A DNA stretch of 64,000 nucleotides from Leptospira sp. (GTDB taxonomy: Bacteria > Spirochaetota > Leptospiria > Leptospirales > Leptospiraceae): contig JAWXAQ010000016.1 of the NCBI GenBank assembly GCA_034439575.1, positions 1 to 64,000 of the forward strand, given 5' to 3'. Shown piece by piece: positions 1 through 64,000 of the stretch. Every line of letters begins with the position of its first letter. The first letter of the stretch is position 1. The position numbers were made by a program, and so were the translations under genes. The notes under the pieces were generated by a model, which saw only the letters and a list, made by a program, of their open reading frames with translations, made no database searches and was not told the DNA's origin.

Positions 1-2
1 CC

Positions 3-2288
3 ATCGCTGGACTACATGGATATTTTGGCCTAGTTTTCTTTTTTACAAAATTTATAGCAGAAATTTTTGATAAAACGGCGAAGAGGTTAATTCATTATTA
101 TTCAATCATCGTGTTTTTTGCTTATTTGTATGCGATGTATTTTTTATATAATTTTGGTTTTACTAGGATGTATTGTAATTATGTAGAAATTCCTGTAGGT
201 TTGATCTCTGGTATTGGTGCGATTTTAGTTGTTTCTTTAGCCATTGTTCGCTCCTATCATGGTGACACAAATGCCAAAATCCTAGTATTAGGATTGTTTG
301 TATTCTTTACGACATTTTCATTTTATATATCATTTCAATTAAGACTTACAAACAAAAATCCTGCGGATGTCCACATTCGTTTTTTCCCTGTTATGTTAGC
401 ATTGATATGGATGATTGCGCTACGATATAGATCAAATTTATTAAAATTGCAACAATATACTTTGTTATTAGAAGAATCGAAAGATCGATTAGAAGAACGT
501 GTTAAGGAAAAGACATTCGATCTTGAAGTAGCAAATTACCAGTTAACAAAGGCAAATAGATCTAAGTCAGAATTTTTTGCCAATGTTTCTCATGAATTCA
601 AAACACCACTTACACTGATTCTATCACCCTTAGAAAAATTGGCCAAGTCGATTCAAAATTCTGATTCCTTGTTTCTCGTATCGATCATACATAGAAATGC
701 CGTCAGAATACAGTCATTAGTTGACGAATTGCTAACGATTGCCAAAATTGATTTTGGAGTTTTTCCTGACGAGAAAGTGGATATAGAATTGAATTCCTAT
801 TTTCGAAGGATGGCGGAGGAATTTCGGATCATCTGTGAAGATAAAAATTTGGAATTTAGATTAAGCGAACCACAGAATCATCTTTTTTTTAAAATCGATA
901 AACACCATTGGGATTTAATATTACGAAATTTAATAAGCAATGCGATTAAATTCACAGAACAAGGATATGTTGAACTAACATATCATATTCAAGATGAAAA
1001 AATTTTAATTGAAGTTTTGGATACAGGAATAGGCATCGCGAATGAAGAGATTCATTTAGTATTTGAAAGGTTTTATCAATCGGAAAGAAATAAAAAGGTT
1101 TCTGTGATCGGAACGGGTATAGGTCTTTATCTGGTGAATGAAATGGTGATGGATTGTCACGGTTTGATTTCTGTTACCTCCGAGATCGACAAAGGAACAA
1201 AGTTTAGTTTAAGTTTGCCTATCTTTAGAGCAGATCCCATACAATACATTGAAAATAATTCAGAGACTAAAAAAGAAATACCACATAACATAATTGGAAA
1301 TTCAGGGAATCAAAAAAATGTGAATATACTCATCGTGGAAGATGAACCTTCCATGGCTGACTACTTGAATTTTTTACTTAAGGGAAAATATAATATAACA
1401 TGCGTCAGTCATGCTTTAGATGCCAAAAAACATATCGAATTATATAATTACGATTTAATTCTTTCTGATTGGACCTTACCTGGTGAGACGGGGCTATCAT
1501 TATTGGAATTTTTAAAGAGAAAAGATAAGAATGTACCTTTTTTATTTTTAACAGCGCGTTCAGAACAAAATATCATTGAATCTGCATTTAATCTAGGCGC
1601 GGATGATTTTATCAAAAAACCATTTCAAGCGGAAGACTTAATATCTCGCATTCAACAAAAGATCAGTAAAAGTAAAGAACATCTACAAGACCTTATTGTG
1701 GAAAAGGATACTATATATGGAGACATTCATGATATTATTGGCGGAAAATTAACAGACTTATTGTTACAGATCAATCAATTAGGCAAATTACCTCATATAA
1801 CAGGCGATCAACTGTCAACTTTGAAAAATACTACGAATTTACTTTCGCTTGAACTGAGAACTAAATTGCACGATTGGGAAGACTTTAGAAATATTCAAAA
1901 TGATTTTGAACTTGGATGGATGTCGATGCTTGTGCGGAGGTATTCAAATTCTGGGCGAACTTGTCGAATCAAGTTAGATGAGAATATTTCTTGGAAGGAA
2001 GCTGAGTCTTGGGATCAAAAATTCAAAGTAGAGATATTTAGAATTTCGCAAGAAATAGCGAACAATGATTTAAAGTATGGATTTGGTTCTGCCCATTGGA
2101 AAATTTTTAGTTTTTTTCCTGAATTTATTTTTGAAGTTAAAACCAAATCAAATCATTCGGAATCGAATCTGCGAGGTAGAGGTTCTAGAAATATAGAAGA
2201 ACGTTGCAAAAATATTTTTGCAACGTTCAATCAAATCCATTCCAACGATGATTTTATAATCAAATTCTCTGCGCCTTCAAAAACATAA
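3..2288 (+). CDS. Membrane hybrid sensor kinase, 5'-truncated by the window: TM region, HisKA, HATPase, REC, then a second degenerate HisKA_3/HATPase-like module
   Basis: Frame is open from position 3, upstream of the ORF-track start at 111. H-box FFANVSHEFKTPLT, N-box NLISNAIKFT, G1 DTGIGI, G2 GTGIGL; REC ILIVEDE..SDWTLPG..KPF; C-terminal DIHDIIG and EIANNDLKYG. Confidence 0.9.
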   Translation: MAGLHGYFGLVFFFTKFIAEIFDKTAKRLIHYYSIIVFFAYLYAMYFLYNFGFTRMYCNYVEIPVGLISGIGAILVVSLAIVRSYHGDTNAKILVLGLFVFFTTFSFYISFQLRLTNKNPADVHIRFFPVMLALIWMIALRYRSNLLKLQQYTLLLEESKDRLEERVKEKTFDLEVANYQLTKANRSKSEFFANVSHEFKTPLTLILSPLEKLAKSIQNSDSLFLVSIIHRNAVRIQSLVDELLTIAKIDFGVFPDEKVDIELNSYFRRMAEEFRIICEDKNLEFRLSEPQNHLFFKIDKHHWDLILRNLISNAIKFTEQGYVELTYHIQDEKILIEVLDTGIGIANEEIHLVFERFYQSERNKKVSVIGTGIGLYLVNEMVMDCHGLISVTSEIDKGTKFSLSLPIFRADPIQYIENNSETKKEIPHNIIGNSGNQKNVNILIVEDEPSMADYLNFLLKGKYNITCVSHALDAKKHIELYNYDLILSDWTLPGETGLSLLEFLKRKDKNVPFLFLTARSEQNIIESAFNLGADDFIKKPFQAEDLISRIQQKISKSKEHLQDLIVEKDTIYGDIHDIIGGKLTDLLLQINQLGKLPHITGDQLSTLKNTTNLLSLELRTKLHDWEDFRNIQNDFELGWMSMLVRRYSNSGRTCRIKLDENISWKEAESWDQKFKVEIFRISQEIANNDLKYGFGSAHWKIFSFFPEFIFEVKTKSNHSESNLRGRGSRNIEERCKNIFATFNQIHSNDDFIIKFSAPSKT

Positions 2289-2356
2289 TCCAATTTCCAA
2301 AATAAATGTTTTCTCACATAAATAGGGTATAGCGGGATTGATGTTTAGGTGTTAGA

Positions 2357-2998
2357 ATGGTAGCAGTGGAAAAGCCTATTTTTGATTGTGTAGAAGATGA
2401 CCAAGGTTTTGTCTCAAAAATGGTGACTTTACTTGCTCCTTTAGCTAAACATGTACGGACTTTTTCGAATGCTGAAGAATACTTAAACTTCGGTGATATA
2501 AATCATACAGAAATTTTATTTGTAGATATCATTTTACCGGGTATCAATGGAATAGAACTAACTAAAATTATACGTGAAAAACATCCTGATCTTAAGATTG
2601 TGGTTTTATCTGCTATGGATTCAGATGATATTTTGTTTCAAGCTCTGAAATCTGGTGCCATCGGTTATATACTTAAAACTGAAGTTGAAAATTTGACAAA
2701 GTTAACGCAAGATATTCTGAATGGAGGAGCTGTGATATCTTCAACACTAGCACTTCGTGTTTTAAAAAGTTTTCATGAACCTCATGCCATTGCAAAGGAA
2801 GGATTTGAAACGCTGACATCTCGCGAAAAAGATATTTTAAACGAATTGATTTCAGGTCAATCCTTACGTGAAGTTGCAGATGAACTTGAAATTTCGCTTC
2901 ATACAGTTCAAACACATACAAAAAATATTTATAAAAAGCTTCAGGTCAACAATCGAATCCAATTGTTAAAACGAGCTTCGGATTTAGGCTTCAATTAG
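2357..2998 (+). CDS. NarL/LuxR-family response regulator
   Basis: REC (VEDD, VDIILPG, GAIGYILK) plus LuxR HTH (LTSREKDIL..SLHTVQTHTKNIYKKLQV). Confidence 0.95.
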   Translation: MVAVEKPIFDCVEDDQGFVSKMVTLLAPLAKHVRTFSNAEEYLNFGDINHTEILFVDIILPGINGIELTKIIREKHPDLKIVVLSAMDSDDILFQALKSGAIGYILKTEVENLTKLTQDILNGGAVISSTLALRVLKSFHEPHAIAKEGFETLTSREKDILNELISGQSLREVADELEISLHTVQTHTKNIYKKLQVNNRIQLLKRASDLGFN

Positions 2999-3003
2999 GG
3001 AAT

Positions 3004-3618
3004 ATGAAAAGAATAGCTATTATAGAAGATCAAATTCATTTCCAAGAATATGCCAGAGAAACATTATCTCAAGACAAAGAATTGGATTTGGTTTTCTTTT
3101 TTTCTGCAGAAGAATTTCTGGCATATGAACAAAATGATCAATTTGATTTGATTTATTTGGATATCAAATTAAAGAATATGACTGGTCTTGAGCTTTTACG
3201 GATAACAACCGATAGCGGGAAAGAATATAAAATTGTTATACTTTCTACTTTGTTTTCTGATTCAGTGATTTTCGAAGCACTTGAAAATGGAGCTATAGGA
3301 TATCTTTTAAAATCAGAAGTATTTAATTTATTAGAAATCACATATATATTTCTAAATGGTGGATCTGTGATCACTCCGACTATCGCGTTTCAGGTACAAA
3401 GAAAATTTAAAAAAAATCCTGTTCTTGGATTAGAAAAATTAACGGACAGAGAAAGACAAATTTTAGACGAATTGATTAAAGGATATACAGCAGACAAAGT
3501 TGCTAGTCATTTTGGATTATCACCCCATACTGTAAGAACTCAGATTAGATCTATATATTCAAAATTGAAAGTGAATAATCGCACAAATTTAATCAACAAA
3601 CTTCGTTTAAACGATTAG
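3004..3618 (+). CDS. NarL/LuxR-family response regulator
   Basis: REC (IEDQ, LDIKLK, GAIGYLLK) plus LuxR HTH (LTDRERQIL..SPHTVRTQIRSIYSKLKV). Confidence 0.95.
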   Translation: MKRIAIIEDQIHFQEYARETLSQDKELDLVFFFSAEEFLAYEQNDQFDLIYLDIKLKNMTGLELLRITTDSGKEYKIVILSTLFSDSVIFEALENGAIGYLLKSEVFNLLEITYIFLNGGSVITPTIAFQVQRKFKKNPVLGLEKLTDRERQILDELIKGYTADKVASHFGLSPHTVRTQIRSIYSKLKVNNRTNLINKLRLND

Positions 3619-3671
3619 AAAGAATGCACTATTAAAGTGGCTTTATGATATAAATTGAGTTGAGAGAATTT

Positions 3672-4949
3672 TTATTGATTATTTTCAAATGTAAGAAGGA
3701 TCGCGAAAGTGTTTTCTTCGGAAATGTCAGTGAAAATCCCACCCAAAGAATTGATTCGATCTAAAATAGATTTATTACCTCTTCCATAATCATTTTTTGG
3801 TAAAAGTTCAACTAATTTTGCTGATCTGAATTCTATGCTGAATAAATTCATTTCATAACGGAAAAACCAACTCGATTCACCAACACCATATTTTAAATCA
3901 TTGGAAGAAATTTCTTTGATGATCGCAAACAAAGATTTTTTAGATGGAAGAGAAAAATTTAAAATCGAAGATTCAAAACTTTTTTCCGGATAGAAAGTAA
4001 CTTCTGTAGAATGCGAAGAGGAAGAATATCTATTCAGCAAATATAATTTTATATTATCCCAAAAATTAGTATCTTCGCTCAAAAGATTATCTTTATTGAA
4101 TATTTCACTTCTTAAATTATTATACACATTTTGAATGTTAGAAACAATATTCAAAAATTGAGGTTCTTCTATTGGTAGATTAGGATTTCTATGGATTAAC
4201 TGTTTTGATTGTAACAGAATATCTAGTAAATCCGCTCCTAAATGATCATGTAAATCATCCAACATTTGTTTTGTGACTTTTTGTTCTTCTAGTTCTTTTT
4301 CAAGTTTGATTTGCAGAACAAATTGATCTTTAATCTTTTTTTCATTGAGAAATGTTTCGTATCTCAAACGAAAAGCATAAAGGTGTGAGAGCACCGCGAT
4401 AATATAAAATATTAAACTATAACTGATTGTGTTTTGCATTTCAATATTGAATTGAAAATTTGTATGTACTAAACTTCGCCAAACATAGTATAATAATGGA
4501 ATTATCCACAATACATTTTCAAGAAATGGTTTGTAAATCACAAAGACCATAAAGAATAACATAGTAATGGGATAAGCAAACCAAACGAACAAATTAAATG
4601 GAAAGTTTGGATCCAGTGGATCAAGGGGAGAAGGGTGAAATTGGGTTTCGATTTCTAATAAGCAAATCACAACCCCTAATACCTGAATCCCTATTCTGCC
4701 GAAATCAGATTGATTTTTTGATAAGGAAAGAAATAAAGAAGCGACTATCAAAATGATAACAAGTGCTCTCAAAATTGCATTTATGTAATGAAAAGAACGT
4801 AAGTCATCGATGAAATAATACAAATAAATGATACTACCACCAAACGCATAGTACCTTACAGCTAAGGTGCTCATATCGAATACTTTCCGTATGCCTTCCA
4901 GCTCAAGTTCATCGTTTGAATACGGATTGAAGAATTTTTTAAAATTCAT
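3672..4949 (-). CDS. Multi-TM sensor with a degenerate HisKA_3-type kinase module
   Basis: About six hydrophobic segments, then DDLHDHLG H-box, EISSNDLKYG N-box and GRGNKSILDR. Confidence 0.75.
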   Translation of the reverse strand: MNFKKFFNPYSNDELELEGIRKVFDMSTLAVRYYAFGGSIIYLYYFIDDLRSFHYINAILRALVIILIVASLFLSLSKNQSDFGRIGIQVLGVVICLLEIETQFHPSPLDPLDPNFPFNLFVWFAYPITMLFFMVFVIYKPFLENVLWIIPLLYYVWRSLVHTNFQFNIEMQNTISYSLIFYIIAVLSHLYAFRLRYETFLNEKKIKDQFVLQIKLEKELEEQKVTKQMLDDLHDHLGADLLDILLQSKQLIHRNPNLPIEEPQFLNIVSNIQNVYNNLRSEIFNKDNLLSEDTNFWDNIKLYLLNRYSSSSHSTEVTFYPEKSFESSILNFSLPSKKSLFAIIKEISSNDLKYGVGESSWFFRYEMNLFSIEFRSAKLVELLPKNDYGRGNKSILDRINSLGGIFTDISEENTFAILLTFENNQ

Positions 4950-5089
4950 GGCTTATTTGTTTTATAAGGGAAAAACTTCGCGGTAATTATTGGTTTGTGA
5001 TGCGAACAAATGCTAAAAAAGATAAATTAATTTTTCTTTTTTAGCATCGTTTCAGTTAACAATTATTTACCTAAAATAGTTGTTAAATT

Positions 5090-6061
5090 CTATTTTTTTA
5101 GGCCTTCTTTGATGGCGTCTAACTCTGATTTTGCTTTGTTTTGGATGTCGCTTTTTTGCGTTTCCTTAGCAGAGTTCATTTCACGAGTTCCTTGTTCTTT
5201 GTCGCCTTTTGCCGAATTTAAAAGCTCCGCATTTTTTGTTTTTTGAGCTTCAAGTTCATTTTGATTATTTGATTTTTGGTCTTCCAATTTTTGTCTATTT
5301 TCAACTTTAAACTCTTCTAAATTGGCACGGATTCGTTCTCTTTCTTGTTCAAATTGTTCGCGAATTGACTGCATTTGTTCTTTTGCTTCTAGGATTAGTT
5401 CTGCGGCAGATTTTGATTCTTTTGCAAGTAGTTCTTTTTCTTCCTCTGTTAATGGCAAGGTCTCGCGGCTATCGTCATTCGCCTCAGATTTGTTACCTTC
5501 TTCAATCACAGCCGCTGAATCAGATAACAAAGGGTCATTTTCATTGGCCTCTGTGACTTGTTCCGATTGGACACTTCCTTCTGAAACCAATACTTTGGAT
5601 GAGTCAGATTCAACAACAGTCATAAATTCTGTCCCACGAACGCCTGCTACTTGAGTCGTAGTGACAACTTCTATCGACTCCCCTTTTTTTAAAGCGCTAG
5701 GTTGTTTTACAAAAAGTTTTCCTGAGTTTAAGAAGAATCTATTTCGCGTTAAATTTTGATCTGCAAAAAGTTTAGTATCAATTTTGAGATTCGTATTTTC
5801 GAATAATTTTAGAAGGGCACCCGTTGGTAGGAGTAACTCTACTTGTCCATTAGCACCTGTTTGCAATATGCTTCCGTCTGGTATGATATCAAATAATTTT
5901 ATAGCAAGAGGACTCCCGGAAGCGGAGGAAATTTTCACATCACCCGTTTTTTGGTAATAAACAACAGTCGGGATTGATGTAGAAGTAGACGATTTTGATT
6001 TAGGTTTACAGTTAAAAATTAATATATTTAAGATAAGTAAAACTATGCTAATTATTTTCAT
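5090..6061 (-). CDS. FecR-domain lipoprotein with a C-terminal coiled coil (LipL45-like)
   Basis: Likely start ATG at 6061 gives MKIISIVLLILNILIFNC (spirochaetal lipobox); FecR motifs LQTGANG and AGVRGTEF; E/K/Q-rich tail. Confidence 0.8.
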   Translation of the reverse strand: MKIISIVLLILNILIFNCKPKSKSSTSTSIPTVVYYQKTGDVKISSASGSPLAIKLFDIIPDGSILQTGANGQVELLLPTGALLKLFENTNLKIDTKLFADQNLTRNRFFLNSGKLFVKQPSALKKGESIEVVTTTQVAGVRGTEFMTVVESDSSKVLVSEGSVQSEQVTEANENDPLLSDSAAVIEEGNKSEANDDSRETLPLTEEEKELLAKESKSAAELILEAKEQMQSIREQFEQERERIRANLEEFKVENRQKLEDQKSNNQNELEAQKTKNAELLNSAKGDKEQGTREMNSAKETQKSDIQNKAKSELDAIKEGLKK

Positions 6062-6174
6062 TGATAAATTTCCAGAGTCATTTATTGAATTTTGTATTTT
6101 GGTCAACCAAAACACAGCAGTATTTTATACTGAATTAGAATTTGTGCAATATCTTTTAATTAGAATTTTAAAAT

Positions 6175-7074
6175 TTAGAAAAATCCTTTTTTCTTGGCTT
6201 TTGTTTTTTTCTTACTAGAAATAAAGTCCATCATCACCTTTTCTGCGATTTCTTTTTTTTCCAAGTGAACAAAGTGACCACATTCTGCAAAATGAACTGC
6301 CTTGACATTGGGAGTTGTGCGTTCTATTTCTTGGATATCTTGGCCTGGAACGACTGGGTCTTCATCTCCACGCAAGATAAGTGTCGGGACTTCATTGCCA
6401 AATAACAAAGGTCGAATGTCGGCTCGGTCTAACATTTCTAAGATGAGTAGAATGTTTCTGGGATTTAAATTATCAAATTGTTTATAATACTCAGCGATAA
6501 ATTGTTTGATGTCTTCTCTGTCGTGAAATGCATTTGCATTATAAACGCCAAAAGAAAAACCAAAGTGCAACGCTTTAGGTAAGGATTTTCCAATTTTAAA
6601 TCCAAAATCAAAGATACCTCCTAGATTCGTACGAATTCCCATAACACCTAACTTAAGCGGACCTCGCACAGGCCCATGAACATAAGGGGCAATGGAAATC
6701 ACTTGTTTGATGCGGTTTGGAAACAAAGCAGCTATGGCAAGGACAGCCATTCCACCGGTTGAGTGGCCTACAAGGGTAATGTTAGAAATACCCGCACTGT
6801 TCCAAATAGATTCTGCTTGGGCTTCCAAAAATTCTTGTAATGATATCTTTTGATTTTGATCAATGATCTCTGCAGGATAATGTCCAACTAAGTCTAGTTC
6901 GATGACTTCTCCGATTTTTTGGAAGAAGGGAATATTTAATGCCCAGTATCCCGCCGCAGAACACCATCCGCCAATGAGTACGATTTTTTCTTTTGATTTT
7001 GGGTCCAGTGAAGGATGTTTAACGAACGTAAGTCTGTGATTTTTCCATTCATAACTTTGTCTAGCGTGTGTCAT
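6175..7074 (-). CDS. Alpha/beta fold hydrolase
   Basis: GHSTGG nucleophile elbow, GDEDPVV, GHFVHLE. Confidence 0.9.
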   Translation of the reverse strand: MTHARQSYEWKNHRLTFVKHPSLDPKSKEKIVLIGGWCSAAGYWALNIPFFQKIGEVIELDLVGHYPAEIIDQNQKISLQEFLEAQAESIWNSAGISNITLVGHSTGGMAVLAIAALFPNRIKQVISIAPYVHGPVRGPLKLGVMGIRTNLGGIFDFGFKIGKSLPKALHFGFSFGVYNANAFHDREDIKQFIAEYYKQFDNLNPRNILLILEMLDRADIRPLLFGNEVPTLILRGDEDPVVPGQDIQEIERTTPNVKAVHFAECGHFVHLEKKEIAEKVMMDFISSKKKTKAKKKGFF

Positions 7075-7083
7075 TTGATCCCT

Positions 7084-8214
7084 CTAATTCACAATTGTTC
7101 TCGGAAATTTATCTAAAATGGAAGTGACAACTTCATAGTTGATTGTATTTGACCATGCGGCGTGGTCATCCGCAGAAATGGTTTCTTTTCCAGAGGTACC
7201 TATGATAATGACTTCATCACCGAGTACTGCTTCGGGGATATGTGTGATTTCTATCATTGTCATATTCATACAAATTCGACCTAAGATTCTCGCTCTTTCT
7301 CCATGAACCAACATATAGCCGTTATTTGAAAGTTTGCGATCCAATCCTTCGTAATAGCCAACAGGTATCACAGCTAGTCTAGTAGGATAGGTCGTTTTAA
7401 AAGTGGAACCATAACCTATAAATTCGCCCGCTTTCAATTCTTGGATATGTTGAATTTTTGTTTTCCAACTTAGGACTGGTTTTAAAGTCCCAATTTCTTT
7501 GCCCATAAGTGAAAGAGATAATTTAGTTTCTAAACTTGGCCAAAGACCATACATAGAAATGCCAACTCGTATTAAATCTAGACGTGCCTCAGGAAATAAC
7601 ATAGCTGAGGCGGAAGATGCACAATGTTTTACTAGATTATTGTATCCATTTTTTTTAAAAATACTTTCTGCTTTAAGAAAAGAATTTAATTGTTTTTGGG
7701 AATAAGAATGTTCTGTAAAATCTTCTGTACTTGCAAAGTGGGTAGCAATTCCATCAAGGTACATCTTTTTTTCGGAAAGAGAACTAGCGATCATTTCCCA
7801 ATTCTTTTCTGATTGTCCAAGTCTTGACATTCCCGTATCTAATTTTAAATGAATTTTTGGACGAGGGTTCAATTTTTGAAGTTCGGAGATTTCGGATTCA
7901 CTAGAAACCAAAATCCAAAAATTTTCATCAGCTAACAAATGTAATCGATTTTTAAAGTGGGGGATACTGCCCATGATCAGGATGATCGCGGTGGGAAATT
8001 TACTTCTGACTGTTATTGCTTCTTCTAGAGAATTGACTCCTAGTAAATCAGCGCCCGAACCAAGAGAAAGTTCCGCCAACTCAAGCAAACCATGACCGTA
8101 GGCGTTTGACTTGATTACAGCTGTAAATTTAATGCCAGGCGCAATTAGTTTACGAAACAAAGAAATATTATGGTCAAGTGCCGATTTGGAAAGAGACACC
8201 TCAGAAGATAACAT
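7084..8214 (-). CDS. alr: Alanine racemase
   Basis: AVIKSNAYGHG PLP-lysine motif, HLKLDTGMSRLG, GRICMN, TINYEV. Confidence 0.97.
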   Translation of the reverse strand: MLSSEVSLSKSALDHNISLFRKLIAPGIKFTAVIKSNAYGHGLLELAELSLGSGADLLGVNSLEEAITVRSKFPTAIILIMGSIPHFKNRLHLLADENFWILVSSESEISELQKLNPRPKIHLKLDTGMSRLGQSEKNWEMIASSLSEKKMYLDGIATHFASTEDFTEHSYSQKQLNSFLKAESIFKKNGYNNLVKHCASSASAMLFPEARLDLIRVGISMYGLWPSLETKLSLSLMGKEIGTLKPVLSWKTKIQHIQELKAGEFIGYGSTFKTTYPTRLAVIPVGYYEGLDRKLSNNGYMLVHGERARILGRICMNMTMIEITHIPEAVLGDEVIIIGTSGKETISADDHAAWSNTINYEVVTSILDKFPRTIVN

Positions 8215-8272
8215 ATCTCTTCCATAATTTTTTACTTTTCCCAGGTGTCGCTTCAGATATTTCTCTCAAAGC

Positions 8273-9472
8273 ATGTCACTTTCACATTCCATTTTACCTC
8301 ACTTTTCCATTCCTAAAACTTGGGAAGAACTCTCTCTTCTTTACCCAATGCAGTCAGATTCGATTTGGTTGAATTTTTGTGGCATTTCGCCCATATCTAG
8401 CTATGCCAAGGATACAATGGCAGATTTTTATGATGAGTATTCAAAATTCGGAATCTTTGCCCCAAAATACGCCGAGCCAAAAATTAAAGAAGCCATAAGG
8501 GAATTACTTGCACCCATTATGGGATGCTCACCACATAATATTGGTTTAGTGCATAATACTTCGGAAGGGATGAATTTATATTCTAGAAGTATACAGTTAC
8601 CGAAAGGTTCTAGAATTCTAATCTTAGAAAACGAATATCCGAGCAATGTATATCCTTGGGAACATTGGCACGACAAAGGTGTCACTATAACTTTTGTTCC
8701 AGTAGGTAATTCGCCTTCAGTGTTTCTAAAAAATTTAGAGATAGAATTTGAAAAGGGCAATGTATCACTTCTATCTATTTCACCTGTGCATTGGTGCATT
8801 GGAATGCCTTTAGATATGGATATCATTGCTGGTCTTTGTGAAAAGTTTAAAGTGCGTTTGGTTGTGGATGGAAGTCAAAGTGTAGGTCATGTAAAATCAG
8901 AATTCCAAAAATGGAATGTGGAATTTGCTGTATTTGCCGCCTGGAAGTGGTTACTCGGACCCTTGGGAATGGGGATTGTATATGTCAGTGACAATATCCC
9001 AAATGATTTTGAGGTAATTTTTAAAGGGGCAGGTAGTGTCAAAAATGATTCCAATTATTTGCCCTATCGTGATGAACGAAAGCCCGCCGCCGACCAATTC
9101 GAACATAGCACAGCTAATTTTAATGATTGGGTTTATTGTTTAGCATCTTTACGTATGCTTACTGACATTGGTTATCCGAAGGTGACGGATCGAATTTATG
9201 ATATTTCAGCACAAATGTCAAATATGTTAAAATCATTGGGATTTACATTAGATTCAGAAAATTTTCCTGATAAAAAATCCGGAATCATTGCGATTAATGG
9301 TCGCAGAGAGGGAAAAGAGTTTTTGCCCGATGCTTTGCAATTGTTTTTAAAACAAAAAAAGATATATACGGCCGTTAGGTTAGGAAGACTACGTTTGGCG
9401 CCACATATTCCGGTGACTGAAAAACATATAGATAGATTAGAAATTGTTTTAAAGGAATTTTTATCTAAGTGA
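8273..9472 (+). CDS. Class V PLP-dependent aminotransferase / cysteine desulfurase-like
   Basis: HNTSEG, EYPSN, VDGSQSVG, AWKWLLGPLG. Confidence 0.9.
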   Translation: MSLSHSILPHFSIPKTWEELSLLYPMQSDSIWLNFCGISPISSYAKDTMADFYDEYSKFGIFAPKYAEPKIKEAIRELLAPIMGCSPHNIGLVHNTSEGMNLYSRSIQLPKGSRILILENEYPSNVYPWEHWHDKGVTITFVPVGNSPSVFLKNLEIEFEKGNVSLLSISPVHWCIGMPLDMDIIAGLCEKFKVRLVVDGSQSVGHVKSEFQKWNVEFAVFAAWKWLLGPLGMGIVYVSDNIPNDFEVIFKGAGSVKNDSNYLPYRDERKPAADQFEHSTANFNDWVYCLASLRMLTDIGYPKVTDRIYDISAQMSNMLKSLGFTLDSENFPDKKSGIIAINGRREGKEFLPDALQLFLKQKKIYTAVRLGRLRLAPHIPVTEKHIDRLEIVLKEFLSK

Positions 9473-10410
9473 TAAAAATAATGGAACGAATTGTACATGC
9501 TTTCCCGTGGATATTATTAACATTCACAGGAATTGCTTTTTTGTTTCCCGAAGGATTTTTATGGTTTCAAGGGCCTTGGATCACTTATAGCTTAGGTGGA
9601 ATCATGCTTGGCATGGGGCTTACTTTAAAATGGGAAGACTTCCTTCGTATATTTAAATTGCCAGGTCAGATATTGCTTGGTACTATATTACAATATACGA
9701 TTATGCCATTTCTTGGATATTCTATTGGCATCTTACTAGAATTAAACGATGTTTATGCCATTGGCCTGATTCTTGTGGCTTGTTGTCCCGGTGGCACAGC
9801 TTCCAATGTGATTACATTTCTCGCAAGAGGGAATCTTCCTCTCAGTGTAACTCTGACATCGGTCTCTACAATCTTTGCTATTTTTTTGACTCCTTTACTC
9901 GCTTCTCAATTGATCGGAAGTAGGTTAGATATAGATCCCATCCCACTGTTACTTACAACATTTAAAGTTATCCTATTGCCTGTGACTCTAGGAGTTCTAT
10001 TACAAACTTTTTTCCCAAAAATTTCAAATCGCATTACGGTTGTTTCTCCCTTGTTGTCGGTTCTCCTGATTGCAATGATTGTCGCATCCATCATATCACA
10101 GGGGAAAGAACAAATTCTCAAATCAGACTTCCGTATATTTTTGGCTGTTTTTTTATTGCATGCCGGTGGATTTTTTTTGGGTTATTTTCTCACCAAACTT
10201 TTTTATAAAAATTTACTTGTACTGAGAACTATCTCGATTGAAGTGGGTATGCAGAACGCAGGTCTTGGGGCAGTGCTTGCAAAAACCCATTTTGCGGACC
10301 CAAATACGGCGATTCCGAGCGCTCTTTCAAGTTTGATGCATTCTTTAATTGGAAGCTTTCTTGCTGGAGCTTGGCGAAAATCAACAGAAAAAGTACGCAT
10401 TGATTCTTGA
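9469..10410 (+). CDS. Bile acid:sodium symporter (BASS/PanS-like)
   Basis: MLGMGLTL, QYTIMP, CCPGGTASNV, SIEVGMQNAGL. Confidence 0.93.
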   Translation: MIKIMERIVHAFPWILLTFTGIAFLFPEGFLWFQGPWITYSLGGIMLGMGLTLKWEDFLRIFKLPGQILLGTILQYTIMPFLGYSIGILLELNDVYAIGLILVACCPGGTASNVITFLARGNLPLSVTLTSVSTIFAIFLTPLLASQLIGSRLDIDPIPLLLTTFKVILLPVTLGVLLQTFFPKISNRITVVSPLLSVLLIAMIVASIISQGKEQILKSDFRIFLAVFLLHAGGFFLGYFLTKLFYKNLLVLRTISIEVGMQNAGLGAVLAKTHFADPNTAIPSALSSLMHSLIGSFLAGAWRKSTEKVRIDS

Positions 10411-10444
10411 CGATTTCCCCCCATACTACGGAATGGCATAAATT

Positions 10445-10606
10445 ATGAGAGAAATCATAAAACTAACCTGCGTCCCTTGCGAAATTCCAGGCAGATCTAC
10501 GTATTTCCAGACCAAAAATAAGAAGACTAAGTCGGAAAAATTGGTTACTAAGAAATATTGTAAATTTTGCCGTAAACATACTGATCATAAGGAATCTAAA
10601 GTCTAA
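10445..10606 (+). CDS. rpmG: 50S ribosomal protein L33 (zinc-ribbon form); absent from the ORF track
   Basis: Manual translation: MREIIKLTCVPCEIPGRSTYFQTKNKKTKSEKLVTKKYCKFCRKHTDHKESKV. Confidence 0.95.
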   Translation: MREIIKLTCVPCEIPGRSTYFQTKNKKTKSEKLVTKKYCKFCRKHTDHKESKV

Positions 10607-10612
10607 CTACAA

Positions 10613-11077
10613 ATGGCAAAACCAGCGGCAAAGTCAGCAGAAAAAGGGGTGGATAAAAAGTTCATTGAAGAAGTGAAAGAACTTCTCCAAGAGAAAAAAC
10701 AATCCCTTCTCATCAAATTGAATCAGTGGGAAGACACAAGTTCTCCTTCTGGTTTGAAAGAGATGGGTGACATTGCAGATATTGCCTCTGAGTTGAATGC
10801 AGAAGCCCTTAGCTCCGTTCTGACAGAAAATGAAATTGATACCCTCAAAGAGATAGAATTTGCTCTGGAAAAGATCGAGAATGGAACCTATGGCATTTGT
10901 GAGGGAACTGGTAAAAAAATTCCCGTAGCACGTCTGAAAGCGCTTCCATGGACTCGTTTCACTGTAGAGCATGCCGAGCAAATGGCCAAAAGTAAATCCC
11001 GGGCTGGTGGTTATCACCGTATGGATACTTTATCTTCCTATCCGACAGCATCCATGGATATGGATTCTCTCGATTAA
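10613..11077 (+). CDS. dksA: DksA/TraR-family transcription factor
   Basis: Coiled-coil tip DIADIA; ALEKIENGTYGICE..IPVARLKALPWT. Confidence 0.88.
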   Translation: MAKPAAKSAEKGVDKKFIEEVKELLQEKKQSLLIKLNQWEDTSSPSGLKEMGDIADIASELNAEALSSVLTENEIDTLKEIEFALEKIENGTYGICEGTGKKIPVARLKALPWTRFTVEHAEQMAKSKSRAGGYHRMDTLSSYPTASMDMDSLD

Positions 11078-11170
11078 AATAGTTTCAGATTTTTCTTAGA
11101 TCATTTCTTATTCCCTAGACTTTTAAAATTCAATTGCAAGACCGAGCCTAAATAGTATTCACGATAGATC

Positions 11171-13252
11171 GTGAAATACCTACAAAGATTTTACCGCCTC
11201 CCTTGGGAAAATTTGCTCTTTTTCTCTATTTTTTCGATTCTCTTTTTTATCTGTTATCGCTTTGTTTTCCCGATGCCAGCTTCCTGGTTTTTGCCCAATT
11301 TTTTATTCCAATTTGGATTTGGTTTCTTACCACAATTGTACAGCCGAAAATTTGGACGAATTTATACTGCCTGTGGGGCCATATTACTCGCAAGGAGTTC
11401 CTGGATTTTAGATGCCAACCCGCAATTTCACTTAAATGACCTGGCTGGACTCTTTTTAGGATCTATCTTCGGAATTCTCTTTCGAGAAATCTTACTCGTT
11501 TTTTCGGGAAGTGGAGAAATGCCTCTCCCAAAACAATCCGATCAAATTGTAACCCAATGGTTGATCAGAAATCCTTTGGCCATCAAACAACCTAGTTTAT
11601 TTTTTTATACACCCACATACTTTTTGTTTTGGTTAATGATACTGTTCCTATGTACTTTTTTGCAAGGTTTTGGATTTTCCTTTTTGCACGGATTGGGAGT
11701 ACCTGAATTTTTTTATCTAAATGGAATATCTTCCAGAACATTTTTGTCGGTGCCCATGGGAATACTGACTAGCGTTAGTTTGCCTATATTGTATTTTTTT
11801 GCGGAAGAAAGATTTGGTATTGCTACGAATCGCGAGTCTTTACGCAAACATTTGTTCTTTGGTATCTTTATAGGATTCTGCATTCAACTTTTTGTCATAA
11901 GTATGCAGACAATTTTTTTGCCGAGTTTTCTAATAGATGGCTCTGGAAGTTCTTTTGATGCAAAAAGATACCCAGGACTTTATTTGGATTCGGGCTCATC
12001 TTCATGGATACTTCCTACACTCAGTTTGGTTTTCATTTATTTCCTTCATGGGCGATATAAAAAAACTCGTGAATCTTTTGTTTATCTCTTAGTTTTTCTT
12101 TTATTGTTTCTTGTAACCTACTTAGGATTTCACCAAGCAAAAACGTTTTGGGTGATTTGGACAATTACTCTATTAATCTTTTGTGTCATGTATCTAAGTG
12201 GCAAATGGATAAAAAGTATAAAACTTGTTTGGGCAATTCGTGGAATTTCCTTTTTACTCTTACCCATTTTACTTGTAACTGTGCTCTGGTCTTTTTCCAA
12301 GTTATCAAAAGAATCAAAACTTGGTGAGTTAGGAAATAAATATCTAAGCTTTCAAACTTCTATGCTTGAGAAAAAAGGTATGGATTCATTAAAGGATTTG
12401 GATCAGACCAGGGGAGAATTGATCCAAATTTCCTGGGAGAATTTTCATAAATCTCCATGGTTTGGCAATGGTTTAGGATCTTTACCTATCCTTTTAAAAG
12501 ATCAAAATAGATCTGGCACAAAGCTTAACAGTGAATTGATTGATTTACCGCCTAATTTTGTATTAGCGATTTTACATGATCATGGTATTTTTGGCACCAT
12601 TTTTGTATTTTTACTCATTGCACTTTTGGTTTGGGAAAGATCGAGTTATATTAGCCTACTATTATTAGTATTACCTTTGCAATTTGGCATGATGGTTCAG
12701 CACGGTGATGGAGCTTTCGTTGCTTTGTTCTTGTTGTTTTACCCACTAACAGACGCTACACTTGTCACAAAGCCATTACGTTATACAAATTGGTTTCGAT
12801 TTACTGTAATTATCATTTGTCTAGGGGTTCCACTTCATTATTTTCTTTTCTATACGGAAAAATTGATAGGGCAAGGTATCGGATCAGAGTTTCGAAAAAA
12901 AGAAATCGGATCATACCAAATTCAGGTTTCGATTCCTGCCCTTGGAAATATCGCCCATCATCAATTTTTTGCTTCGACCATTGAATGGAAATTAGCTAAT
13001 GGGTTAACAAATAAATTCAAAGATTTGAATTTTATGGCAGATGGTGAAAACATTCAAATAAAATTGATTTGGAAAAATGCAAAGAGGGAAACTATTCTTG
13101 AATCGCTAACAGAAAAGGCGTTCAGAAATACCTACGGCTGGGGTGGTAAAATTCCGCCAGATGCAGAATATGTAGTAGTTAAGATTAGCGGAACCAATCA
13201 TGTATTTGTATCTAAATTTTATTTTAATTCTAGTGGTGAGTTAAAACTTTGA
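11171..13252 (+). CDS. Polytopic membrane protein, O-antigen ligase/Wzy-like
   Basis: Many TM helices; TRGELIQISW..SPWFGNGLG..NFVLAILHDHGIFG resembles Wzy_C. Confidence 0.7.
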   Translation: MKYLQRFYRLPWENLLFFSIFSILFFICYRFVFPMPASWFLPNFLFQFGFGFLPQLYSRKFGRIYTACGAILLARSSWILDANPQFHLNDLAGLFLGSIFGILFREILLVFSGSGEMPLPKQSDQIVTQWLIRNPLAIKQPSLFFYTPTYFLFWLMILFLCTFLQGFGFSFLHGLGVPEFFYLNGISSRTFLSVPMGILTSVSLPILYFFAEERFGIATNRESLRKHLFFGIFIGFCIQLFVISMQTIFLPSFLIDGSGSSFDAKRYPGLYLDSGSSSWILPTLSLVFIYFLHGRYKKTRESFVYLLVFLLLFLVTYLGFHQAKTFWVIWTITLLIFCVMYLSGKWIKSIKLVWAIRGISFLLLPILLVTVLWSFSKLSKESKLGELGNKYLSFQTSMLEKKGMDSLKDLDQTRGELIQISWENFHKSPWFGNGLGSLPILLKDQNRSGTKLNSELIDLPPNFVLAILHDHGIFGTIFVFLLIALLVWERSSYISLLLLVLPLQFGMMVQHGDGAFVALFLLFYPLTDATLVTKPLRYTNWFRFTVIIICLGVPLHYFLFYTEKLIGQGIGSEFRKKEIGSYQIQVSIPALGNIAHHQFFASTIEWKLANGLTNKFKDLNFMADGENIQIKLIWKNAKRETILESLTEKAFRNTYGWGGKIPPDAEYVVVKISGTNHVFVSKFYFNSSGELKL

Positions 13253-13257
13253 TAAAG

Positions 13258-14421
13258 CTAAATTAAGTCTCGCAGAACGGAAAGGTAGTTTGTTTTGCCG
13301 TTTGGCAATTTAGGAATGGAAGAAACAAAGACAATTTTTTTTGGAATATGGCTATTCGGGATTTCCTTTTCCCAAAGTGATTTTAAATTTTCAATTGGTG
13401 AATCTGAAATGATCATACAACCAATTTCATAATCCCCATCTTTCGGATAACTAACTACCGCTAGATCATCTACTGTGGGATTATTTATTTGAAGAAAAGT
13501 TTCTATCTGGTCTAGTGAAATTCTTTTTCCTTTAATTTTTGTAATGCGATCAACTCTACCAAAATAATTCCAACCAAGATCGGAAAAGTTTCCACAATCA
13601 TTCGTATCAAAGTATCCATCAAAATCCAAAATTGACTTGAGCTCCCATTTTTTTGTCTCATCTGATCCGGGATTTGCAACTAAGGCTTGTGAGGAAACAA
13701 ATTCACTTTGCACTTTCAACACTTCTTCTCCGTCTTTGTACATAATTCTGGGAATAACGTTTGGAAGGAATGTATACCTTGCTTTCCAAAGAGGATCTCT
13801 ATATCCCATAGCACCAGTTTCTGTGGAACCATAAATTTCCCGAACTTCCGATAAACCTTCTTTACGAATATCTTGTGCGAGATCCACAGGGAACTTTGAT
13901 CCAGAAGTGATCAATCGTTTTGGAAGTGGTATATTTTTTGTCCGACATTGTTTTATAAAATAAGGGATGGTAATCAATAGATCATTATTTTGGAATGAAA
14001 CGTTAGTTAGGTCTTTGGGTAACACATAAGAAACAGAGACATCTATCGCTTTTGGTAGAATATGGCCCCAAATCAATCCATAAAGATGGCATAGCGGAAC
14101 AGAAACTATAAATCGATCTTCTTTAGATAAAGTCCAACCAAGAAGAGATTCGCTTTTTTCTAACCAAAGCTGAACTTCAGCTAACAATTGATATTTATCT
14201 TTTTGTATGAGTTTCGGTAAACCTGTACTTCCCGAGGTAGCGATCCAAAATTTTCCTTTTGTCTCGCCAAATAGGTAATTAGGTGCAGATTCGATCTCAG
14301 AAACAAGGTTTGTGTTTTTCCATTTTGGATCGATGAGAATTGGTTCTTCGCCTAGTTCTAAATCCTCATCCCAATGCCCGCGAAGAAAGTATTCATTCTC
14401 TGCAAAAACTAACTTTGCCAT
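13258..14421 (-). CDS. AMP-binding adenylate-forming enzyme (short acyl-CoA/ACP ligase-like)
   Basis: TSGSTGLPK, YGSTETG, GRVDRITKIKG, PKLPNGK. Confidence 0.88.
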   Translation of the reverse strand: MAKLVFAENEYFLRGHWDEDLELGEEPILIDPKWKNTNLVSEIESAPNYLFGETKGKFWIATSGSTGLPKLIQKDKYQLLAEVQLWLEKSESLLGWTLSKEDRFIVSVPLCHLYGLIWGHILPKAIDVSVSYVLPKDLTNVSFQNNDLLITIPYFIKQCRTKNIPLPKRLITSGSKFPVDLAQDIRKEGLSEVREIYGSTETGAMGYRDPLWKARYTFLPNVIPRIMYKDGEEVLKVQSEFVSSQALVANPGSDETKKWELKSILDFDGYFDTNDCGNFSDLGWNYFGRVDRITKIKGKRISLDQIETFLQINNPTVDDLAVVSYPKDGDYEIGCMIISDSPIENLKSLWEKEIPNSHIPKKIVFVSSIPKLPNGKTNYLSVLRDLI

Positions 14422-14427
14422 TATACC

Positions 14428-14461
14428 AAAAAACCCTCCCCAAGAGAATTGGGAAGGGTTT
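14428..14461 (-). terminator. Intrinsic terminator after LruC-like paralog 1
   Basis: Minus strand CCCTTCCCAA-ttctc-TTGGGGAGGG followed by a T run. Confidence 0.75.
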
Positions 14462-14498
14462 CTTTAGGTAGATAAAATTATCTAAGTTCTATTTTTCT

Positions 14499-16205
14499 TT
14501 AAGCAGTAGCCTTGGACGACTTTCTTTTCAATAGAAAACCCATCGCCGCCCCGAGAACAATTAAGCTTGCCGAGACTCCGATAATGTTTGAACCAACGGC
14601 CTTAATGAGGTATGCGGAAAATCCAGTTTCAGTATAGAAAGTGGAAACCATCACAACTCGGTCAGGATTGGTGATTTTTGTGTACCAATCTTTATTGGAT
14701 ACACCCTTTGATTCTGCCCATGCTGCGAAGTATGCATATCCTGTAGTCGATGCTTTTCTAATATCTGCTCCGTTAGTTGGATGATTGAATACACCAGGAA
14801 CTACGATAGCATAAGGGAAGTTATCTTTTCCCAAGTAAAGATCTTTTCCATTTCCATCAAACACATAGCCTGGTCTGTAAATTTGCGTAAATACACCTTT
14901 TGTCTTGGCACTGGTTGCTAAGAACCAATTCAATTGGCCATCAACTAAATTCTTAGAAGTCGAAAGATCAACCGGTTCATCAAAAGTCACAGTGATATAC
15001 GCTGTGATTCCACGAACGAAGTCGTTTGCAGTGAAAGCTTGGCCAGTTGTACCAAAGTTTTGTTTGTTGGATCCACTTTTGAAGGCATTTGGGATAACAA
15101 GTAATCCTGTTTTTAATTGGTCAGCAGATAAATTTCCACCTGTACAATCTCCACCAGCATTCGCTACGTATTTTGGTGCCTCAGCGCATCCATTCCATAC
15201 ATTACCTGATCCATCAACATAATTGACTTCAAATTTCGCACCCACTGGCACATCTAATTTTAATCTCAATTCATGGTCATGACCTGGTCCTTTGGAAACA
15301 TGAGTCACAATTCCGCGTAACACTTTCACTTTGTTACCTGGTGTTTTGTCAAGTTCAGTTGAAAATATAGATGTGTGATCATTTAAATCAGCAGAACCTA
15401 CATTTGGGTATGAATCTTCAAAAGCAATTGTGTATCTTCCGGAGCTAGTTGTGGAAACAAGTGAATTGTCAGATGGAAATTCGTCATTTTGGTCTATTAC
15501 ACCATCACAGTCAGAATCGTTCGCCTGCGAACAACCGCTAATTGGTTGAAAGTTTTCAGTGACGATTTCAACAGATGGGGCAATAGTAGTTTGGTCTGTC
15601 GGAGATTGAGTTGGAACAGTACCCGAGATTTCTTGGATCTCGCCAGTTGATGGATTCACACCGACAATGCTTACTTCTACTTGGGTTGTAGTGCTAGGAA
15701 TGGAAACAGGAATCGTGACACTACCATTGGAATCTGTTGTTCCTTGGCCGAGTACGTTTGAATCCCCAGAAGGATTTACTTCTGAAATAGTTACTGGAAT
15801 GCCTGCAGACAGAGAGGCACCATTTGATACCGTCACTTCTACTGGTACTGTTTCTGTTGTGGCAAAAGAAAACAAATTAGAGTTATCGGTCGGAGCGATC
15901 ACATTGCTAGTTGTCGTTGCTGTAACTGTTGTCGTCGTCGTTGCTTGACCATCACTTGAAGCAGATGATTCGCTTGTAGTCGAGGAGGATCCTTCAGTCG
16001 TCGAAGTTGTGACTTGCGATGCATCAGTAGCGACTGCTTCGACAGTAAAACTACTGCCAGTAGATGCCACCGCCGAAGTGTTTGTCGATGCCGCAGGGGT
16101 ATCACCGCCGAGTAGACCTGGAGGGAATAGAAGTAGTCCTTTCTTCTTATTCGAACATGCGAACAAAAGTAAGGGGATTGCGAATAGAATGAGAAGTTTT
16201 TTCAT
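14499..16205 (-). CDS. LruC/DUF4842-domain lipoprotein with C-terminal TM anchor (paralog 1)
   Basis: Lipobox LLFAC; S/T-rich linker; DSDCDGVIDQNDEFP; YTIAFEDSYP..DLNDH; FPYAIVVPGVFNHP..WAESKG..DWY; TM followed by KRK. Confidence 0.85.
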   Translation of the reverse strand: MKKLLILFAIPLLLFACSNKKKGLLLFPPGLLGGDTPAASTNTSAVASTGSSFTVEAVATDASQVTTSTTEGSSSTTSESSASSDGQATTTTTVTATTTSNVIAPTDNSNLFSFATTETVPVEVTVSNGASLSAGIPVTISEVNPSGDSNVLGQGTTDSNGSVTIPVSIPSTTTQVEVSIVGVNPSTGEIQEISGTVPTQSPTDQTTIAPSVEIVTENFQPISGCSQANDSDCDGVIDQNDEFPSDNSLVSTTSSGRYTIAFEDSYPNVGSADLNDHTSIFSTELDKTPGNKVKVLRGIVTHVSKGPGHDHELRLKLDVPVGAKFEVNYVDGSGNVWNGCAEAPKYVANAGGDCTGGNLSADQLKTGLLVIPNAFKSGSNKQNFGTTGQAFTANDFVRGITAYITVTFDEPVDLSTSKNLVDGQLNWFLATSAKTKGVFTQIYRPGYVFDGNGKDLYLGKDNFPYAIVVPGVFNHPTNGADIRKASTTGYAYFAAWAESKGVSNKDWYTKITNPDRVVMVSTFYTETGFSAYLIKAVGSNIIGVSASLIVLGAAMGFLLKRKSSKATA

Positions 16206-16227
16206 AAATTTGGCTACCTTATAGTGA

Positions 16228-16256
16228 AATATACGACAATATTCTTAAATAATCAA
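16228..16256 (-). promoter_or_regulatory. Sigma70-type promoter of LruC-like paralog 1
   Basis: Minus strand TTGATT-17 nt-TATATT; shares TTGTCG before the -10 with the paralog 2 promoter. Confidence 0.6.
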
Positions 16257-16393
16257 CTGAATCAGAAAAAATTTGAGGGAAATGGATAGGGAGAATACGG
16301 CCTAGTATGATAGTTGAGCAAAAAAAAATCGCATTTTTCTTTAAAGAGACAAAATACAATTTTCCTTCTAATTTGTTAAAAGCTTTATGCAAT

Positions 16394-16421
16394 AAAAAAC
16401 CCCCGGAAAATTCCGAGGGTT
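16394..16421 (-). terminator. Intrinsic terminator after LruC-like paralog 2
   Basis: Minus strand AACCCTCGGAATTTTCCGGGGGTTTTTT, a hairpin plus U tract. Confidence 0.8.
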
Positions 16422-16448
16422 CTTTCTAAAATCAAGGTAGGGTTTTCT

Positions 16449-18167
16449 TTAAGCAGATGCTTTCGAAGATTTTCGTTTCAAAAGAAAGCCCATCGCCGCA
16501 CCGAGAACAATTAAGCTCGCCGATACTTCGAATATATTTGCTTTTACTGCTTTGATGAGATAAGCAGAAAAACCATTCTCAGTATAGAAATCTTTGATAC
16601 GAACCACATACACAGGATTTGTGATTTGTGTGTACCAGTCTCTATGTTCAACACCATTTGATTCTGCCCAAGTATTGAAATACGCATAACCTGTGGAAGA
16701 GGCTTTGCGAATGTCTGAACCAGCCGTTGGGTGATTGAAAACACCTGGAACGATGATGGCCCAAGGGAAACCTTTTGAATCAATGTAAACATCTTTTCCA
16801 GTTCCATCAAACACATAACCTGGACGGTATATTTGTCTATATACATTGTTAGTTTTTTGATTGAATGCAAGGAACCAGTTTAGGTGTCCACCAACGGTAT
16901 TTGAAGACGTATTTAAGTTTACTGCTTCATCAAAAGTGATGGTTAAGTTAGCTGTAACTCCGCGCACGAAATTGGCCGCTGTGAAGGCAGCACCAGGAGC
17001 TGGCGAGTTTTGTTTTCCAAACAGAGTTTTGTCTGAACTTGGTAAAATCAAAACGCCTGTTTTGAGAGCCGCTGATGTGAATGTTCCACCAGTACAGTCT
17101 CCTGTAGCGCCTGCTACATATTTAGTAGCGCTAGCACAACCAGTCCAAGGATTTCCAGATCCATCCACATAAGAAATTTCTACTGTGGCTCCCACTGGCA
17201 CATCAAGTTTTAATCTTAGTTCATGATTGTAACCTGCACCTTTTCCAACATGTGTGAAAATACCACGTATCACTTTCACTTTGTTAGCAGGTGATTTGTC
17301 CATTTCCGTGCTGAAAACTGTTGTATGGTCGTTTAAATCAGCATCCCCAGCATTTGGAAATAAATCCTCAAATGCGATGGTATATCTGCCTGAACGAGCA
17401 GTGGAAGAAAGAGTAGGATCAGATGGAAATTCATCATATAGATTTGCTACACCGTCACAGTCAGTATCAACTGCCGCAACACAACCGTTCGTAGGTTGAA
17501 AATTGTCTGTTGTGAGATTTACTGTTGGTGCAACAATCACAGTTCCAGTGGAAGATCCAGGAGTTCCGTTTCCGTTTGCTAATTGCACAGGAGCTGTTCC
17601 TGTTAATTCTTCAACAGCACCATTTGTCGGATTGATACCTATAACACTGATGTTCACCTCAGTCACAGTAGGTGGAACAGTGATCGGGATTGTAGCATTT
17701 CCGTTTGAGTCTGTCGTGCCTTGGCCAAGGATATTTGTTTCCCCAGTTGAGGATTCAGAAACAGTTACTGGAGCATTTGCGATTGGACCTGCTGCATTTT
17801 CTAAATGGACTGTTACTGGAACAGTGATATTTGTTTCAAAGTTAAATCCACCGTTAGCATTTGTTTGGTTGACAACAGTGGTTGTCGTATTCGCGCTGAC
17901 TGTCGTATTTGCTTCAGCCACAGGTTCGCCGGAGGCAGAAGATTCTGTCGTCGAAGAAGAACTTTCTGTGGTCCCTGTTTCTGTTGTCGCATCTAAACTG
18001 ACCACAGAGAAATTATCTGCCGTTGCTTCTGTTGCAGCGGCTGGTGTATTAGATGATGGAGTGTCTCCGCCAAGAAGTCCTGGAGGGAATAGAAGGAGCC
18101 CTTTTTTCTTGTTCGAACATGCGAAGAAGAGTAGAGGGATCGTTAATAAGATGATTATCTTTTTCAT
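16449..18167 (-). CDS. LruC/DUF4842-domain lipoprotein with C-terminal TM anchor (paralog 2)
   Basis: Start placed at ATG 18167 (RBS TAGGA; MKKIIILLTIPLLFFAC). YTIAFEDLFPNAGDADLNDH, FPWAIIVPGVFNHP; TM followed by KRK. Confidence 0.87.
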   Translation of the reverse strand: MKKIIILLTIPLLFFACSNKKKGLLLFPPGLLGGDTPSSNTPAAATEATADNFSVVSLDATTETGTTESSSSTTESSASGEPVAEANTTVSANTTTTVVNQTNANGGFNFETNITVPVTVHLENAAGPIANAPVTVSESSTGETNILGQGTTDSNGNATIPITVPPTVTEVNISVIGINPTNGAVEELTGTAPVQLANGNGTPGSSTGTVIVAPTVNLTTDNFQPTNGCVAAVDTDCDGVANLYDEFPSDPTLSSTARSGRYTIAFEDLFPNAGDADLNDHTTVFSTEMDKSPANKVKVIRGIFTHVGKGAGYNHELRLKLDVPVGATVEISYVDGSGNPWTGCASATKYVAGATGDCTGGTFTSAALKTGVLILPSSDKTLFGKQNSPAPGAAFTAANFVRGVTANLTITFDEAVNLNTSSNTVGGHLNWFLAFNQKTNNVYRQIYRPGYVFDGTGKDVYIDSKGFPWAIIVPGVFNHPTAGSDIRKASSTGYAYFNTWAESNGVEHRDWYTQITNPVYVVRIKDFYTENGFSAYLIKAVKANIFEVSASLIVLGAAMGFLLKRKSSKASA

Positions 18168-18188
18168 GTTGATGGTCCTACCTAGTAA

Positions 18189-18217
18189 ATTATACGACAA
18201 AAATTCCAAAAAGCCAA
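18189..18217 (-). promoter_or_regulatory. Sigma70-type promoter of LruC-like paralog 2
   Basis: Minus strand TTGGCT-17 nt-TATAAT. Confidence 0.7.
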
Positions 18218-18333
18218 GTCTTTGTAAAAAAAAATTAGGGAATTCGATAAGATTTTTGAGGTGAAGTACGGACTAAGTTCAATTTTTTTTTCAAAACTAA
18301 GAATCTTATGTCGCGAGCCTCACCTAATTGGCA

Positions 18334-20148
18334 TTAACCAACCAATCGATTTCTCCATTTTTCACGGAAAAAATATCCAAAACCGATCCCGAGAAAACCA
18401 AACACCAAGGCCAACTCCCAAACAAAATCATGAACTGAGTCAATAAGAATGGCAGTAAATGGTCTGGCAGTGTAATGCGTTTTAATTCCAACAATATACG
18501 CTTCTTGATTTGCAGTCATAGTTTGTTCGAACCAATTGCGAGATAAAGTGCCCTTGGAACTTGCCCATTCTTTGAAGGTCGGATAACCTGTTTTTCCTTC
18601 ATTGTTTGGATCCAAAATATTTGTGACTTCTCTCGGGAAATTAAATACCCCAGGGACAATCACTCCAAATGGAAATCCTGTGATACGATCGATGTATAAA
18701 TCGTAAGGTGTTTCTGTATTTGATTTTAAAAAACCAGGTCGGTAGATTCTTTCACCAGTGCCACTGACACATAAGAAATAATTAAAATGTCCACCTGAGA
18801 TATTTTTATTTGCATATAGATCCACAGCCTCTTCAAACGTGATCGTAAACTTTGCGGTCATACCCAAAACAAAATTTAAATTCTCACCAACGCGTGGAGC
18901 ATTTTTAGCATTGTAGAGAGTGTTTTTTGAATTAGGGAAAATTAGAATGCCTTTTTTGAGTTGAGCGGATGTTAGGTTGCCGCCGACACAATCACCTACG
19001 TTAGCTTGTGAACTTAATGCCAGCGAACAATTTGGATTGATGATAGTATTTCCATCATTTCCGATATAAGTAATTTCAAAATTAGCATTCGTCGGGACAT
19101 CGAGTGCCATACGAAGGTCATGATTAAAGCCGGCACCCTTACCTACATGTGTAAAAGTTCCTCGAATGACTTTGGCTTTTCCTGTGGGAGTGTAATCAAC
19201 TTCTGTATTGAAAATACTAACATGGTCATTTAGATCCATATCATTGTTTGGATTTCTTGTGCCGTTTTGGATATAAGAAGATTGATAATAATCTTCCCAA
19301 GCGAGTGTAAATCGACCTGATTTGTCTGTCCAACCTAAGTTTGGATCGTTTGGATATTCGTCGTTTTCATCTGCCACTTGGTCACAATCAGCATCAATAT
19401 TTTGATTGCAGCCAGCAACTCCACCAAAATCAACAGTCGTTAGTTCAATCGATGGTGCTACGACAACAGTTCCTCCACCCGTATTGCCACCGTTATTTGA
19501 TCCACTTCCAGAACCATTCCCATCGGAAGTTTGGGTTGGAATTTGAATCGGGATACGACCAGTAATTTGTTGGTTTTGTCCTGTTTTGGGATTCGTTCCA
19601 AAAATTGTTAAGATGATTTCGTTCACATTCGGACGGACGGTGATTTTGATTGTGACTAATCCATCAGCACCTGTGATTCCTTGTGAAAGAAACTGAACAA
19701 GTGTTGGTGTCGATTGGTCTTCACTGGCTGTTACTGTTATACCAGAAAGTACACCATCTTCGTTTGATACGCGGATTGTAATCGTAGTGCTAATCGTATT
19801 GTCCCAAAGAAATGAGTCATTTAGCACCTGATAATTGATATTAGAAATGACCTGTGTAGAACCACCACCCGTCGGTGTTCCAAAAACTTGGTCACCTGAG
19901 GAAGAACCGTCTGTATTATTGTTTCCAGAACCAGTCGAAGAATTTCCATCACTTGGGACAACCGTGAAGGTTTCTCCATTGGCAGCATTTTCTATCGTTG
20001 TGGGAGAGGCCGCCACGGAATCAGTTGACCCGGAATTTGTTCCGCCGCCACCTAACATTAATAAAAATAATGGTAATCCTTTTTTCTTGGAAGAACAGGA
20101 AAATCCAAGAAAGATAATAAGGACACTAATGAGTAATTTTTTTAGCAT
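18334..20148 (-). CDS. LruC/DUF4842-domain lipoprotein with C-terminal TM anchor (paralog 3, divergent)
   Basis: Lipobox LGFSC; DADCDQVADENDEYPND; FTLAWEDYY..DLNDH; FPFGVIVPGVFNFP; TM followed by REKWRNR. Confidence 0.82.
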   Translation of the reverse strand: MLKKLLISVLIIFLGFSCSSKKKGLPLFLLMLGGGGTNSGSTDSVAASPTTIENAANGETFTVVPSDGNSSTGSGNNNTDGSSSGDQVFGTPTGGGSTQVISNINYQVLNDSFLWDNTISTTITIRVSNEDGVLSGITVTASEDQSTPTLVQFLSQGITGADGLVTIKITVRPNVNEIILTIFGTNPKTGQNQQITGRIPIQIPTQTSDGNGSGSGSNNGGNTGGGTVVVAPSIELTTVDFGGVAGCNQNIDADCDQVADENDEYPNDPNLGWTDKSGRFTLAWEDYYQSSYIQNGTRNPNNDMDLNDHVSIFNTEVDYTPTGKAKVIRGTFTHVGKGAGFNHDLRMALDVPTNANFEITYIGNDGNTIINPNCSLALSSQANVGDCVGGNLTSAQLKKGILIFPNSKNTLYNAKNAPRVGENLNFVLGMTAKFTITFEEAVDLYANKNISGGHFNYFLCVSGTGERIYRPGFLKSNTETPYDLYIDRITGFPFGVIVPGVFNFPREVTNILDPNNEGKTGYPTFKEWASSKGTLSRNWFEQTMTANQEAYIVGIKTHYTARPFTAILIDSVHDFVWELALVFGFLGIGFGYFFREKWRNRLVG

Positions 20149-20251
20149 GATTTATCCTCGCTTCATTAGAGTGACATAACCTTATGTTATCTCTGATCTC
20201 TAATTACATATCGCATGAATCGTAGTAAAAATCAAGTTTTATCAGAAAAAA

Positions 20252-20602
20252 TTAGCGTTTTCTCCAATCTCCATTCCGAATATTAGAATTCGGCTCAATC
20301 GTCACGTTTCCAGCTAAATAAATATTAAATTGGTATGTCTCATCGAACGTTCGTAAGTACAAACCTGTGTCAGTTTCTTCATATTCGTCTAGGATTTGAA
20401 ACATTCGATTGTCTACGTTTAGTACGTCTCCGATTATTTTGGCATCTGACTCGGCTTTGGTGGCAATGGGAAATCCTTCAAACACATACATTTTATATCC
20501 ATAGATTAAACAATTTTGACGGATAATTCTCGCATCATCCAAAAGATAATGAGCCTCTTCACCGATGCGTAAAGAACCATAAACAAATAAATTGCCAATC
20601 AT
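20252..20602 (-). CDS. Gamma-glutamylcyclotransferase (AIG2-like) family protein
   Basis: FVYGSLR and LDEYE motifs. Confidence 0.88.
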   Translation of the reverse strand: MIGNLFVYGSLRIGEEAHYLLDDARIIRQNCLIYGYKMYVFEGFPIATKAESDAKIIGDVLNVDNRMFQILDEYEETDTGLYLRTFDETYQFNIYLAGNVTIEPNSNIRNGDWRKR

Positions 20603-20616
20603 TAACAGGTTTGAAT

Positions 20617-21345
20617 TTATTTTTTGGCGAGGTGCGCGACAGCATTTCCAAAGACAAAGTTTTTAAAATGGACATCTAAAAATCCAATTTCTAATAATAT
20701 TTTTTGCAAAGTTTCTTGGTCGGGGTATGTAGTTGAGGAGTGAGGTAGGTAATCAAACATCTCATGTTTTTTTCCAAAGATAAGATAACCAAACAAAGGT
20801 ACGACGCGGAAAAAATAAAAATCAGCAAATTTTTTTAAAAACTTCGGGCGAACTCTGCCAACATCTAAATTGATAAATAATCCGTTTGGCTTCAATATTC
20901 GTTTAATTTCAGTTAAACATTTTTTAAGATCTGAAACATTTCTCAAGCCAAATCCCATAGTTACTAAATCTACAGTATTATCTTGGAATCCTTTCAGGTC
21001 CATAACATCACCAATTTCAACTTTCACATTTGGAAATTCAGTTACCTTGTGTTTTGCGAAGGAAAGCATTTTTTCAGAAAAATCAAGTCCCGTGATTTTT
21101 TCCAATTGCGGAAATTCGTTTGCTAAACGCAAAGTAATGTCACCTGTCCCACAACATAAATCTATTGCGACTTTGGCTTCTGGAACCAAAGATTTTGCCT
21201 GAGAGATCATCCAATTTTTCCATTTTCTATGTAGGAAAAAACTATTCCAATCATTGAAACGATCATAAGCTTTCGCTATATGATCAAAATTGATTCTCAC
21301 ATATTCCGGTTTCTTTTCAGGCGTAGGTAATTGATATTGGTTCAT
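20617..21345 (-). CDS. ubiE: UbiE/MenG-family methyltransferase
   Basis: FDHIAKAYDRFND, DLCCGTGD, GFGLRNV. Start is probably ATG 21345; the ORF-track start at 21390 overlaps the divergent gene. Confidence 0.85.
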   Translation of the reverse strand: MNQYQLPTPEKKPEYVRINFDHIAKAYDRFNDWNSFFLHRKWKNWMISQAKSLVPEAKVAIDLCCGTGDITLRLANEFPQLEKITGLDFSEKMLSFAKHKVTEFPNVKVEIGDVMDLKGFQDNTVDLVTMGFGLRNVSDLKKCLTEIKRILKPNGLFINLDVGRVRPKFLKKFADFYFFRVVPLFGYLIFGKKHEMFDYLPHSSTTYPDQETLQKILLEIGFLDVHFKNFVFGNAVAHLAKK

Positions 21346-21362
21346 AACAGGTCGTTTCTTCC

Positions 21363-21815
21363 ATGAATTGGACATTTTCTTTGAGTGCAAATTTCATTTT
21401 ATTTCTCTTATTCACTTTTTCTGTCACAAGTCTTTCGCTTTTCCTCTACACATGGGATCAGATTCGTAACTTTTCGAAAACTTTGAATGATAAAGCTTTG
21501 AGTGCCAATTTTTCCGAAGAAAAATTTTTAGTTTCTATAAAACCAATAGAGCGCTTGTTAGATTGGTTTCCCTCCCTTGCTTCTATCTCTATGTTACTTG
21601 GATTACTTGGCACAGTTATCGGGATTTATTCTTCCTTTGCCGAAATGCAAATGGTGGGAAAAGCAACGATTGATGTTCTCGCGGGTGGAATTAAAGATGC
21701 GCTTGTTACAACCATCGCGGGACTTATCGTCGCCATCCCTTCTTTATTTTTTTCCCAAATCTTAGAATCCCTATTATCTCGTTTGGAAGAAACATTTTAT
21801 CTTAAGAGACTTTAA
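21363..21815 (+). CDS. MotA/TolQ/ExbB proton channel protein
   Basis: LLGLLGTVIGI..GIKDALVTTIAGLIVAIP. Confidence 0.92.
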   Translation: MNWTFSLSANFILFLLFTFSVTSLSLFLYTWDQIRNFSKTLNDKALSANFSEEKFLVSIKPIERLLDWFPSLASISMLLGLLGTVIGIYSSFAEMQMVGKATIDVLAGGIKDALVTTIAGLIVAIPSLFFSQILESLLSRLEETFYLKRL

Positions 21816-21817
21816 AA

Positions 21818-22213
21818 ATGCGTCGTCGTTCCAAAAGAAAACAGATCGATATCAGTAGCCTCATTGATGTGTTATTTATTTTACTAATTTTTCTTATGGT
21901 ATCTGTCCGATTTACAGATTCACATTCATTGGTTGAGTTAAATTTACCAAAATCTAATGTTAGTCAAGTGGGTGATACCAAAGATGAAATAATCATTTCT
22001 ATTTCTAAAACGGGAGAGTATTTTTTAAATGGGAAAAAAGAATCAAAGGTTATTATTTTAAGTTTTATCTCAGATGAACTTAGTAAAATGAAAAACCCTG
22101 TTGTAATTTTAGAATTAGATGAAGATTCTCGGTTTGGTGACTTTTTTGAAATCACAAATTTGTTGAAATCAAAATCCATTCAAAGTGTACAGATTGCAAC
22201 GAGAAAAAAATGA
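21818..22213 (+). CDS. ExbD/TolR biopolymer transport protein
   Basis: SLIDVLFILLIFLMV..LNLPK. Confidence 0.92.
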   Translation: MRRRSKRKQIDISSLIDVLFILLIFLMVSVRFTDSHSLVELNLPKSNVSQVGDTKDEIIISISKTGEYFLNGKKESKVIILSFISDELSKMKNPVVILELDEDSRFGDFFEITNLLKSKSIQSVQIATRKK

Positions 22214-22263
22214 ATTGTAGATTAGTAAAAATTATACGATAATATAACCATAAAGGAAAAAAT

Positions 22264-23340
22264 ATGAGAATATATATTGCACTAACACTAAATTTATTTG
22301 CAGCGCCTTTAGGATTTTTAATATTACGAGATTTTAAACTTTTCCTATACTTCTTATCTTATTATTTTCTGGCTATTCCTGTATACATTCTAATATTCTT
22401 ATTATCTTTTTTTGACAAACCAATAGTTATATTTTCTTTTTTAGCCTTTGTATTTTTCTTACAATATTCAATTGTTATTTTTTTTACTATAAAGTCGTTT
22501 AAAACGTTACATAAAAGACAAAAATTAAATCATTTGAATCCATTTATAAATTTTGTAATGATTTTTTCTTTGATAATAACGATTCTGATTGCTGAAGATT
22601 ATATTAAAGATTTTATTAAAAAGACTTTCATTTCTGCAAATAATATTACTTCTGCATCTTCCGAACCATCTTTACAATTAGGTGATTATGTTTTTATAAA
22701 ACGCAGTTTTTTCAATATTGAAAGAGGAGATTTTGTCACATTCGATATTAAAAATCCAATGGATATAGAATCTAAATCTATCGTAAAACGTGTGATTGCG
22801 ATCCCCGGTGATAAAATTAAAATCCAATTAGAAACATTAGCTAATGGTAATAAAGTATATAAGATTATACTAAATGATATTCCATTAGAAATTGAAAAAA
22901 CCGATTCTATTCCGAATCTTGATTCCATGGATGTAAACTTAGAAGGAAAGTATTTTTTTAAGGAAACTTCCGGTGAAAAATATTATTATACAATGTATTC
23001 AAATTCTTTGCCCAATGAAAAATTTAATCCGTATTTAAATAAGGAGATAATTCTAAATCCTGATGAGTATTTTGTTTTAGGTGATAATCGATTTGACTCA
23101 CACGATTCAATTTCTTTTGGACCTATAAAATCACATGATATAACTGGTAAGCTATTTTTTAAATATTTTTCCATAAATTACAAAGATTTATCTTGCGATG
23201 TTCATTCAAATAACTTTGATCAAAATTCGCATTTTGAACCTTCTTGTCCGACTGATTGGTATAACCGACTTCTTCGTTCAAAAATACGTTTCCATAGTCT
23301 TGGCAATAGAGGCTATTATGATGTACACGAAGTGAAATAA
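22264..23340 (+). CDS. lepB: Signal peptidase I with an extended N-terminal TM region
   Basis: SASSEPSL catalytic Ser box, IVKRVIAIPGD, YFVLGDNRFDSHDS. Confidence 0.88.
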   Translation: MRIYIALTLNLFAAPLGFLILRDFKLFLYFLSYYFLAIPVYILIFLLSFFDKPIVIFSFLAFVFFLQYSIVIFFTIKSFKTLHKRQKLNHLNPFINFVMIFSLIITILIAEDYIKDFIKKTFISANNITSASSEPSLQLGDYVFIKRSFFNIERGDFVTFDIKNPMDIESKSIVKRVIAIPGDKIKIQLETLANGNKVYKIILNDIPLEIEKTDSIPNLDSMDVNLEGKYFFKETSGEKYYYTMYSNSLPNEKFNPYLNKEIILNPDEYFVLGDNRFDSHDSISFGPIKSHDITGKLFFKYFSINYKDLSCDVHSNNFDQNSHFEPSCPTDWYNRLLRSKIRFHSLGNRGYYDVHEVK

Positions 23341-23355
23341 TATAAGGAATATTAT

Positions 23356-23733
23356 ATGAATGAAAAATCAAAAAATTTGGCAGGAATTATTGGGCCTACA
23401 ATCATTGTAATGGTTACAGCTGAAATGAGAATTTGGAATCCAAATCTTTATAATGAACAAATAGTACCTCTAATCTATTTTTCTGGTGTTTTACTTTTTA
23501 TTGCAGGATTATCAATAATTCGTATGCATAATGTTTGGGCACTGAATTGGTCTGTTTTAATTACATTGATAGGATGGGGGTCTTTAATTCTCGGTATAAC
23601 ACGAATCTACTTTCCTCAATCTTATAAAACTCAATTTAAAAATGATTCTTCTACTATGGTTGTTGAACTGATTTTAATATTTCTAGGAATAATACTAACA
23701 GCGAAAGCATATTGGCCAGTTAAGAATAATTAA
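23356..23733 (+). CDS. Hypothetical four-TM membrane protein
   Basis: RBS AAGGA; four hydrophobic segments. Confidence 0.7.
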   Translation: MNEKSKNLAGIIGPTIIVMVTAEMRIWNPNLYNEQIVPLIYFSGVLLFIAGLSIIRMHNVWALNWSVLITLIGWGSLILGITRIYFPQSYKTQFKNDSSTMVVELILIFLGIILTAKAYWPVKNN

Positions 23734-23762
23734 ATTTTTATTCAAAATTTAAAATACTTTGT

Positions 23763-25343
23763 TTAAAAAGATTGGCTAAGATCAATAAAAAATTTGAATT
23801 TTTTATCTGATGATTTTTCTTCCAAAATATCTAATGCTTTGTTAGGTTTTGGAAGTCTAGCTAAACATGATTGTAATTCTGAAAAGTTTTGATGACGAAT
23901 GAGCCCTAAGATTTCAAATTTCAAATTTTCTTCCAAAGAGTTGATAAAACTTTTTACGATTTCTAATTCATTAGTTTCGTGTCCTTTTTCTATTCTGATT
24001 TCATCAGAGCTATGATGAACAATTTCATGTGAATTGATAAATTTTGAATCTTCGGCCGCTAGAGAAATGGTGAGTGGAATTTGAAATTCAAATTCAGACC
24101 CTTCACCCAATTTACTTTTTACAGACATCATTCCACCCAAAAATTCTACTAATTGGAGAGATATAGAAAGACCGAGCCCAGTTCCTTTTTGGTAGGAAGA
24201 TCCAATCTCTGTTTGGTGGAAGGCTTCAAAAATAATATTTAATTGATCTTCGGGGATTCCGATTCCTGTATCGGTAACTTTAAACCGAACCACATCAAAG
24301 GTTTTATTTTCTTTAGAAGGTTTTTCTATAATCATGATATCTAGTGTGACTTCACCTCTAGTTGTAAATTTCAAAGCATTAGCAAGTAAATTGACTAGAA
24401 TTTGTAAAATTTTCTGGAAGTCAGCTAAGTAAAATTTATCATTGAGAATATTCTTATTTACTAATTTAAGCGTTATGCCTTTTTCTATGAACTGATATAC
24501 AAACATGGAAAATAAAGTTTCCCATAACTGGGAAATTGTTAATCGTTCTGGATTTTCTGTCATTTTACCGGCTTCAATTTTAGACAAATCCAAAAGATCA
24601 TTGATCATATTAAGAAGGTGAACCCCATTTTGATGAAGTGATCCCACATAACCTTTTAGATGTGATGGTAATGCCGGATCTTTAGCTAATATTTGAGAAA
24701 ATCCTATAACAGCATGTAATGGAGTTCTAAGTTCGTGAGTGATTTTTGAGAAAAAAATAGACTTGGACTTATTGGCACTTTTCGCTTCCTCGACGGCTAA
24801 CTTTAGTTTTTCTTCAGTCATTTTTCTATTAGTAATATCGTTGCCAATAGATAGGACTTCATACGGATAACCGGCTGTATTTCGGAAGATTCGATTTGAC
24901 CACGAGATGGTTCTCGGTTCATTATTTTTTAAATATACTTCATATTCTTGGCGGATGAATTGATCAGGCAAATGAAAGATATTCCATAACAATGATTTCA
25001 TTTGATTTATTTTTTCTTCGCGTACATTAAATAAATCTTTTACTAAGTCTTTTCCTTCCACATCCTTTGACTTTAGGGAAAAAAAATCTTCAGCATATGG
25101 ATTGATGGCATAGATAATAAAATCTGGATTCCATCGAATGATGATAGAATTTGCCGTTTCATAAATATCCTGGTATTGTTTTTCTTTTTCAACTAACTTT
25201 TGTTCAAGTTCTATGGATTTGGTTTCTTTTGATCTCCAAAATCGAAAACTGATTTTTTTTTGGATCAAATAATATCGAATCAACGGAAATAATAACAAAA
25301 AAATTATGAGGATCAATAAAATGGTAATTTGATAAGTTGCCAT
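23763..25343 (-). CDS. PAS-domain sensor histidine kinase
   Basis: N-terminal TM, PAS ending DITNRK, H-box THELRTPL, NLLANALKFT, DTGIGI, GTGLGL. Confidence 0.93.
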   Translation of the reverse strand: MATYQITILLILIIFLLLFPLIRYYLIQKKISFRFWRSKETKSIELEQKLVEKEKQYQDIYETANSIIIRWNPDFIIYAINPYAEDFFSLKSKDVEGKDLVKDLFNVREEKINQMKSLLWNIFHLPDQFIRQEYEVYLKNNEPRTISWSNRIFRNTAGYPYEVLSIGNDITNRKMTEEKLKLAVEEAKSANKSKSIFFSKITHELRTPLHAVIGFSQILAKDPALPSHLKGYVGSLHQNGVHLLNMINDLLDLSKIEAGKMTENPERLTISQLWETLFSMFVYQFIEKGITLKLVNKNILNDKFYLADFQKILQILVNLLANALKFTTRGEVTLDIMIIEKPSKENKTFDVVRFKVTDTGIGIPEDQLNIIFEAFHQTEIGSSYQKGTGLGLSISLQLVEFLGGMMSVKSKLGEGSEFEFQIPLTISLAAEDSKFINSHEIVHHSSDEIRIEKGHETNELEIVKSFINSLEENLKFEILGLIRHQNFSELQSCLARLPKPNKALDILEEKSSDKKFKFFIDLSQSF

Positions 25344-25345
25344 AA

Positions 25346-26473
25346 CTAACTAATTTCTACAAGAAGCATAGTCATATCGTCGGCTATTTTGTTATTTGAA
25401 TGTTCTAAAACCTTGGACTGAATTTTTGAAAGGAAATTAGGACCGTTAAATGATAGGTGGTTTTTTATAATTTCAAAAAATTCAATTTCCCCTAAATAAT
25501 TTTCATTTTGGTCGGGTACTTCAAACATTCCATCGCTAAATAAAAACAATCGATCTCCACTCATAAGATTTAATTCTCGATTTTCAGTGAGGAGTTGTGG
25601 AAACATCATTAGACAAAAACCTTTGGTGCCAAGTTTGATTAATTCTTCACCGCGAATTAAAATCATAGGATGATGGCCTGCCATCGAATACGATAATATC
25701 TTATCACTTGGATTGTACCGAAGATAAATGCCACTGATAAAATGAGTATTTATCATAGGGCTCAATGTGTTATGAATCCAATACATACATTCGCTAGGTG
25801 TCAAAAAACCTTTATTCATGGTTTTGAATGTTATGATAGCCATAAGTGATACCATAGCGGCTGCTATGCCATGGCCTGTGACATCTCCAAATAAAATATC
25901 CAAATCTCCATTCGGTAGTAAATCATACGTAATCAAATCTCCACCAACTTGATCCATGGGTTTGTAAGAAGAAAAAATTTTGTAATCATCAGATGGTGGG
26001 AAATGAAAACTAATTAAATTTTGTTGATTTGATCTTGCGAGTTCTAAGTCTTTATGGATCGCGTGTAACAAATCGATACGTTCTTTTTCTAGATGTTTTA
26101 TTTTTAAATGGTTCCGTATCCGAGCGAGGATTTCTGCTTCTTGAAAAGGTTTTGTGATGTAGTCTGCAGCTCCCATCTCCAATCCTCTAACGATATCACC
26201 TGTTTCATTCAGTGCCGATAAAAATAAAATAGGAATGTTTTTGGTTCGTTCATTTTCTGTTAGTCTTTTGGCTACCTCTAATCCACTGATGCCTGGTAAT
26301 AAAATGTCGAGTAAAATTAAATCTATTTCAAGGGCTTCTACAAGTTCGAGTGCATATTCGCCATCATAGGCAACGGCAACTTCATATCCTACATTTAAAA
26401 GAATATGTGTAATGATTTCTACATTGGTTTCGTTATCATCAACGACAAGAATTTTTGATGGCGTTACTTTCAC
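25346..26473 (-). CDS. Response regulator fused to a SpoIIE/PP2C phosphatase (RsbU-like)
   Basis: REC (VDD, LDILLPG, KPF) plus VGGD, GDVTGHG, SDG and DDMT. Confidence 0.93.
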   Translation of the reverse strand: MKVTPSKILVVDDNETNVEIITHILLNVGYEVAVAYDGEYALELVEALEIDLILLDILLPGISGLEVAKRLTENERTKNIPILFLSALNETGDIVRGLEMGAADYITKPFQEAEILARIRNHLKIKHLEKERIDLLHAIHKDLELARSNQQNLISFHFPPSDDYKIFSSYKPMDQVGGDLITYDLLPNGDLDILFGDVTGHGIAAAMVSLMAIITFKTMNKGFLTPSECMYWIHNTLSPMINTHFISGIYLRYNPSDKILSYSMAGHHPMILIRGEELIKLGTKGFCLMMFPQLLTENRELNLMSGDRLFLFSDGMFEVPDQNENYLGEIEFFEIIKNHLSFNGPNFLSKIQSKVLEHSNNKIADDMTMLLVEIS

Positions 26474-26546
26474 TCAAAGAAATGATATTCAGAGAAAAGA
26501 TTTTTGCAACTAAAAATGGCTTAATCAATATTAAACTTTTCCAATT

Positions 26547-27635
26547 ATGATGAAAAAGATTATTCATATAGATATGGATGCGTTTTATGCATCGGTTGAA
26601 CAAAGAGATCATGTGGAATGGAGAGGAAAACCTGTGATCGTAGGTGGATCTCCGCATAGCCGAGGAGTTGTCTGTGCCGCTAGTTATGAAGCTCGCAAAT
26701 TCGGTGTTAAATCAGCAATGTCTTGTTATCAAGCCTATAAACTTTGTCCAGATGGTATTTTTGCCCCACCACGATTTCCAGTTTATAAACAAGTCTCAAG
26801 AGAAATACGTGAAATATTTTTAGAATACACTGATCTTGTCGAACCACTATCCCTTGATGAAGCCTATTTGGATGTCACAGAAAATAAAAAAAACATTCCG
26901 CATGCAAGTACAATTGCTAGAGAAATACGAGAGAAGGTAGAATCCAAAACAGGACTAACTTGTTCTGCGGGTGTTGCGCAAAATAAATTTCTAGCAAAGA
27001 TGGCATCTGAAAAAAATAAACCTAACGGTTTGTATGTGGTATTGCCAAATGAAGCTCTAACCTTTCTTTCTGAACTAAAATTAGGCCAATTTTATGGAAT
27101 TGGAAAAAAAACGTATGAAAAGATGAATTCCTTAGGATGGCATTGCGGAAAAGACTTATTGCCATTAAAAGAAGAAGAATTGATCAAACTTTTTGGTAAG
27201 ATGGGAAGGTATTTTTACCAAGTCGTGCGTGGTATCGATGATCGCCCAGTCATCCCTTACCGGGAACCAAAATCTGTGGGCGTCGAATATACTTTCGAAA
27301 GAGATAGTATAGATTATTCCTTTCTCATCACTCAAATTGAAGCCATCGCCTTAGAAGTGGCAAATCGTTTAGCAAATAAAAATCGAAAAGGAAAAACCAT
27401 CACACTTAAAATTAAATATTCTGATTTTTTGGTTCGTTCAAAAAGTCTGACATTAGATTATTTTTTATACTTGGCTTCTGACATCTTCGAACAATCCTCT
27501 CATTTATTTACTAGTGTTTGGAAAGAAGAATTGGACAGGTCTAAAAAAATTAGATTGTTAGGCATATCCATCTCAAATTTAAATACTTTGGTCACTAAAG
27601 ACGATGGCCAATTAGAATTATTCACAATTGATTGA
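26547..27635 (+). CDS. dinB: DNA polymerase IV
   Basis: HIDMDAFYASVE, ASYEARKFGV, SLDEAYLD. Confidence 0.97.
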   Translation: MMKKIIHIDMDAFYASVEQRDHVEWRGKPVIVGGSPHSRGVVCAASYEARKFGVKSAMSCYQAYKLCPDGIFAPPRFPVYKQVSREIREIFLEYTDLVEPLSLDEAYLDVTENKKNIPHASTIAREIREKVESKTGLTCSAGVAQNKFLAKMASEKNKPNGLYVVLPNEALTFLSELKLGQFYGIGKKTYEKMNSLGWHCGKDLLPLKEEELIKLFGKMGRYFYQVVRGIDDRPVIPYREPKSVGVEYTFERDSIDYSFLITQIEAIALEVANRLANKNRKGKTITLKIKYSDFLVRSKSLTLDYFLYLASDIFEQSSHLFTSVWKEELDRSKKIRLLGISISNLNTLVTKDDGQLELFTID

Positions 27636-27648
27636 TAGGAATTAATAT

Positions 27649-28353
27649 ATGTTAGATGATGCAGATGATCAGTTAGAAAAATTAGGCCCTTTGGAAGTAT
27701 TACGAGTACAAGGTGATCCAGAAGCTCCTACAATAGTTATATTTCATGGCTATGGTGCGAGTGCTTTTGATCTTTTCCCTATACATGAAGTATTGACAAC
27801 GGAACAAAATTTTAATTGGGTATTTGCCAATGGTCATTTAACAGTTCCACTTATGCCAGGTTATACGGGAAGAGCATGGTTTCCCATAGATATGGCGGCA
27901 CTCGAAGAGGCAATGCGTACGAAAAATTTTCGAAATTTTGCCGATAGAGATCCTGAAGGACTGTCTGTTGCGAGGGATGCCGCACTTCTTATGATACAGA
28001 CTTTAGGTGTCCCTTGGGATCAATTGATTTTAGGTGGTTTTTCACAAGGAGCGATGTTAGCAACAGATATCACTTTACGTTCAGAAACTCCACCTAAAGG
28101 CTTAATGGTTTTATCTGGTGCACTACTGAATGAAACTCTCTGGAAAACATTGGCACCCAAAAAATCGAATCTGCGTTTTTTACAATCTCACGGAGAATAT
28201 GATCAAGTATTAGGTTATCCAGGAGCAAAACAATTAGAAAAGCTCTTTAGAGATTCAGGCATGTTAGGTGAATTTATCGGATTTCCTGGCGGGCATGAAA
28301 TCCCACAAGTCGTCATTCAAGGGATGAGTCGGTATTTAAATAGTTTGTCTTGA
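27649..28353 (+). CDS. Phospholipase/carboxylesterase
   Basis: HGYGA, GGFSQGA, HGEYD, GGHEI. Confidence 0.9.
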   Translation: MLDDADDQLEKLGPLEVLRVQGDPEAPTIVIFHGYGASAFDLFPIHEVLTTEQNFNWVFANGHLTVPLMPGYTGRAWFPIDMAALEEAMRTKNFRNFADRDPEGLSVARDAALLMIQTLGVPWDQLILGGFSQGAMLATDITLRSETPPKGLMVLSGALLNETLWKTLAPKKSNLRFLQSHGEYDQVLGYPGAKQLEKLFRDSGMLGEFIGFPGGHEIPQVVIQGMSRYLNSLS

Positions 28354-28364
28354 AAAATTTGTAC

Positions 28365-28967
28365 TTATTCGAATGTATCATGTTTCCCATGATATATGGC
28401 ATAGTATCTGGGTAAAAAAGTGAAAAGGATATAAATTTCGATAAGCCCACTAACACATAGTATTGGCAATTCTAGTACATAAAATTCCGTATCTTGCGAA
28501 TCAAATAAGAAAGGTTCATTCAGGCCAAATTTGATAAAATAAACCGTTAATAAAATAAAATTCAAAGCTGTTCCCCATTTGGGTATAAGCTTTGGCTTTA
28601 CTTGGAAAATTATTTTTTTCCAAAGCACCAAAACTGGAATGACCGAAAGTTGAGAAATATCCCGTATGACGACTAACACAACATACCAAAAAGGTGCGAT
28701 GCCTTTCCAGAAAAGAAATAGGAAAAAAGAAAGAACGACAATTTTATCAGCAATGGGATCTAGGATGGCACCAAAGTTACTGGCTTGTCCCCATTTTCTT
28801 GCAATCCATCCATCCAAAAAATCAGTCGTAAATAGACAAAGAATCATGGGAAATGCTATTCCCCAATTCTTATCTGATAAAAAATACAAAGATGGTAAAA
28901 CTAAGATCAGGCGGAGTAGGGTTAATAAATTCGGGATAAGTAGTAGTGTTTTAATTTCTGGAAACAT
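28365..28967 (-). CDS. CDP-alcohol phosphatidyltransferase (PgsA-like)
   Basis: PNLLTLLR; DFLDGWIARKWGQASNFGAILDPIADK. Confidence 0.93.
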   Translation of the reverse strand: MFPEIKTLLLIPNLLTLLRLILVLPSLYFLSDKNWGIAFPMILCLFTTDFLDGWIARKWGQASNFGAILDPIADKIVVLSFFLFLFWKGIAPFWYVVLVVIRDISQLSVIPVLVLWKKIIFQVKPKLIPKWGTALNFILLTVYFIKFGLNEPFLFDSQDTEFYVLELPILCVSGLIEIYILFTFLPRYYAIYHGKHDTFE

Positions 28968-29063
28968 AAAAATTCACATTCTTTTATAAATTTAACTTGG
29001 ACAAAATAAAATCATATGCTTTTTATCAGCAATTGGTCTAAATTTTTGAGACGGCTATCATAT

Positions 29064-29828
29064 ATGAAACACATTTTTTTAACGATTTTTAGTTTGTTAT
29101 TTTTTGCGCAAGCTAACATGGCGCAGAGTTTTGATCATAAGCATTTAGTTTGGGATTCCCTGCTCAAGAAATATGTCAATGGTAGTGGGCTTGTCAATTA
29201 TAAAGGTTTTAAAAAAGACGAAGATAGTTTAAATCAATACTTGCAATCTCTCTCTCAAGTCACGGAAGAGAACTATAGTCAATTTTCAAAAAATCAAAAA
29301 TTGGCCTTTTTAATCAATGCATACAATGCATTTACAATTCGATTGATTCTAGATCATTATCCGATTAAAAGTATTGGTGATATTGGCTCACCTATCTCTT
29401 TGTTAAATCTAGCCCGCGGGACTCCTTGGAAAAAAGAATTTTTTATCCTTCTTGGAAAAACACGAAATCTGGATTGGATAGAACACCAAAAACTTAGAAA
29501 AGATTTCACAGAACCTAGAATCCATTTTGCGATCGTATGTGCTTCGCTTGGTTGTCCTATATTGAAAATGGATTCTTATAAAGATACCATCTTAGAATCT
29601 CAATTATTATCTGCAAAGCTTGGATTTTTAAAAGATACGTCGAAAAATTCGTATGATAAAGATAAAAATATTTTAAGACTAAGTAAAATTTTTGACTGGT
29701 TCAAAGAAGACTTTGTGAAACAAGATACTCTAATTCATTTTGTACAAGAGGGATTTTCAGATCCAATCAAAGCGGATACGCTCATCGAATACAATGATTA
29801 TAGTTGGAAATTAAACGAACAGAAATAG
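29064..29828 (+). CDS. Secreted DUF547-domain protein
   Basis: Signal peptide from ATG 29064; AFLINAYNA, EPRIHFAIVCASLGCP, LSKIFDWF. Confidence 0.88.
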   Translation: MKHIFLTIFSLLFFAQANMAQSFDHKHLVWDSLLKKYVNGSGLVNYKGFKKDEDSLNQYLQSLSQVTEENYSQFSKNQKLAFLINAYNAFTIRLILDHYPIKSIGDIGSPISLLNLARGTPWKKEFFILLGKTRNLDWIEHQKLRKDFTEPRIHFAIVCASLGCPILKMDSYKDTILESQLLSAKLGFLKDTSKNSYDKDKNILRLSKIFDWFKEDFVKQDTLIHFVQEGFSDPIKADTLIEYNDYSWKLNEQK

Positions 29829-29840
29829 AAAAAAATTTGT

Positions 29841-30257
29841 TTATGGAACCACTTCAAATTCGTAAGTAATTTTTGCCGTACGTTCAAGTGTCTTTGCCAC
29901 AGAACAATATTTTTCTAAACTGAGATCAATGGCTCTTTTTGCCTGATCTATTTGAATGTCTCCTTGGATCTTAAATTTCATATGAATATTGCTAAATAAA
30001 GATACATGATCAACTTTCTCTCGTTCTGCGTTCACCTCTACTGAATAGTCTAGGATCTTAACTTTTTGTTTTTCTAAGATCATAATCACATCGATACTAC
30101 TGCAACCGGCAAGCCCCATGATGAGTAATTCCATAGGGCGAGGTCCAGAGTTCCCACCACCGATTTCAGGGGAAGCATCAATGGTAATTTTGTTACCATT
30201 TTCATTTTCTGCTTCTAAAACAAATGGTTCTTTCACTCTTCGCAATTTAATATTCAT
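29841..30257 (-). CDS. OsmC/YhfA-family protein
   Basis: GPRPMELLIMGLAGCSSIDV; SLEKYCSV. Confidence 0.92.
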   Translation of the reverse strand: MNIKLRRVKEPFVLEAENENGNKITIDASPEIGGGNSGPRPMELLIMGLAGCSSIDVIMILEKQKVKILDYSVEVNAEREKVDHVSLFSNIHMKFKIQGDIQIDQAKRAIDLSLEKYCSVAKTLERTAKITYEFEVVP

Positions 30258-30385
30258 ATGAAATCTCTACTTCCTTGGGAAGATAATTTAGCTAACTCTT
30301 TTCGTAAATGAAATTTCCATATCTTGATAATCTGCTTGTTTTTGTATCGCACCTCTAAGATAAAGTCTCAGAGCCAAACTAATCT

Positions 30386-31789
30386 ATGTCTATCAATCGA
30401 TTTGATATCATTGCTATCGGAGGCGGACCTGCCGCCCAAAAGTGCGCGATCCAAGCCACAAAAATGGGCAAAAAAGCTGCTCTCATCGAAAAGGACCCTT
30501 ATCTTGGAGGGGGATGTGTACATTGGGGAACCATACCATCAAAGTCATTGCAAGAAACGAGTCGATTCTATAGAAATTTACGATTGTCAACCATACACGG
30601 ATTACAAAGTTCCATATCAAATAAACTCACCTTGCAAGAGTTAATGCATAGAGCTTCCACAGTGATCGAAAAAGAAGAAGATGTGACTCGGGAACAAATG
30701 ATACAAAACCGTGTGACCACTTTGACTGGCTGGGGAAAGATACTCGATCCACATACGGTAGAAGTTACAGATGTGGGTGGCAGAAAAAAGGTTTATGAAA
30801 CTGATTTTATATTAGTCGCCACAGGAAGTTCCCCCAGACGACCAGCTAACGAAAACATTCCTTTTGAAGATGGCATCATTTATGATAGTGATGGGCTTTT
30901 TTCGATACAAAATATGCCTTCGTCTATTGCTGTTATAGGTGCTGGCATCATAGGTTCTGAATACGCTACCATCTTTTCTCATATTGGCATTAAGGTACAT
31001 CTTTTTGATTCTCAGGATCGTATTTTAGGTTTTTTGGATCATGAAATCTCGGAAGCCATGTCAACATATATGAAAAATGCTGGCATCCAAATTCATACAA
31101 GTAGATCCATTCAGTCTTACCAAAAGAGCAGTGATGGGAAGTCTGTCCAATTAACAACCGATAAGGGTGAAACTCTTTCTGTAGATCAAGTTTTGATTTC
31201 TCGAGGTAGAGTGGGAAATGTGGACAACCTAGGTCTCGAGAGTGTCGGAATCAAAGTCAGTGAACGTAAACAAATTATCGTGAATGAAAATTACCAGACT
31301 GACATTCCAAATATATATGCCTGTGGTGATGTGATCGGGTTTCCTTCCCTTGCTTCCGTTTCCATGTACCAAGGTGCCTACGTCGCTAAGCACGTATTTG
31401 GTGGTGCGCCACATCCAGTGGATGCAGAAGAATTTCCCATCGGCATTTATACTCTTCCTGAAATTGCAACGATAGGTCCCTCTGAGGAAGTTTTAAAAGA
31501 ACGTGGTGTGAATTATGGGGTAGGTGTTGCCAAGTTCGATACAATCACACGAGCACAGATCAGTGGGGATGCTGATGGGATGGTCAAAATTCTATATGAT
31601 AAACCGACTCGGAGGGTTCTTGGAGTCCATATCATATCTGACAAAGCAACTGAGTTGATAGCTCTTGGCCAATGCATAGTAAATTTGAAAGGACCCATTG
31701 AGTACTTCACCGAACACATTTTTAATTACCCAACCATGATTGGTGCGTACAAAAATGCAGCATTTGATGCCATTCAGAAAGAAAAATGA
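30386..31789 (+). CDS. sthA: Soluble NAD(P)+ transhydrogenase
   Basis: GGGCVHWGTIPSK has a single Cys and no redox disulfide; GAGIIGSEYA, GFPSLAS, FNYPT. Confidence 0.9.
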   Translation: MSINRFDIIAIGGGPAAQKCAIQATKMGKKAALIEKDPYLGGGCVHWGTIPSKSLQETSRFYRNLRLSTIHGLQSSISNKLTLQELMHRASTVIEKEEDVTREQMIQNRVTTLTGWGKILDPHTVEVTDVGGRKKVYETDFILVATGSSPRRPANENIPFEDGIIYDSDGLFSIQNMPSSIAVIGAGIIGSEYATIFSHIGIKVHLFDSQDRILGFLDHEISEAMSTYMKNAGIQIHTSRSIQSYQKSSDGKSVQLTTDKGETLSVDQVLISRGRVGNVDNLGLESVGIKVSERKQIIVNENYQTDIPNIYACGDVIGFPSLASVSMYQGAYVAKHVFGGAPHPVDAEEFPIGIYTLPEIATIGPSEEVLKERGVNYGVGVAKFDTITRAQISGDADGMVKILYDKPTRRVLGVHIISDKATELIALGQCIVNLKGPIEYFTEHIFNYPTMIGAYKNAAFDAIQKEK

Positions 31790-31892
31790 TGAACTTGTGA
31801 GAATCGGGTCCTTCTAAATTGTCATCTATCTTAGAAATAGAAAATAGTTTTTACTTGTCACGAGATGGATTGATAAAGGATACTTAGCAATT

Positions 31893-32411
31893 GTGTCTGA
31901 TACCCCAGTCTCGATGAGTCAAATCTATGAAAAAGGTCATAAAAGAATTTATGACTTTCTCTATAAGTACACTCAGAATGCGGACACAGCAATGGATTTA
32001 ATGCAAGATAGCTTTTTAAGCTTTCACAAACACTACAGTTCTACTGGACTCTCAGAAGAGAAGTCCATCATGGTTCTGTACACCATTGCTAGAAATCTTT
32101 CCATCAATTACGCTAAAAAGTTTTCAACAACCAGAGAGATTCACTCCGAAGACATTGAGCTTCATAGCCATAACCCTAGATTAGAAAAAGTTGCCGAATT
32201 ACAAGATTTAGAAGAGAGACTTTATAGCTTCCTCAGTGAATTGAAAGAAGAAGAAAGAAGTGCTATTTTATTAAAAAATGTGGAAGGATTTCAACTTTCA
32301 CAAATATCAGAAATTTTAAATGTATCTGTGTCAACTGCTTCGCGTTTGGTGATCAGAGCCACAGAAAAATTACAAACTATCGCGCTCAGAGAAGGACTTG
32401 TTCCAGATTAA
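31893..32411 (+). CDS. ECF sigma factor
   Basis: DLMQDSF..LYTIARN region 2; region 4 SQISEILNVSVSTASR. Confidence 0.88.
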   Translation: MSDTPVSMSQIYEKGHKRIYDFLYKYTQNADTAMDLMQDSFLSFHKHYSSTGLSEEKSIMVLYTIARNLSINYAKKFSTTREIHSEDIELHSHNPRLEKVAELQDLEERLYSFLSELKEEERSAILLKNVEGFQLSQISEILNVSVSTASRLVIRATEKLQTIALREGLVPD

Positions 32412-32413
32412 TT

Positions 32414-33472
32414 ATGAAACAAAATTATGATTCAAAATTAATTCTGAAATTGGAAGCTGCTCTTCGCAAAACGAGCGCTATTACAAATGCACAAAATTTC
32501 CCAACATGGGAAGAATTGTCCACGCGTCAGATCAAACACCCTGAATTGTATGAAGTTCAGAAAAAACATAACAATCTTGTATTCTTCCCTTTCAGACCAA
32601 AAACGGTCATCGCCACGGGATTGTTGGCTGCGGCATCACTCAGTATTGTATTTATTTTAAATCGCCATTCACTTTCGCAAAGCCATGAGTCAATTGCTAT
32701 GCCAAGCGAAGCCTCTGTTCGCAGAGAAGTTATCGCTGAAGATCTGCTCGGGTTAGTTTCTCAAACAAAAGGTAAAAATTTTATATTTTCTAAAGAAAAT
32801 GAAAGTGCAAAGGCAGCAGTACAAAAAGGAACTACAGTAAAATCGGGTGATCATTTGTTAGTCGGGAACGGCTCACAGCTCGATTTACAATTCCCGAATA
32901 AGGCTTGGGTAAGAATTGGGCAAGGAACCGAAATAGAATTAGTCGATTCAAAAACTACTTCATATTCAACGAAGCAACTCATCCGCATCATCAAAGGAAA
33001 GGTCCTTGTGGCAATTGGTAAATTGCAAAAGGATTCGAGCTTTCAAATTGCCTCAGGTGATTTGGAAACTTCCGTCCGTGGTACGACCTTTAGCGTCAGC
33101 TTTGATGGAAAAAACTCTCAGTCAGTCGCTCTCCGAGATGGCTCACTCTCTATACAACAGAAAGGTGAAGTAGAGACCGTGCTCGAACCTGGCAAACGAT
33201 ATGAGCGAACCGAGAAGCAAACACCCACATTAACTACTCTGGATCCTAAAGACGACAAGGAACTAAAAGCCTTACAAACCCAAGTCACATTGACTAGAGA
33301 AGCATTACTCTATGAGACTTATTCTAGATTGGAACTTGTTCGGATGGAAGACGGAACGGAACATCGGGGCGTTATTCGTGGGCAGTCTGCAACTCACCTT
33401 CAGATCGAAACAGTAGATGGAAATTTAGAGATTCCCATAGGAAAAATTCTCGAAACAGAAAAAATCCGCTAA
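32414..33472 (+). CDS. FecR-family anti-sigma / sensor protein
   Basis: Single TM; SVRGTTF FecR motif; directly follows the ECF sigma gene. Confidence 0.83.
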   Translation: MKQNYDSKLILKLEAALRKTSAITNAQNFPTWEELSTRQIKHPELYEVQKKHNNLVFFPFRPKTVIATGLLAAASLSIVFILNRHSLSQSHESIAMPSEASVRREVIAEDLLGLVSQTKGKNFIFSKENESAKAAVQKGTTVKSGDHLLVGNGSQLDLQFPNKAWVRIGQGTEIELVDSKTTSYSTKQLIRIIKGKVLVAIGKLQKDSSFQIASGDLETSVRGTTFSVSFDGKNSQSVALRDGSLSIQQKGEVETVLEPGKRYERTEKQTPTLTTLDPKDDKELKALQTQVTLTREALLYETYSRLELVRMEDGTEHRGVIRGQSATHLQIETVDGNLEIPIGKILETEKIR

Positions 33473-33545
33473 GGGTCAGAAGTTTTTTGACTTTTACAAT
33501 TTTTCTGTTAGAGTTTCCCTTACGAATAAGGGAGTTTCTGCATAA

Positions 33546-34091
33546 ATGTCCAACGACAATAAAAAAGCATTTCGCTTTAGGTACATCATCGATAAAGAGT
33601 TTCAGTTTAAGTTTTTATTACATTATTCTTTACTTTTTATATCCGGTGTGGCAGTAACTTTAGGATTCCTTTATTGGTTAAACCAATCCAAATATGATGG
33701 TGGTGCTGTGTTCAGATTGAGACAAGATGCACAGACAGTGTATTGGAAAGTTGATAACGAAGAGGCAAACGCTGGCGAAGAAAAAACAAAGTTTGTTCCT
33801 CGTGAAATTTACCTACCAAATTACGACCATCAGTTAAATATGTATACCATCCAGTTTAATGCAGTTGTCACCTTGTCTGCGTTATACTTGGCTTTAATTA
33901 CTGTTTTTTCAATTTTCAAATCTCACAAAATGGCGGGACCTGTTTTTAGCATCAAACGTTCGTTACAACGTATGGCTTCTGGTCAACCAATAGAAAAAAT
34001 TCGAATTCGAAAAGGGGATGAATTCCAAGAGCTTGTCGAAGTATTAAACGAAGTGATTCAAAAGCGCATAGCAGGTGAAGGAAACAAATAA
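33546..34091 (+). CDS. Two-TM membrane protein with a HAMP-like C-terminus
   Basis: YIIDKEFQFKF..SHKMAGPV..IRKGDEFQEL. Confidence 0.7.
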   Translation: MSNDNKKAFRFRYIIDKEFQFKFLLHYSLLFISGVAVTLGFLYWLNQSKYDGGAVFRLRQDAQTVYWKVDNEEANAGEEKTKFVPREIYLPNYDHQLNMYTIQFNAVVTLSALYLALITVFSIFKSHKMAGPVFSIKRSLQRMASGQPIEKIRIRKGDEFQELVEVLNEVIQKRIAGEGNK

Positions 34092-34146
34092 GTTTTAATT
34101 AACTAATTATAATTTTCTAATCCTACATATATGGATTGACTAGACA

Positions 34147-34175
34147 GCACCTTTTAATATTAAACTAAAGGGTGC
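34147..34175. terminator. Hairpin between convergent genes (probable terminator)
   Basis: GCACCTTTT...AAAGGGTGC inverted repeat. Confidence 0.5.
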
Positions 34176-34176
34176 G

Positions 34177-34371
34177 TTATCCATCAATCACTGTGAATTT
34201 CTCTAAAAATTCCGATTTTTCTCTGACAAAGATAAGGTCTTCGAAGGTATAAAGGATCATTCTTTGACCATCATTTTCTCCATTCGTACAATTTTTTGCC
34301 TCACCTATCACCCGATATATGTTTCCTGTTTTATTGTGTTTTGCTAATTTTTCTTTGAGCATAATTGGCAC
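34177..34371 (-). CDS. DUF1653-like small protein
   Basis: HNKTGNIYRVIGEA..LY..FVREKSEFLEKF. Confidence 0.7.
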   Translation of the reverse strand: MPIMLKEKLAKHNKTGNIYRVIGEAKNCTNGENDGQRMILYTFEDLIFVREKSEFLEKFTVIDG

Positions 34372-34373
34372 CT

Positions 34374-35018
34374 TTAAGTTAAAAGTCCGACACCCATTTG
34401 TTGTAGAAGTTGGATGAAAAGTTCTTCATCTGTTTTTTTCAATCCTGACTGTTTTTGTTTTGTGTCTATTCCCTTCAAACGTCCATCCTGAACTAACATC
34501 ACATAACCATGAGTAAATGACCAAATTAGATAAGCCATTTCTTTGGGGTCTCCTTTTTTTATGATTCCCTTAGATTGTAATATCATCACTGCGGATAATA
34601 AAACTTCAAAAGATTCAAGGCCCGCTTTTTCACAAGCTGGGTATAAAGTTATGTCTTCAATGTTATTCGAAAACATAAGTCTATAAATTTCAGGATTTTC
34701 ATTTGCAAAACGCAAATATGATACTCCCATTGAAATAAACGATTCTTTAGGATGAATTTCTATACCATTTCTACCTTCGAGTAACGCGATTTTAAATTGT
34801 GTAAAACCGATTTCTATAAGACTTGCGAGTAGTATCTCTTTTTTGGCAAAATGTTTGTTTGGTGCAGAGTGAGTCACACCTAACTTTTTGGCAATTTCTC
34901 GTAAACTTAGCGACTCTACTCCTTTTTTTTTAATCCAAACCATAGATTCATTTAGAATCGCTTCTCGCAAATTCCCATGATGATAGCCTTTTCTTGGTTT
35001 ACGCCTCTCTAAGATCAT
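34374..35018 (-). CDS. TetR/AcrR-family regulator (WHG-like C-terminal domain)
   Basis: YHHGNLREA, LSLREIAKKLGVTHSAPNKHF, WSFTHG. Start is probably ATG 35018, because the longer ORF runs through the operator/promoter region. Confidence 0.92.
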   Translation of the reverse strand: MILERRKPRKGYHHGNLREAILNESMVWIKKKGVESLSLREIAKKLGVTHSAPNKHFAKKEILLASLIEIGFTQFKIALLEGRNGIEIHPKESFISMGVSYLRFANENPEIYRLMFSNNIEDITLYPACEKAGLESFEVLLSAVMILQSKGIIKKGDPKEMAYLIWSFTHGYVMLVQDGRLKGIDTKQKQSGLKKTDEELFIQLLQQMGVGLLT

Positions 35019-35038
35019 GTGTTCAGGAAAAACTAAAT

Positions 35039-35115
35039 ATAGATATTGTCTACTTTTTTCTATTGACATTCGTTGCGATGTAGCCATGGTCTACTTTATT
35101 GTAGTCGATGTCTAC
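35039..35115. promoter_or_regulatory. Three palindromic GTAG-N7-CTAC sites (candidate TetR operators) flanking and overlapping a TTGACA promoter
   Basis: 35039-35053 ATAGatattgtCTAC, 35080-35094 GTAGccatggtCTAC, 35101-35115 GTAGtcgatgtCTAC; TTGACA at 35063-35068. Confidence 0.75.
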
Positions 35116-35128
35116 ATATGGAGTAAAA

Positions 35129-35740
35129 ATGTTAAGTTTAAAAAATACGCCTTTATTATTGTTTTTATTAATTTTCGATTCATTCTGCAATCAATCTCAG
35201 GATTTAGAAAGCCCTGTTTTATTAACAAAGGGAGTTCAAATTGAACAATCTTTTCCAATTAAAGAAATATTTATCCGTGGTAGGGTTGTTCGACAGTCAA
35301 AAAAAAATCTCTATTCTTTAGCATTTGATTCCAATTACACAGAACAAATATTAAAATATAAACCTAGTAAAATTCAAGTTAAACTCCCATATAACAATTC
35401 GCCAACATTTTTAGTGAATCTGAATTATATAAACAATGAGATTAAAAACAATTTTAATTTTCCTAAGGGCTGGATTGATTCTTCAGACTTGGAAGCTTAT
35501 TTTTATATAAACAATTCGCAAGGGTGGAATGTTCCTTTTGATTCCATCTACTCTCCATTTGGTGATGAGAAGTATATAATCAAATTAGTCGACGGCAAAG
35601 CTTTAAGAATACCAATAAATATTATTCGCCTATACAAAAATTCTGTAGTTATTTCCGGGAATATAGAAATGGGAGATATTTTAATAAATTCTAGGTTAGG
35701 TGAAATTGTGGATGGTATGAAAATTAAGGTAAAATTATGA
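35129..35740 (+). CDS. Short periplasmic adaptor (MFP)-like protein, probable lipoprotein
   Basis: RBS GGAG before ATG 35129; hydrophobic N-terminus ending FC; C-terminus VPFDSI..KYI..DGKA..GDILI..IVDGMKIKV resembles the MFP membrane-proximal region; ATGA overlap with the RND gene. Confidence 0.6.
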   Translation: MLSLKNTPLLLFLLIFDSFCNQSQDLESPVLLTKGVQIEQSFPIKEIFIRGRVVRQSKKNLYSLAFDSNYTEQILKYKPSKIQVKLPYNNSPTFLVNLNYINNEIKNNFNFPKGWIDSSDLEAYFYINNSQGWNVPFDSIYSPFGDEKYIIKLVDGKALRIPINIIRLYKNSVVISGNIEMGDILINSRLGEIVDGMKIKVKL

Positions 35741-38700
35741 AATTTGCAAATTTTATCTTAGAACGAAGAAGTCTGATTTTTACAATATTTGCGTTTTTTC
35801 TAATGCTCGGAATTTTAGAATTCATTGTTATGCCAAGGGAAGAAGACCCTAGGTTAAAAGAAAGATTTGGGGTTTTGAAAATAATTTATCCAGGCGCTTC
35901 TTTAGAGAATATGAAGCGCTTTGTAACTCTTCCGACAGAAGAGGTTTTAGCTGAAATTCCATCCATTAGAACATTAGAAATTCGTATTAGACCTGAAGTG
36001 ATGATCGCAGAAATCAGACTGCAAGATAGTCTGGGGAGCGAACAAGAGATAAATGATGCTTGGAAAAGAATTGAAGATGCGATAAAAAAGGCCGAATCAA
36101 AATATCCAATTGGTTTACAACCTTGGGATCTAAATCGAAGAGTGACTGAACAAGAAGCAATTTTGATAGCATTAACAGGATCCGATGATATTCTATATTT
36201 AAAGCATGAAATTGATACTTTGCGAAGTAGATTATTGCAAATTCAGAATGTGGCAAAAATAAATCGATTAGGCGATCCCGAAGAAGAAATTGAAATTTTT
36301 ATTCCAAAACAAACCTTAGAAGAGAAAGGGATATCAATTGGATTTTTTTCTAATTGGGTATCGACAGCTAACCATAGTATACCGCCAGGCGCGATGCCAT
36401 TAGATGGCAAAAAAGTTATAGTAAAAACAGACGGATGGTTCAATGATATCGAATCCATTTCTCGCTTAAGTATACCCTTACCAGGTGGTGAGTTAAAAAG
36501 TATTGGTGAAATTGGAGAAGTACATAAATTACCAAAATACCCTGTAGCGGAAATTATGCGCTCTCGTGGTCTCCCTGCAGTTGGTTTAGGAATCGTCGCT
36601 AAGCAAAATATCAACTTGATTCAATTCGGTAGGGATATTGAAGAGGAAGTGAACCAATGGCAAAAAACAAATCCAAACCTCAAAGTTGAAATAATCAATT
36701 CACAACCCAAATATGTTGCCAACCGTTTGTCTGATCTCGGATGGAATTTATTAACGGGTATTTTCATAGTCGCTTTAGTTTTAGTAAGTATGATGGGTTT
36801 TCGGATTGGAATTCTTTCCGCTATCATAGTCCCAGTCATTGCAATTATAAGTTTAGGCATTTTTGGTATGTTTGGTGGCGTTCTTCACCAAATTTCTATT
36901 GCTGCATTTGTTATGGCACTTGGATTATTGATTGATAATGTGATTGTCATATTAGAAAGCGTTCAAGAAAAAATAGATTCTGGATTAGAAATTATTGCTT
37001 CAGTTAAAGATACAATTTCAAGCCTAGCATTTCCTTTGTTAAGTGCTACTGGAACAACACTGGCATCTTTTATCCCACTTCTTGGTTCAAGTGGAAATTC
37101 TGCTGATTTCACTCGAGCGATTCCCATTATAAATATGCTGACTCTTTCTATTAGTTTTTTATTTGCCTTGTTTGTAACACCTCTACTTGGAAAGGCGTTT
37201 CTTAAGCCAAAGGTACATATTAAAGAAACATTTTATGAAAGAGTTTCTGAACGCATTGGAAAATCTATACCCGAATATCATAAATTAATTCTGCTTGTTT
37301 CAACATTTTTGTTTTTAATAGCAATGGCAGGATTTCGCTTTTTACCAAAGAAATTCTTTCCTGATGCAGATAGAGACCAGCTTATTTTAGATCTGAGAAT
37401 GCCGGAAGGTACAGACATTAATAAAACGGATGAAGTCGCTAAAGAAATTGAATCTTGGTTACGTAATGACAATAGACTTAAGTCAGTGATTGTTTTTGTA
37501 GGGCGAAGTGTTCCGCTTTTTTATTATAATTTAAATCAATCACCTAATAGTCCTCATATAGCACAATTTATTTTAAACCTTAAGGACATTAAAGATAAGG
37601 ATTCTTTTAAACAAAATTTTCAAAATATAATTGATGAAAAACTAATTTATGGAAATGCAATTTTACAAGAACTGAAACAAGGTCCACCTGTCAAAGCGCC
37701 TATTGAGGTTAGGCTATACAGTGAGAGTAAAGAAGACTTATTCAAATCCCATCAATTATTATTAAAAACTATATACCAAGTTCCAGGATTAAAAGATATC
37801 CGGTCAGATTTAGGCATAGGCTCACCAGTATTAAATTGGGAAAGTGATGATGCGTCACTTTCAAGGTATCGGGCATCGCGTTCCGATGTAACTTTGTCTA
37901 TACTGTCTCAGACGAGAGGAATACCTATTGGATATTATAGAGCTGGAGAAAGGCCCATACCTATAATTTTTAGGACGCTTGAAAAAGAACTGATTTCACC
38001 TAACAAAATCTCTGAGAGTCCGCTTTTGTCTACTCGCACAGAAATTCTAAAATTATCTTCCGTATCTCATCTAAGCTTAAATTGGGAACCTGCAATATTA
38101 TATAGAAGGAATCGAGAAACAGCAATTAATTACTACGCTGAAGTTAACAAAGAATTAACTGCAGATAAAGCTACCCTAATTATAAGAAAAAAATTGGAAC
38201 TAGAAAAATTTCCTAAGTCTGTTCGGTGGGAATTTGGTGGAGAACAAGCAGAATCAGGGAGTGCCAATCAATCTCTAATTGCAGTAGCACCCTTAGGAAT
38301 TATGATTCTTATTTCGTTTTTACTTCTTGAATTTGGAAGTTGGAAAAAAACGGGAATTATTTTGCTTACAGTTCCTTTATCAATGATTGGTGTAGTCCCT
38401 GGATTATTTTTATCAAGTCAAAGTTTCGGTTTTTTGTCTCTACTCGGAATATTCGCATTAGTTGGAATTGTAGTTAATAATGGGATCCTGATTTTAGATT
38501 ATATTGGAAAAGCTACTTCTAGAGGAGAACCCATTGAGACTGCGATACAATATTCACTTTCTAAGAGAATACGACCAATTTTACTCACTACTTTAACAAC
38601 GATTGCAGGTTTGATACCATTAGCATTTACAGATGCTACATTATGGCCTCCATTTGCATGGACGATGATTGCGGGATTACTTGTTTCCACATTTTTAACG

Positions 38701-40068
38701 TTATTTGTGATACCCGCAGCTACGTATTTAGCATACGTTGATAAATCAAAGCAACAAACAAAAGTTAATATATTTAATTTAGGTAATATTCGTAAATTGA
38801 TCTCTTTTATTTTTTTAGGAAGTTTGTTTTCATTTGCAGTATTAGATGTTCATGCAGATCCATTAATTTTGAACTGGAAGGACATTGTCAAAAAAGCCGA
38901 AGAATCGCCTCGTGTCAAAATTGCATGGGAAGAATGGAAAAGAAAGAATTTAGAAAAAGAAAAATTTGAACGTGCCGTCTATTATCCAAAACTCGGATTG
39001 TCAGTTGAACATATTGATAGAAATAAAACTCTTTTTCCAAACGCATCTATTCCAGTTGTCGCCGGAGTTAACCCAAGTTATTGGACTGGGGGAGTGGAAT
39101 TACAACAGACATTATTTGATCCTTCAAATTGGTTTGCTATTTCAAAAGTATTAGATTATTCGGAAGAAGCTCAAAGATTATTGTCTTATCGGGCAAAGGA
39201 AACTTCACAATCAGAAGCATTGATATCATTCGTAATGATCCATCGAATCAAGATTAAAAAAAATAATTTAACAGAATTAAAACAATCCTTGAGCATTCGG
39301 TTTGCCGAGTTAAAAAGACTCTATGCACTAGGTCAGGTGACTGAGAGCGAATTATTTCGCATTGAACAAGCGATAAACCAAGCGAAAATTTCTTTAGAGG
39401 AGTTAGAGGAAAAAGAGAAAATATCTATCTTAGTTTTAAAACGAAATCTTGGAATTGATGATGATATAAACATTGGAATTCTACCTAAAGAAGAAGAATT
39501 AAATATCATAATTAAAGAAGAAGATAAACCAGAGCGATTGGAATTAATGGCGATTCGAAATAAGCTCTTGGCACTGCAAGAAAAGAAAAAATCAATCGAA
39601 TATGAAGCATTACCTAAGTTAGTTGCCAAAGGTAGCTACATATACTTAAACAACAATCAATTTAACACAGATAATTGGGCTCAGTTATCACTCGGAGTAA
39701 GTATGAATCCATTCGATGGAGGAGTTCGAAAAATTAGAGAAGAAGAAACCGAATCTGAAATTCGTACTGCCAAAGAGGAATTCAATGATCTAATTCGCGC
39801 TTTGACTTTAGAAAAAGAAGATTCATTAACCCAAGTTAAAGTAAAAAAAAATGAAGTCCAAGTTCGTCAAATGAATGTATCCAAAGCACGCTTGGCATCG
39901 CGCAAAGAATATGAAAGGGTAAAGACTGGCAGATCAAATATCAATTCATGGATTGATGCTGAAATTCTTTTTTCAGAAGAGAATGATAGGTTCGAAATGA
40001 GTAAAATCGATTTATTGGAGCGAATGATTCGTTATCGAAATGTGATCGGTGTAAGATACGATACTTAA
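35737..40068 (+). CDS. RND (AcrB-like) permease fused to a TolC-like outer-membrane factor
   Basis: About 1000-aa RND core (PREEDP, ALGLLIDNVIVILE, GIVVNNGILI, RIRPILLTTLTT), then an OEP-like helical domain (YYPKLGLS..QTLFD, ALPKLVAK..NPFDGG). Confidence 0.9.
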   Translation: MKFANFILERRSLIFTIFAFFLMLGILEFIVMPREEDPRLKERFGVLKIIYPGASLENMKRFVTLPTEEVLAEIPSIRTLEIRIRPEVMIAEIRLQDSLGSEQEINDAWKRIEDAIKKAESKYPIGLQPWDLNRRVTEQEAILIALTGSDDILYLKHEIDTLRSRLLQIQNVAKINRLGDPEEEIEIFIPKQTLEEKGISIGFFSNWVSTANHSIPPGAMPLDGKKVIVKTDGWFNDIESISRLSIPLPGGELKSIGEIGEVHKLPKYPVAEIMRSRGLPAVGLGIVAKQNINLIQFGRDIEEEVNQWQKTNPNLKVEIINSQPKYVANRLSDLGWNLLTGIFIVALVLVSMMGFRIGILSAIIVPVIAIISLGIFGMFGGVLHQISIAAFVMALGLLIDNVIVILESVQEKIDSGLEIIASVKDTISSLAFPLLSATGTTLASFIPLLGSSGNSADFTRAIPIINMLTLSISFLFALFVTPLLGKAFLKPKVHIKETFYERVSERIGKSIPEYHKLILLVSTFLFLIAMAGFRFLPKKFFPDADRDQLILDLRMPEGTDINKTDEVAKEIESWLRNDNRLKSVIVFVGRSVPLFYYNLNQSPNSPHIAQFILNLKDIKDKDSFKQNFQNIIDEKLIYGNAILQELKQGPPVKAPIEVRLYSESKEDLFKSHQLLLKTIYQVPGLKDIRSDLGIGSPVLNWESDDASLSRYRASRSDVTLSILSQTRGIPIGYYRAGERPIPIIFRTLEKELISPNKISESPLLSTRTEILKLSSVSHLSLNWEPAILYRRNRETAINYYAEVNKELTADKATLIIRKKLELEKFPKSVRWEFGGEQAESGSANQSLIAVAPLGIMILISFLLLEFGSWKKTGIILLTVPLSMIGVVPGLFLSSQSFGFLSLLGIFALVGIVVNNGILILDYIGKATSRGEPIETAIQYSLSKRIRPILLTTLTTIAGLIPLAFTDATLWPPFAWTMIAGLLVSTFLTLFVIPAATYLAYVDKSKQQTKVNIFNLGNIRKLISFIFLGSLFSFAVLDVHADPLILNWKDIVKKAEESPRVKIAWEEWKRKNLEKEKFERAVYYPKLGLSVEHIDRNKTLFPNASIPVVAGVNPSYWTGGVELQQTLFDPSNWFAISKVLDYSEEAQRLLSYRAKETSQSEALISFVMIHRIKIKKNNLTELKQSLSIRFAELKRLYALGQVTESELFRIEQAINQAKISLEELEEKEKISILVLKRNLGIDDDINIGILPKEEELNIIIKEEDKPERLELMAIRNKLLALQEKKKSIEYEALPKLVAKGSYIYLNNNQFNTDNWAQLSLGVSMNPFDGGVRKIREEETESEIRTAKEEFNDLIRALTLEKEDSLTQVKVKKNEVQVRQMNVSKARLASRKEYERVKTGRSNINSWIDAEILFSEENDRFEMSKIDLLERMIRYRNVIGVRYDT

Positions 40069-40081
40069 GCATAAAAAAAAA

Positions 40082-40141
40082 TTGACATAGAAAAGATAAT
40101 GTTCAAAAGTAGGCACTATCTACATAGTAGACAGAGACTAC
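40082..40141. promoter_or_regulatory. TTGACA box plus two GTAG-N7-CTAC palindromes upstream of the DUF2141 operon
   Basis: TTGACA 40082-40087; 40109-40123 GTAGgcactatCTAC; 40127-40141 GTAGacagagaCTAC. Confidence 0.75.
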
Positions 40142-40157
40142 ATAAGAGGAATTAAAC

Positions 40158-40589
40158 ATGAATACAAATATTAAAACTATCATATTGAGCATTTTTTTGG
40201 CTCAATCCCAACTATATGCTATTGATTTGGATGTGGAAATTCAAAATAGAAAATCAAATTCTTCAAGAATCAGTTGCGGACTTTTTGAATCTCCGAATGG
40301 ATTTCCATCTGATTCCGAAAAAAGATTAATGGGAACGATTGCAGAAGTTGGATCAAATCAAACACCAGTTTGTCGCTTTAAGGGATTGGTAGCAAAGAAA
40401 TATGCTGTCGCTGTTTTAGAAGATCTAAATGGAAACGGAACGATGGATAAAACATTGATCGGTTTCCCAAAGGAGCCATGGGGAGTATCAAATAACGCGC
40501 CAATGCATACATTCGGACCACCCACTTTTGAAGAAGCTAATTTTCCACTAACAAAGAATATGTTAATACAAATTAAACTAAACCAGTAA
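40158..40589 (+). CDS. Secreted DUF2141-family protein
   Basis: Signal peptide; YAVAVLEDLNGNGTMD..GFPKEPWGVSNN..GPPTFEEA. Confidence 0.88.
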   Translation: MNTNIKTIILSIFLAQSQLYAIDLDVEIQNRKSNSSRISCGLFESPNGFPSDSEKRLMGTIAEVGSNQTPVCRFKGLVAKKYAVAVLEDLNGNGTMDKTLIGFPKEPWGVSNNAPMHTFGPPTFEEANFPLTKNMLIQIKLNQ

Positions 40590-40594
40590 ATACT

Positions 40595-41383
40595 ATGAAA
40601 CACTTAAAAAAATACAATCAATGGGCTTTGGTAACGGGTGCTAGTGAAGGAATTGGAAAGGATTTTGCAAAGGAACTAGCAAAGCAAGGTTTCTCATTAT
40701 ATCTAGTTGCACGAGGAAATGAAAAATTAGAAATGATTCGTGATGAAATTAAATCGCTGTATGGTTGTACTATTAAAATTGATTCCAAAGACTTAAGTGA
40801 TTCTAATTCCATAGAGGATTTATTTAAGAACACTAAAGATTTAAATTTTGGTTTGATAGTTCTTGCTGCTGGTTTTGGTTCCGGCGGGTCATTTGTAACA
40901 TTGGACGTTCAAAATGAATTAAATATGGTAGACTTGAATTGTCGAAGTGTTGTTCAAATGAGTCATCATTATATCAAGAATGCCTTAGGAAAAAAGGAAT
41001 TAGGTGTAATTCTTTTTGGTTCACTTGTTGGATTCCAAGGAGTTCCTTGGACATCAACATATGCTGCGACGAAAGCCTTTGTACAAAGTTTTGCTGAAGG
41101 TCTTTATGGCGAGTATAAGGGTAAAGGAATTGATATTCTTTCTGTAGCACCTGGCCCCGTCAAATCAGGATTTGGTGGAAGGGCAAGTATGAAAATGGGA
41201 ATGTCGCAATCACCAAATGGAATTGCAAAAAAATCCTTATCTGCACTCGGAAATACCGCAACGATTCGGCCAGGATTTCTTTCCAAGTTTTTAGGTTACT
41301 TCCTGGCTACGGCTCCCAGGAGAATGAGATCGTTTATATTAAAACAAATCATGTCGTCTATGGTATTTGCAGGTAAAAAATGA
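40595..41383 (+). CDS. Short-chain dehydrogenase/reductase
   Basis: TGASEGIG; YAATK. Confidence 0.93.
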   Translation: MKHLKKYNQWALVTGASEGIGKDFAKELAKQGFSLYLVARGNEKLEMIRDEIKSLYGCTIKIDSKDLSDSNSIEDLFKNTKDLNFGLIVLAAGFGSGGSFVTLDVQNELNMVDLNCRSVVQMSHHYIKNALGKKELGVILFGSLVGFQGVPWTSTYAATKAFVQSFAEGLYGEYKGKGIDILSVAPGPVKSGFGGRASMKMGMSQSPNGIAKKSLSALGNTATIRPGFLSKFLGYFLATAPRRMRSFILKQIMSSMVFAGKK

Positions 41384-41853
41384 GGATATTTTCATTTATG
41401 ATCTTCTTTTCTATGTTTCAATGGATTTTAAATTGTGCGATCTCTTCACCTTTTCAAAAGAGTTCCAAAATTGCCCAGTATAACCTAACACCTGATTCTA
41501 TAGTAACTGTTGCTCTCACTGAAGTGGATATTTATGGTTCATATTCGGACAAGTCTACTTTTTGGGATCGAGTATCATCTGTTAGAAGTAGCCTTGAGGA
41601 AAATGATGGCTATTTAGCTTCTGCTATTCGCAAAGAAATTTTTGGTTCCCGAGCATGGACTATGACAATATGGAAAAATGATGAAGCATTAGAACAATTT
41701 ATATATTCAAGAGCGCATGAGCGTGCCATGAAGGATGGTGCGCCGGCGGTAAAGAATTCTAAGTTTTATAGGTCACAAAGAACTTGGAAGGAATTACCAA
41801 TGGCTTGGGAAGTAGTAGAGAAATTGATTTACGAAGAAGGAAGAATGGAATGA
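41380..41853 (+). CDS. Lipoprotein with a DUF3291/ABM-like dimeric alpha-beta barrel
   Basis: Lipobox WILNC; AWTMTIWKNDEALEQFIYSRAHERAM. Confidence 0.6.
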   Translation: MRIFSFMIFFSMFQWILNCAISSPFQKSSKIAQYNLTPDSIVTVALTEVDIYGSYSDKSTFWDRVSSVRSSLEENDGYLASAIRKEIFGSRAWTMTIWKNDEALEQFIYSRAHERAMKDGAPAVKNSKFYRSQRTWKELPMAWEVVEKLIYEEGRME

Positions 41854-41985
41854 TTTTTCGATTAATTTATATCAAATATTTCAGTTTATAAAAATAATTA
41901 TTTAAGTAAAAAAATTATTCTTCTCGGGCAATTCGTAGAGAGCCTCTAAGTTTGACTTTCTACAGGCCGTCTTACGATAGGACTA

Positions 41986-43413
41986 ATGAGAACATGGAAC
42001 GGCCGTAAGTTTGCAATTGGAGTAACAGTTGCTTTTCTTTTTTCGCAGTGTTCCTTACCGAAAATCGATGACAGTTTACTTATATATGATGTTTATTTTC
42101 GTATTTTAAGAAGTTCCCAACCACAAACAGCAACTGGGCAACAAACAAATAACCCCGTGCAGACAAATTCAGATCAGTCAGGAGCGAGCCAAGAAGTGGG
42201 AAGGGCAATTTCTGGGAATGTCGTGGGATTATTATCAATTGGCCTGAGACTTAGAAATTCTGATGGGAAAGAAACAATTTTAAATCCAGGGCAAACCAAC
42301 TTTTCAATTCAAAATACACAATTAGGCACTTATTCAGTCACCATTCAAAGGCAAGCTCTTGGACAAAGATGCGTACTTACCAATCCAGCTGGGGATAGTC
42401 AAGTGAATGTAACAGATATTACGGTAACATGTTCTGGGATAGGGGAAGCTGGGATGGGTTTATGGGATACGGGAGTGACCCAATGTTATGCGAACACGAA
42501 TTCGAGTGCGGGTGTTTGCCCGAACGCAGCCTTCCCCGGGCAAGATGGGGTAAGCGCACCAACAATGGCTCGTTCCTTTACCGTGCGTGGCGATGGAAAT
42601 ATCAAAGACAATGTAACGGGTCTTATCTGGAGACCTTGTATTGTTGGTTATAGTGGTGCCAATTGTTCCGTCGGTATTGCCACGACTTCCAATTTCGCCA
42701 CAGCGCAGACTAAATGCGGTGCATTGCCCTGGAGAGTCCCAACCCCCAAAGAGCTGATGAGTATTATCGATTTTATGAATCCAGGATATGGTATCAATTC
42801 AAATTTCCCAAACCACCCTGGGGGATTTTATTTGTGGTCCAATTTGGATATGGGAATCATTTTTGCTCATGGCTTGAGTATAGATACTGGACGAATCGAA
42901 TTAGTCAATACAGGTAGTACAATATTAGGGCATGTGCAATGTGTAAATGATTCCGAAGTTGTAAGTGTCACCGAGAATTTCACTGATTTAGGAAATGGTA
43001 TCATTCGTGACGAAGTGAATGGTTTAGAATGGGAAAAATGCATCGAAGGATTGTCAGGTGCCAATTGCAATGTTGGTACTTATTCTTCACAATTCTGGCA
43101 AAACCGATTGACGTATTGTGATAACTTAACCTTAGGTGGATTTTCAGATTGGCGTATGCCTGATATATATGAACTAACAAGCTTGGTTGATTTTACGAGA
43201 TTCGCACTTGCTACAACCTTAAATCCGATTTTTGTAGGAAGTCCCAGAGAAGTGTATCATTCTTCCACAACAACTGGAAATGGGAATTTCCATTCGGGCA
43301 GTCATTACAATTCTGTAGGAAATGCACCTTTTATCACTGGAAGTTTTGCTGCTAGTAATGAAAAAAACCAAAGCCATCCAACGCGGTGTGTGCGTGGTCC
43401 TATTGTTCGGTGA
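41986..43413 (+). CDS. DUF1566 (Lcl-like) tandem-domain lipoprotein
   Basis: Lipobox FSQC; two repeats (DNVTGLIW..WRVPTPKELMSI and DEVNGLEW..WRMPDIYELTSL); C-terminal RCVR. Confidence 0.85.
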   Translation: MRTWNGRKFAIGVTVAFLFSQCSLPKIDDSLLIYDVYFRILRSSQPQTATGQQTNNPVQTNSDQSGASQEVGRAISGNVVGLLSIGLRLRNSDGKETILNPGQTNFSIQNTQLGTYSVTIQRQALGQRCVLTNPAGDSQVNVTDITVTCSGIGEAGMGLWDTGVTQCYANTNSSAGVCPNAAFPGQDGVSAPTMARSFTVRGDGNIKDNVTGLIWRPCIVGYSGANCSVGIATTSNFATAQTKCGALPWRVPTPKELMSIIDFMNPGYGINSNFPNHPGGFYLWSNLDMGIIFAHGLSIDTGRIELVNTGSTILGHVQCVNDSEVVSVTENFTDLGNGIIRDEVNGLEWEKCIEGLSGANCNVGTYSSQFWQNRLTYCDNLTLGGFSDWRMPDIYELTSLVDFTRFALATTLNPIFVGSPREVYHSSTTTGNGNFHSGSHYNSVGNAPFITGSFAASNEKNQSHPTRCVRGPIVR

Positions 43414-44647
43414 TACCAAACTTTTGTTTAATGATACTTCTTTCTATTTGAGAGGGACAAAAATTTAAACAGGTTTGCAAATGAAAATTTGCTTTGCTAA
43501 CATCTACTGATTGATACAATTTTGATAAGAGTAAATGGTAAAGATGATTCTCACCTAAACCATTTAAGGTGAGAAGTTCGTTAATGCCCGCATTCACTCC
43601 GCACACTTTACTTAAAACGAAGGCTTTATTCATGGCGACTATTGGACTATAACTTATGTTAAACAATTTTTCATAAAGACTCAATAAATGACTCCATTTA
43701 GTAGGTGAGTCCTCAATGGTATGTAGGTAAGCAATCATTGCTTGGATTTGGTATTCACCATTAGTATCGCTTGAAATGGATTTTGATAAATAAAAATGGC
43801 CTTTTTGAATCAGTTCTGTTGACCATTTTGATTTATCTTGTTCCTCTAAAGTAAAAATTTCTCCCGTATCCGACATACGGCTCTCAAATCTAGAACTATG
43901 ATAACACATGATAGCAAGTAGGGCATTGACATTTGGCAAATTTGTCATTTGGTTTTCTGTGAGTAATATGGTTAGTCTCATCGCTTCCAGGCAAAGATCT
44001 TTTCTCAGTATGGTTTCTTTCGAAGAAGAATAATATCCTTCATTAAATAATAAATAAATGCACTTGAGAACTCGGTCCAATCTTTCGGTGAGTAAATTTG
44101 GTTCTGGGAATTCTAAATTCATTTTGGAAAATCGAATTTTTTCACGAGCACGATATAGACGTTTGTTGACAGTATCTTTTGAAATTAAAAAAGATCTGGA
44201 TATTTCGTCAATGGAGAATGCGCATAATGTCTTCAATGCGAGTGCAATTTGAGAATCTTCATGAATATCTGGATGGCAGATGCAAAAAAACATCTTAAGT
44301 TGCGTATCTTCGATTTCTTTTTGCCCTTCTTCTAATTTTGAAATAATCGAATATTCTAAAGGAAAAATATTCGTATTTTCTTTAATAATTTTATCATACA
44401 AATTTTCTCTTTTGATTTGGTTAATAATTTTATTTTTTGCAACTGAATACAACCATGCGGTCGGTTTTTCAGGTAATCCATTTAATTTCCAGGAGTTTAG
44501 GGCAGAAATAAAAGTATCTTGGACAATGTCTTCGACTAGGTCAACGCGATGGAACCCATAAATTTTTACTAGTACTGCGATCATCTTTCTCGCTTCGTTT
44601 CGAAAAAGATGATCGAAGTCACTTTGTTTGTCTAAAGATTCTTTCAA
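43400..44647 (-). CDS. ECF sigma factor with a long TPR-like C-terminal extension (ECF42-type)
   Basis: EDIVQDTF..AWLYSVAKNK, FFCICHP, YLLFNEGY, LCLEAMRL; adjacent YciI/DGPF gene. Confidence 0.9.
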   Translation of the reverse strand: MKESLDKQSDFDHLFRNEARKMIAVLVKIYGFHRVDLVEDIVQDTFISALNSWKLNGLPEKPTAWLYSVAKNKIINQIKRENLYDKIIKENTNIFPLEYSIISKLEEGQKEIEDTQLKMFFCICHPDIHEDSQIALALKTLCAFSIDEISRSFLISKDTVNKRLYRAREKIRFSKMNLEFPEPNLLTERLDRVLKCIYLLFNEGYYSSSKETILRKDLCLEAMRLTILLTENQMTNLPNVNALLAIMCYHSSRFESRMSDTGEIFTLEEQDKSKWSTELIQKGHFYLSKSISSDTNGEYQIQAMIAYLHTIEDSPTKWSHLLSLYEKLFNISYSPIVAMNKAFVLSKVCGVNAGINELLTLNGLGENHLYHLLLSKLYQSVDVSKANFHLQTCLNFCPSQIERSIIKQKFGITEQ

Positions 44648-44991
44648 ATGGCAAAAGGTGTAATTGGTCTCACTTCAAGACTACCATGCTCATAATCCAA
44701 AATCGGACATTTTTTACCAATTTCCAAAGCTTCATCCAATGATTCCGCTTTGCAAATTAAATATCCCGCTAAAATTTCCTTCACTTCCACGTATGGACCA
44801 TCTGTAACGCCTGTATTGCGCAAAACTTTGCCTTCATAATCAAGAGGTTGGGTTGCCACAAATTTTCCTTTTTGGATGATTTCTCCAATCCATGATTCCC
44901 ATTTTGGCATAGTGGCTTTCATTTCATCGGGTGAAAGTATATAACCGTCGTTACCTGTTTGATTTCTAAATAATAAAATGAATTCTTTCAT
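44644..44991 (-). CDS. YciI/DGPF-domain protein
   Basis: TDGPYVEVKEILAGY..CP..EVRP. Confidence 0.9.
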   Translation of the reverse strand: MKEFILLFRNQTGNDGYILSPDEMKATMPKWESWIGEIIQKGKFVATQPLDYEGKVLRNTGVTDGPYVEVKEILAGYLICKAESLDEALEIGKKCPILDYEHGSLEVRPITPFAI

Positions 44992-45002
44992 TTGTGTTTC
45001 CT

Positions 45003-45416
45003 TTACTTTTTTTCACTCAATTTTTTATCTAAAGCTCCGACAATAGCTCCCATAATTGAGAGTTCTATCAAACCATAAACAAACCATTGGAGAGCCAGGG
45101 CATTTGGAATCGGTAAAACTATATAATTTGTATACGCATACCAAAATCTTGAGATTAGACCGAGAGAAATGCCAATTAAGAGACCTTTCTTTCCATCTAA
45201 TGAACCTTGGTAAATGTTTGTTAGTAGTGTAAATGCCACACTATGCACCAGATAAATCAAAAGAAACAAAGGAGCCTTGGCCGCTAGTTCTTCGCTGGAA
45301 CGCCAAATTGTTTGTAGCGAATTATAAGTTTCGTTGAGCAAAAGTTGGTTGATGACTGTTTCGAAAACGGCCAGCAATAGAAACGTGGTAATAAAAATAA
45401 TCAGATTCTTTTTCAT
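45003..45416 (-). CDS. Hypothetical four-TM membrane protein
   Basis: RBS AGGAGG before ATG 45416; hydrophobic segments. Confidence 0.7.
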   Translation of the reverse strand: MKKNLIIFITTFLLLAVFETVINQLLLNETYNSLQTIWRSSEELAAKAPLFLLIYLVHSVAFTLLTNIYQGSLDGKKGLLIGISLGLISRFWYAYTNYIVLPIPNALALQWFVYGLIELSIMGAIVGALDKKLSEKK

Positions 45417-45443
45417 AGAATCCTCCTGTTTAAGTTTTAAGGA

Positions 45444-45471
45444 AGACAATCCATTTTGGAAATATAGGACA
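45444..45471 (-). promoter_or_regulatory. Candidate ECF-dependent promoter
   Basis: Minus strand TGTC-19 nt-TGTC upstream of the ECF42 operon. Confidence 0.4.
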
Positions 45472-45883
45472 GGTGCAGGGAAAAAAAATTGGGGAAATTA
45501 TGCTAAAATTTGAATTTTTTTCATATTAAAAATGAATCTAGAATATCGATTTAAATGTGAACTGGAAATTTTCGCTTTTCACATTTATGTGATTTTGGCG
45601 ATTTGGAGCAATCGCTCACCCGTCTTTTTTTCTTTGGTAGTTTAACATTGAGACTTAAATATTAATTTAGCTAAAATCAAATTATCATAGAATCTGCTCA
45701 TTGATATAAAAATGGAAACCACAATTCACGTTTCGATTAGTGATTCCTTCTAAGGAAGAAGACAAAGAAATTAAGAAACTTCTTGCCGTGATTAAAGCAG
45801 AGGAAAAGAAAAATAGACCGATTGATTATAGTAAATATACTTATCAAGATGGAACACCTGTTAAATCTTATTTGTCTTTATTA

Positions 45884-45997
45884 TTATAATTTCAAAAACT
45901 TAATCTTCTCCCAGTATTCTTCCAAAATCTCCGTATCAACCGACCTTTCTGCTAGTTCTTCCAATTGAATTTTACAATCGATGATCGGGTGTTTCAT
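45884..45997 (-). CDS. Possible 37-aa small protein
   Basis: RBS AAGGAG; MKHPIIDCKIQLEELAERSVDTEILEEYWEKIKFLKL. Confidence 0.35.
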   Translation of the reverse strand: MKHPIIDCKIQLEELAERSVDTEILEEYWEKIKFLKL

Positions 45998-46089
45998 GAT
46001 GCTCTCCTTACATATTGAGTATCTTTATATTTGATTGCTAACTTTTTAGAATTAAATTCAAATATAAATTTCGACCCGGTCTATACCAC

Positions 46090-46413
46090 CTAATCCCAAT
46101 TTCCAATTTGGATTCCTTCATTCATTTTCGTATTACATTTCGGACAAAGTTTGTTCCAATCATCAAGATGTTCGAATTTTTTACATATCGGACAATATGT
46201 TTGCGATCTCAAAAGTTTTAATCTCGTTGGTGATAAATGATTTAAATTTTTTTCACCATAGAAAGATTCATATAGATCTTTATCAACTACATCTACTAAT
46301 TGTTTACATTGGTGACAAATCTTTAGTTTGTGAGCAGATAACATTCCTATCCCGTCATAACTAGTAAACTCATAATGGCATTGCAAGCATTGAAAGAGTA
46401 TAATCTCACCCAT
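46090..46413 (-). CDS. Hypothetical protein with four CxxC motifs (zinc ribbon)
   Basis: CLQC, CHQC, CPIC, CPKC; RBS GAGGA. Confidence 0.7.
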   Translation of the reverse strand: MGEIILFQCLQCHYEFTSYDGIGMLSAHKLKICHQCKQLVDVVDKDLYESFYGEKNLNHLSPTRLKLLRSQTYCPICKKFEHLDDWNKLCPKCNTKMNEGIQIGNWD

Positions 46414-46587
46414 AAATCTTTTCCTCTTATATAAGATATTGTATCAAGTAGCTGGGACAAATTTGGGAATATTACTACGGCAAAGAGATTTTTTAGATTT
46501 TTGTTAGGTTTGATTGTTTAAATTCTATAATTTTCAAATGGAAGAGAAGACTTAAATTTAAATTAGACCTATCAAGCGTTAAGTTAA

Positions 46588-46950
46588 ATACTTCGAGATA
46601 ATTACTTTTTTAACACTAGTCGCCTTTCTAAAGTTATAAATACTTATTCAGTTCTTATGGCTGATGAAGCATATAGTTCCCTTTATGGAAAGTATAGAAA
46701 CGTAAGACTTATTAATCATTCCTTAAAAGCTAAAAGAAAGATACATAGTTTTTCTAAAGAGAGATGGAGCAAAGAGGGAGTTAATACTAACTCGGTAGAA
46801 GGTGCTAATGGTGTTCTGAAAAGTGCGATGAGGCAGTATCGTTGGTTTAACTGTAAATACAGTCAGCTTTACTTGAACGAATTTGCAGTGGCTAAGAATA
46901 TAAAGTTTTTCAATGTAGAAAAAAGATTATATTCGGTGAGAATCTATTAG
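46588..46950 (+). mobile_element. IS1595-family (ISXO2-like DDE) transposase remnant
   Basis: MADEAY..INHS..NTNSVEG..LK..Y..YLNEF matches the C-terminal half of DDE_Tnp_IS1595; the N-terminal half is absent. Confidence 0.7.
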
Positions 46951-46987
46951 AAGGTTTTTGCGGAAATGAGATAGGAGAGGAGTAAAA

Positions 46988-47449
46988 ATGTCACGTCCTT
47001 TTAAAGTTTTAGGAATCCAACAGGTAGCAATTGGCGGTGAGTCAAAGGAAAAATTGAGTAAATTCTGGGTCGAAGTCATGGGACTGACTAAGGTTTCAGA
47101 TTACAAAAGCGAAAAGGAAAATGTGGATGAGGACATCCTTTCCATGGGAAATGGGCTATACAAAGTAGAAATAGATTTAATGCAACCTATTGACCCAAAC
47201 AAAAGCCCCAAGGTTCATGATCCAAAGTTAAATCATATTGGACTTTGGATTGATGATTTGGCAAAGGCTGTGGAATGGCTTACTGCTAAAGGTGTTCGTT
47301 TCACTCCTGGTGGGATTCGCAAAGGTGCCGCAGGATATGATGTTTGTTTCATACACCCGAAAGGAAATGAGGAATTCCCTTTATCCAGTGAAGGTGTGTT
47401 AGTTGAGTTAGTGCAAGCACCAGTAGATGTGATCAAAGCCCTAAGTTAA
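46988..47449 (+). CDS. VOC/glyoxalase-family protein (methylmalonyl-CoA epimerase-like)
   Basis: [30 protein letters not shown]. Confidence 0.88.
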
Positions 47450-48561
47450 AGTTTCATAAACTTTAGATATTCGATTTGAAGAGATACAAATTTTGCTGTG
47501 GGCAGTCCATAAAAAGTTTGAATTTGTTTCAGACTATCATCTAAAGTTTCTATAACATTTAAAGAAGGAGAGATTTGAATCACACGATTCATCTCTTCTT
47601 TTTTGTTTTTGCCCGCTTGGGGAAGGATTGTTAAACCATGTTTGGTTATCACTTTCTCATCTGTGATTGCAAAAACATTTGATTTATAAGTTCTAGAAAA
47701 ACTGTCCGAAATAAGTGCTAGTTTCACCTCGTCAATATTAGGTGCAATCGGTATACCAATATCTTCATAATTCCAAAATAGAATTAAATTTTTAGCTGCA
47801 GTTAGAATATGATCGCCAGATAGTTTGAAGACTTCGCTCTCATGAGAATTTCCCCATTCAACTAAACCATAACTCTGCGCAAGACTTTGTGCTTTTTTGG
47901 TTCCAAGTATAGCTTCAACAATGGCAAGAGAAATGGGAATGGATGCGGTTACGCCTGTCGTCGTAATGATATTTCCATCCATATGGTATCGTTTGTTTTT
48001 TAACCAAGTGGTATCTTGGAATTTTTCTTCCAATGTTTCAAATGAATACCAATGACCAACAGCTTTTTTTTCCGAAAGTAAACCAGCATGCGCAAGCACC
48101 CATACACCATCACAAACTCCAGTGATAGTGGCACCTAATTTGTGTTGCTTTGTGATCCAATTGATAAGCGCAGGATTTTCTACATCATGAACTGCTGGCA
48201 CAAAAACGAAATCAGCACCTAACGGATTGATGCTATCAAATTGGGAAATGGTATAATTTGTTTCTATCGTGAGAGCCGGAAACATTTTCATGGGGCCGGC
48301 TTCCGTCGATAGAGCATAAGTATCACCCGCATTTGAATCTTTCAAAATTCCAAATGGTATCACAAAATCAGTAAGTTCTGTATACGAATTAATTCCGACC
48401 ACAGCAATTATGGGTTTTTGTCTCCCAAATCTGGGTGTATATTTGATTTGATCTGATTCCCCGAAAAAATCAGATTTAATATTTTGTTTTTCATTATCTG
48501 CACAATTTGTCAGATTCAGCAGAACAAATAGGCTAACAATAATTAGATAAAATTTTATCAT
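47446..48561 (-). CDS. DJ-1/PfpI-family lipoprotein
   Basis: Lipobox [33 protein letters not shown]. Confidence 0.85.
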
Positions 48562-48599
48562 TTCTGAATTTCCATGAAATAATCTAATATTTTAAAACT

Positions 48600-49562
48600 C
48601 TAAACCTTCGGATTCCGTTTTCCTTTTGAAAAAACAGTCCATACTAGATAAAAGAAAATGGCCAAACTTGTCAGTATAACAAATTGAGCAAGATGAATCA
48701 CTGTCGCAAAAACGAATCCTTCATCGGATGCGCGTCCGAGTAATAAAAAACCATAAATGACTGATGCATGAAACACACCAATGCCAGAAGGAGCAGAGGG
48801 TATGGCAACACCCAAGGCTCCGACAAACATAATTAAAAGTATTTCTGGATAATCCAAATGGATTCCAATCATTTGACTTGTAAACCAGTAAGAGAGCGCA
48901 TAACCAAATAACCATGTTGGAAATGTAATCATTAAAGGCCAAATGAGTTTTCTGCCTTTTAAGAATTCACTAAATTCAATAAGATGATGATCCAAAGTTT
49001 TGAGATAAAATTCTTCTTGTTTAATGAGTCCGAACAAAACTTTTAACAAATTGCGAATTGGTTCTAAAAATAACCTAAGTGCTATTAGACCACCAAACAT
49101 AGCAATCAGAACAAAACAGGATATATAAACAAGGCTTAGATTTTTGTTTTCTCCAAGACCTAGGAAAAATAGGGCACTCACACCAATGAGGACCACCATA
49201 CCGAGATCCATAACTTTTTCTAAAAAGATTTTTGAAAGCAAATTGGGAAGTGGAAGTCCTGAATCATTTTTATTGATTAAAAGGCGAATCAAATCTCCGC
49301 CCCGAGCAGGCAAAACCATATTAAGTCCAACACCAATGACAGAAGAAGAATAGGCACTTTTGAAAGAAATATTTTTATCCAATAACAAATACCATCGGTA
49401 TGTGAAAGGAATATAAGACCATAGATTTGAAAGGATTAAAAAGAAAAGATACTTCCATTGAATATTTCCTTTTAATTTTTCAAATGCATTCAAATCAAAA
49501 TTTTTCAAAAGAAAGTAGATTGCGATTGCGGAGATGGTAACACCTAATATCCATTTTTTCAT
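48600..49562 (-). CDS. Lysylphosphatidylglycerol synthase TM-domain (flippase-like) protein
   Basis: RWYLLL, NMVLPARGGDLIR, EKVMD, PSAPSGIGVFH. Confidence 0.88.
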   Translation of the reverse strand: MKKWILGVTISAIAIYFLLKNFDLNAFEKLKGNIQWKYLFFLILSNLWSYIPFTYRWYLLLDKNISFKSAYSSSVIGVGLNMVLPARGGDLIRLLINKNDSGLPLPNLLSKIFLEKVMDLGMVVLIGVSALFFLGLGENKNLSLVYISCFVLIAMFGGLIALRLFLEPIRNLLKVLFGLIKQEEFYLKTLDHHLIEFSEFLKGRKLIWPLMITFPTWLFGYALSYWFTSQMIGIHLDYPEILLIMFVGALGVAIPSAPSGIGVFHASVIYGFLLLGRASDEGFVFATVIHLAQFVILTSLAIFFYLVWTVFSKGKRNPKV

Positions 49563-49593
49563 ATCATTTTTGCCTTTTTTCTCATTTGATGTA

Positions 49594-49944
49594 TTAACCT
49601 GGAGGCCAAGTCATATGCCTTCCACCTAGCAGATGAAAGTGTATATGGTGAACAGTTTGACCACCAAAATCACCACAATTATTTACAATACGATAACCTT
49701 TTTCGTTAGTTCCAAACTCTTTTGCGAGTAATTTTATACGGTGTAAAATTTTACCAATCAGTAAAGTATCATCCTCTGAGATTTCATCGATACTTTTGAT
49801 ATGCTTTTTCGGGATCACTAAAATATGTAAGGGTGCTACAGGAGTTATATCGTGGAACGCTAAGATATCTTCATCTTCAAAGACTTTTTTTGATGGAATT
49901 GATCCACTTATGATTTTACAAAAAAGACAATCTGTTTCTGACAT
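49594..49944 (-). CDS. Histidine triad (HIT) nucleotide-binding protein
   Basis: CLFCKII; GQTVHHIHFHLLGGRHMTWPPG. Confidence 0.96.
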   Translation of the reverse strand: MSETDCLFCKIISGSIPSKKVFEDEDILAFHDITPVAPLHILVIPKKHIKSIDEISEDDTLLIGKILHRIKLLAKEFGTNEKGYRIVNNCGDFGGQTVHHIHFHLLGGRHMTWPPG

Positions 49945-50846
49945 TATTTATTTTGGAAAAATAAACTTGCAGCACCTAAACTTCCTGCAAGATTTCCTCC
50001 GACTCCTATTTTCAATCGATCATTTAACACAGTAAATATTTTTTCCCGAATAAGTGATTCAAGTTTGGTTCCAAAAAGATCCCAAGCTTTTGTGATGCCA
50101 CCGACAAATACCACGGCCTCAGGATTTAAAAGGTGAATCGCAGATCGTATCGTTTCTGCCAAGGCAAGTACAGAAAAATTTAATATTTTTTCTGCATCTT
50201 TATCTCCCTTTTTAATCTGGAGAAAAAAAGATTCTGCATCCGACAAAGTAACATTTGTGAGCTCTTTGTATCTTGCTAAAAAGCCTTTGGTAGAAAAGTA
50301 AGCTTCCACACAACCTTTTTGTCCACAACCACAAAGAGCTCCATCTATAACGGCTGTCATATGCCCAATTTCGATTCCATTGCCTTGGAAACCAGAATAA
50401 AGTTTCCCTTCATTTACAAATCCGCCACCGAGACCTGTTCCTAAAGTTAAAATAAGTAGGGAAGATGAATTTTTATAAGTTCCAAAAATGGCTTCACCAA
50501 GTGCTGCGCAATTAGCATCATTTTCATAAAGGACAGGAAGATTATACTTTGATTCTAGAAATGATTTTATTTTGACATTATGAAGGGTTTGCATATTTGC
50601 ACTTTCAATTAAGATCCCTTTTTCATTATCAAGTGGACCTGGAGAACCAATCCCGATTCCGGAAATAGAAAATTCTTGAACCAATGGTGATATGGAATGA
50701 TTTACTGCTTCAAGGAATGTATCGTTTGTTAAAGTATTCGGTATAACGACAGTATTGTGCTTTAATTCGGCACCAAACGCATCATAGACTCCTGATTTGA
50801 TTGAGCCACCACCAATATCGACTCCGACTATGTATTTTTCTTTCAT
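49944..50846 (-). CDS. ROK-family sugar kinase (glucokinase-like)
   Basis: [37 protein letters not shown]. Confidence 0.93.
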
Positions 50847-51514
50847 TTCCCTTTGATCACCTGATCAAATTTTCCCTGTTTCATTTCATAGATTGTCTGG
50901 GCATCGTAAGCTAATTTCATGTCGTGGGTAACTAGAATAATAGATAAATTTCTTTTGTTAAATTCATTTAACAATAATTGAACTAAAAGACTATTTTCTG
51001 GATCTAAGTCCCCAGAAGGTTCATCAGCAAATAGTATGGATGGCTCATTGATCAGCGAACGAGCGATAGCTGTCTTTTGAATTTGACCACCTGAAAGTTC
51101 CCTTGGTAATTTATTTTGCAATGAGTCTAGTTTCAAATGTTCTAGGAGATAATCACATTTTCTTTGGTATTCGGAATTTGAAAATTTGCGAGTGAAAAGC
51201 CCTGGAAGTAAAATATTTTCCCTGACATTCAGATTGCCTACAAGTTCTGAAAATTGGAACACTAATCCCAGTTCACGTGCCCGAATTTGAAATAACTCTC
51301 GTTTGGAAATTTGGCTAAGCCTCTGGTTGTCGTAGAGAATGTCACCTTCTGTTGGTGACAACATCCCTGTGATGAGGGAAAGTAGTGTGGTTTTACCGGA
51401 CCCCGAGGCTCCAATAATTGCCACATAATCCCCTTGGTTTAAATCAAAAGATATAGAATCGACAGCTACTTCCTGTCCGTATACTTTTGTTAAATTATGT
51501 ACACGAAGTAACAC
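50843..51514 (-). CDS. ABC transporter ATP-binding protein (LolD/MacB-like)
   Basis: [23 protein letters not shown]; probable start GTG 51514, overlapping the permease stop. Confidence 0.92.
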
Positions 51515-52044
51515 TACCTTTGTCTCCGAATGGCACGGTAAGGATCGATAAAAGTAGTGAGACCAATGCTTGGAAAGGAAACTCCAACACAGATGATAAA
51601 AATGATAGATATTCCGAGGAAAAAACTGTGAAATTCGTTGGCTAGGGTCCAGTTTGTTGGAGTCTGGACGAAACTTGCGAGTAAAAATCCAAAGATGGCG
51701 CAAGGAAGGATTAAAATCAAAAGGACTAGACTATGCAACCAAATACAGCCCAGACGATTTCCACCGACTGCCATCATCACCCCAATATCGCCTAGACGCT
51801 GTATCCCGTGAAAAAGAACCAGAGACATTAAACTTAGGAAACTTGAATAAAAAAGAATTTGTGGAGTTTGGTCAAAGGAAACGATACTAGATAGAGAGAG
51901 ACCACCGTAAAGATGGATATGAATGCGAATCGAAAGATAAAAAAGGCCAGAGAGCAAAGTACCGGCAATGCCATAGACCAAGGTATACATTCGGTCTCGA
52001 TACAAAATTCTCCAAGCAAAAGATATATAGGAAAGTGGTGTCAC
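51514..52044 (-). CDS. Minimal FtsX/MacB-type ABC permease
   Basis: [13 protein letters not shown] and IDPYRAIR motifs; four TMs; no large periplasmic domain. Confidence 0.75.
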
Positions 52045-52112
52045 CTTAAAGTCATTTTCGATCCAATCCCCATTTTTACAAACGATTATTAAAATAAGGA
52101 AAGTAAGCGAAA

Positions 52113-53657
52113 TTGGTATTTTTCATTATAGTTGGCGCAGGGATCATCATTTTAGGATTTCTAGTCACATTCATAATTGCTCAAAAAAGAGACGGTTATA
52201 GTAAGGCGCTTACGCTTGCAGCTATGGGTAATTTTATTGATGCGAGATCCATAGTCAGAGAGAGACTAGAAGAAGATCACCAAAATCCTTACGGGCATTA
52301 TGTGATGGCAAAAATATATTCAATGGAAAACGATCCATTGAATGAAGCCAAACACTTAGAAATCATAAAAAAGAATGCTCGTTATACGAAAGATATAGAT
52401 CCAGTCACTGTTTCAAATCGAATCGCAGATATTTATTATAATAAAGATTTTTTTGAAGAATCATTTTTTCATTATTTAGATACACTTCAAGTTGATAGAT
52501 CAAACCCGACCGCCTGTATGCGGTTAGGTTTTATGGCTCTCGGACAAAAAGAATTTAAAATCGCTGACAATTTTTTTGCTAGATTGCCAGCAGAAAAAAT
52601 GAATTCCTCTTTGTATCATATTGCGAGAGGTGTTATATCCGGTGTTACTGGGGCAGGGAAAGAGAGAGAGTATTTTGAAAATGCCTTTAAATTAGAAAAG
52701 TCAGCTGTCTGTGGTTTTTTATATGCTCTGGCACTTTCCCGTGAAAATAAACATAAGGATGCAGTGGGAATCGCCTCATCCATTGCAGACCAAGTGGATG
52801 ACGAATATGTGCGTTATACGATATTCCAATTCCTTATGACCGAAGCGATATTGATGCAAAATTTTCCAGACGCTCTCAAATACTCTAGACTTTGTATGGA
52901 AATGGCTAAGTTAAATTCTTGGCAGAGCGAAACAGTCGAGAGTAATATCCATTTTTCTATGGTTAGTATTTATATGGGTAGATACGAGGACGCTTCAGAA
53001 CATTTAATAGAAGCTGAAGCAAATCGCTTAGATGATCCAGAGGTCACACACCTTGCCAATTTAAAATATAAATTAGAAAGAGGTTTAGGGAATTTAGATA
53101 GTTTATCAAATGAATATGATTTAACCAAAGAATTAAATGTTTTATCCGTCTCACTCTTTCCTAACTCTCGTTATTTTGAGCTTAGTGGAATGCGTTCTTC
53201 AAAACCTTTTAATATAAAAGGAGTTGTAGACGAATCTGGAAATAAAACTGCCAAAAAACTGGATTTAATCGGCGTCGATAAATTTGAAAAATTCATTTCT
53301 ATGACGGGCACACAGTTTAAAAATCAAGCTACGCGAATGATTTTAAAATATGGTTACCGCGTAACAAAAGAATTAGCTAACGTAGAAGGAGATGGTGTAA
53401 ATTATCTTTGTTCAGCTAAAGAAAATGTAAATTTACGAGCCATTTTTAGAATTCGAAAATGGAAAGATGCGAAAGTGTCTGATGTCTTTTTTAGAGAAAT
53501 GTTACAACAAATGGAAGAAAATGGAGCTAGCCGTGGTTATGTGATCGGAAACTATGAGTTAACTGAAGCTGGTCGAAAGATATTGTCTCAACATGAAACA
53601 GATATTGAGCTAATCAATGGTGATAGGTTAGAAGACCTTCTCGATAAAACTATGTGA
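52113..53657 (+). CDS. Membrane-anchored TPR protein with a C-terminal Mrr-like restriction-endonuclease fold
   Basis: N-terminal TM; helical repeats; QFKNQATRMILKYGYRV..GDGVN..RKW..GYVI..IELINGDRL. Confidence 0.7.
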   Translation: MVFFIIVGAGIIILGFLVTFIIAQKRDGYSKALTLAAMGNFIDARSIVRERLEEDHQNPYGHYVMAKIYSMENDPLNEAKHLEIIKKNARYTKDIDPVTVSNRIADIYYNKDFFEESFFHYLDTLQVDRSNPTACMRLGFMALGQKEFKIADNFFARLPAEKMNSSLYHIARGVISGVTGAGKEREYFENAFKLEKSAVCGFLYALALSRENKHKDAVGIASSIADQVDDEYVRYTIFQFLMTEAILMQNFPDALKYSRLCMEMAKLNSWQSETVESNIHFSMVSIYMGRYEDASEHLIEAEANRLDDPEVTHLANLKYKLERGLGNLDSLSNEYDLTKELNVLSVSLFPNSRYFELSGMRSSKPFNIKGVVDESGNKTAKKLDLIGVDKFEKFISMTGTQFKNQATRMILKYGYRVTKELANVEGDGVNYLCSAKENVNLRAIFRIRKWKDAKVSDVFFREMLQQMEENGASRGYVIGNYELTEAGRKILSQHETDIELINGDRLEDLLDKTM

Positions 53658-53661
53658 TACT

Positions 53662-54225
53662 ATGAAATACTCCATTTTAATTTTTATATTTTTTATAACT
53701 ACTTGCAAATCAACGACGCAAGAAATAGAACATAAGGAAAAATCTTACTCCTTAGCTAATTGTCCCATTCCTTTGTCTCAAGGGAAAATATATGGAAACT
53801 ATGGGAAACCACAAGATACAAAAACAATTTTTAAACTTCTAGAAGTTTTATTAAACGATATATGTGAAGGAAATTTAAATCATGTTTCTCAAATGGTTCA
53901 CAATGATTTAGGATTGTTTATCGATGCCAAAGGCCATTGGACGAAAGAAGAAATGTTGAAAGAAATAACAGATCCAAATGGATATTTTGCGATATATTTT
54001 TTTGATCAGAAAGCATTGGATCAAAAAAAAGGTGGAGAGGGTTATTTAACAATCCAAAATGCACTGAAAAGTTCGAATGGTCTTGTGATTGATATGTATT
54101 TTGATTCAAGCCAAGAGACTGAAGTCAAAATACAATTCAATGAAAACCCCAAAAACGCACGTTATTTGATCAATCCAGTATTTAAAAAAATAGATAAAGA
54201 GTGGATGTTGATGCGGATGTTATAG
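53662..54225 (+). CDS. Hypothetical lipoprotein
   Basis: MKYSILIFIFFITTC lipobox-like signal. Confidence 0.65.
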   Translation: MKYSILIFIFFITTCKSTTQEIEHKEKSYSLANCPIPLSQGKIYGNYGKPQDTKTIFKLLEVLLNDICEGNLNHVSQMVHNDLGLFIDAKGHWTKEEMLKEITDPNGYFAIYFFDQKALDQKKGGEGYLTIQNALKSSNGLVIDMYFDSSQETEVKIQFNENPKNARYLINPVFKKIDKEWMLMRML

Positions 54226-54241
54226 TCTGATAAAGTAACGA

Positions 54242-54835
54242 CTATTTTGTGATCACCAGACGAATTATTTCTCCAGCTTCCATTTCAGGATTCACTTTCC
54301 GAACTAATGCGACTTCTCGATTGGCAGTCTTTTCATCATAACCTAACTGAATCAATGCCAATATGGCAAGATCGTTCTGAGAATTTGTAATAGAGAATTC
54401 CTTTTTATCTTCTCTGAGAAATGACTCTAACTTTCGTAAATTTTGTTTGATTTCAAATAGAATTTTTTCTGAAGTTTTGCCTTTTACTTTTGGAATTTTT
54501 TCCAAAGTTTTTCTATCATCGGCTTGTGCAATTTGATAAAGTTCATCTGCTTGGAAAAATGATAAAATTTTAAGTGCAGTTAGTTCACCAATACCATTGA
54601 GTGATTTGATCAGTTTAAATAATTCACGATCTTTATTAGTTGAAAAGCCAAATAATTTTTGATTGCGGTCTGTGATTGAATGAAAAACAAAAACAAATAT
54701 TTCTTTCCCTACACTTTCTCTAAGTTGCAGATGCAATGGAAAAGGAATCAAAACCTCATAACCTACACCTGATACTTCGATGAGTATAGAATCCAAATCT
54801 AACCTTAAAAGCTGACCTTTGAGACTTCCTATCAT
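54242..54835 (-). CDS. ruvA: Holliday junction branch migration protein RuvA
   Basis: MIGSLKG..SGVGYEV, LFGF, GIGELTALKIL, ALIQLGY. Confidence 0.95.
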   Translation of the reverse strand: MIGSLKGQLLRLDLDSILIEVSGVGYEVLIPFPLHLQLRESVGKEIFVFVFHSITDRNQKLFGFSTNKDRELFKLIKSLNGIGELTALKILSFFQADELYQIAQADDRKTLEKIPKVKGKTSEKILFEIKQNLRKLESFLREDKKEFSITNSQNDLAILALIQLGYDEKTANREVALVRKVNPEMEAGEIIRLVITK

Positions 54836-55668
54836 TTGCTAAAATTCCATATTGAACTATCAGTTCTATTTTGCCAGAGATCTTTAGCTTTGGTATTCCA
54901 CTTTGTGACTTCTTGTAATGGAACCTTGGGATTTGTTTTTGATTCTATTGTCATTTCGCCTTTAGTAACATCTAATACTTTAATATATTCTGCTGCCTTT
55001 GTTTCGTCACCTAACTTTATACATGAAGCAATGATTAAATATAAAACTTCAAATTCGTAAATTTTTTCAGGAAAGTCTGACAATCGAAATACTTCTTCCA
55101 AATCCAAAATTGCTTTTTTAAGAAGTTCTTCATCGACTGTTAGATTAAATTTTTGTTTTAAACAATAAAGCCGAATGTACCGATGAGCTCGTTTGATCAA
55201 GGAATAGGGGACTTTGGCATGAATTTCGACGGTTACTTTATAGATTGATAAATTGACACTGAGGATCACGGCATCAACACTTCTTGGATGAAGAAAGTCT
55301 TCTGGTTTAAGATCCAAAGTATTGAATTGAGATTTAATTTGTTTGTAGTTTGCTTCCCAATAGTGGACGACTTTTTTGTCGGTGGTAGATTGTTTTTCTC
55401 CAAGTGAACCAACAAAATTAAAATCACTTCTGCTAGCTCCATTAAAAAAACAAATGGGACAAACTGTAAATTGCAATTCATTATAATCTACATAATGGTA
55501 CTTTGGATTTTCATCATAAATAGGGACTTCAAAAATGTTGTGTCGTATCGGTAAGGTTTTTGATTTTAAAGAATAGTTTTTAACTTCGTTATATTTGCAA
55601 ACTGGACATTCCACATCTTGTAAAATGATTGGGCTAATTACTTTTTCTTCACTATTTGAATCAGACAC
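54832..55668 (-). CDS. DUF2225-like zinc-ribbon/helical-repeat protein
   Basis: CPVC and VCPICFF, then a helical C-terminus; ATGA overlap with ruvA. Confidence 0.75.
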   Translation of the reverse strand: MSDSNSEEKVISPIILQDVECPVCKYNEVKNYSLKSKTLPIRHNIFEVPIYDENPKYHYVDYNELQFTVCPICFFNGASRSDFNFVGSLGEKQSTTDKKVVHYWEANYKQIKSQFNTLDLKPEDFLHPRSVDAVILSVNLSIYKVTVEIHAKVPYSLIKRAHRYIRLYCLKQKFNLTVDEELLKKAILDLEEVFRLSDFPEKIYEFEVLYLIIASCIKLGDETKAAEYIKVLDVTKGEMTIESKTNPKVPLQEVTKWNTKAKDLWQNRTDSSIWNFSK

Positions 55669-55806
55669 TATTTTCTCCCAATACCAAAAATTAGATTTAT
55701 ATCATTTCCATGCGGAGAACCTCTATTTCAAGAATTAAATTTTAATAAACTTAGAGTATCAAAATTATTGGCGTAGAATCGGATATTTGGAAAATTAAGA
55801 TATAAA

Positions 55807-56454
55807 ATGACATTGTCCCAAAGTAAAGACTGCCCTCTATGCCAATCGGTTTCAAATTTATTTTTTGTATTACCTGAGAGAAAGTATTTAAGGTGTAATA
55901 TATGTTATTCGGTATTTATGGATACGGAAGATCATCCAAATCTAAATGTAGAGAAAGAGAGATATTTAAAACATAAAAATGATGTAAATGACGTCGGGTA
56001 TCGAAATTTTGTTTCACCTATTGTTCAAGCTATACAAATTGAAAAATCAATAGACGCGAAAGGATTAGATTTTGGAGCGGGGACAGGACCTGTCACATCA
56101 CAAATGTTATCTGACAAAGGATATTCGATTTCACTCTATGATCCATTTTTTTGGCCACAAAAAGAATTACTTAATTTAAAATATGATTTCATTATCCTTT
56201 GTGAGGTGATGGAACATTTTCGAGAACCGCATAAAGAATTTGAACTGTTGCGGTCTTTATTGAATCCTGATGGAAAAATATATTGTATGACTTCCCTTTT
56301 CGATGACTCAATAAATTTTCAAAATTGGTACTATAAAAACGATTTAACTCATTTATTTTTTTATCATTTCAATGCTATCCATTGGATAAGAGATCAATTT
56401 AAATTTAAAAGTGTTCAAATCAAAGATAAACTTATAGTTTTTACCGTTGATTGA
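55807..56454 (+). CDS. Class I SAM-dependent methyltransferase with an N-terminal zinc ribbon
   Basis: CPLC/CNIC; LDFGAGTGP; EVMEHF; WYYKNDLTHLFFY. Confidence 0.9.
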   Translation: MTLSQSKDCPLCQSVSNLFFVLPERKYLRCNICYSVFMDTEDHPNLNVEKERYLKHKNDVNDVGYRNFVSPIVQAIQIEKSIDAKGLDFGAGTGPVTSQMLSDKGYSISLYDPFFWPQKELLNLKYDFIILCEVMEHFREPHKEFELLRSLLNPDGKIYCMTSLFDDSINFQNWYYKNDLTHLFFYHFNAIHWIRDQFKFKSVQIKDKLIVFTVD

Positions 56455-56607
56455 AATGATTCATAGAAAAATGACTGGAATTTTTCCACCTATGAAAAAT
56501 TTTATTTTAAAATTTTAAATTCATTCTAAAATAATTTTTGAATATTTTATAGAAAAATGCTCGCTATTTATTTCGATTTCATTAATTCATTGGCAACAAG
56601 TGAGGAT

Positions 56608-56910
56608 ATGATGAGAAGAATATTTTTAGGAATTTGTTTTCTCGGGGTTTTGGTTTCTGCATCTGGACTATCTGCCGATGAATATATGTGTGGTCGCATC
56701 AAAGATGTATGGCCACCAGCATTGCCAAAAGCAACAGGCACAACTTGTAAAACAAATGTTATTGCTGATAGCCCACAAGCTGCTTTTGCTTTATGCACAA
56801 GCCAGGCTGCTGATGGGAAAAATTGCTGCGTAGATAATGTTGTACATAAAAATATCAAAGGACTAGCAATTATTAAAGGAAATGAAGTCACTCATATCGC
56901 ATGTCCTTAG
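56608..56910 (+). CDS. Small secreted cysteine-rich protein
   Basis: RBS GAGGA before ATG 56608/56611; signal peptide ending GLSA; six Cys in the mature part. Confidence 0.7.
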   Translation: MMRRIFLGICFLGVLVSASGLSADEYMCGRIKDVWPPALPKATGTTCKTNVIADSPQAAFALCTSQAADGKNCCVDNVVHKNIKGLAIIKGNEVTHIACP

Positions 56911-56936
56911 ATTTTTTAAAATATGATATAATTAAA

Positions 56937-57659
56937 TTAATTTGAAAGATTCAATTTATTTCGTTCAGATTGGGTGAGTGCATAAAACTTCATCTCAATT
57001 TTAGAATTTAATTTTATCTGAATATTAGAATTCTTTTTTATATTTAAAAGTTTATTGAACTTGCATAGGACCCTTACCGTTCTCAAGTAATTGATTTCAG
57101 TATGCCCATAAGCATAAGTTTGAGGATTATGATTGTATCTACTCTCTGGTCGCAGAGGGTAGAGTTCGTTTGTGTGCGTCATGGATTCAAATGACCCAGC
57201 CATGCCTCCCCGAGATTTTGAAATATGAATATAATCGTAGGTATAAATAGTTTTTTCAGGAACAGTACTTCCATTCGATATTTTTATATCTGAAGTATTT
57301 AATCTCTGAGAGTCGGGAGGAATTTCGAAAGAAAACAAATAATAATCATAATTATTTAGATTTAAATCTTTAAAAAAATGAAAATTTTCATCTTCGAAAA
57401 AATCATTATTCTCATCATTTATAATATTCATTAAGTCCTCTAATTCGAAAATTTTAAAGGCACGAATATTTGCATTATATAGTTGATGATCATTTCTTCG
57501 AATAGAATCTGCGGTTTTAAAATAGATTTGTTCCAATTCAGAACTTGAATTTAAACCTGGAGAAATTAATTCTATGGAAGTACAATTCGAAAATAGAAAT
57601 AAAAAATAGAATGTTATATTAATTCTCGAAGACAGAAATTTTAATCTTTCGCAGTTCAA
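56937..57659 (-). CDS. Hypothetical lipoprotein
   Basis: FYFLFLFSNC lipobox-like segment; very AT-rich; start uncertain. Confidence 0.55.
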   Translation of the reverse strand: MNCERLKFLSSRINITFYFLFLFSNCTSIELISPGLNSSSELEQIYFKTADSIRRNDHQLYNANIRAFKIFELEDLMNIINDENNDFFEDENFHFFKDLNLNNYDYYLFSFEIPPDSQRLNTSDIKISNGSTVPEKTIYTYDYIHISKSRGGMAGSFESMTHTNELYPLRPESRYNHNPQTYAYGHTEINYLRTVRVLCKFNKLLNIKKNSNIQIKLNSKIEMKFYALTQSERNKLNLSN

Positions 57660-57818
57660 ATGTTAAACTATAATTTAATTATATTTATTTTGCAATACTA
57701 CTTTTAAGTATAAAATCTGTTTTTTTATCTGGTAATGGTTTGGTATACATTCAATTTTTCAAGGAGACGAAAACAGAAACACGATTGACAAATCTCGAAA
57801 ATATCCGAAAATTATTGT

Positions 57819-58010
57819 ATGGCTACAGCGACAAAAAGGAAACCTGAAAAGATTTTTACCAAGGCAGAAGTGGCAGACAGACAGAAAGACCTGATCCAAC
57901 AACGCCTGGGAATCTTACCTATTGAGGTAACAGCCCATGGATATTATTATGATGGAAAGGAAATGATGGGAAAGTTAAAAGAATTAAAAGCCAAAGGATG
58001 GAAGCCTTGA
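57819..58010 (+). CDS. Small basic hypothetical protein (possibly leaderless)
   Basis: TTGACA at 57785 and GAAAAT at 57807 would place +1 near the ATG. Confidence 0.6.
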   Translation: MATATKRKPEKIFTKAEVADRQKDLIQQRLGILPIEVTAHGYYYDGKEMMGKLKELKAKGWKP

Positions 58011-58459
58011 TTCTAAGACTTCACCTTTTGGTCGAAAATTGCCTATATCTTTATTGGGACGATTTTGACGAATTGCATAATTTCATTGGGATTTAAAACA
58101 AAAGTTGAATTTGAAAAAGAACATGGCTCATCAGGCTTTATTTCCCACAAAATAGGAAAAAACATATATAAGATCGAATTTACTACTTCGGGAATGTCGG
58201 TTTATATCATTTTCATCCACAAAACCAATTAAAAACCCTTCGAACCCCCTAAATTTAAACCTTTTTTTAAGAAGACGACATAATCTGAAGTGTTACCGAT
58301 GTGCCTTTATATATAATTGGGTGCTTACAAATTCTTATTACGGTCTTATGCGACATAAGATTGAAAAAGGGAAGCTAGACCTCAATAAAAAAGCCATTTA
58401 GTCAAGTTATTATCTAACAAACGCTAAATTTAAGATTGTTTCAGGCTCGAAAATTGAGT

Positions 58460-58873
58460 ATGGAACTAACAAAAAAAGATACAACTGTTCTGCGGATAGC
58501 AGCTCCATTAGTCACCTCCAATGTAGGTGCTAGTGGGCGTATCCCAATGGCAACCAAAGACACACTTCCTCAGCTTTACATCACCTATCAGATGGCAAGG
58601 CAGATTTCCAACCGATTGCAAGAGATAGGGAATGAGTTATCAATTCGAATGCGCGAATTAGATCATTATTCTTCTTCTGCTAAGCACATTCTGGAAATGA
58701 CGAAAGAGCACGAAGAACAAGCGGTTAACGCACTAAAGGAGAGCCACGAACGTCTCCTAGGTGGAACTATGCACACAATGTTGAGTTCTATGATATCGGC
58801 ATTTCGTGCTAGTTTGAACGACCTCGATGCAAGGCTTGGGAATAGGGCAAAAAAGGCAAACTCACATGACTAA
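58460..58873 (+). CDS. Phage hypothetical helical/coiled-coil protein
   Basis: Probable ATG 58460; stop overlaps the start of the antirepressor. Confidence 0.6.
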   Translation: MELTKKDTTVLRIAAPLVTSNVGASGRIPMATKDTLPQLYITYQMARQISNRLQEIGNELSIRMRELDHYSSSAKHILEMTKEHEEQAVNALKESHERLLGGTMHTMLSSMISAFRASLNDLDARLGNRAKKANSHD

Positions 58874-59696
58874 CCTATTTCTTGAATATCAAGGTAACGA
58901 AATCCACTACACAGCCGAGGGGTATATAAATGTAACCCACATGGCTAAGATCTTCGGGAAAAGACCGGCAGATTTTTTTGCATTCAAGCAAGCTGAGGAA
59001 TATGTTGAGGCACTTGCAGATGCAACCGGAATACATCCGAATGAGTTAAAGTATACAGTCCAGGGTGGTAATCAAAAGGAAATTCACCGTTACCAGAATT
59101 CTCCCAACGGTGGGGATCTCTTTTCTACACCTATAGAAGAAGATGAATCTCAATCTGTAATCGCTCAAGGAACCTTCTGCCATCCAAAACTAGCAATCCG
59201 TTTTGCACAATGGTTGAATCCAAAATTTGCTGTTTGGGTAGATGGGAAGATTCTAGAAATTCTCGGTTATACGAATACTAAAGAATCTACTGAGTTGTTA
59301 ATCTCTAGGGCTTTGATAGCTGCTAATGATTTTATCAATCATCAGAAAGACCAGATTCGTTTTCTAGAAGCTCGTGCAAAATCTTTCGAAGACTTAACAG
59401 AGACTTCAGGACTCTTTTCTTTTTCGGATGCTGCAAGAATTTTGAACTTCAAAGATTTTGGAGAGAAGAAGCTATTCGATTTTTGTCGGAAGAAAGGACT
59501 CCTTACTTCAAATAACAAGCCTTATGGTAAGTTTTTAGAAAAGGGATTTTTTGAAGTTAAAATCGTGGCAATTAAAAAAGGTTACGCTCGTTCAGAGAGC
59601 TATCCTAAAACTCATATTACTTCCAAAGGCATAGCATTCATTCGGGAACTTTTACTTTCGACTGGTGAATATTATCCTAACAAGGGAGCTGCATAA
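58866..59696 (+). CDS. Phage antirepressor with KilA-N and ANT/KilAC domains
   Basis: GYINVTHMAKIFGKRPADF..QGTFCHPKLAIRFAQWLNPKFAVWV (KilA-N); GEKKLFDFCR..NKPY..KGFFEVK..ITSKGIAFI (ANT). Confidence 0.92.
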   Translation: MTNLFLEYQGNEIHYTAEGYINVTHMAKIFGKRPADFFAFKQAEEYVEALADATGIHPNELKYTVQGGNQKEIHRYQNSPNGGDLFSTPIEEDESQSVIAQGTFCHPKLAIRFAQWLNPKFAVWVDGKILEILGYTNTKESTELLISRALIAANDFINHQKDQIRFLEARAKSFEDLTETSGLFSFSDAARILNFKDFGEKKLFDFCRKKGLLTSNNKPYGKFLEKGFFEVKIVAIKKGYARSESYPKTHITSKGIAFIRELLLSTGEYYPNKGAA

Positions 59697-59698
59697 TC

Positions 59699-59899
59699 AT
59701 GAGCACCTTTCCAGATATTTTAAATGAATTACTGCGAGAGGAAGATATGAACGGACCTAAGCGAAATATTGAGAAGAACGTACAGGATGTGAAAACGGCA
59801 ATGGATATTCAAAAGAATATGGCGAAACTAACAGAGTTTCAACGGATGAATCGATCTTTGAACGATTTATCTAACCCCTTAGGAAGGGTTTTTAAATAA
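59699..59899 (+). CDS. Phage hypothetical protein
   Basis: RBS GGGAG; tightly coupled to the upstream gene. Confidence 0.6.
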   Translation: MSTFPDILNELLREEDMNGPKRNIEKNVQDVKTAMDIQKNMAKLTEFQRMNRSLNDLSNPLGRVFK

Positions 59900-59910
59900 A
59901 TAGAATTCCT

Positions 59911-60105
59911 ATGATAAAAATTGGAATGGAAAAGAAAAAAGAAAAGGGGTCTGTGTCAAAGACTATATTTAGAGTTAGGCGGTTGGTGAATGGAGACATT
60001 CGTTTATCGCAAGATTTTCAGTTAATCGGTGACATGGACTCCAAAATTTGGGAAGAACACTATAAGCCTAAGCTGGTAGGTTTTAGAGTCGAGTATTTGA
60101 ATTAG
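59911..60105 (+). CDS. Phage hypothetical protein
   Basis: In-operon ORF. Confidence 0.5.
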   Translation: MIKIGMEKKKEKGSVSKTIFRVRRLVNGDIRLSQDFQLIGDMDSKIWEEHYKPKLVGFRVEYLN

Positions 60106-60186
60106 GGAAATGGCCAGTTGGAAGGTTTACTCCGCGGTCTCGTACACCACGGAGAGAGGTAGATATCTCTAAAGAGAATCTACTGA

Positions 60187-60435
60187 ATGCCTAGAAAAAA
60201 GCAAGGAAAAAAGGTAGATATTTTGCCACAGATAAACAAATACAAATTCCCCGATATCGATGAGGAAATTTTCAGTGTTAGAGCTGTTTACGAAATCCTC
60301 ACAAGCAAAGAAGCAAAGCATTCGCATGAGAGTGCAATCCATGTTCTCCGAAGCTATGGATATGATACCTCCGTACTCGAAGCGGAAAAATCAGCAGAAT
60401 TAGAACTAGAAGGAGTTCCAGAATATGTCAACTAA
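60187..60435 (+). CDS. Phage hypothetical protein
   Basis: In-operon ORF overlapping the next start. Confidence 0.6.
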   Translation: MPRKKQGKKVDILPQINKYKFPDIDEEIFSVRAVYEILTSKEAKHSHESAIHVLRSYGYDTSVLEAEKSAELELEGVPEYVN

Positions 60436-61315
60436 CGCTAATGAACTAATGATGCCAAATGGTGAGATCAATCCGTCGGCATTTGTAAATGATCCAATGA
60501 AGAAACTCGAAAAACTGAGAATTCTTTTCCCTCCAGAAAAGTACAATGTGGTAATGTTCTCGCAGTTTTTAATGAATGCTCTCCCAGAAGGAATCACGCT
60601 AAAGCCGCAATTTGTAAGTGTTACAGATGAAGATTTGTGGGATGAAAAGAACGCAAGCGAGGTTCCACTCAAAAAAGACCATGTAATGTTAAAATCTGAA
60701 AAGGTTATTAATATTGGTCAAGCGGTGGGAATTCGATTAGAAAAAGTTTTGGAAAAGGAAATCGAACTAAGAGGGGTGCCTCACTTACGAATTGAATATG
60801 TAGCCTCTTTGCGATTGCCGGATGGAACGATGGTGCAATCAACACCAACGGGAAAAAATCTGCCGATTCTGACGAAATCTGGTTCTGTACAAGCTCACAT
60901 TCACGAAAGCGTAGATCGCAAAGCAAAACGAAATGCGATTAAAGAAATGCTTTCTATTCCTACGCAAATGAAGCGCACGGAAGCTCAAAAGATGTGGGTT
61001 TGTGTCCGCGCTGTCATCGGTGATGGATCAATTGAATCACAAGCACAAATCAAAACGATCCAGGCTTCCGCTACAGCGGCAACTAACGCTCTTTATAGTG
61101 ACGAAGTTGTTGTGAAGAATGAACCTAAGCCAATCACACCTGATGAGTTCAAAGAGATGATTAAGAACTGCAAGACTTTCGAGGAGTGGGAAACTCTTCG
61201 TGATACTTTAGCCAAGGATATGTTCCCAGACGAAATTACGTTCGAAGGCCTCAAAGCACTTCTCGGAAAGAAATTTCGTGAATCATTTCCAAATGCTGGT
61301 GGAGGCAAGCTATGA
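60425..61315 (+). CDS. Phage hypothetical protein, candidate ssDNA-annealing recombinase
   Basis: RBS AAGGAG; ATGA overlap with sbcD; basic helix ESVDRKAKRNAIKE after a beta-rich region. Confidence 0.5.
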   Translation: MSTNANELMMPNGEINPSAFVNDPMKKLEKLRILFPPEKYNVVMFSQFLMNALPEGITLKPQFVSVTDEDLWDEKNASEVPLKKDHVMLKSEKVINIGQAVGIRLEKVLEKEIELRGVPHLRIEYVASLRLPDGTMVQSTPTGKNLPILTKSGSVQAHIHESVDRKAKRNAIKEMLSIPTQMKRTEAQKMWVCVRAVIGDGSIESQAQIKTIQASATAATNALYSDEVVVKNEPKPITPDEFKEMIKNCKTFEEWETLRDTLAKDMFPDEITFEGLKALLGKKFRESFPNAGGGKL

Positions 61316-62472
61316 TCAAGATAGGCAATATTGCTGACATCCATCTTCAAGGTGGATTCGAATCAAAAGAGGCAGTCGCGCTCTTGAAAGCTGGAGAGAT
61401 CTTCCGAGAGAGAAATGTTGATCTAGTGATAGTTGGCGGAGATGTTTTCGAAGATGTCTCAACAGAGGAACAGAGATTAGTTTTCAAGAAGTTCTTAGAA
61501 GATTTTTTTGCATATACGCCAATTCTAATTATTCGAGGAAACCATGACAAGCCTAGAGAGCTCACCTTATATCATCAGAATAAAGTTCTTGGGAATGTTT
61601 TTGTTTCTGAAAAGCCAGAGATTTTTGATTTCTATATTGGATCCCAAGAAGAGCACGTTAAATTCCTTACCCTCCCTCACTTTTCAGCTGGTGCTCTCGC
61701 TCTCCAATCTGGAAGCGTTGACCAGTTAGGTGAGAAGGGGACCAACGCATTCATGGATCTTTTGGATTCTTACTATCAAGAAATCCAAAAATCAGACTGC
61801 CCTTGTTTCGTTGCATTCCATGGAACGATCTCCGGAGCCAAACTGGATAATGAGAAGATTCCAAGACAAAATGGGATACATCTTCCTCTTCCTCTACTCG
61901 AATCTTTTGGATGTCCAGTCGTAGGCGGTCACTACCACAAGTTGCAAAATGTTGGTGGGAAGGTCTGGTATCCTGGATCGATCACGCGACAAACTTGGGG
62001 CGAACATAAAGACGATAAGGGAATTCTGATTTGGTCATGTAACGAAGGGAAGTGGGACGCGGAACCAGAATTCATTTCCTTGAATCCTGAGCCGATGATA
62101 TCAATTTCGGCAACGTGGGACGGATCCAAATTCATTGGCGAAACTGGAGAAGAGATCAATCTTGAGTCGATTTCAGATTCCAAAGCAAAACTTAGATTCC
62201 GATTCAATGTGGATAAAGAACTTACTCACACGGTTCCAAAAAACCTGAAAGAGATTCTATCATCAATCGATCCTTCAGCAAAAATCGAAAAAACCACTAA
62301 CACGAAAATGGCGGTTCGCAATTCCGAGATTGCAACGACAAACGATATCGAAGAATCTTTGCGGATCTATTTTCAAGGCAAAGGCATGAGCGATTCAGAT
62401 ATCGACGCCCACCTTGCAGAGCGTAGGTTGATTGTTGAATCGGCGGAAATTAAGGAAGAGGTGGCAGCATGA
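61312..62472 (+). CDS. sbcD: SbcD/Mre11-like metallophosphoesterase nuclease
   Basis: ADIHL, GGDVFE, RGNHD, FHG, GGHYH, YPGS..WGE..KG. Confidence 0.9.
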   Translation: MIKIGNIADIHLQGGFESKEAVALLKAGEIFRERNVDLVIVGGDVFEDVSTEEQRLVFKKFLEDFFAYTPILIIRGNHDKPRELTLYHQNKVLGNVFVSEKPEIFDFYIGSQEEHVKFLTLPHFSAGALALQSGSVDQLGEKGTNAFMDLLDSYYQEIQKSDCPCFVAFHGTISGAKLDNEKIPRQNGIHLPLPLLESFGCPVVGGHYHKLQNVGGKVWYPGSITRQTWGEHKDDKGILIWSCNEGKWDAEPEFISLNPEPMISISATWDGSKFIGETGEEINLESISDSKAKLRFRFNVDKELTHTVPKNLKEILSSIDPSAKIEKTTNTKMAVRNSEIATTNDIEESLRIYFQGKGMSDSDIDAHLAERRLIVESAEIKEEVAA

Positions 62473-62963
62473 AAGGCGAGAAAGTAACATTACAATCTAT
62501 TCAAGATGCAAAGAGCAATTTGTATGGAATTCGATCGGACGGAAATCTCAAAAGGGAAACATCTGGAGATCGAGACAAAGAAGTTAGAAGATTGGCGGAG
62601 TTATATCTTTCCATCTTTGATTGTGAACCAGAGCATTTGCTTCCTCCCAATGATTTTCCATCTGAGATCGATGCATCAAATCATGAGCATGGTTTTGGGA
62701 TCACTCCAGAGGAAGTAGCCGAGCTCATGAAGTTCATCAACTTTCAGAATGAAACGAAAGCGAAAATTATTGATCAAAAACGAAGGAGAGATGCCGCAAT
62801 TTTTACCAAGCTTTCAGAAGTTCCGTATCGTGATTGGTTAGCTGGTATGATCTATGCTGGTTACAATAATTTCACAGTGAAAATGTCGGTCGAATACGCA
62901 GACAAAATGATCAAAGAACTTTACCCAATAGAAGGAGAAATCGATGAAGATTCTGGAAATTAG
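62469..62963 (+). CDS. Phage hypothetical protein between sbcD and sbcC
   Basis: RBS GAGG; ATGA overlap with sbcD; also overlaps the sbcC start. Confidence 0.7.
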   Translation: MKGEKVTLQSIQDAKSNLYGIRSDGNLKRETSGDRDKEVRRLAELYLSIFDCEPEHLLPPNDFPSEIDASNHEHGFGITPEEVAELMKFINFQNETKAKIIDQKRRRDAAIFTKLSEVPYRDWLAGMIYAGYNNFTVKMSVEYADKMIKELYPIEGEIDEDSGN

Positions 62964-64000
62964 AAACACGGGATCGATTGCGTTCCCAAAAGGTATTACT
63001 TGGATTCCTGGTGATGATGAGAAGGTCGCAATCATTGGCGACAATGGTTCAGGAAAAACGACTCTTCTTGATACGATCTCAATGGCCTTCTATGGCGTGA
63101 CACCAAACAGACGTTCGGAATCTGGTAGAGAGGAAGGCGCAATTTACGGATGTTTTCAGGAGAAGGCATCTTCAATAGAGGTGAAAGCCGAGATCGACGG
63201 AAAACTTATTCATGTTAAACGTCTGATCGATCCTATTGCGAAAACTCAAAAGCCATATCTCTATGTGGATGGTAAAGCTGTTACGGAAGGAAAAATGAAG
63301 GAATTCAACGAGAAATTCCTAGAATATACTGATCTTCCAGAGGATCTTTTCCTTTCTGCATTGTACCATTCCCAAAGGGGAAAAGGCCATCTCGTATCTC
63401 TCGACCAAGCCGGAGCTCGTGAACTGCTCGGAAATCTTTTAGGATTCCAAGAGTATGATTCGGAATTCGATCTTGTAGATTCTGAGCGCAAGTTAGTTGA
63501 TCAGTCTCTTGCAGCTGATGAAGTCCTTACGAAAAATCTACGAGCTACTATTGCAGAAGAAGATGAAACGAAAGAAAATCTGACTAAGGAAAAAGAAGAA
63601 TCAGTTCGCATTGATAAGGATCTAAGCGATGTTGAGAAGAAAATCACAACCATCCAGCAAGAACTAGCTGATTTGAAATCCGAATCGGTTGGAGTTCGTG
63701 ATCTTCTCGAAAAGCAAACATTGGTTAAAGCCGATATCGGATTACTCGAAAAAGAGATAACTGATTTATCTGAGAGACTCAAAAACAACCTGGCTTTGAA
63801 AGAGAAAGAGCCAGAAATCAAAAAGGCAGTTTCGGATAAAAAGCAAGTAGAAGAGAAGATCGCAGAGCTCGAAAAATCATTATCGAATCAGCTCACAGAT
63901 TTGGAATCCAAAACTAAAGAAATCGAAGAATCTAATAAAACGATCAATTTAGAAATCTCTCGATTAGAAGATGATAAGACCAAGGCACGTAAAGAATTCG
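62944..64000 (+). CDS. sbcC: SbcC/Rad50-like SMC ATPase, 3'-truncated by the window; absent from the ORF track
   Basis: RBS AAGGAG; manual translation [40 protein letters not shown] (Walker A), Q-loop YHSQ, then coiled coil. Confidence 0.92.
   Translation, partial: MKILEIRNTGSIAFPKGITWIPGDDEKVAIIGDNGSGKTTLLDTISMAFYGVTPNRRSESGREEGAIYGCFQEKASSIEVKAEIDGKLIHVKRLIDPIAKTQKPYLYVDGKAVTEGKMKEFNEKFLEYTDLPEDLFLSALYHSQRGKGHLVSLDQAGARELLGNLLGFQEYDSEFDLVDSERKLVDQSLAADEVLTKNLRATIAEEDETKENLTKEKEESVRIDKDLSDVEKKITTIQQELADLKSESVGVRDLLEKQTLVKADIGLLEKEITDLSERLKNNLALKEKEPEIKKAVSDKKQVEEKIAELEKSLSNQLTDLESKTKEIEESNKTINLEISRLEDDKTKARKEF

Follow-up and report, generated by a model that had tools for sequence, protein, structure and literature searches.

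A conserved Leptospiraceae gene joins an RND pump to a TolC-type channel through a putative internal signal peptide

The window analysed here, a stretch of 64,000 nucleotides of Leptospira sp. DNA (assembly GCA_034439575.1, contig JAWXAQ010000016.1), contains an efflux gene flanked by a regulator, a small adaptor, and a gene of the DUF2141 family. On the reverse strand lies a divergent TetR-family regulator (34374..35087), a 237-aa ORF from its first ATG whose true start may be further in, with Pfam matches to TetR_N (E 1.1e-06) and TetR_C_33 (E 4.8e-12). In two distant genera (loci L046 and L048), the fusion described below likewise has a divergent TetR_C_33 gene beside it. On the forward strand, the gene for a mini periplasmic adaptor lipoprotein (35108..35740, a 210-aa ORF) overlaps the pump gene by 4 nt. 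The pump gene itself is an ORF of 1443 aa with an ATG start (35737-40068, forward strand), in which an RND permease and a TolC-type channel are fused. It is followed on the same strand by a DUF2141 gene with a signal peptide (40158..40589; Pfam DUF2141, E 6e-26), whose membership in the efflux system is uncertain; a 143-aa homologue sits 82-89 nt downstream at two other loci (L013 and L014).

Translation of the fusion ORF gives a full-length RND permease, then a basic linker, then residues 1019-1040 (RKLISFIFLGSLFSFAVLDVHA, followed by DP), and a complete TolC-type protomer, with ...NIRKLISFIFLGSLFSFAVLDVHADPLILNWKD... around the junction. Pfam recovers ACR_tran at residues 4-994 (E 2.7e-118) and two stretches of OEP (E 5.6e-20), and in a whole-genome scan both OEP repeats (38881-39426 and 39535-40050) share one 1446-codon open frame. 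The RND permease domain (35737..38730, forward strand; residues 1-998), with 12 TM helices, is MexK/TriC-like and complete—the ACR_tran match spans profile positions 2-1015 of 1021, and a profile of 28 fused homologues aligns end to end with solved MexK (4-1026 of 1031, E 3.2e-210) and with solved 6vej, titled TriABC transporter (7-1011, E 1.5e-200). Residues D400, N401, N914, and N915, candidates for the proton relay of TM4, TM10, and TM11, are invariant across these 28 homologues. All NCBIfam subfamily scores for the domain fall under their cut-offs (for example, RND_permease_2 at 332 vs 1250 bits), so no named equivalog applies to it.

RND homology stops near residue 1004-1010. After TM12 comes the basic linker (38731..38790, forward strand; residues 999-1018, YVDKSKQQTKVNIFNLGNI), presumably cytoplasmic, and then a segment that could be either an internal signal peptide or a 13th TM segment (38791..38856, forward strand; residues 1019-1040), with a predicted cut between A1040 and D1041. 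On the nucleotide ruler, codon 1019 (cgt) begins at 38791 and the last base of codon 1040 (gca) is 38856, which agrees with the position given in a preliminary description of this DNA, as does the n/h/c-type organisation ending in V-x-A that had been claimed for it. The segment is composed of R1019-K1020, then LISFIFLGSLFSFAVL, then DVHA, with V1038 at -3, A1040 at -1, and D1041 at +1; it therefore has the basic n-region, hydrophobic h-region, small or neutral residues at -3 and -1, and absence of Pro at +1 that characterise Sec-type signals. It departs from a signal peptide in location, starting at residue 1019, after 12 TM helices. Conservation of a small residue at -1 had been set beforehand as a test capable of refuting the proposal, and the position is indeed conserved: A in 55, S in 8, G in 2, and T in 1 of 66 fused proteins, as assigned by a crude -3/-1 rule. 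In the alignment of close homologues (n = 16), -1 reads as Ala in 15 and Ser in 1, with D, E, Q, or R at +1. The crude rule discriminates weakly, scoring at least 4 in 64/66 junctions, yet also in 35/66 TM1 and 49/66 TM7 controls, and is accordingly weighted lightly here. The host genome encodes 4 SPase I homologues, and the signal peptides of its 11 stand-alone OEP frames, read manually, end in [LI]-x-[ASG] in 10 cases and in V-H-S in the eleventh. Separately, a lipoprotein (SPase II) cut at the window's junction is ruled out, as there is no Cys in residues 1019-1045.

The remaining 403 residues (1041-1443; 38857..40068 with the stop codon, forward strand) form the TolC-type outer-membrane factor domain. 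An AF2 model of residues 1010-1443 (mean pLDDT 85) has four beta-strands (76-85, 105-118, 285-296, and 303-313 in model numbering) together with long helix pairs (helices 120-188 and 321-387). In VIA-align it matches CusC, VceC, OprM, OprN, and TolC at Z 27.2-24.1 over 384-392 residues, with model residue 36 (aa 1045) aligned to residue 1 of the 1ek9 TolC chain. A single-sequence phmmer search of PDB sequences with the C-terminal 444 aa gave no match; a profile search of the PDB with the channel recovered OprN (E 2.5e-07) and TolC (E 3e-04). The two Pfam OEP matches, the four strands, and the fold similarities at Z 24-27 together substantiate the earlier proposal that a full TolC-type protomer directly follows the V-x-A segment.

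Stand-alone relatives of the channel begin with signal peptides, and in alignments these run colinear with the internal segment. In fused (n = 66) and stand-alone (n = 49) proteins, respectively, -1 is A in 55 and 42, peak hydrophobicity at the signal segment is 2.8 and 2.7, and the median gap from the site to the folded domain is 4 residues and 4 residues. An Acidobacteriota locus (L053) encodes the components as separate genes—an MFP of 367 aa, an RND protein of 1011 aa that is 36% identical to the fusion's RND over 1005 aa with 4 gaps, and an OEP of 427 aa with its own signal peptide—and there the RND stop shares 1 nt with the OEP start (TGATG). On an OEP tree, fused and split forms are intermingled, with 17 changes (14 once two truncated rows are relabelled), at least 8 changes being forced by well-supported branches; these counts come from a FastTree of cluster representatives, selected for their score against a profile of fused proteins, that has long branches and skewed composition, and whose "stand-alone" rows may include fragments from gene calling. 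Such interchange suggests that the mature products of the two forms are the same. At fused loci from other phyla, an ordinary MFP of 361-375 aa overlaps the fusion by 4 nt in 7 of 10 cases, and the presence of a full-size MFP there fits canonical tripartite assembly, which needs a free channel. Two further observations concern stand-alone channels: a scan with the stand-alone protein P0157 gave a single 23%-identical Puia locus, which was left out of the comparisons, and a Myxococcota locus (L054) has a stand-alone OEP preceded by an ORF without a Pfam match.

We propose, with a probability of roughly 0.8, that the gene encodes one precursor for two proteins destined for different membranes, split by signal peptidase I at the internal signal. 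The RND part would insert co-translationally, its C-terminus and the basic linker remaining cytoplasmic; the hydrophobic segment would then enter the Sec channel in an N-in/C-out orientation and restart translocation, now of the channel domain (403 residues). Signal peptidase I would cut after V-H-A1040, and the freed channel, with the new N-terminus DPLILNW..., would move to the outer membrane and trimerise, leaving the signal segment on the pump as a 13th helix. Pump and channel would be produced 1:1, as follows from a fusion. Such a gene probably originated when a gene pair with overlapping RND stop and OMF start lost that stop, the N-terminal signal peptide of the channel thereby becoming internal.

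The same segment could instead act as a permanent 13th TM anchor, leaving the fusion uncleaved and the TolC-like domain tethered to the pump. We regard this as improbable, even though cleavage by signal peptidase I is so far something that we infer from homology, geometry, and evolution. The uncharged span is also compatible with an anchor—20 residues here (L1021 to A1040), with a median of 21 over 66 homologues, the same as in the TM1 and TM7 controls, which are not cleaved—and, with the Leptospiraceae adaptor reduced or missing, assembly in this family may be unusual. An integral helix, however, should show conservation similar to that of TM1 or TM12 (mean identity to 15 close homologues of 0.68 and 0.80), whereas the segment reaches 0.21, with the linker at 0.23 and the RND domain at 0.67. 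The segment ranks 4 of 1424 among the least conserved 20-aa windows, and the 15 windows of lowest identity all begin at 998-1025, making residues 999-1040 the least conserved part of the protein; despite this low conservation, the -1 position stays Ala or Ser in close homologues. Geometry also argues against tethering: just 4 residues separate A1040 from the first TolC-aligned residue, so a tethered chain would be too short to reach the outer membrane. In excerpts of PMC8277102, the OprM N-terminus originates from the equatorial domain, at the middle of a 100 Å alpha-barrel, and the periplasmic part of the RND protein measures 40+30 Å. Assuming TolC-like outer-membrane assembly, a tethered channel N-terminus would have to sit ~120 Å from the inner membrane, and a complete four-strand beta-barrel contribution could not, on the geometry in those excerpts, reach the outer membrane while attached. 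Finally, the repeated swaps with split genes argue for equivalent products from both arrangements.

The channel might alternatively be made by internal translation initiation just 5' of the signal segment, the long product being a by-product or failing to accumulate, a possibility to which we give slightly less weight than to tethering. It draws on in-frame ATG codons at the n-region in 4 of 20 loci (L019 MIKKLF, L025 MAILGF, L032 MVILLL, and L035 MVKKNI), which may be relics of an old start codon. In the window, by contrast, the sole in-frame start-type codons between Y998 and P1042 are TTG at 1021 and 1030, past the basic residues and without a Shine-Dalgarno-like motif. No start codon is conserved over the 20 loci, and AGGAG occurs in L028 and L031 only, where it precedes an ATG inside the hydrophobic core. 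Promoter-like sites in the region are no commoner than in shuffles (20 vs 25.3 expected), and neither these nor the terminator-like sites (7 vs 3.9 expected) mark the junction. An internal start codon is not supported.

That the two domains truly share one frame is supported by DNA from other sequencing runs and by relatives of the gene. Logan contigs of runs X5 and X6 are identical to 38699-38857 and 38500-38857, respectively, and a contig of run X9 spanning 38598-39100 has 7 substitutions and 0 gaps, none of the substitutions creating a stop on a manual codon count; this agreement is between assembled contigs rather than raw reads, and run X1, possibly the source of this DNA, is not independent. 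With contigs of other runs crossing the junction without indels or stops, the lost stop codon or frameshift between the domains that the preliminary description had raised is not seen, and the single ORF with both Pfam families, the agreeing contigs, and the conservation in relatives establish that the in-frame fusion is real. The channel clade is present in 21 of 114 Leptospiraceae genomes (E<=1e-10), with open frames of 1434-1525 codons in 16 of the 21, across 6 genera. One frame holds TM12, the linker, the hydrophobic segment, and OEP in every one of the 20 genomes aligned (20 of the 21 carriers). The 21st, G015, is interrupted in the RND part by an in-frame TAA and, near residue 1070-1080, by a frameshift, and the same breaks occur at locus L015 (L. 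yanagawae serovar Saopaulo); the fusion locus decays in some strains. Species named among the carriers include L. ognonensis and L. jelokensis, besides a strain of L. yanagawae. We also found 28 fused cluster representatives with identity down to 23%, and among the best 150 of 14571 profile matches—cluster representatives from a 1.84-billion-protein library—47 are at least 1300 aa and 69 are 380-520 aa long. The fusion is conserved in nature and is not an assembly error. An artefact of sequencing or assembly, or a gene pair in decay whose stop codon was lost, finds some support in the broken G015/L015 copies but has a negligible probability in view of the contig agreement over the junction, the intact frames, the 47 fused representatives, and a mean identity of 0.67-0.69 for both domains among close homologues.

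The neighbouring adaptor probably starts at the Met at 35129, where the genome profile match also begins. Its N-terminus (...LLLFLLIFDSFC27), read manually, resembles a lipoprotein signal, and Cys27, after the hydrophobic stretch, is invariant in 9/9 homologues. The adaptor has no Pfam match, HlyD and lipoyl families included, in contrast to 7/7 adaptors beside fused genes in other phyla; a weak NCBIfam RND_mfp match covers profile positions 252-321 of 322. Its AF2 model (mean pLDDT 83, pTM 0.47) contains a sole short helix outside the signal peptide, at 75-84, and aligns in VIA-align with TMexC, AcrA, BesA, and MexA at Z 12.8-11.1 over 166-185 residues, unrelated rows scoring at most 6.1. This fold comparison identifies beta-barrel and membrane-proximal domains. 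The ~175 mature residues are spread over AcrA 36-377 and BesA 43-307, leaving no room for a lipoyl domain or an alpha-helical hairpin, both of which the adaptor lacks. With the adaptor cut down to its two pump-binding domains, the channel in this lineage probably docks directly on the pump. Such a two-domain adaptor occurs in two genera. At the locus in sister Leptospiraceae genera, no adaptor gene is present. A further step, which we consider unlikely though less so than the alternatives to cleavage above, is that the fusion made the adaptor dispensable in Leptospiraceae—shrinking afterwards to a stub in two genera, with no gene at the locus in others—such that the channel docks directly and assembly relies on pump and channel arising next to each other from one chain.

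Textbooks treat RND pumps and their exit ducts as separate proteins of two membranes. In the openly searchable literature (including excerpts of PMC8277102, as well as PMC4827864 and PMC4446572), we found no description of a natural RND-OMF fusion. The locus nonetheless resembles tripartite mfp-rnd-omf pumps such as MexJK-OprM and TriABC-OpmH, and AcrAB-TolC as structural model, in having the same three families in the same gene order, an RND protein closest to solved MexK and 6vej, a channel with the TolC/CusC/OprM fold (Z 24-27), a related unfused operon in the Acidobacteriota, and a divergent TetR regulator, as excerpts of PMC8277102 describe for such operons. Unlike those pumps, the Leptospira pump and channel lie in one ORF with the channel signal peptide internal, and the adaptor has ~180 mature residues vs ~350, without lipoyl and hairpin domains. 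These genes are annotated solely as "RND permease", a label that conceals an outer-membrane channel.

Within the spirochaetes, a comparable system is BesABC of Borrelia burgdorferi, an RND system whose BesA is described, in excerpts of PMC3807786 and PMC4446572, as lacking the alpha-hairpin that recruits the exit duct; pumps with hairpin-less adaptors fit models in which RND and channel touch directly and cannot be reconciled with tip-to-tip models, according to excerpts of the same reviews. In structure, BesA ranks with the best matches to the mini-adaptor (Z 12.6 over 171-173 residues), with ~100 of its 263-275 solved residues unmatched, which we read as the BesA lipoyl domain. In BesB and BesC, judged from the gene names alone, pump and channel are separate genes. 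The adaptor series described here—full in other phyla, a two-domain stub in this genus, none at the locus in sister genera—bears on the dispute between tip-to-tip and direct docking, and, were the adaptor indeed dispensable, the system would be a natural trans-envelope RND pump with a hairpin-less adaptor or with none.

More broadly, a conserved single-chain gene in several phyla would imply a bacterial polyprotein route in which an internal signal after 12 membrane helices launches an outer-membrane protein. The fusion offers a ready system for studying how Sec and signal peptidase handle internal signals, the fate of a signal peptide left on the upstream protein, and how pump and duct meet. 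FbcH, the cytochrome b/c1 precursor of Bradyrhizobium japonicum, is likewise a polytopic inner-membrane protein with an internal signal, whose cleavage frees another protein on the periplasmic side. The two FbcH products remain together in an inner-membrane complex, whereas the second Leptospira product would leave for the outer membrane. Glycoprotein polyproteins of bunyaviruses and pestiviruses, as outlined in excerpts of their literature, offer a further parallel, in that translocation is restarted by a hydrophobic signal within the chain, which is cleaved on the opposite side of the membrane, although those are eukaryotic ER systems of unrelated proteins cut by the host signal peptidase.

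The gene at 35737-40068 (+ strand) comprises 1443 codons, and its product reads as an RND permease to which a TolC-family domain is joined C-terminally, with Pfam matches to ACR_tran at residues 4-994 (E = 2.7e-118) and to OEP in two stretches (E = 5.6e-20). In a genome-wide OEP scan, both repeats (38881-39426 and 39535-40050) fell within a single 1446-codon open frame, the genome's remaining matches being spread over 11 stand-alone frames 442-641 codons long. Both the RND and the channel domains are complete. The solved MexK aligned end to end (residues 4-1026 of 1031, E = 3.2e-210) with a profile of 28 fused proteins, as did 6vej, titled TriABC (E = 1.5e-200), with AcrB far behind (~1e-79); RND homology stops near residue 1004-1010. 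An AlphaFold model of residues 1010-1443, built on a 19-sequence alignment (mean pLDDT 85), contains all the elements of a TolC protomer, with four beta-strands and two pairs of long helices, and matched the folds of CusC, VceC, OprM, OprN, and TolC (Z 27.2-24.1 across 384-392 aligned residues, against 7.1 or below for unrelated rows). Within the pump, D400-N401 (TM4; 36934-36939) and N914-N915 (TM10; 38476-38481) are invariant across the 28 fused homologues. AcrB has D-D and K-N at the presumed counterpart relay positions, so proton coupling in the fused pumps may not be the same as AcrB's.

The sequence joining the two domains is ...YLAYVDKSKQQTKVNIFNLGNIRKLISFIFLGSLFSFAVLDVHA|DPLILNWKD..., where the bar marks the predicted signal peptidase I (SPase I) site, A1040|D1041. 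The preliminary description had reported a fusion with an internal signal-like segment at residues 1019-1040 (nt 38791-38856, as codon positions bear out), from which the channel would be cut free. We confirm the fusion and the segment; that first reading is supported, cleavage itself being something we infer from five concordant lines of evidence. Judged by alignment, the segment corresponds by homology to signal peptides whose removal is necessary in stand-alone channels; relatives of stand-alone size start with ordinary N-terminal signal peptides, colinear with the fusions' internal segment. We compared 66 fused proteins (2 of 68 were left out for a profile match starting too late) with 49 stand-alone ones (20 of 69 stand-alone-size rows were left out as fragments or for lack of a usable anchor), finding alanine at -1 in 55/66 versus 42/49, a median peak hydrophobicity of 2.8 versus 2.7, a median n-region charge of +2 versus +1, and, in both groups, a median of 4 residues between the site and the folded domain. 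In the model, residue 36 (aa 1045) pairs with the first residue of the 1ek9 TolC chain, and the folded channel therefore begins four residues past the predicted cut. Among 15 close homologues, residues 999-1040 show the lowest conservation of the whole protein (identity 0.21-0.23, where TM1 has 0.68, TM12 has 0.80, and the channel's first 40 residues have 0.76), and the 15 lowest-identity windows of 1424 sliding windows all start within 998-1025. In 16 close homologues, position -1, where a small residue had been expected, is nonetheless occupied by Ala (15) or Ser (1), and the next residue is D, E, Q, or R (alignment by eye), a combination that suggests signal-peptide-like evolution, unlike that of packed helices. 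The stand-alone channels of the same genome carry signal peptides of similar style, 10/11 ending in [LI]-x-[ASG] and one in V-H-S (by eye). The genome has four SPase I homologues, one of which (22609-23175, + strand; TIGR02227, E = 7e-24) sits in a 365-codon open frame of the window, some 12.5 kb upstream of the fusion.

A much less likely alternative is that the chain stays uncut, with the segment as a permanent 13th inner-membrane helix. Here some caution against over-reading cleavage is warranted, since a simple -3/-1 rule gave scores of at least 4 for 64/66 junctions but also for 35/66 TM1 and 49/66 TM7 controls, and the uncharged span of the junction segment (median 21) equals that of these uncleaved helices. 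On the other hand, geometry is the remaining one of the five lines that favour cleavage: PMC8277102 gives 40+30 A for the RND periplasmic part and 100 A for the TolC alpha-barrel, and has the OprM N-terminus arising at the equatorial domain, in the middle of that barrel. With only four linker residues, an uncut chain would be unable to place its 13th helix in the inner membrane and its barrel in the outer one. As for internal initiation, the window offers, in frame from Y998 to P1042, just two codons of start type, TTG at 1021 and at 1030. Both lie behind the basic residues, and neither is preceded by a Shine-Dalgarno-like motif; no start codon is conserved at the junction across 20 loci, 4 of which have an n-region ATG, again without such a motif. 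In three loci of sister genera (L030, L033, and L034), a cysteine occurs late in the hydrophobic segment (LLCLLCSFTQ, LILCFGEIHS, and LLPICIYS, respectively). These might be lipoprotein-type sites, in which case a freed channel could be lipidated, by analogy with OprM-type channels.

The fusion is not a sequencing or assembly artefact; the single ORF, contigs from other runs, and the genomes of relatives all bear out the in-frame joining first described. A lost stop codon had been a concern, and assembled contigs from runs X5, X6, and X9 show neither stop nor gap at the junction (run X1, which may have supplied this DNA, was not counted as independent support). Logan contigs (assembled, not reads) from X5 and X6 are identical there, and that from X9, a close strain, covering 38598-39100, differs by 7 substitutions in 503 bases, gap-free, none of which creates a stop by codon count. 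The resulting amino-acid changes (V1001I, G1016D, and S1029G, at 38737, 38783, and 38821) lie without exception in the linker or signal segment, consistent with low constraint there. The junction region is spanned by 28 cluster representatives of 1427-1485 aa, with identity as low as 23%; by its named homologues (L. yanagawae, L. jelokensis, and L. ognonensis), the organism belongs with the saprophytic Leptospira. In a census of Leptospiraceae (E <= 1e-10), the channel clade occurred in 21/114 genomes and 6/14 genera, with open frames of 1434-1525 codons in 16 of the 21, and TM12, linker, hydrophobic segment, and channel shared one frame in 20/20 genomes with an aligned locus. The exception is genome G015 (loci L003, L015, and L020), where an in-frame TAA interrupts the pump part and the frame shifts near residue 1070-1080; the same breaks are seen in L015 (titled L. 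yanagawae serovar Saopaulo), and the fusion copy is therefore decaying there. P0007, also named L. yanagawae, is an intact protein of 1443 aa. Elsewhere, the fusion has one TAG in G038 and a split pump N-terminus in G125.

A junction-plus-channel profile searched against 1.84 billion representatives gave 14571 matches at E <= 0.001 and 114 at E <= 1e-30; among the best 150 of the 14571, 47 were of fused length (at least 1300 aa), 69 of stand-alone size (380-520 aa), 20 of 521-1299 aa, and 14 below 380 aa. Fused members beyond Leptospiraceae include MAGs labelled Bdellovibrionales and Deltaproteobacteria and, by locus titles, Thermoanaerobaculia, Acidobacteriota, Desulfobulbus, Gammaproteobacteria, Bacteriovoracaceae, and Oligoflexia. 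An Acidobacteriota MAG (L053) encodes the three components as separate genes—an MFP of 367 aa, an RND protein of 1011 aa (sharing 36% identity with the window's pump across a 1005-residue alignment that has 4 gaps), and a channel of 427 aa beginning MSSRLRFLPSLLIGLAAAAS—and its RND stop and channel start overlap as TGATG. Loss of the stop at such an overlap suffices to produce the fusion. In a 115-row FastTree built on the channel domain, rows of the fused form are interleaved with stand-alone ones, requiring 17 changes, or 14 once two rows starting inside TM12 are relabelled, of which at least 8 fused/split changes are forced by well-supported branches; 0/500 label shuffles were as low as observed. 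Among 15 relatives of one deltaproteobacterial fusion, 10 are a single ORF and 5 are split. The fusion is widespread and has arisen more than once.

Upstream, overlapping the fusion gene by 4 nt, lies a 210-aa mini-adaptor (35108-35740, + strand) with a lipoprotein-type N-terminus, its Cys27 invariant in 9/9 homologues. It has no Pfam match, and its model (pLDDT 83, pTM 0.47) matches TMexC, AcrA, BesA, and MexA at Z 12.8-11.1, with ~170 residues aligning over AcrA 36-377 in the beta-barrel and membrane-proximal domains and skipping the lipoyl and hairpin domains. Full-length matches occur in 12/114 family genomes, all 12 with the fusion, which the mini-adaptor directly adjoins in the 11 with fusion coordinates; in the twelfth (G089), both lie in register on one short contig. 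Other matches are confined to the final 60-90 positions of frames of ordinary adaptor size (470-511 codons). In G015, the mini-adaptor is still intact despite the broken fusion gene. In five fusion loci of the sister genera g11 and g17 that lack this stub, the gene immediately upstream is divergent and of regulator size, and no adaptor gene separates it from the fusion; in the two checked further (L046/L028 and L048/L034), the regulator is TetR_C_33 and the downstream genes encode a thioesterase and a DUF1564 protein. Of 10 fused loci outside the family, 7 carry an adaptor of the ordinary kind (361-375 aa; HlyD_3 + HlyD_D23) whose gene overlaps the fusion by 4 nt; a TetR gene takes its place in one, and the other two are uninformative. 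A Bacteriovoracaceae MAG (L083) has a 1431-aa fusion preceded, after a 111-nt gap, by a same-strand 197-aa TetR gene with no adaptor gene between, resembling the adaptor-less Leptospiraceae loci, though from another phylum. A DUF2141 protein with a signal peptide (40158-40589, + strand) lies 89 nt past the fusion, and two relatives (L013 and L014) have a 143-aa homologue 82-89 nt downstream of theirs. Across fused loci, adaptors thus form a series: full adaptor, two-domain stub, and none at the locus. From this series we infer, by analogy, that in the Leptospira lineage the channel would dock directly on the pump. PMC4446572 and PMC3807786 discuss direct docking for the hairpin-less BesA of Borrelia.

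Literature searches that included reviews, one of them covered partly, returned no published description of a natural RND-channel fusion; source labels for the fused proteins are 'efflux RND transporter permease' and, at JGI, 'AcrB/outer membrane protein TolC'. Functionally, the fusion locus is a tripartite RND system whose gene structure has changed. The closest known precedent for a bacterial membrane polyprotein with an internal cleaved signal is FbcH of Bradyrhizobium. The most distinctive feature of the Leptospira locus is its adaptor reduction.
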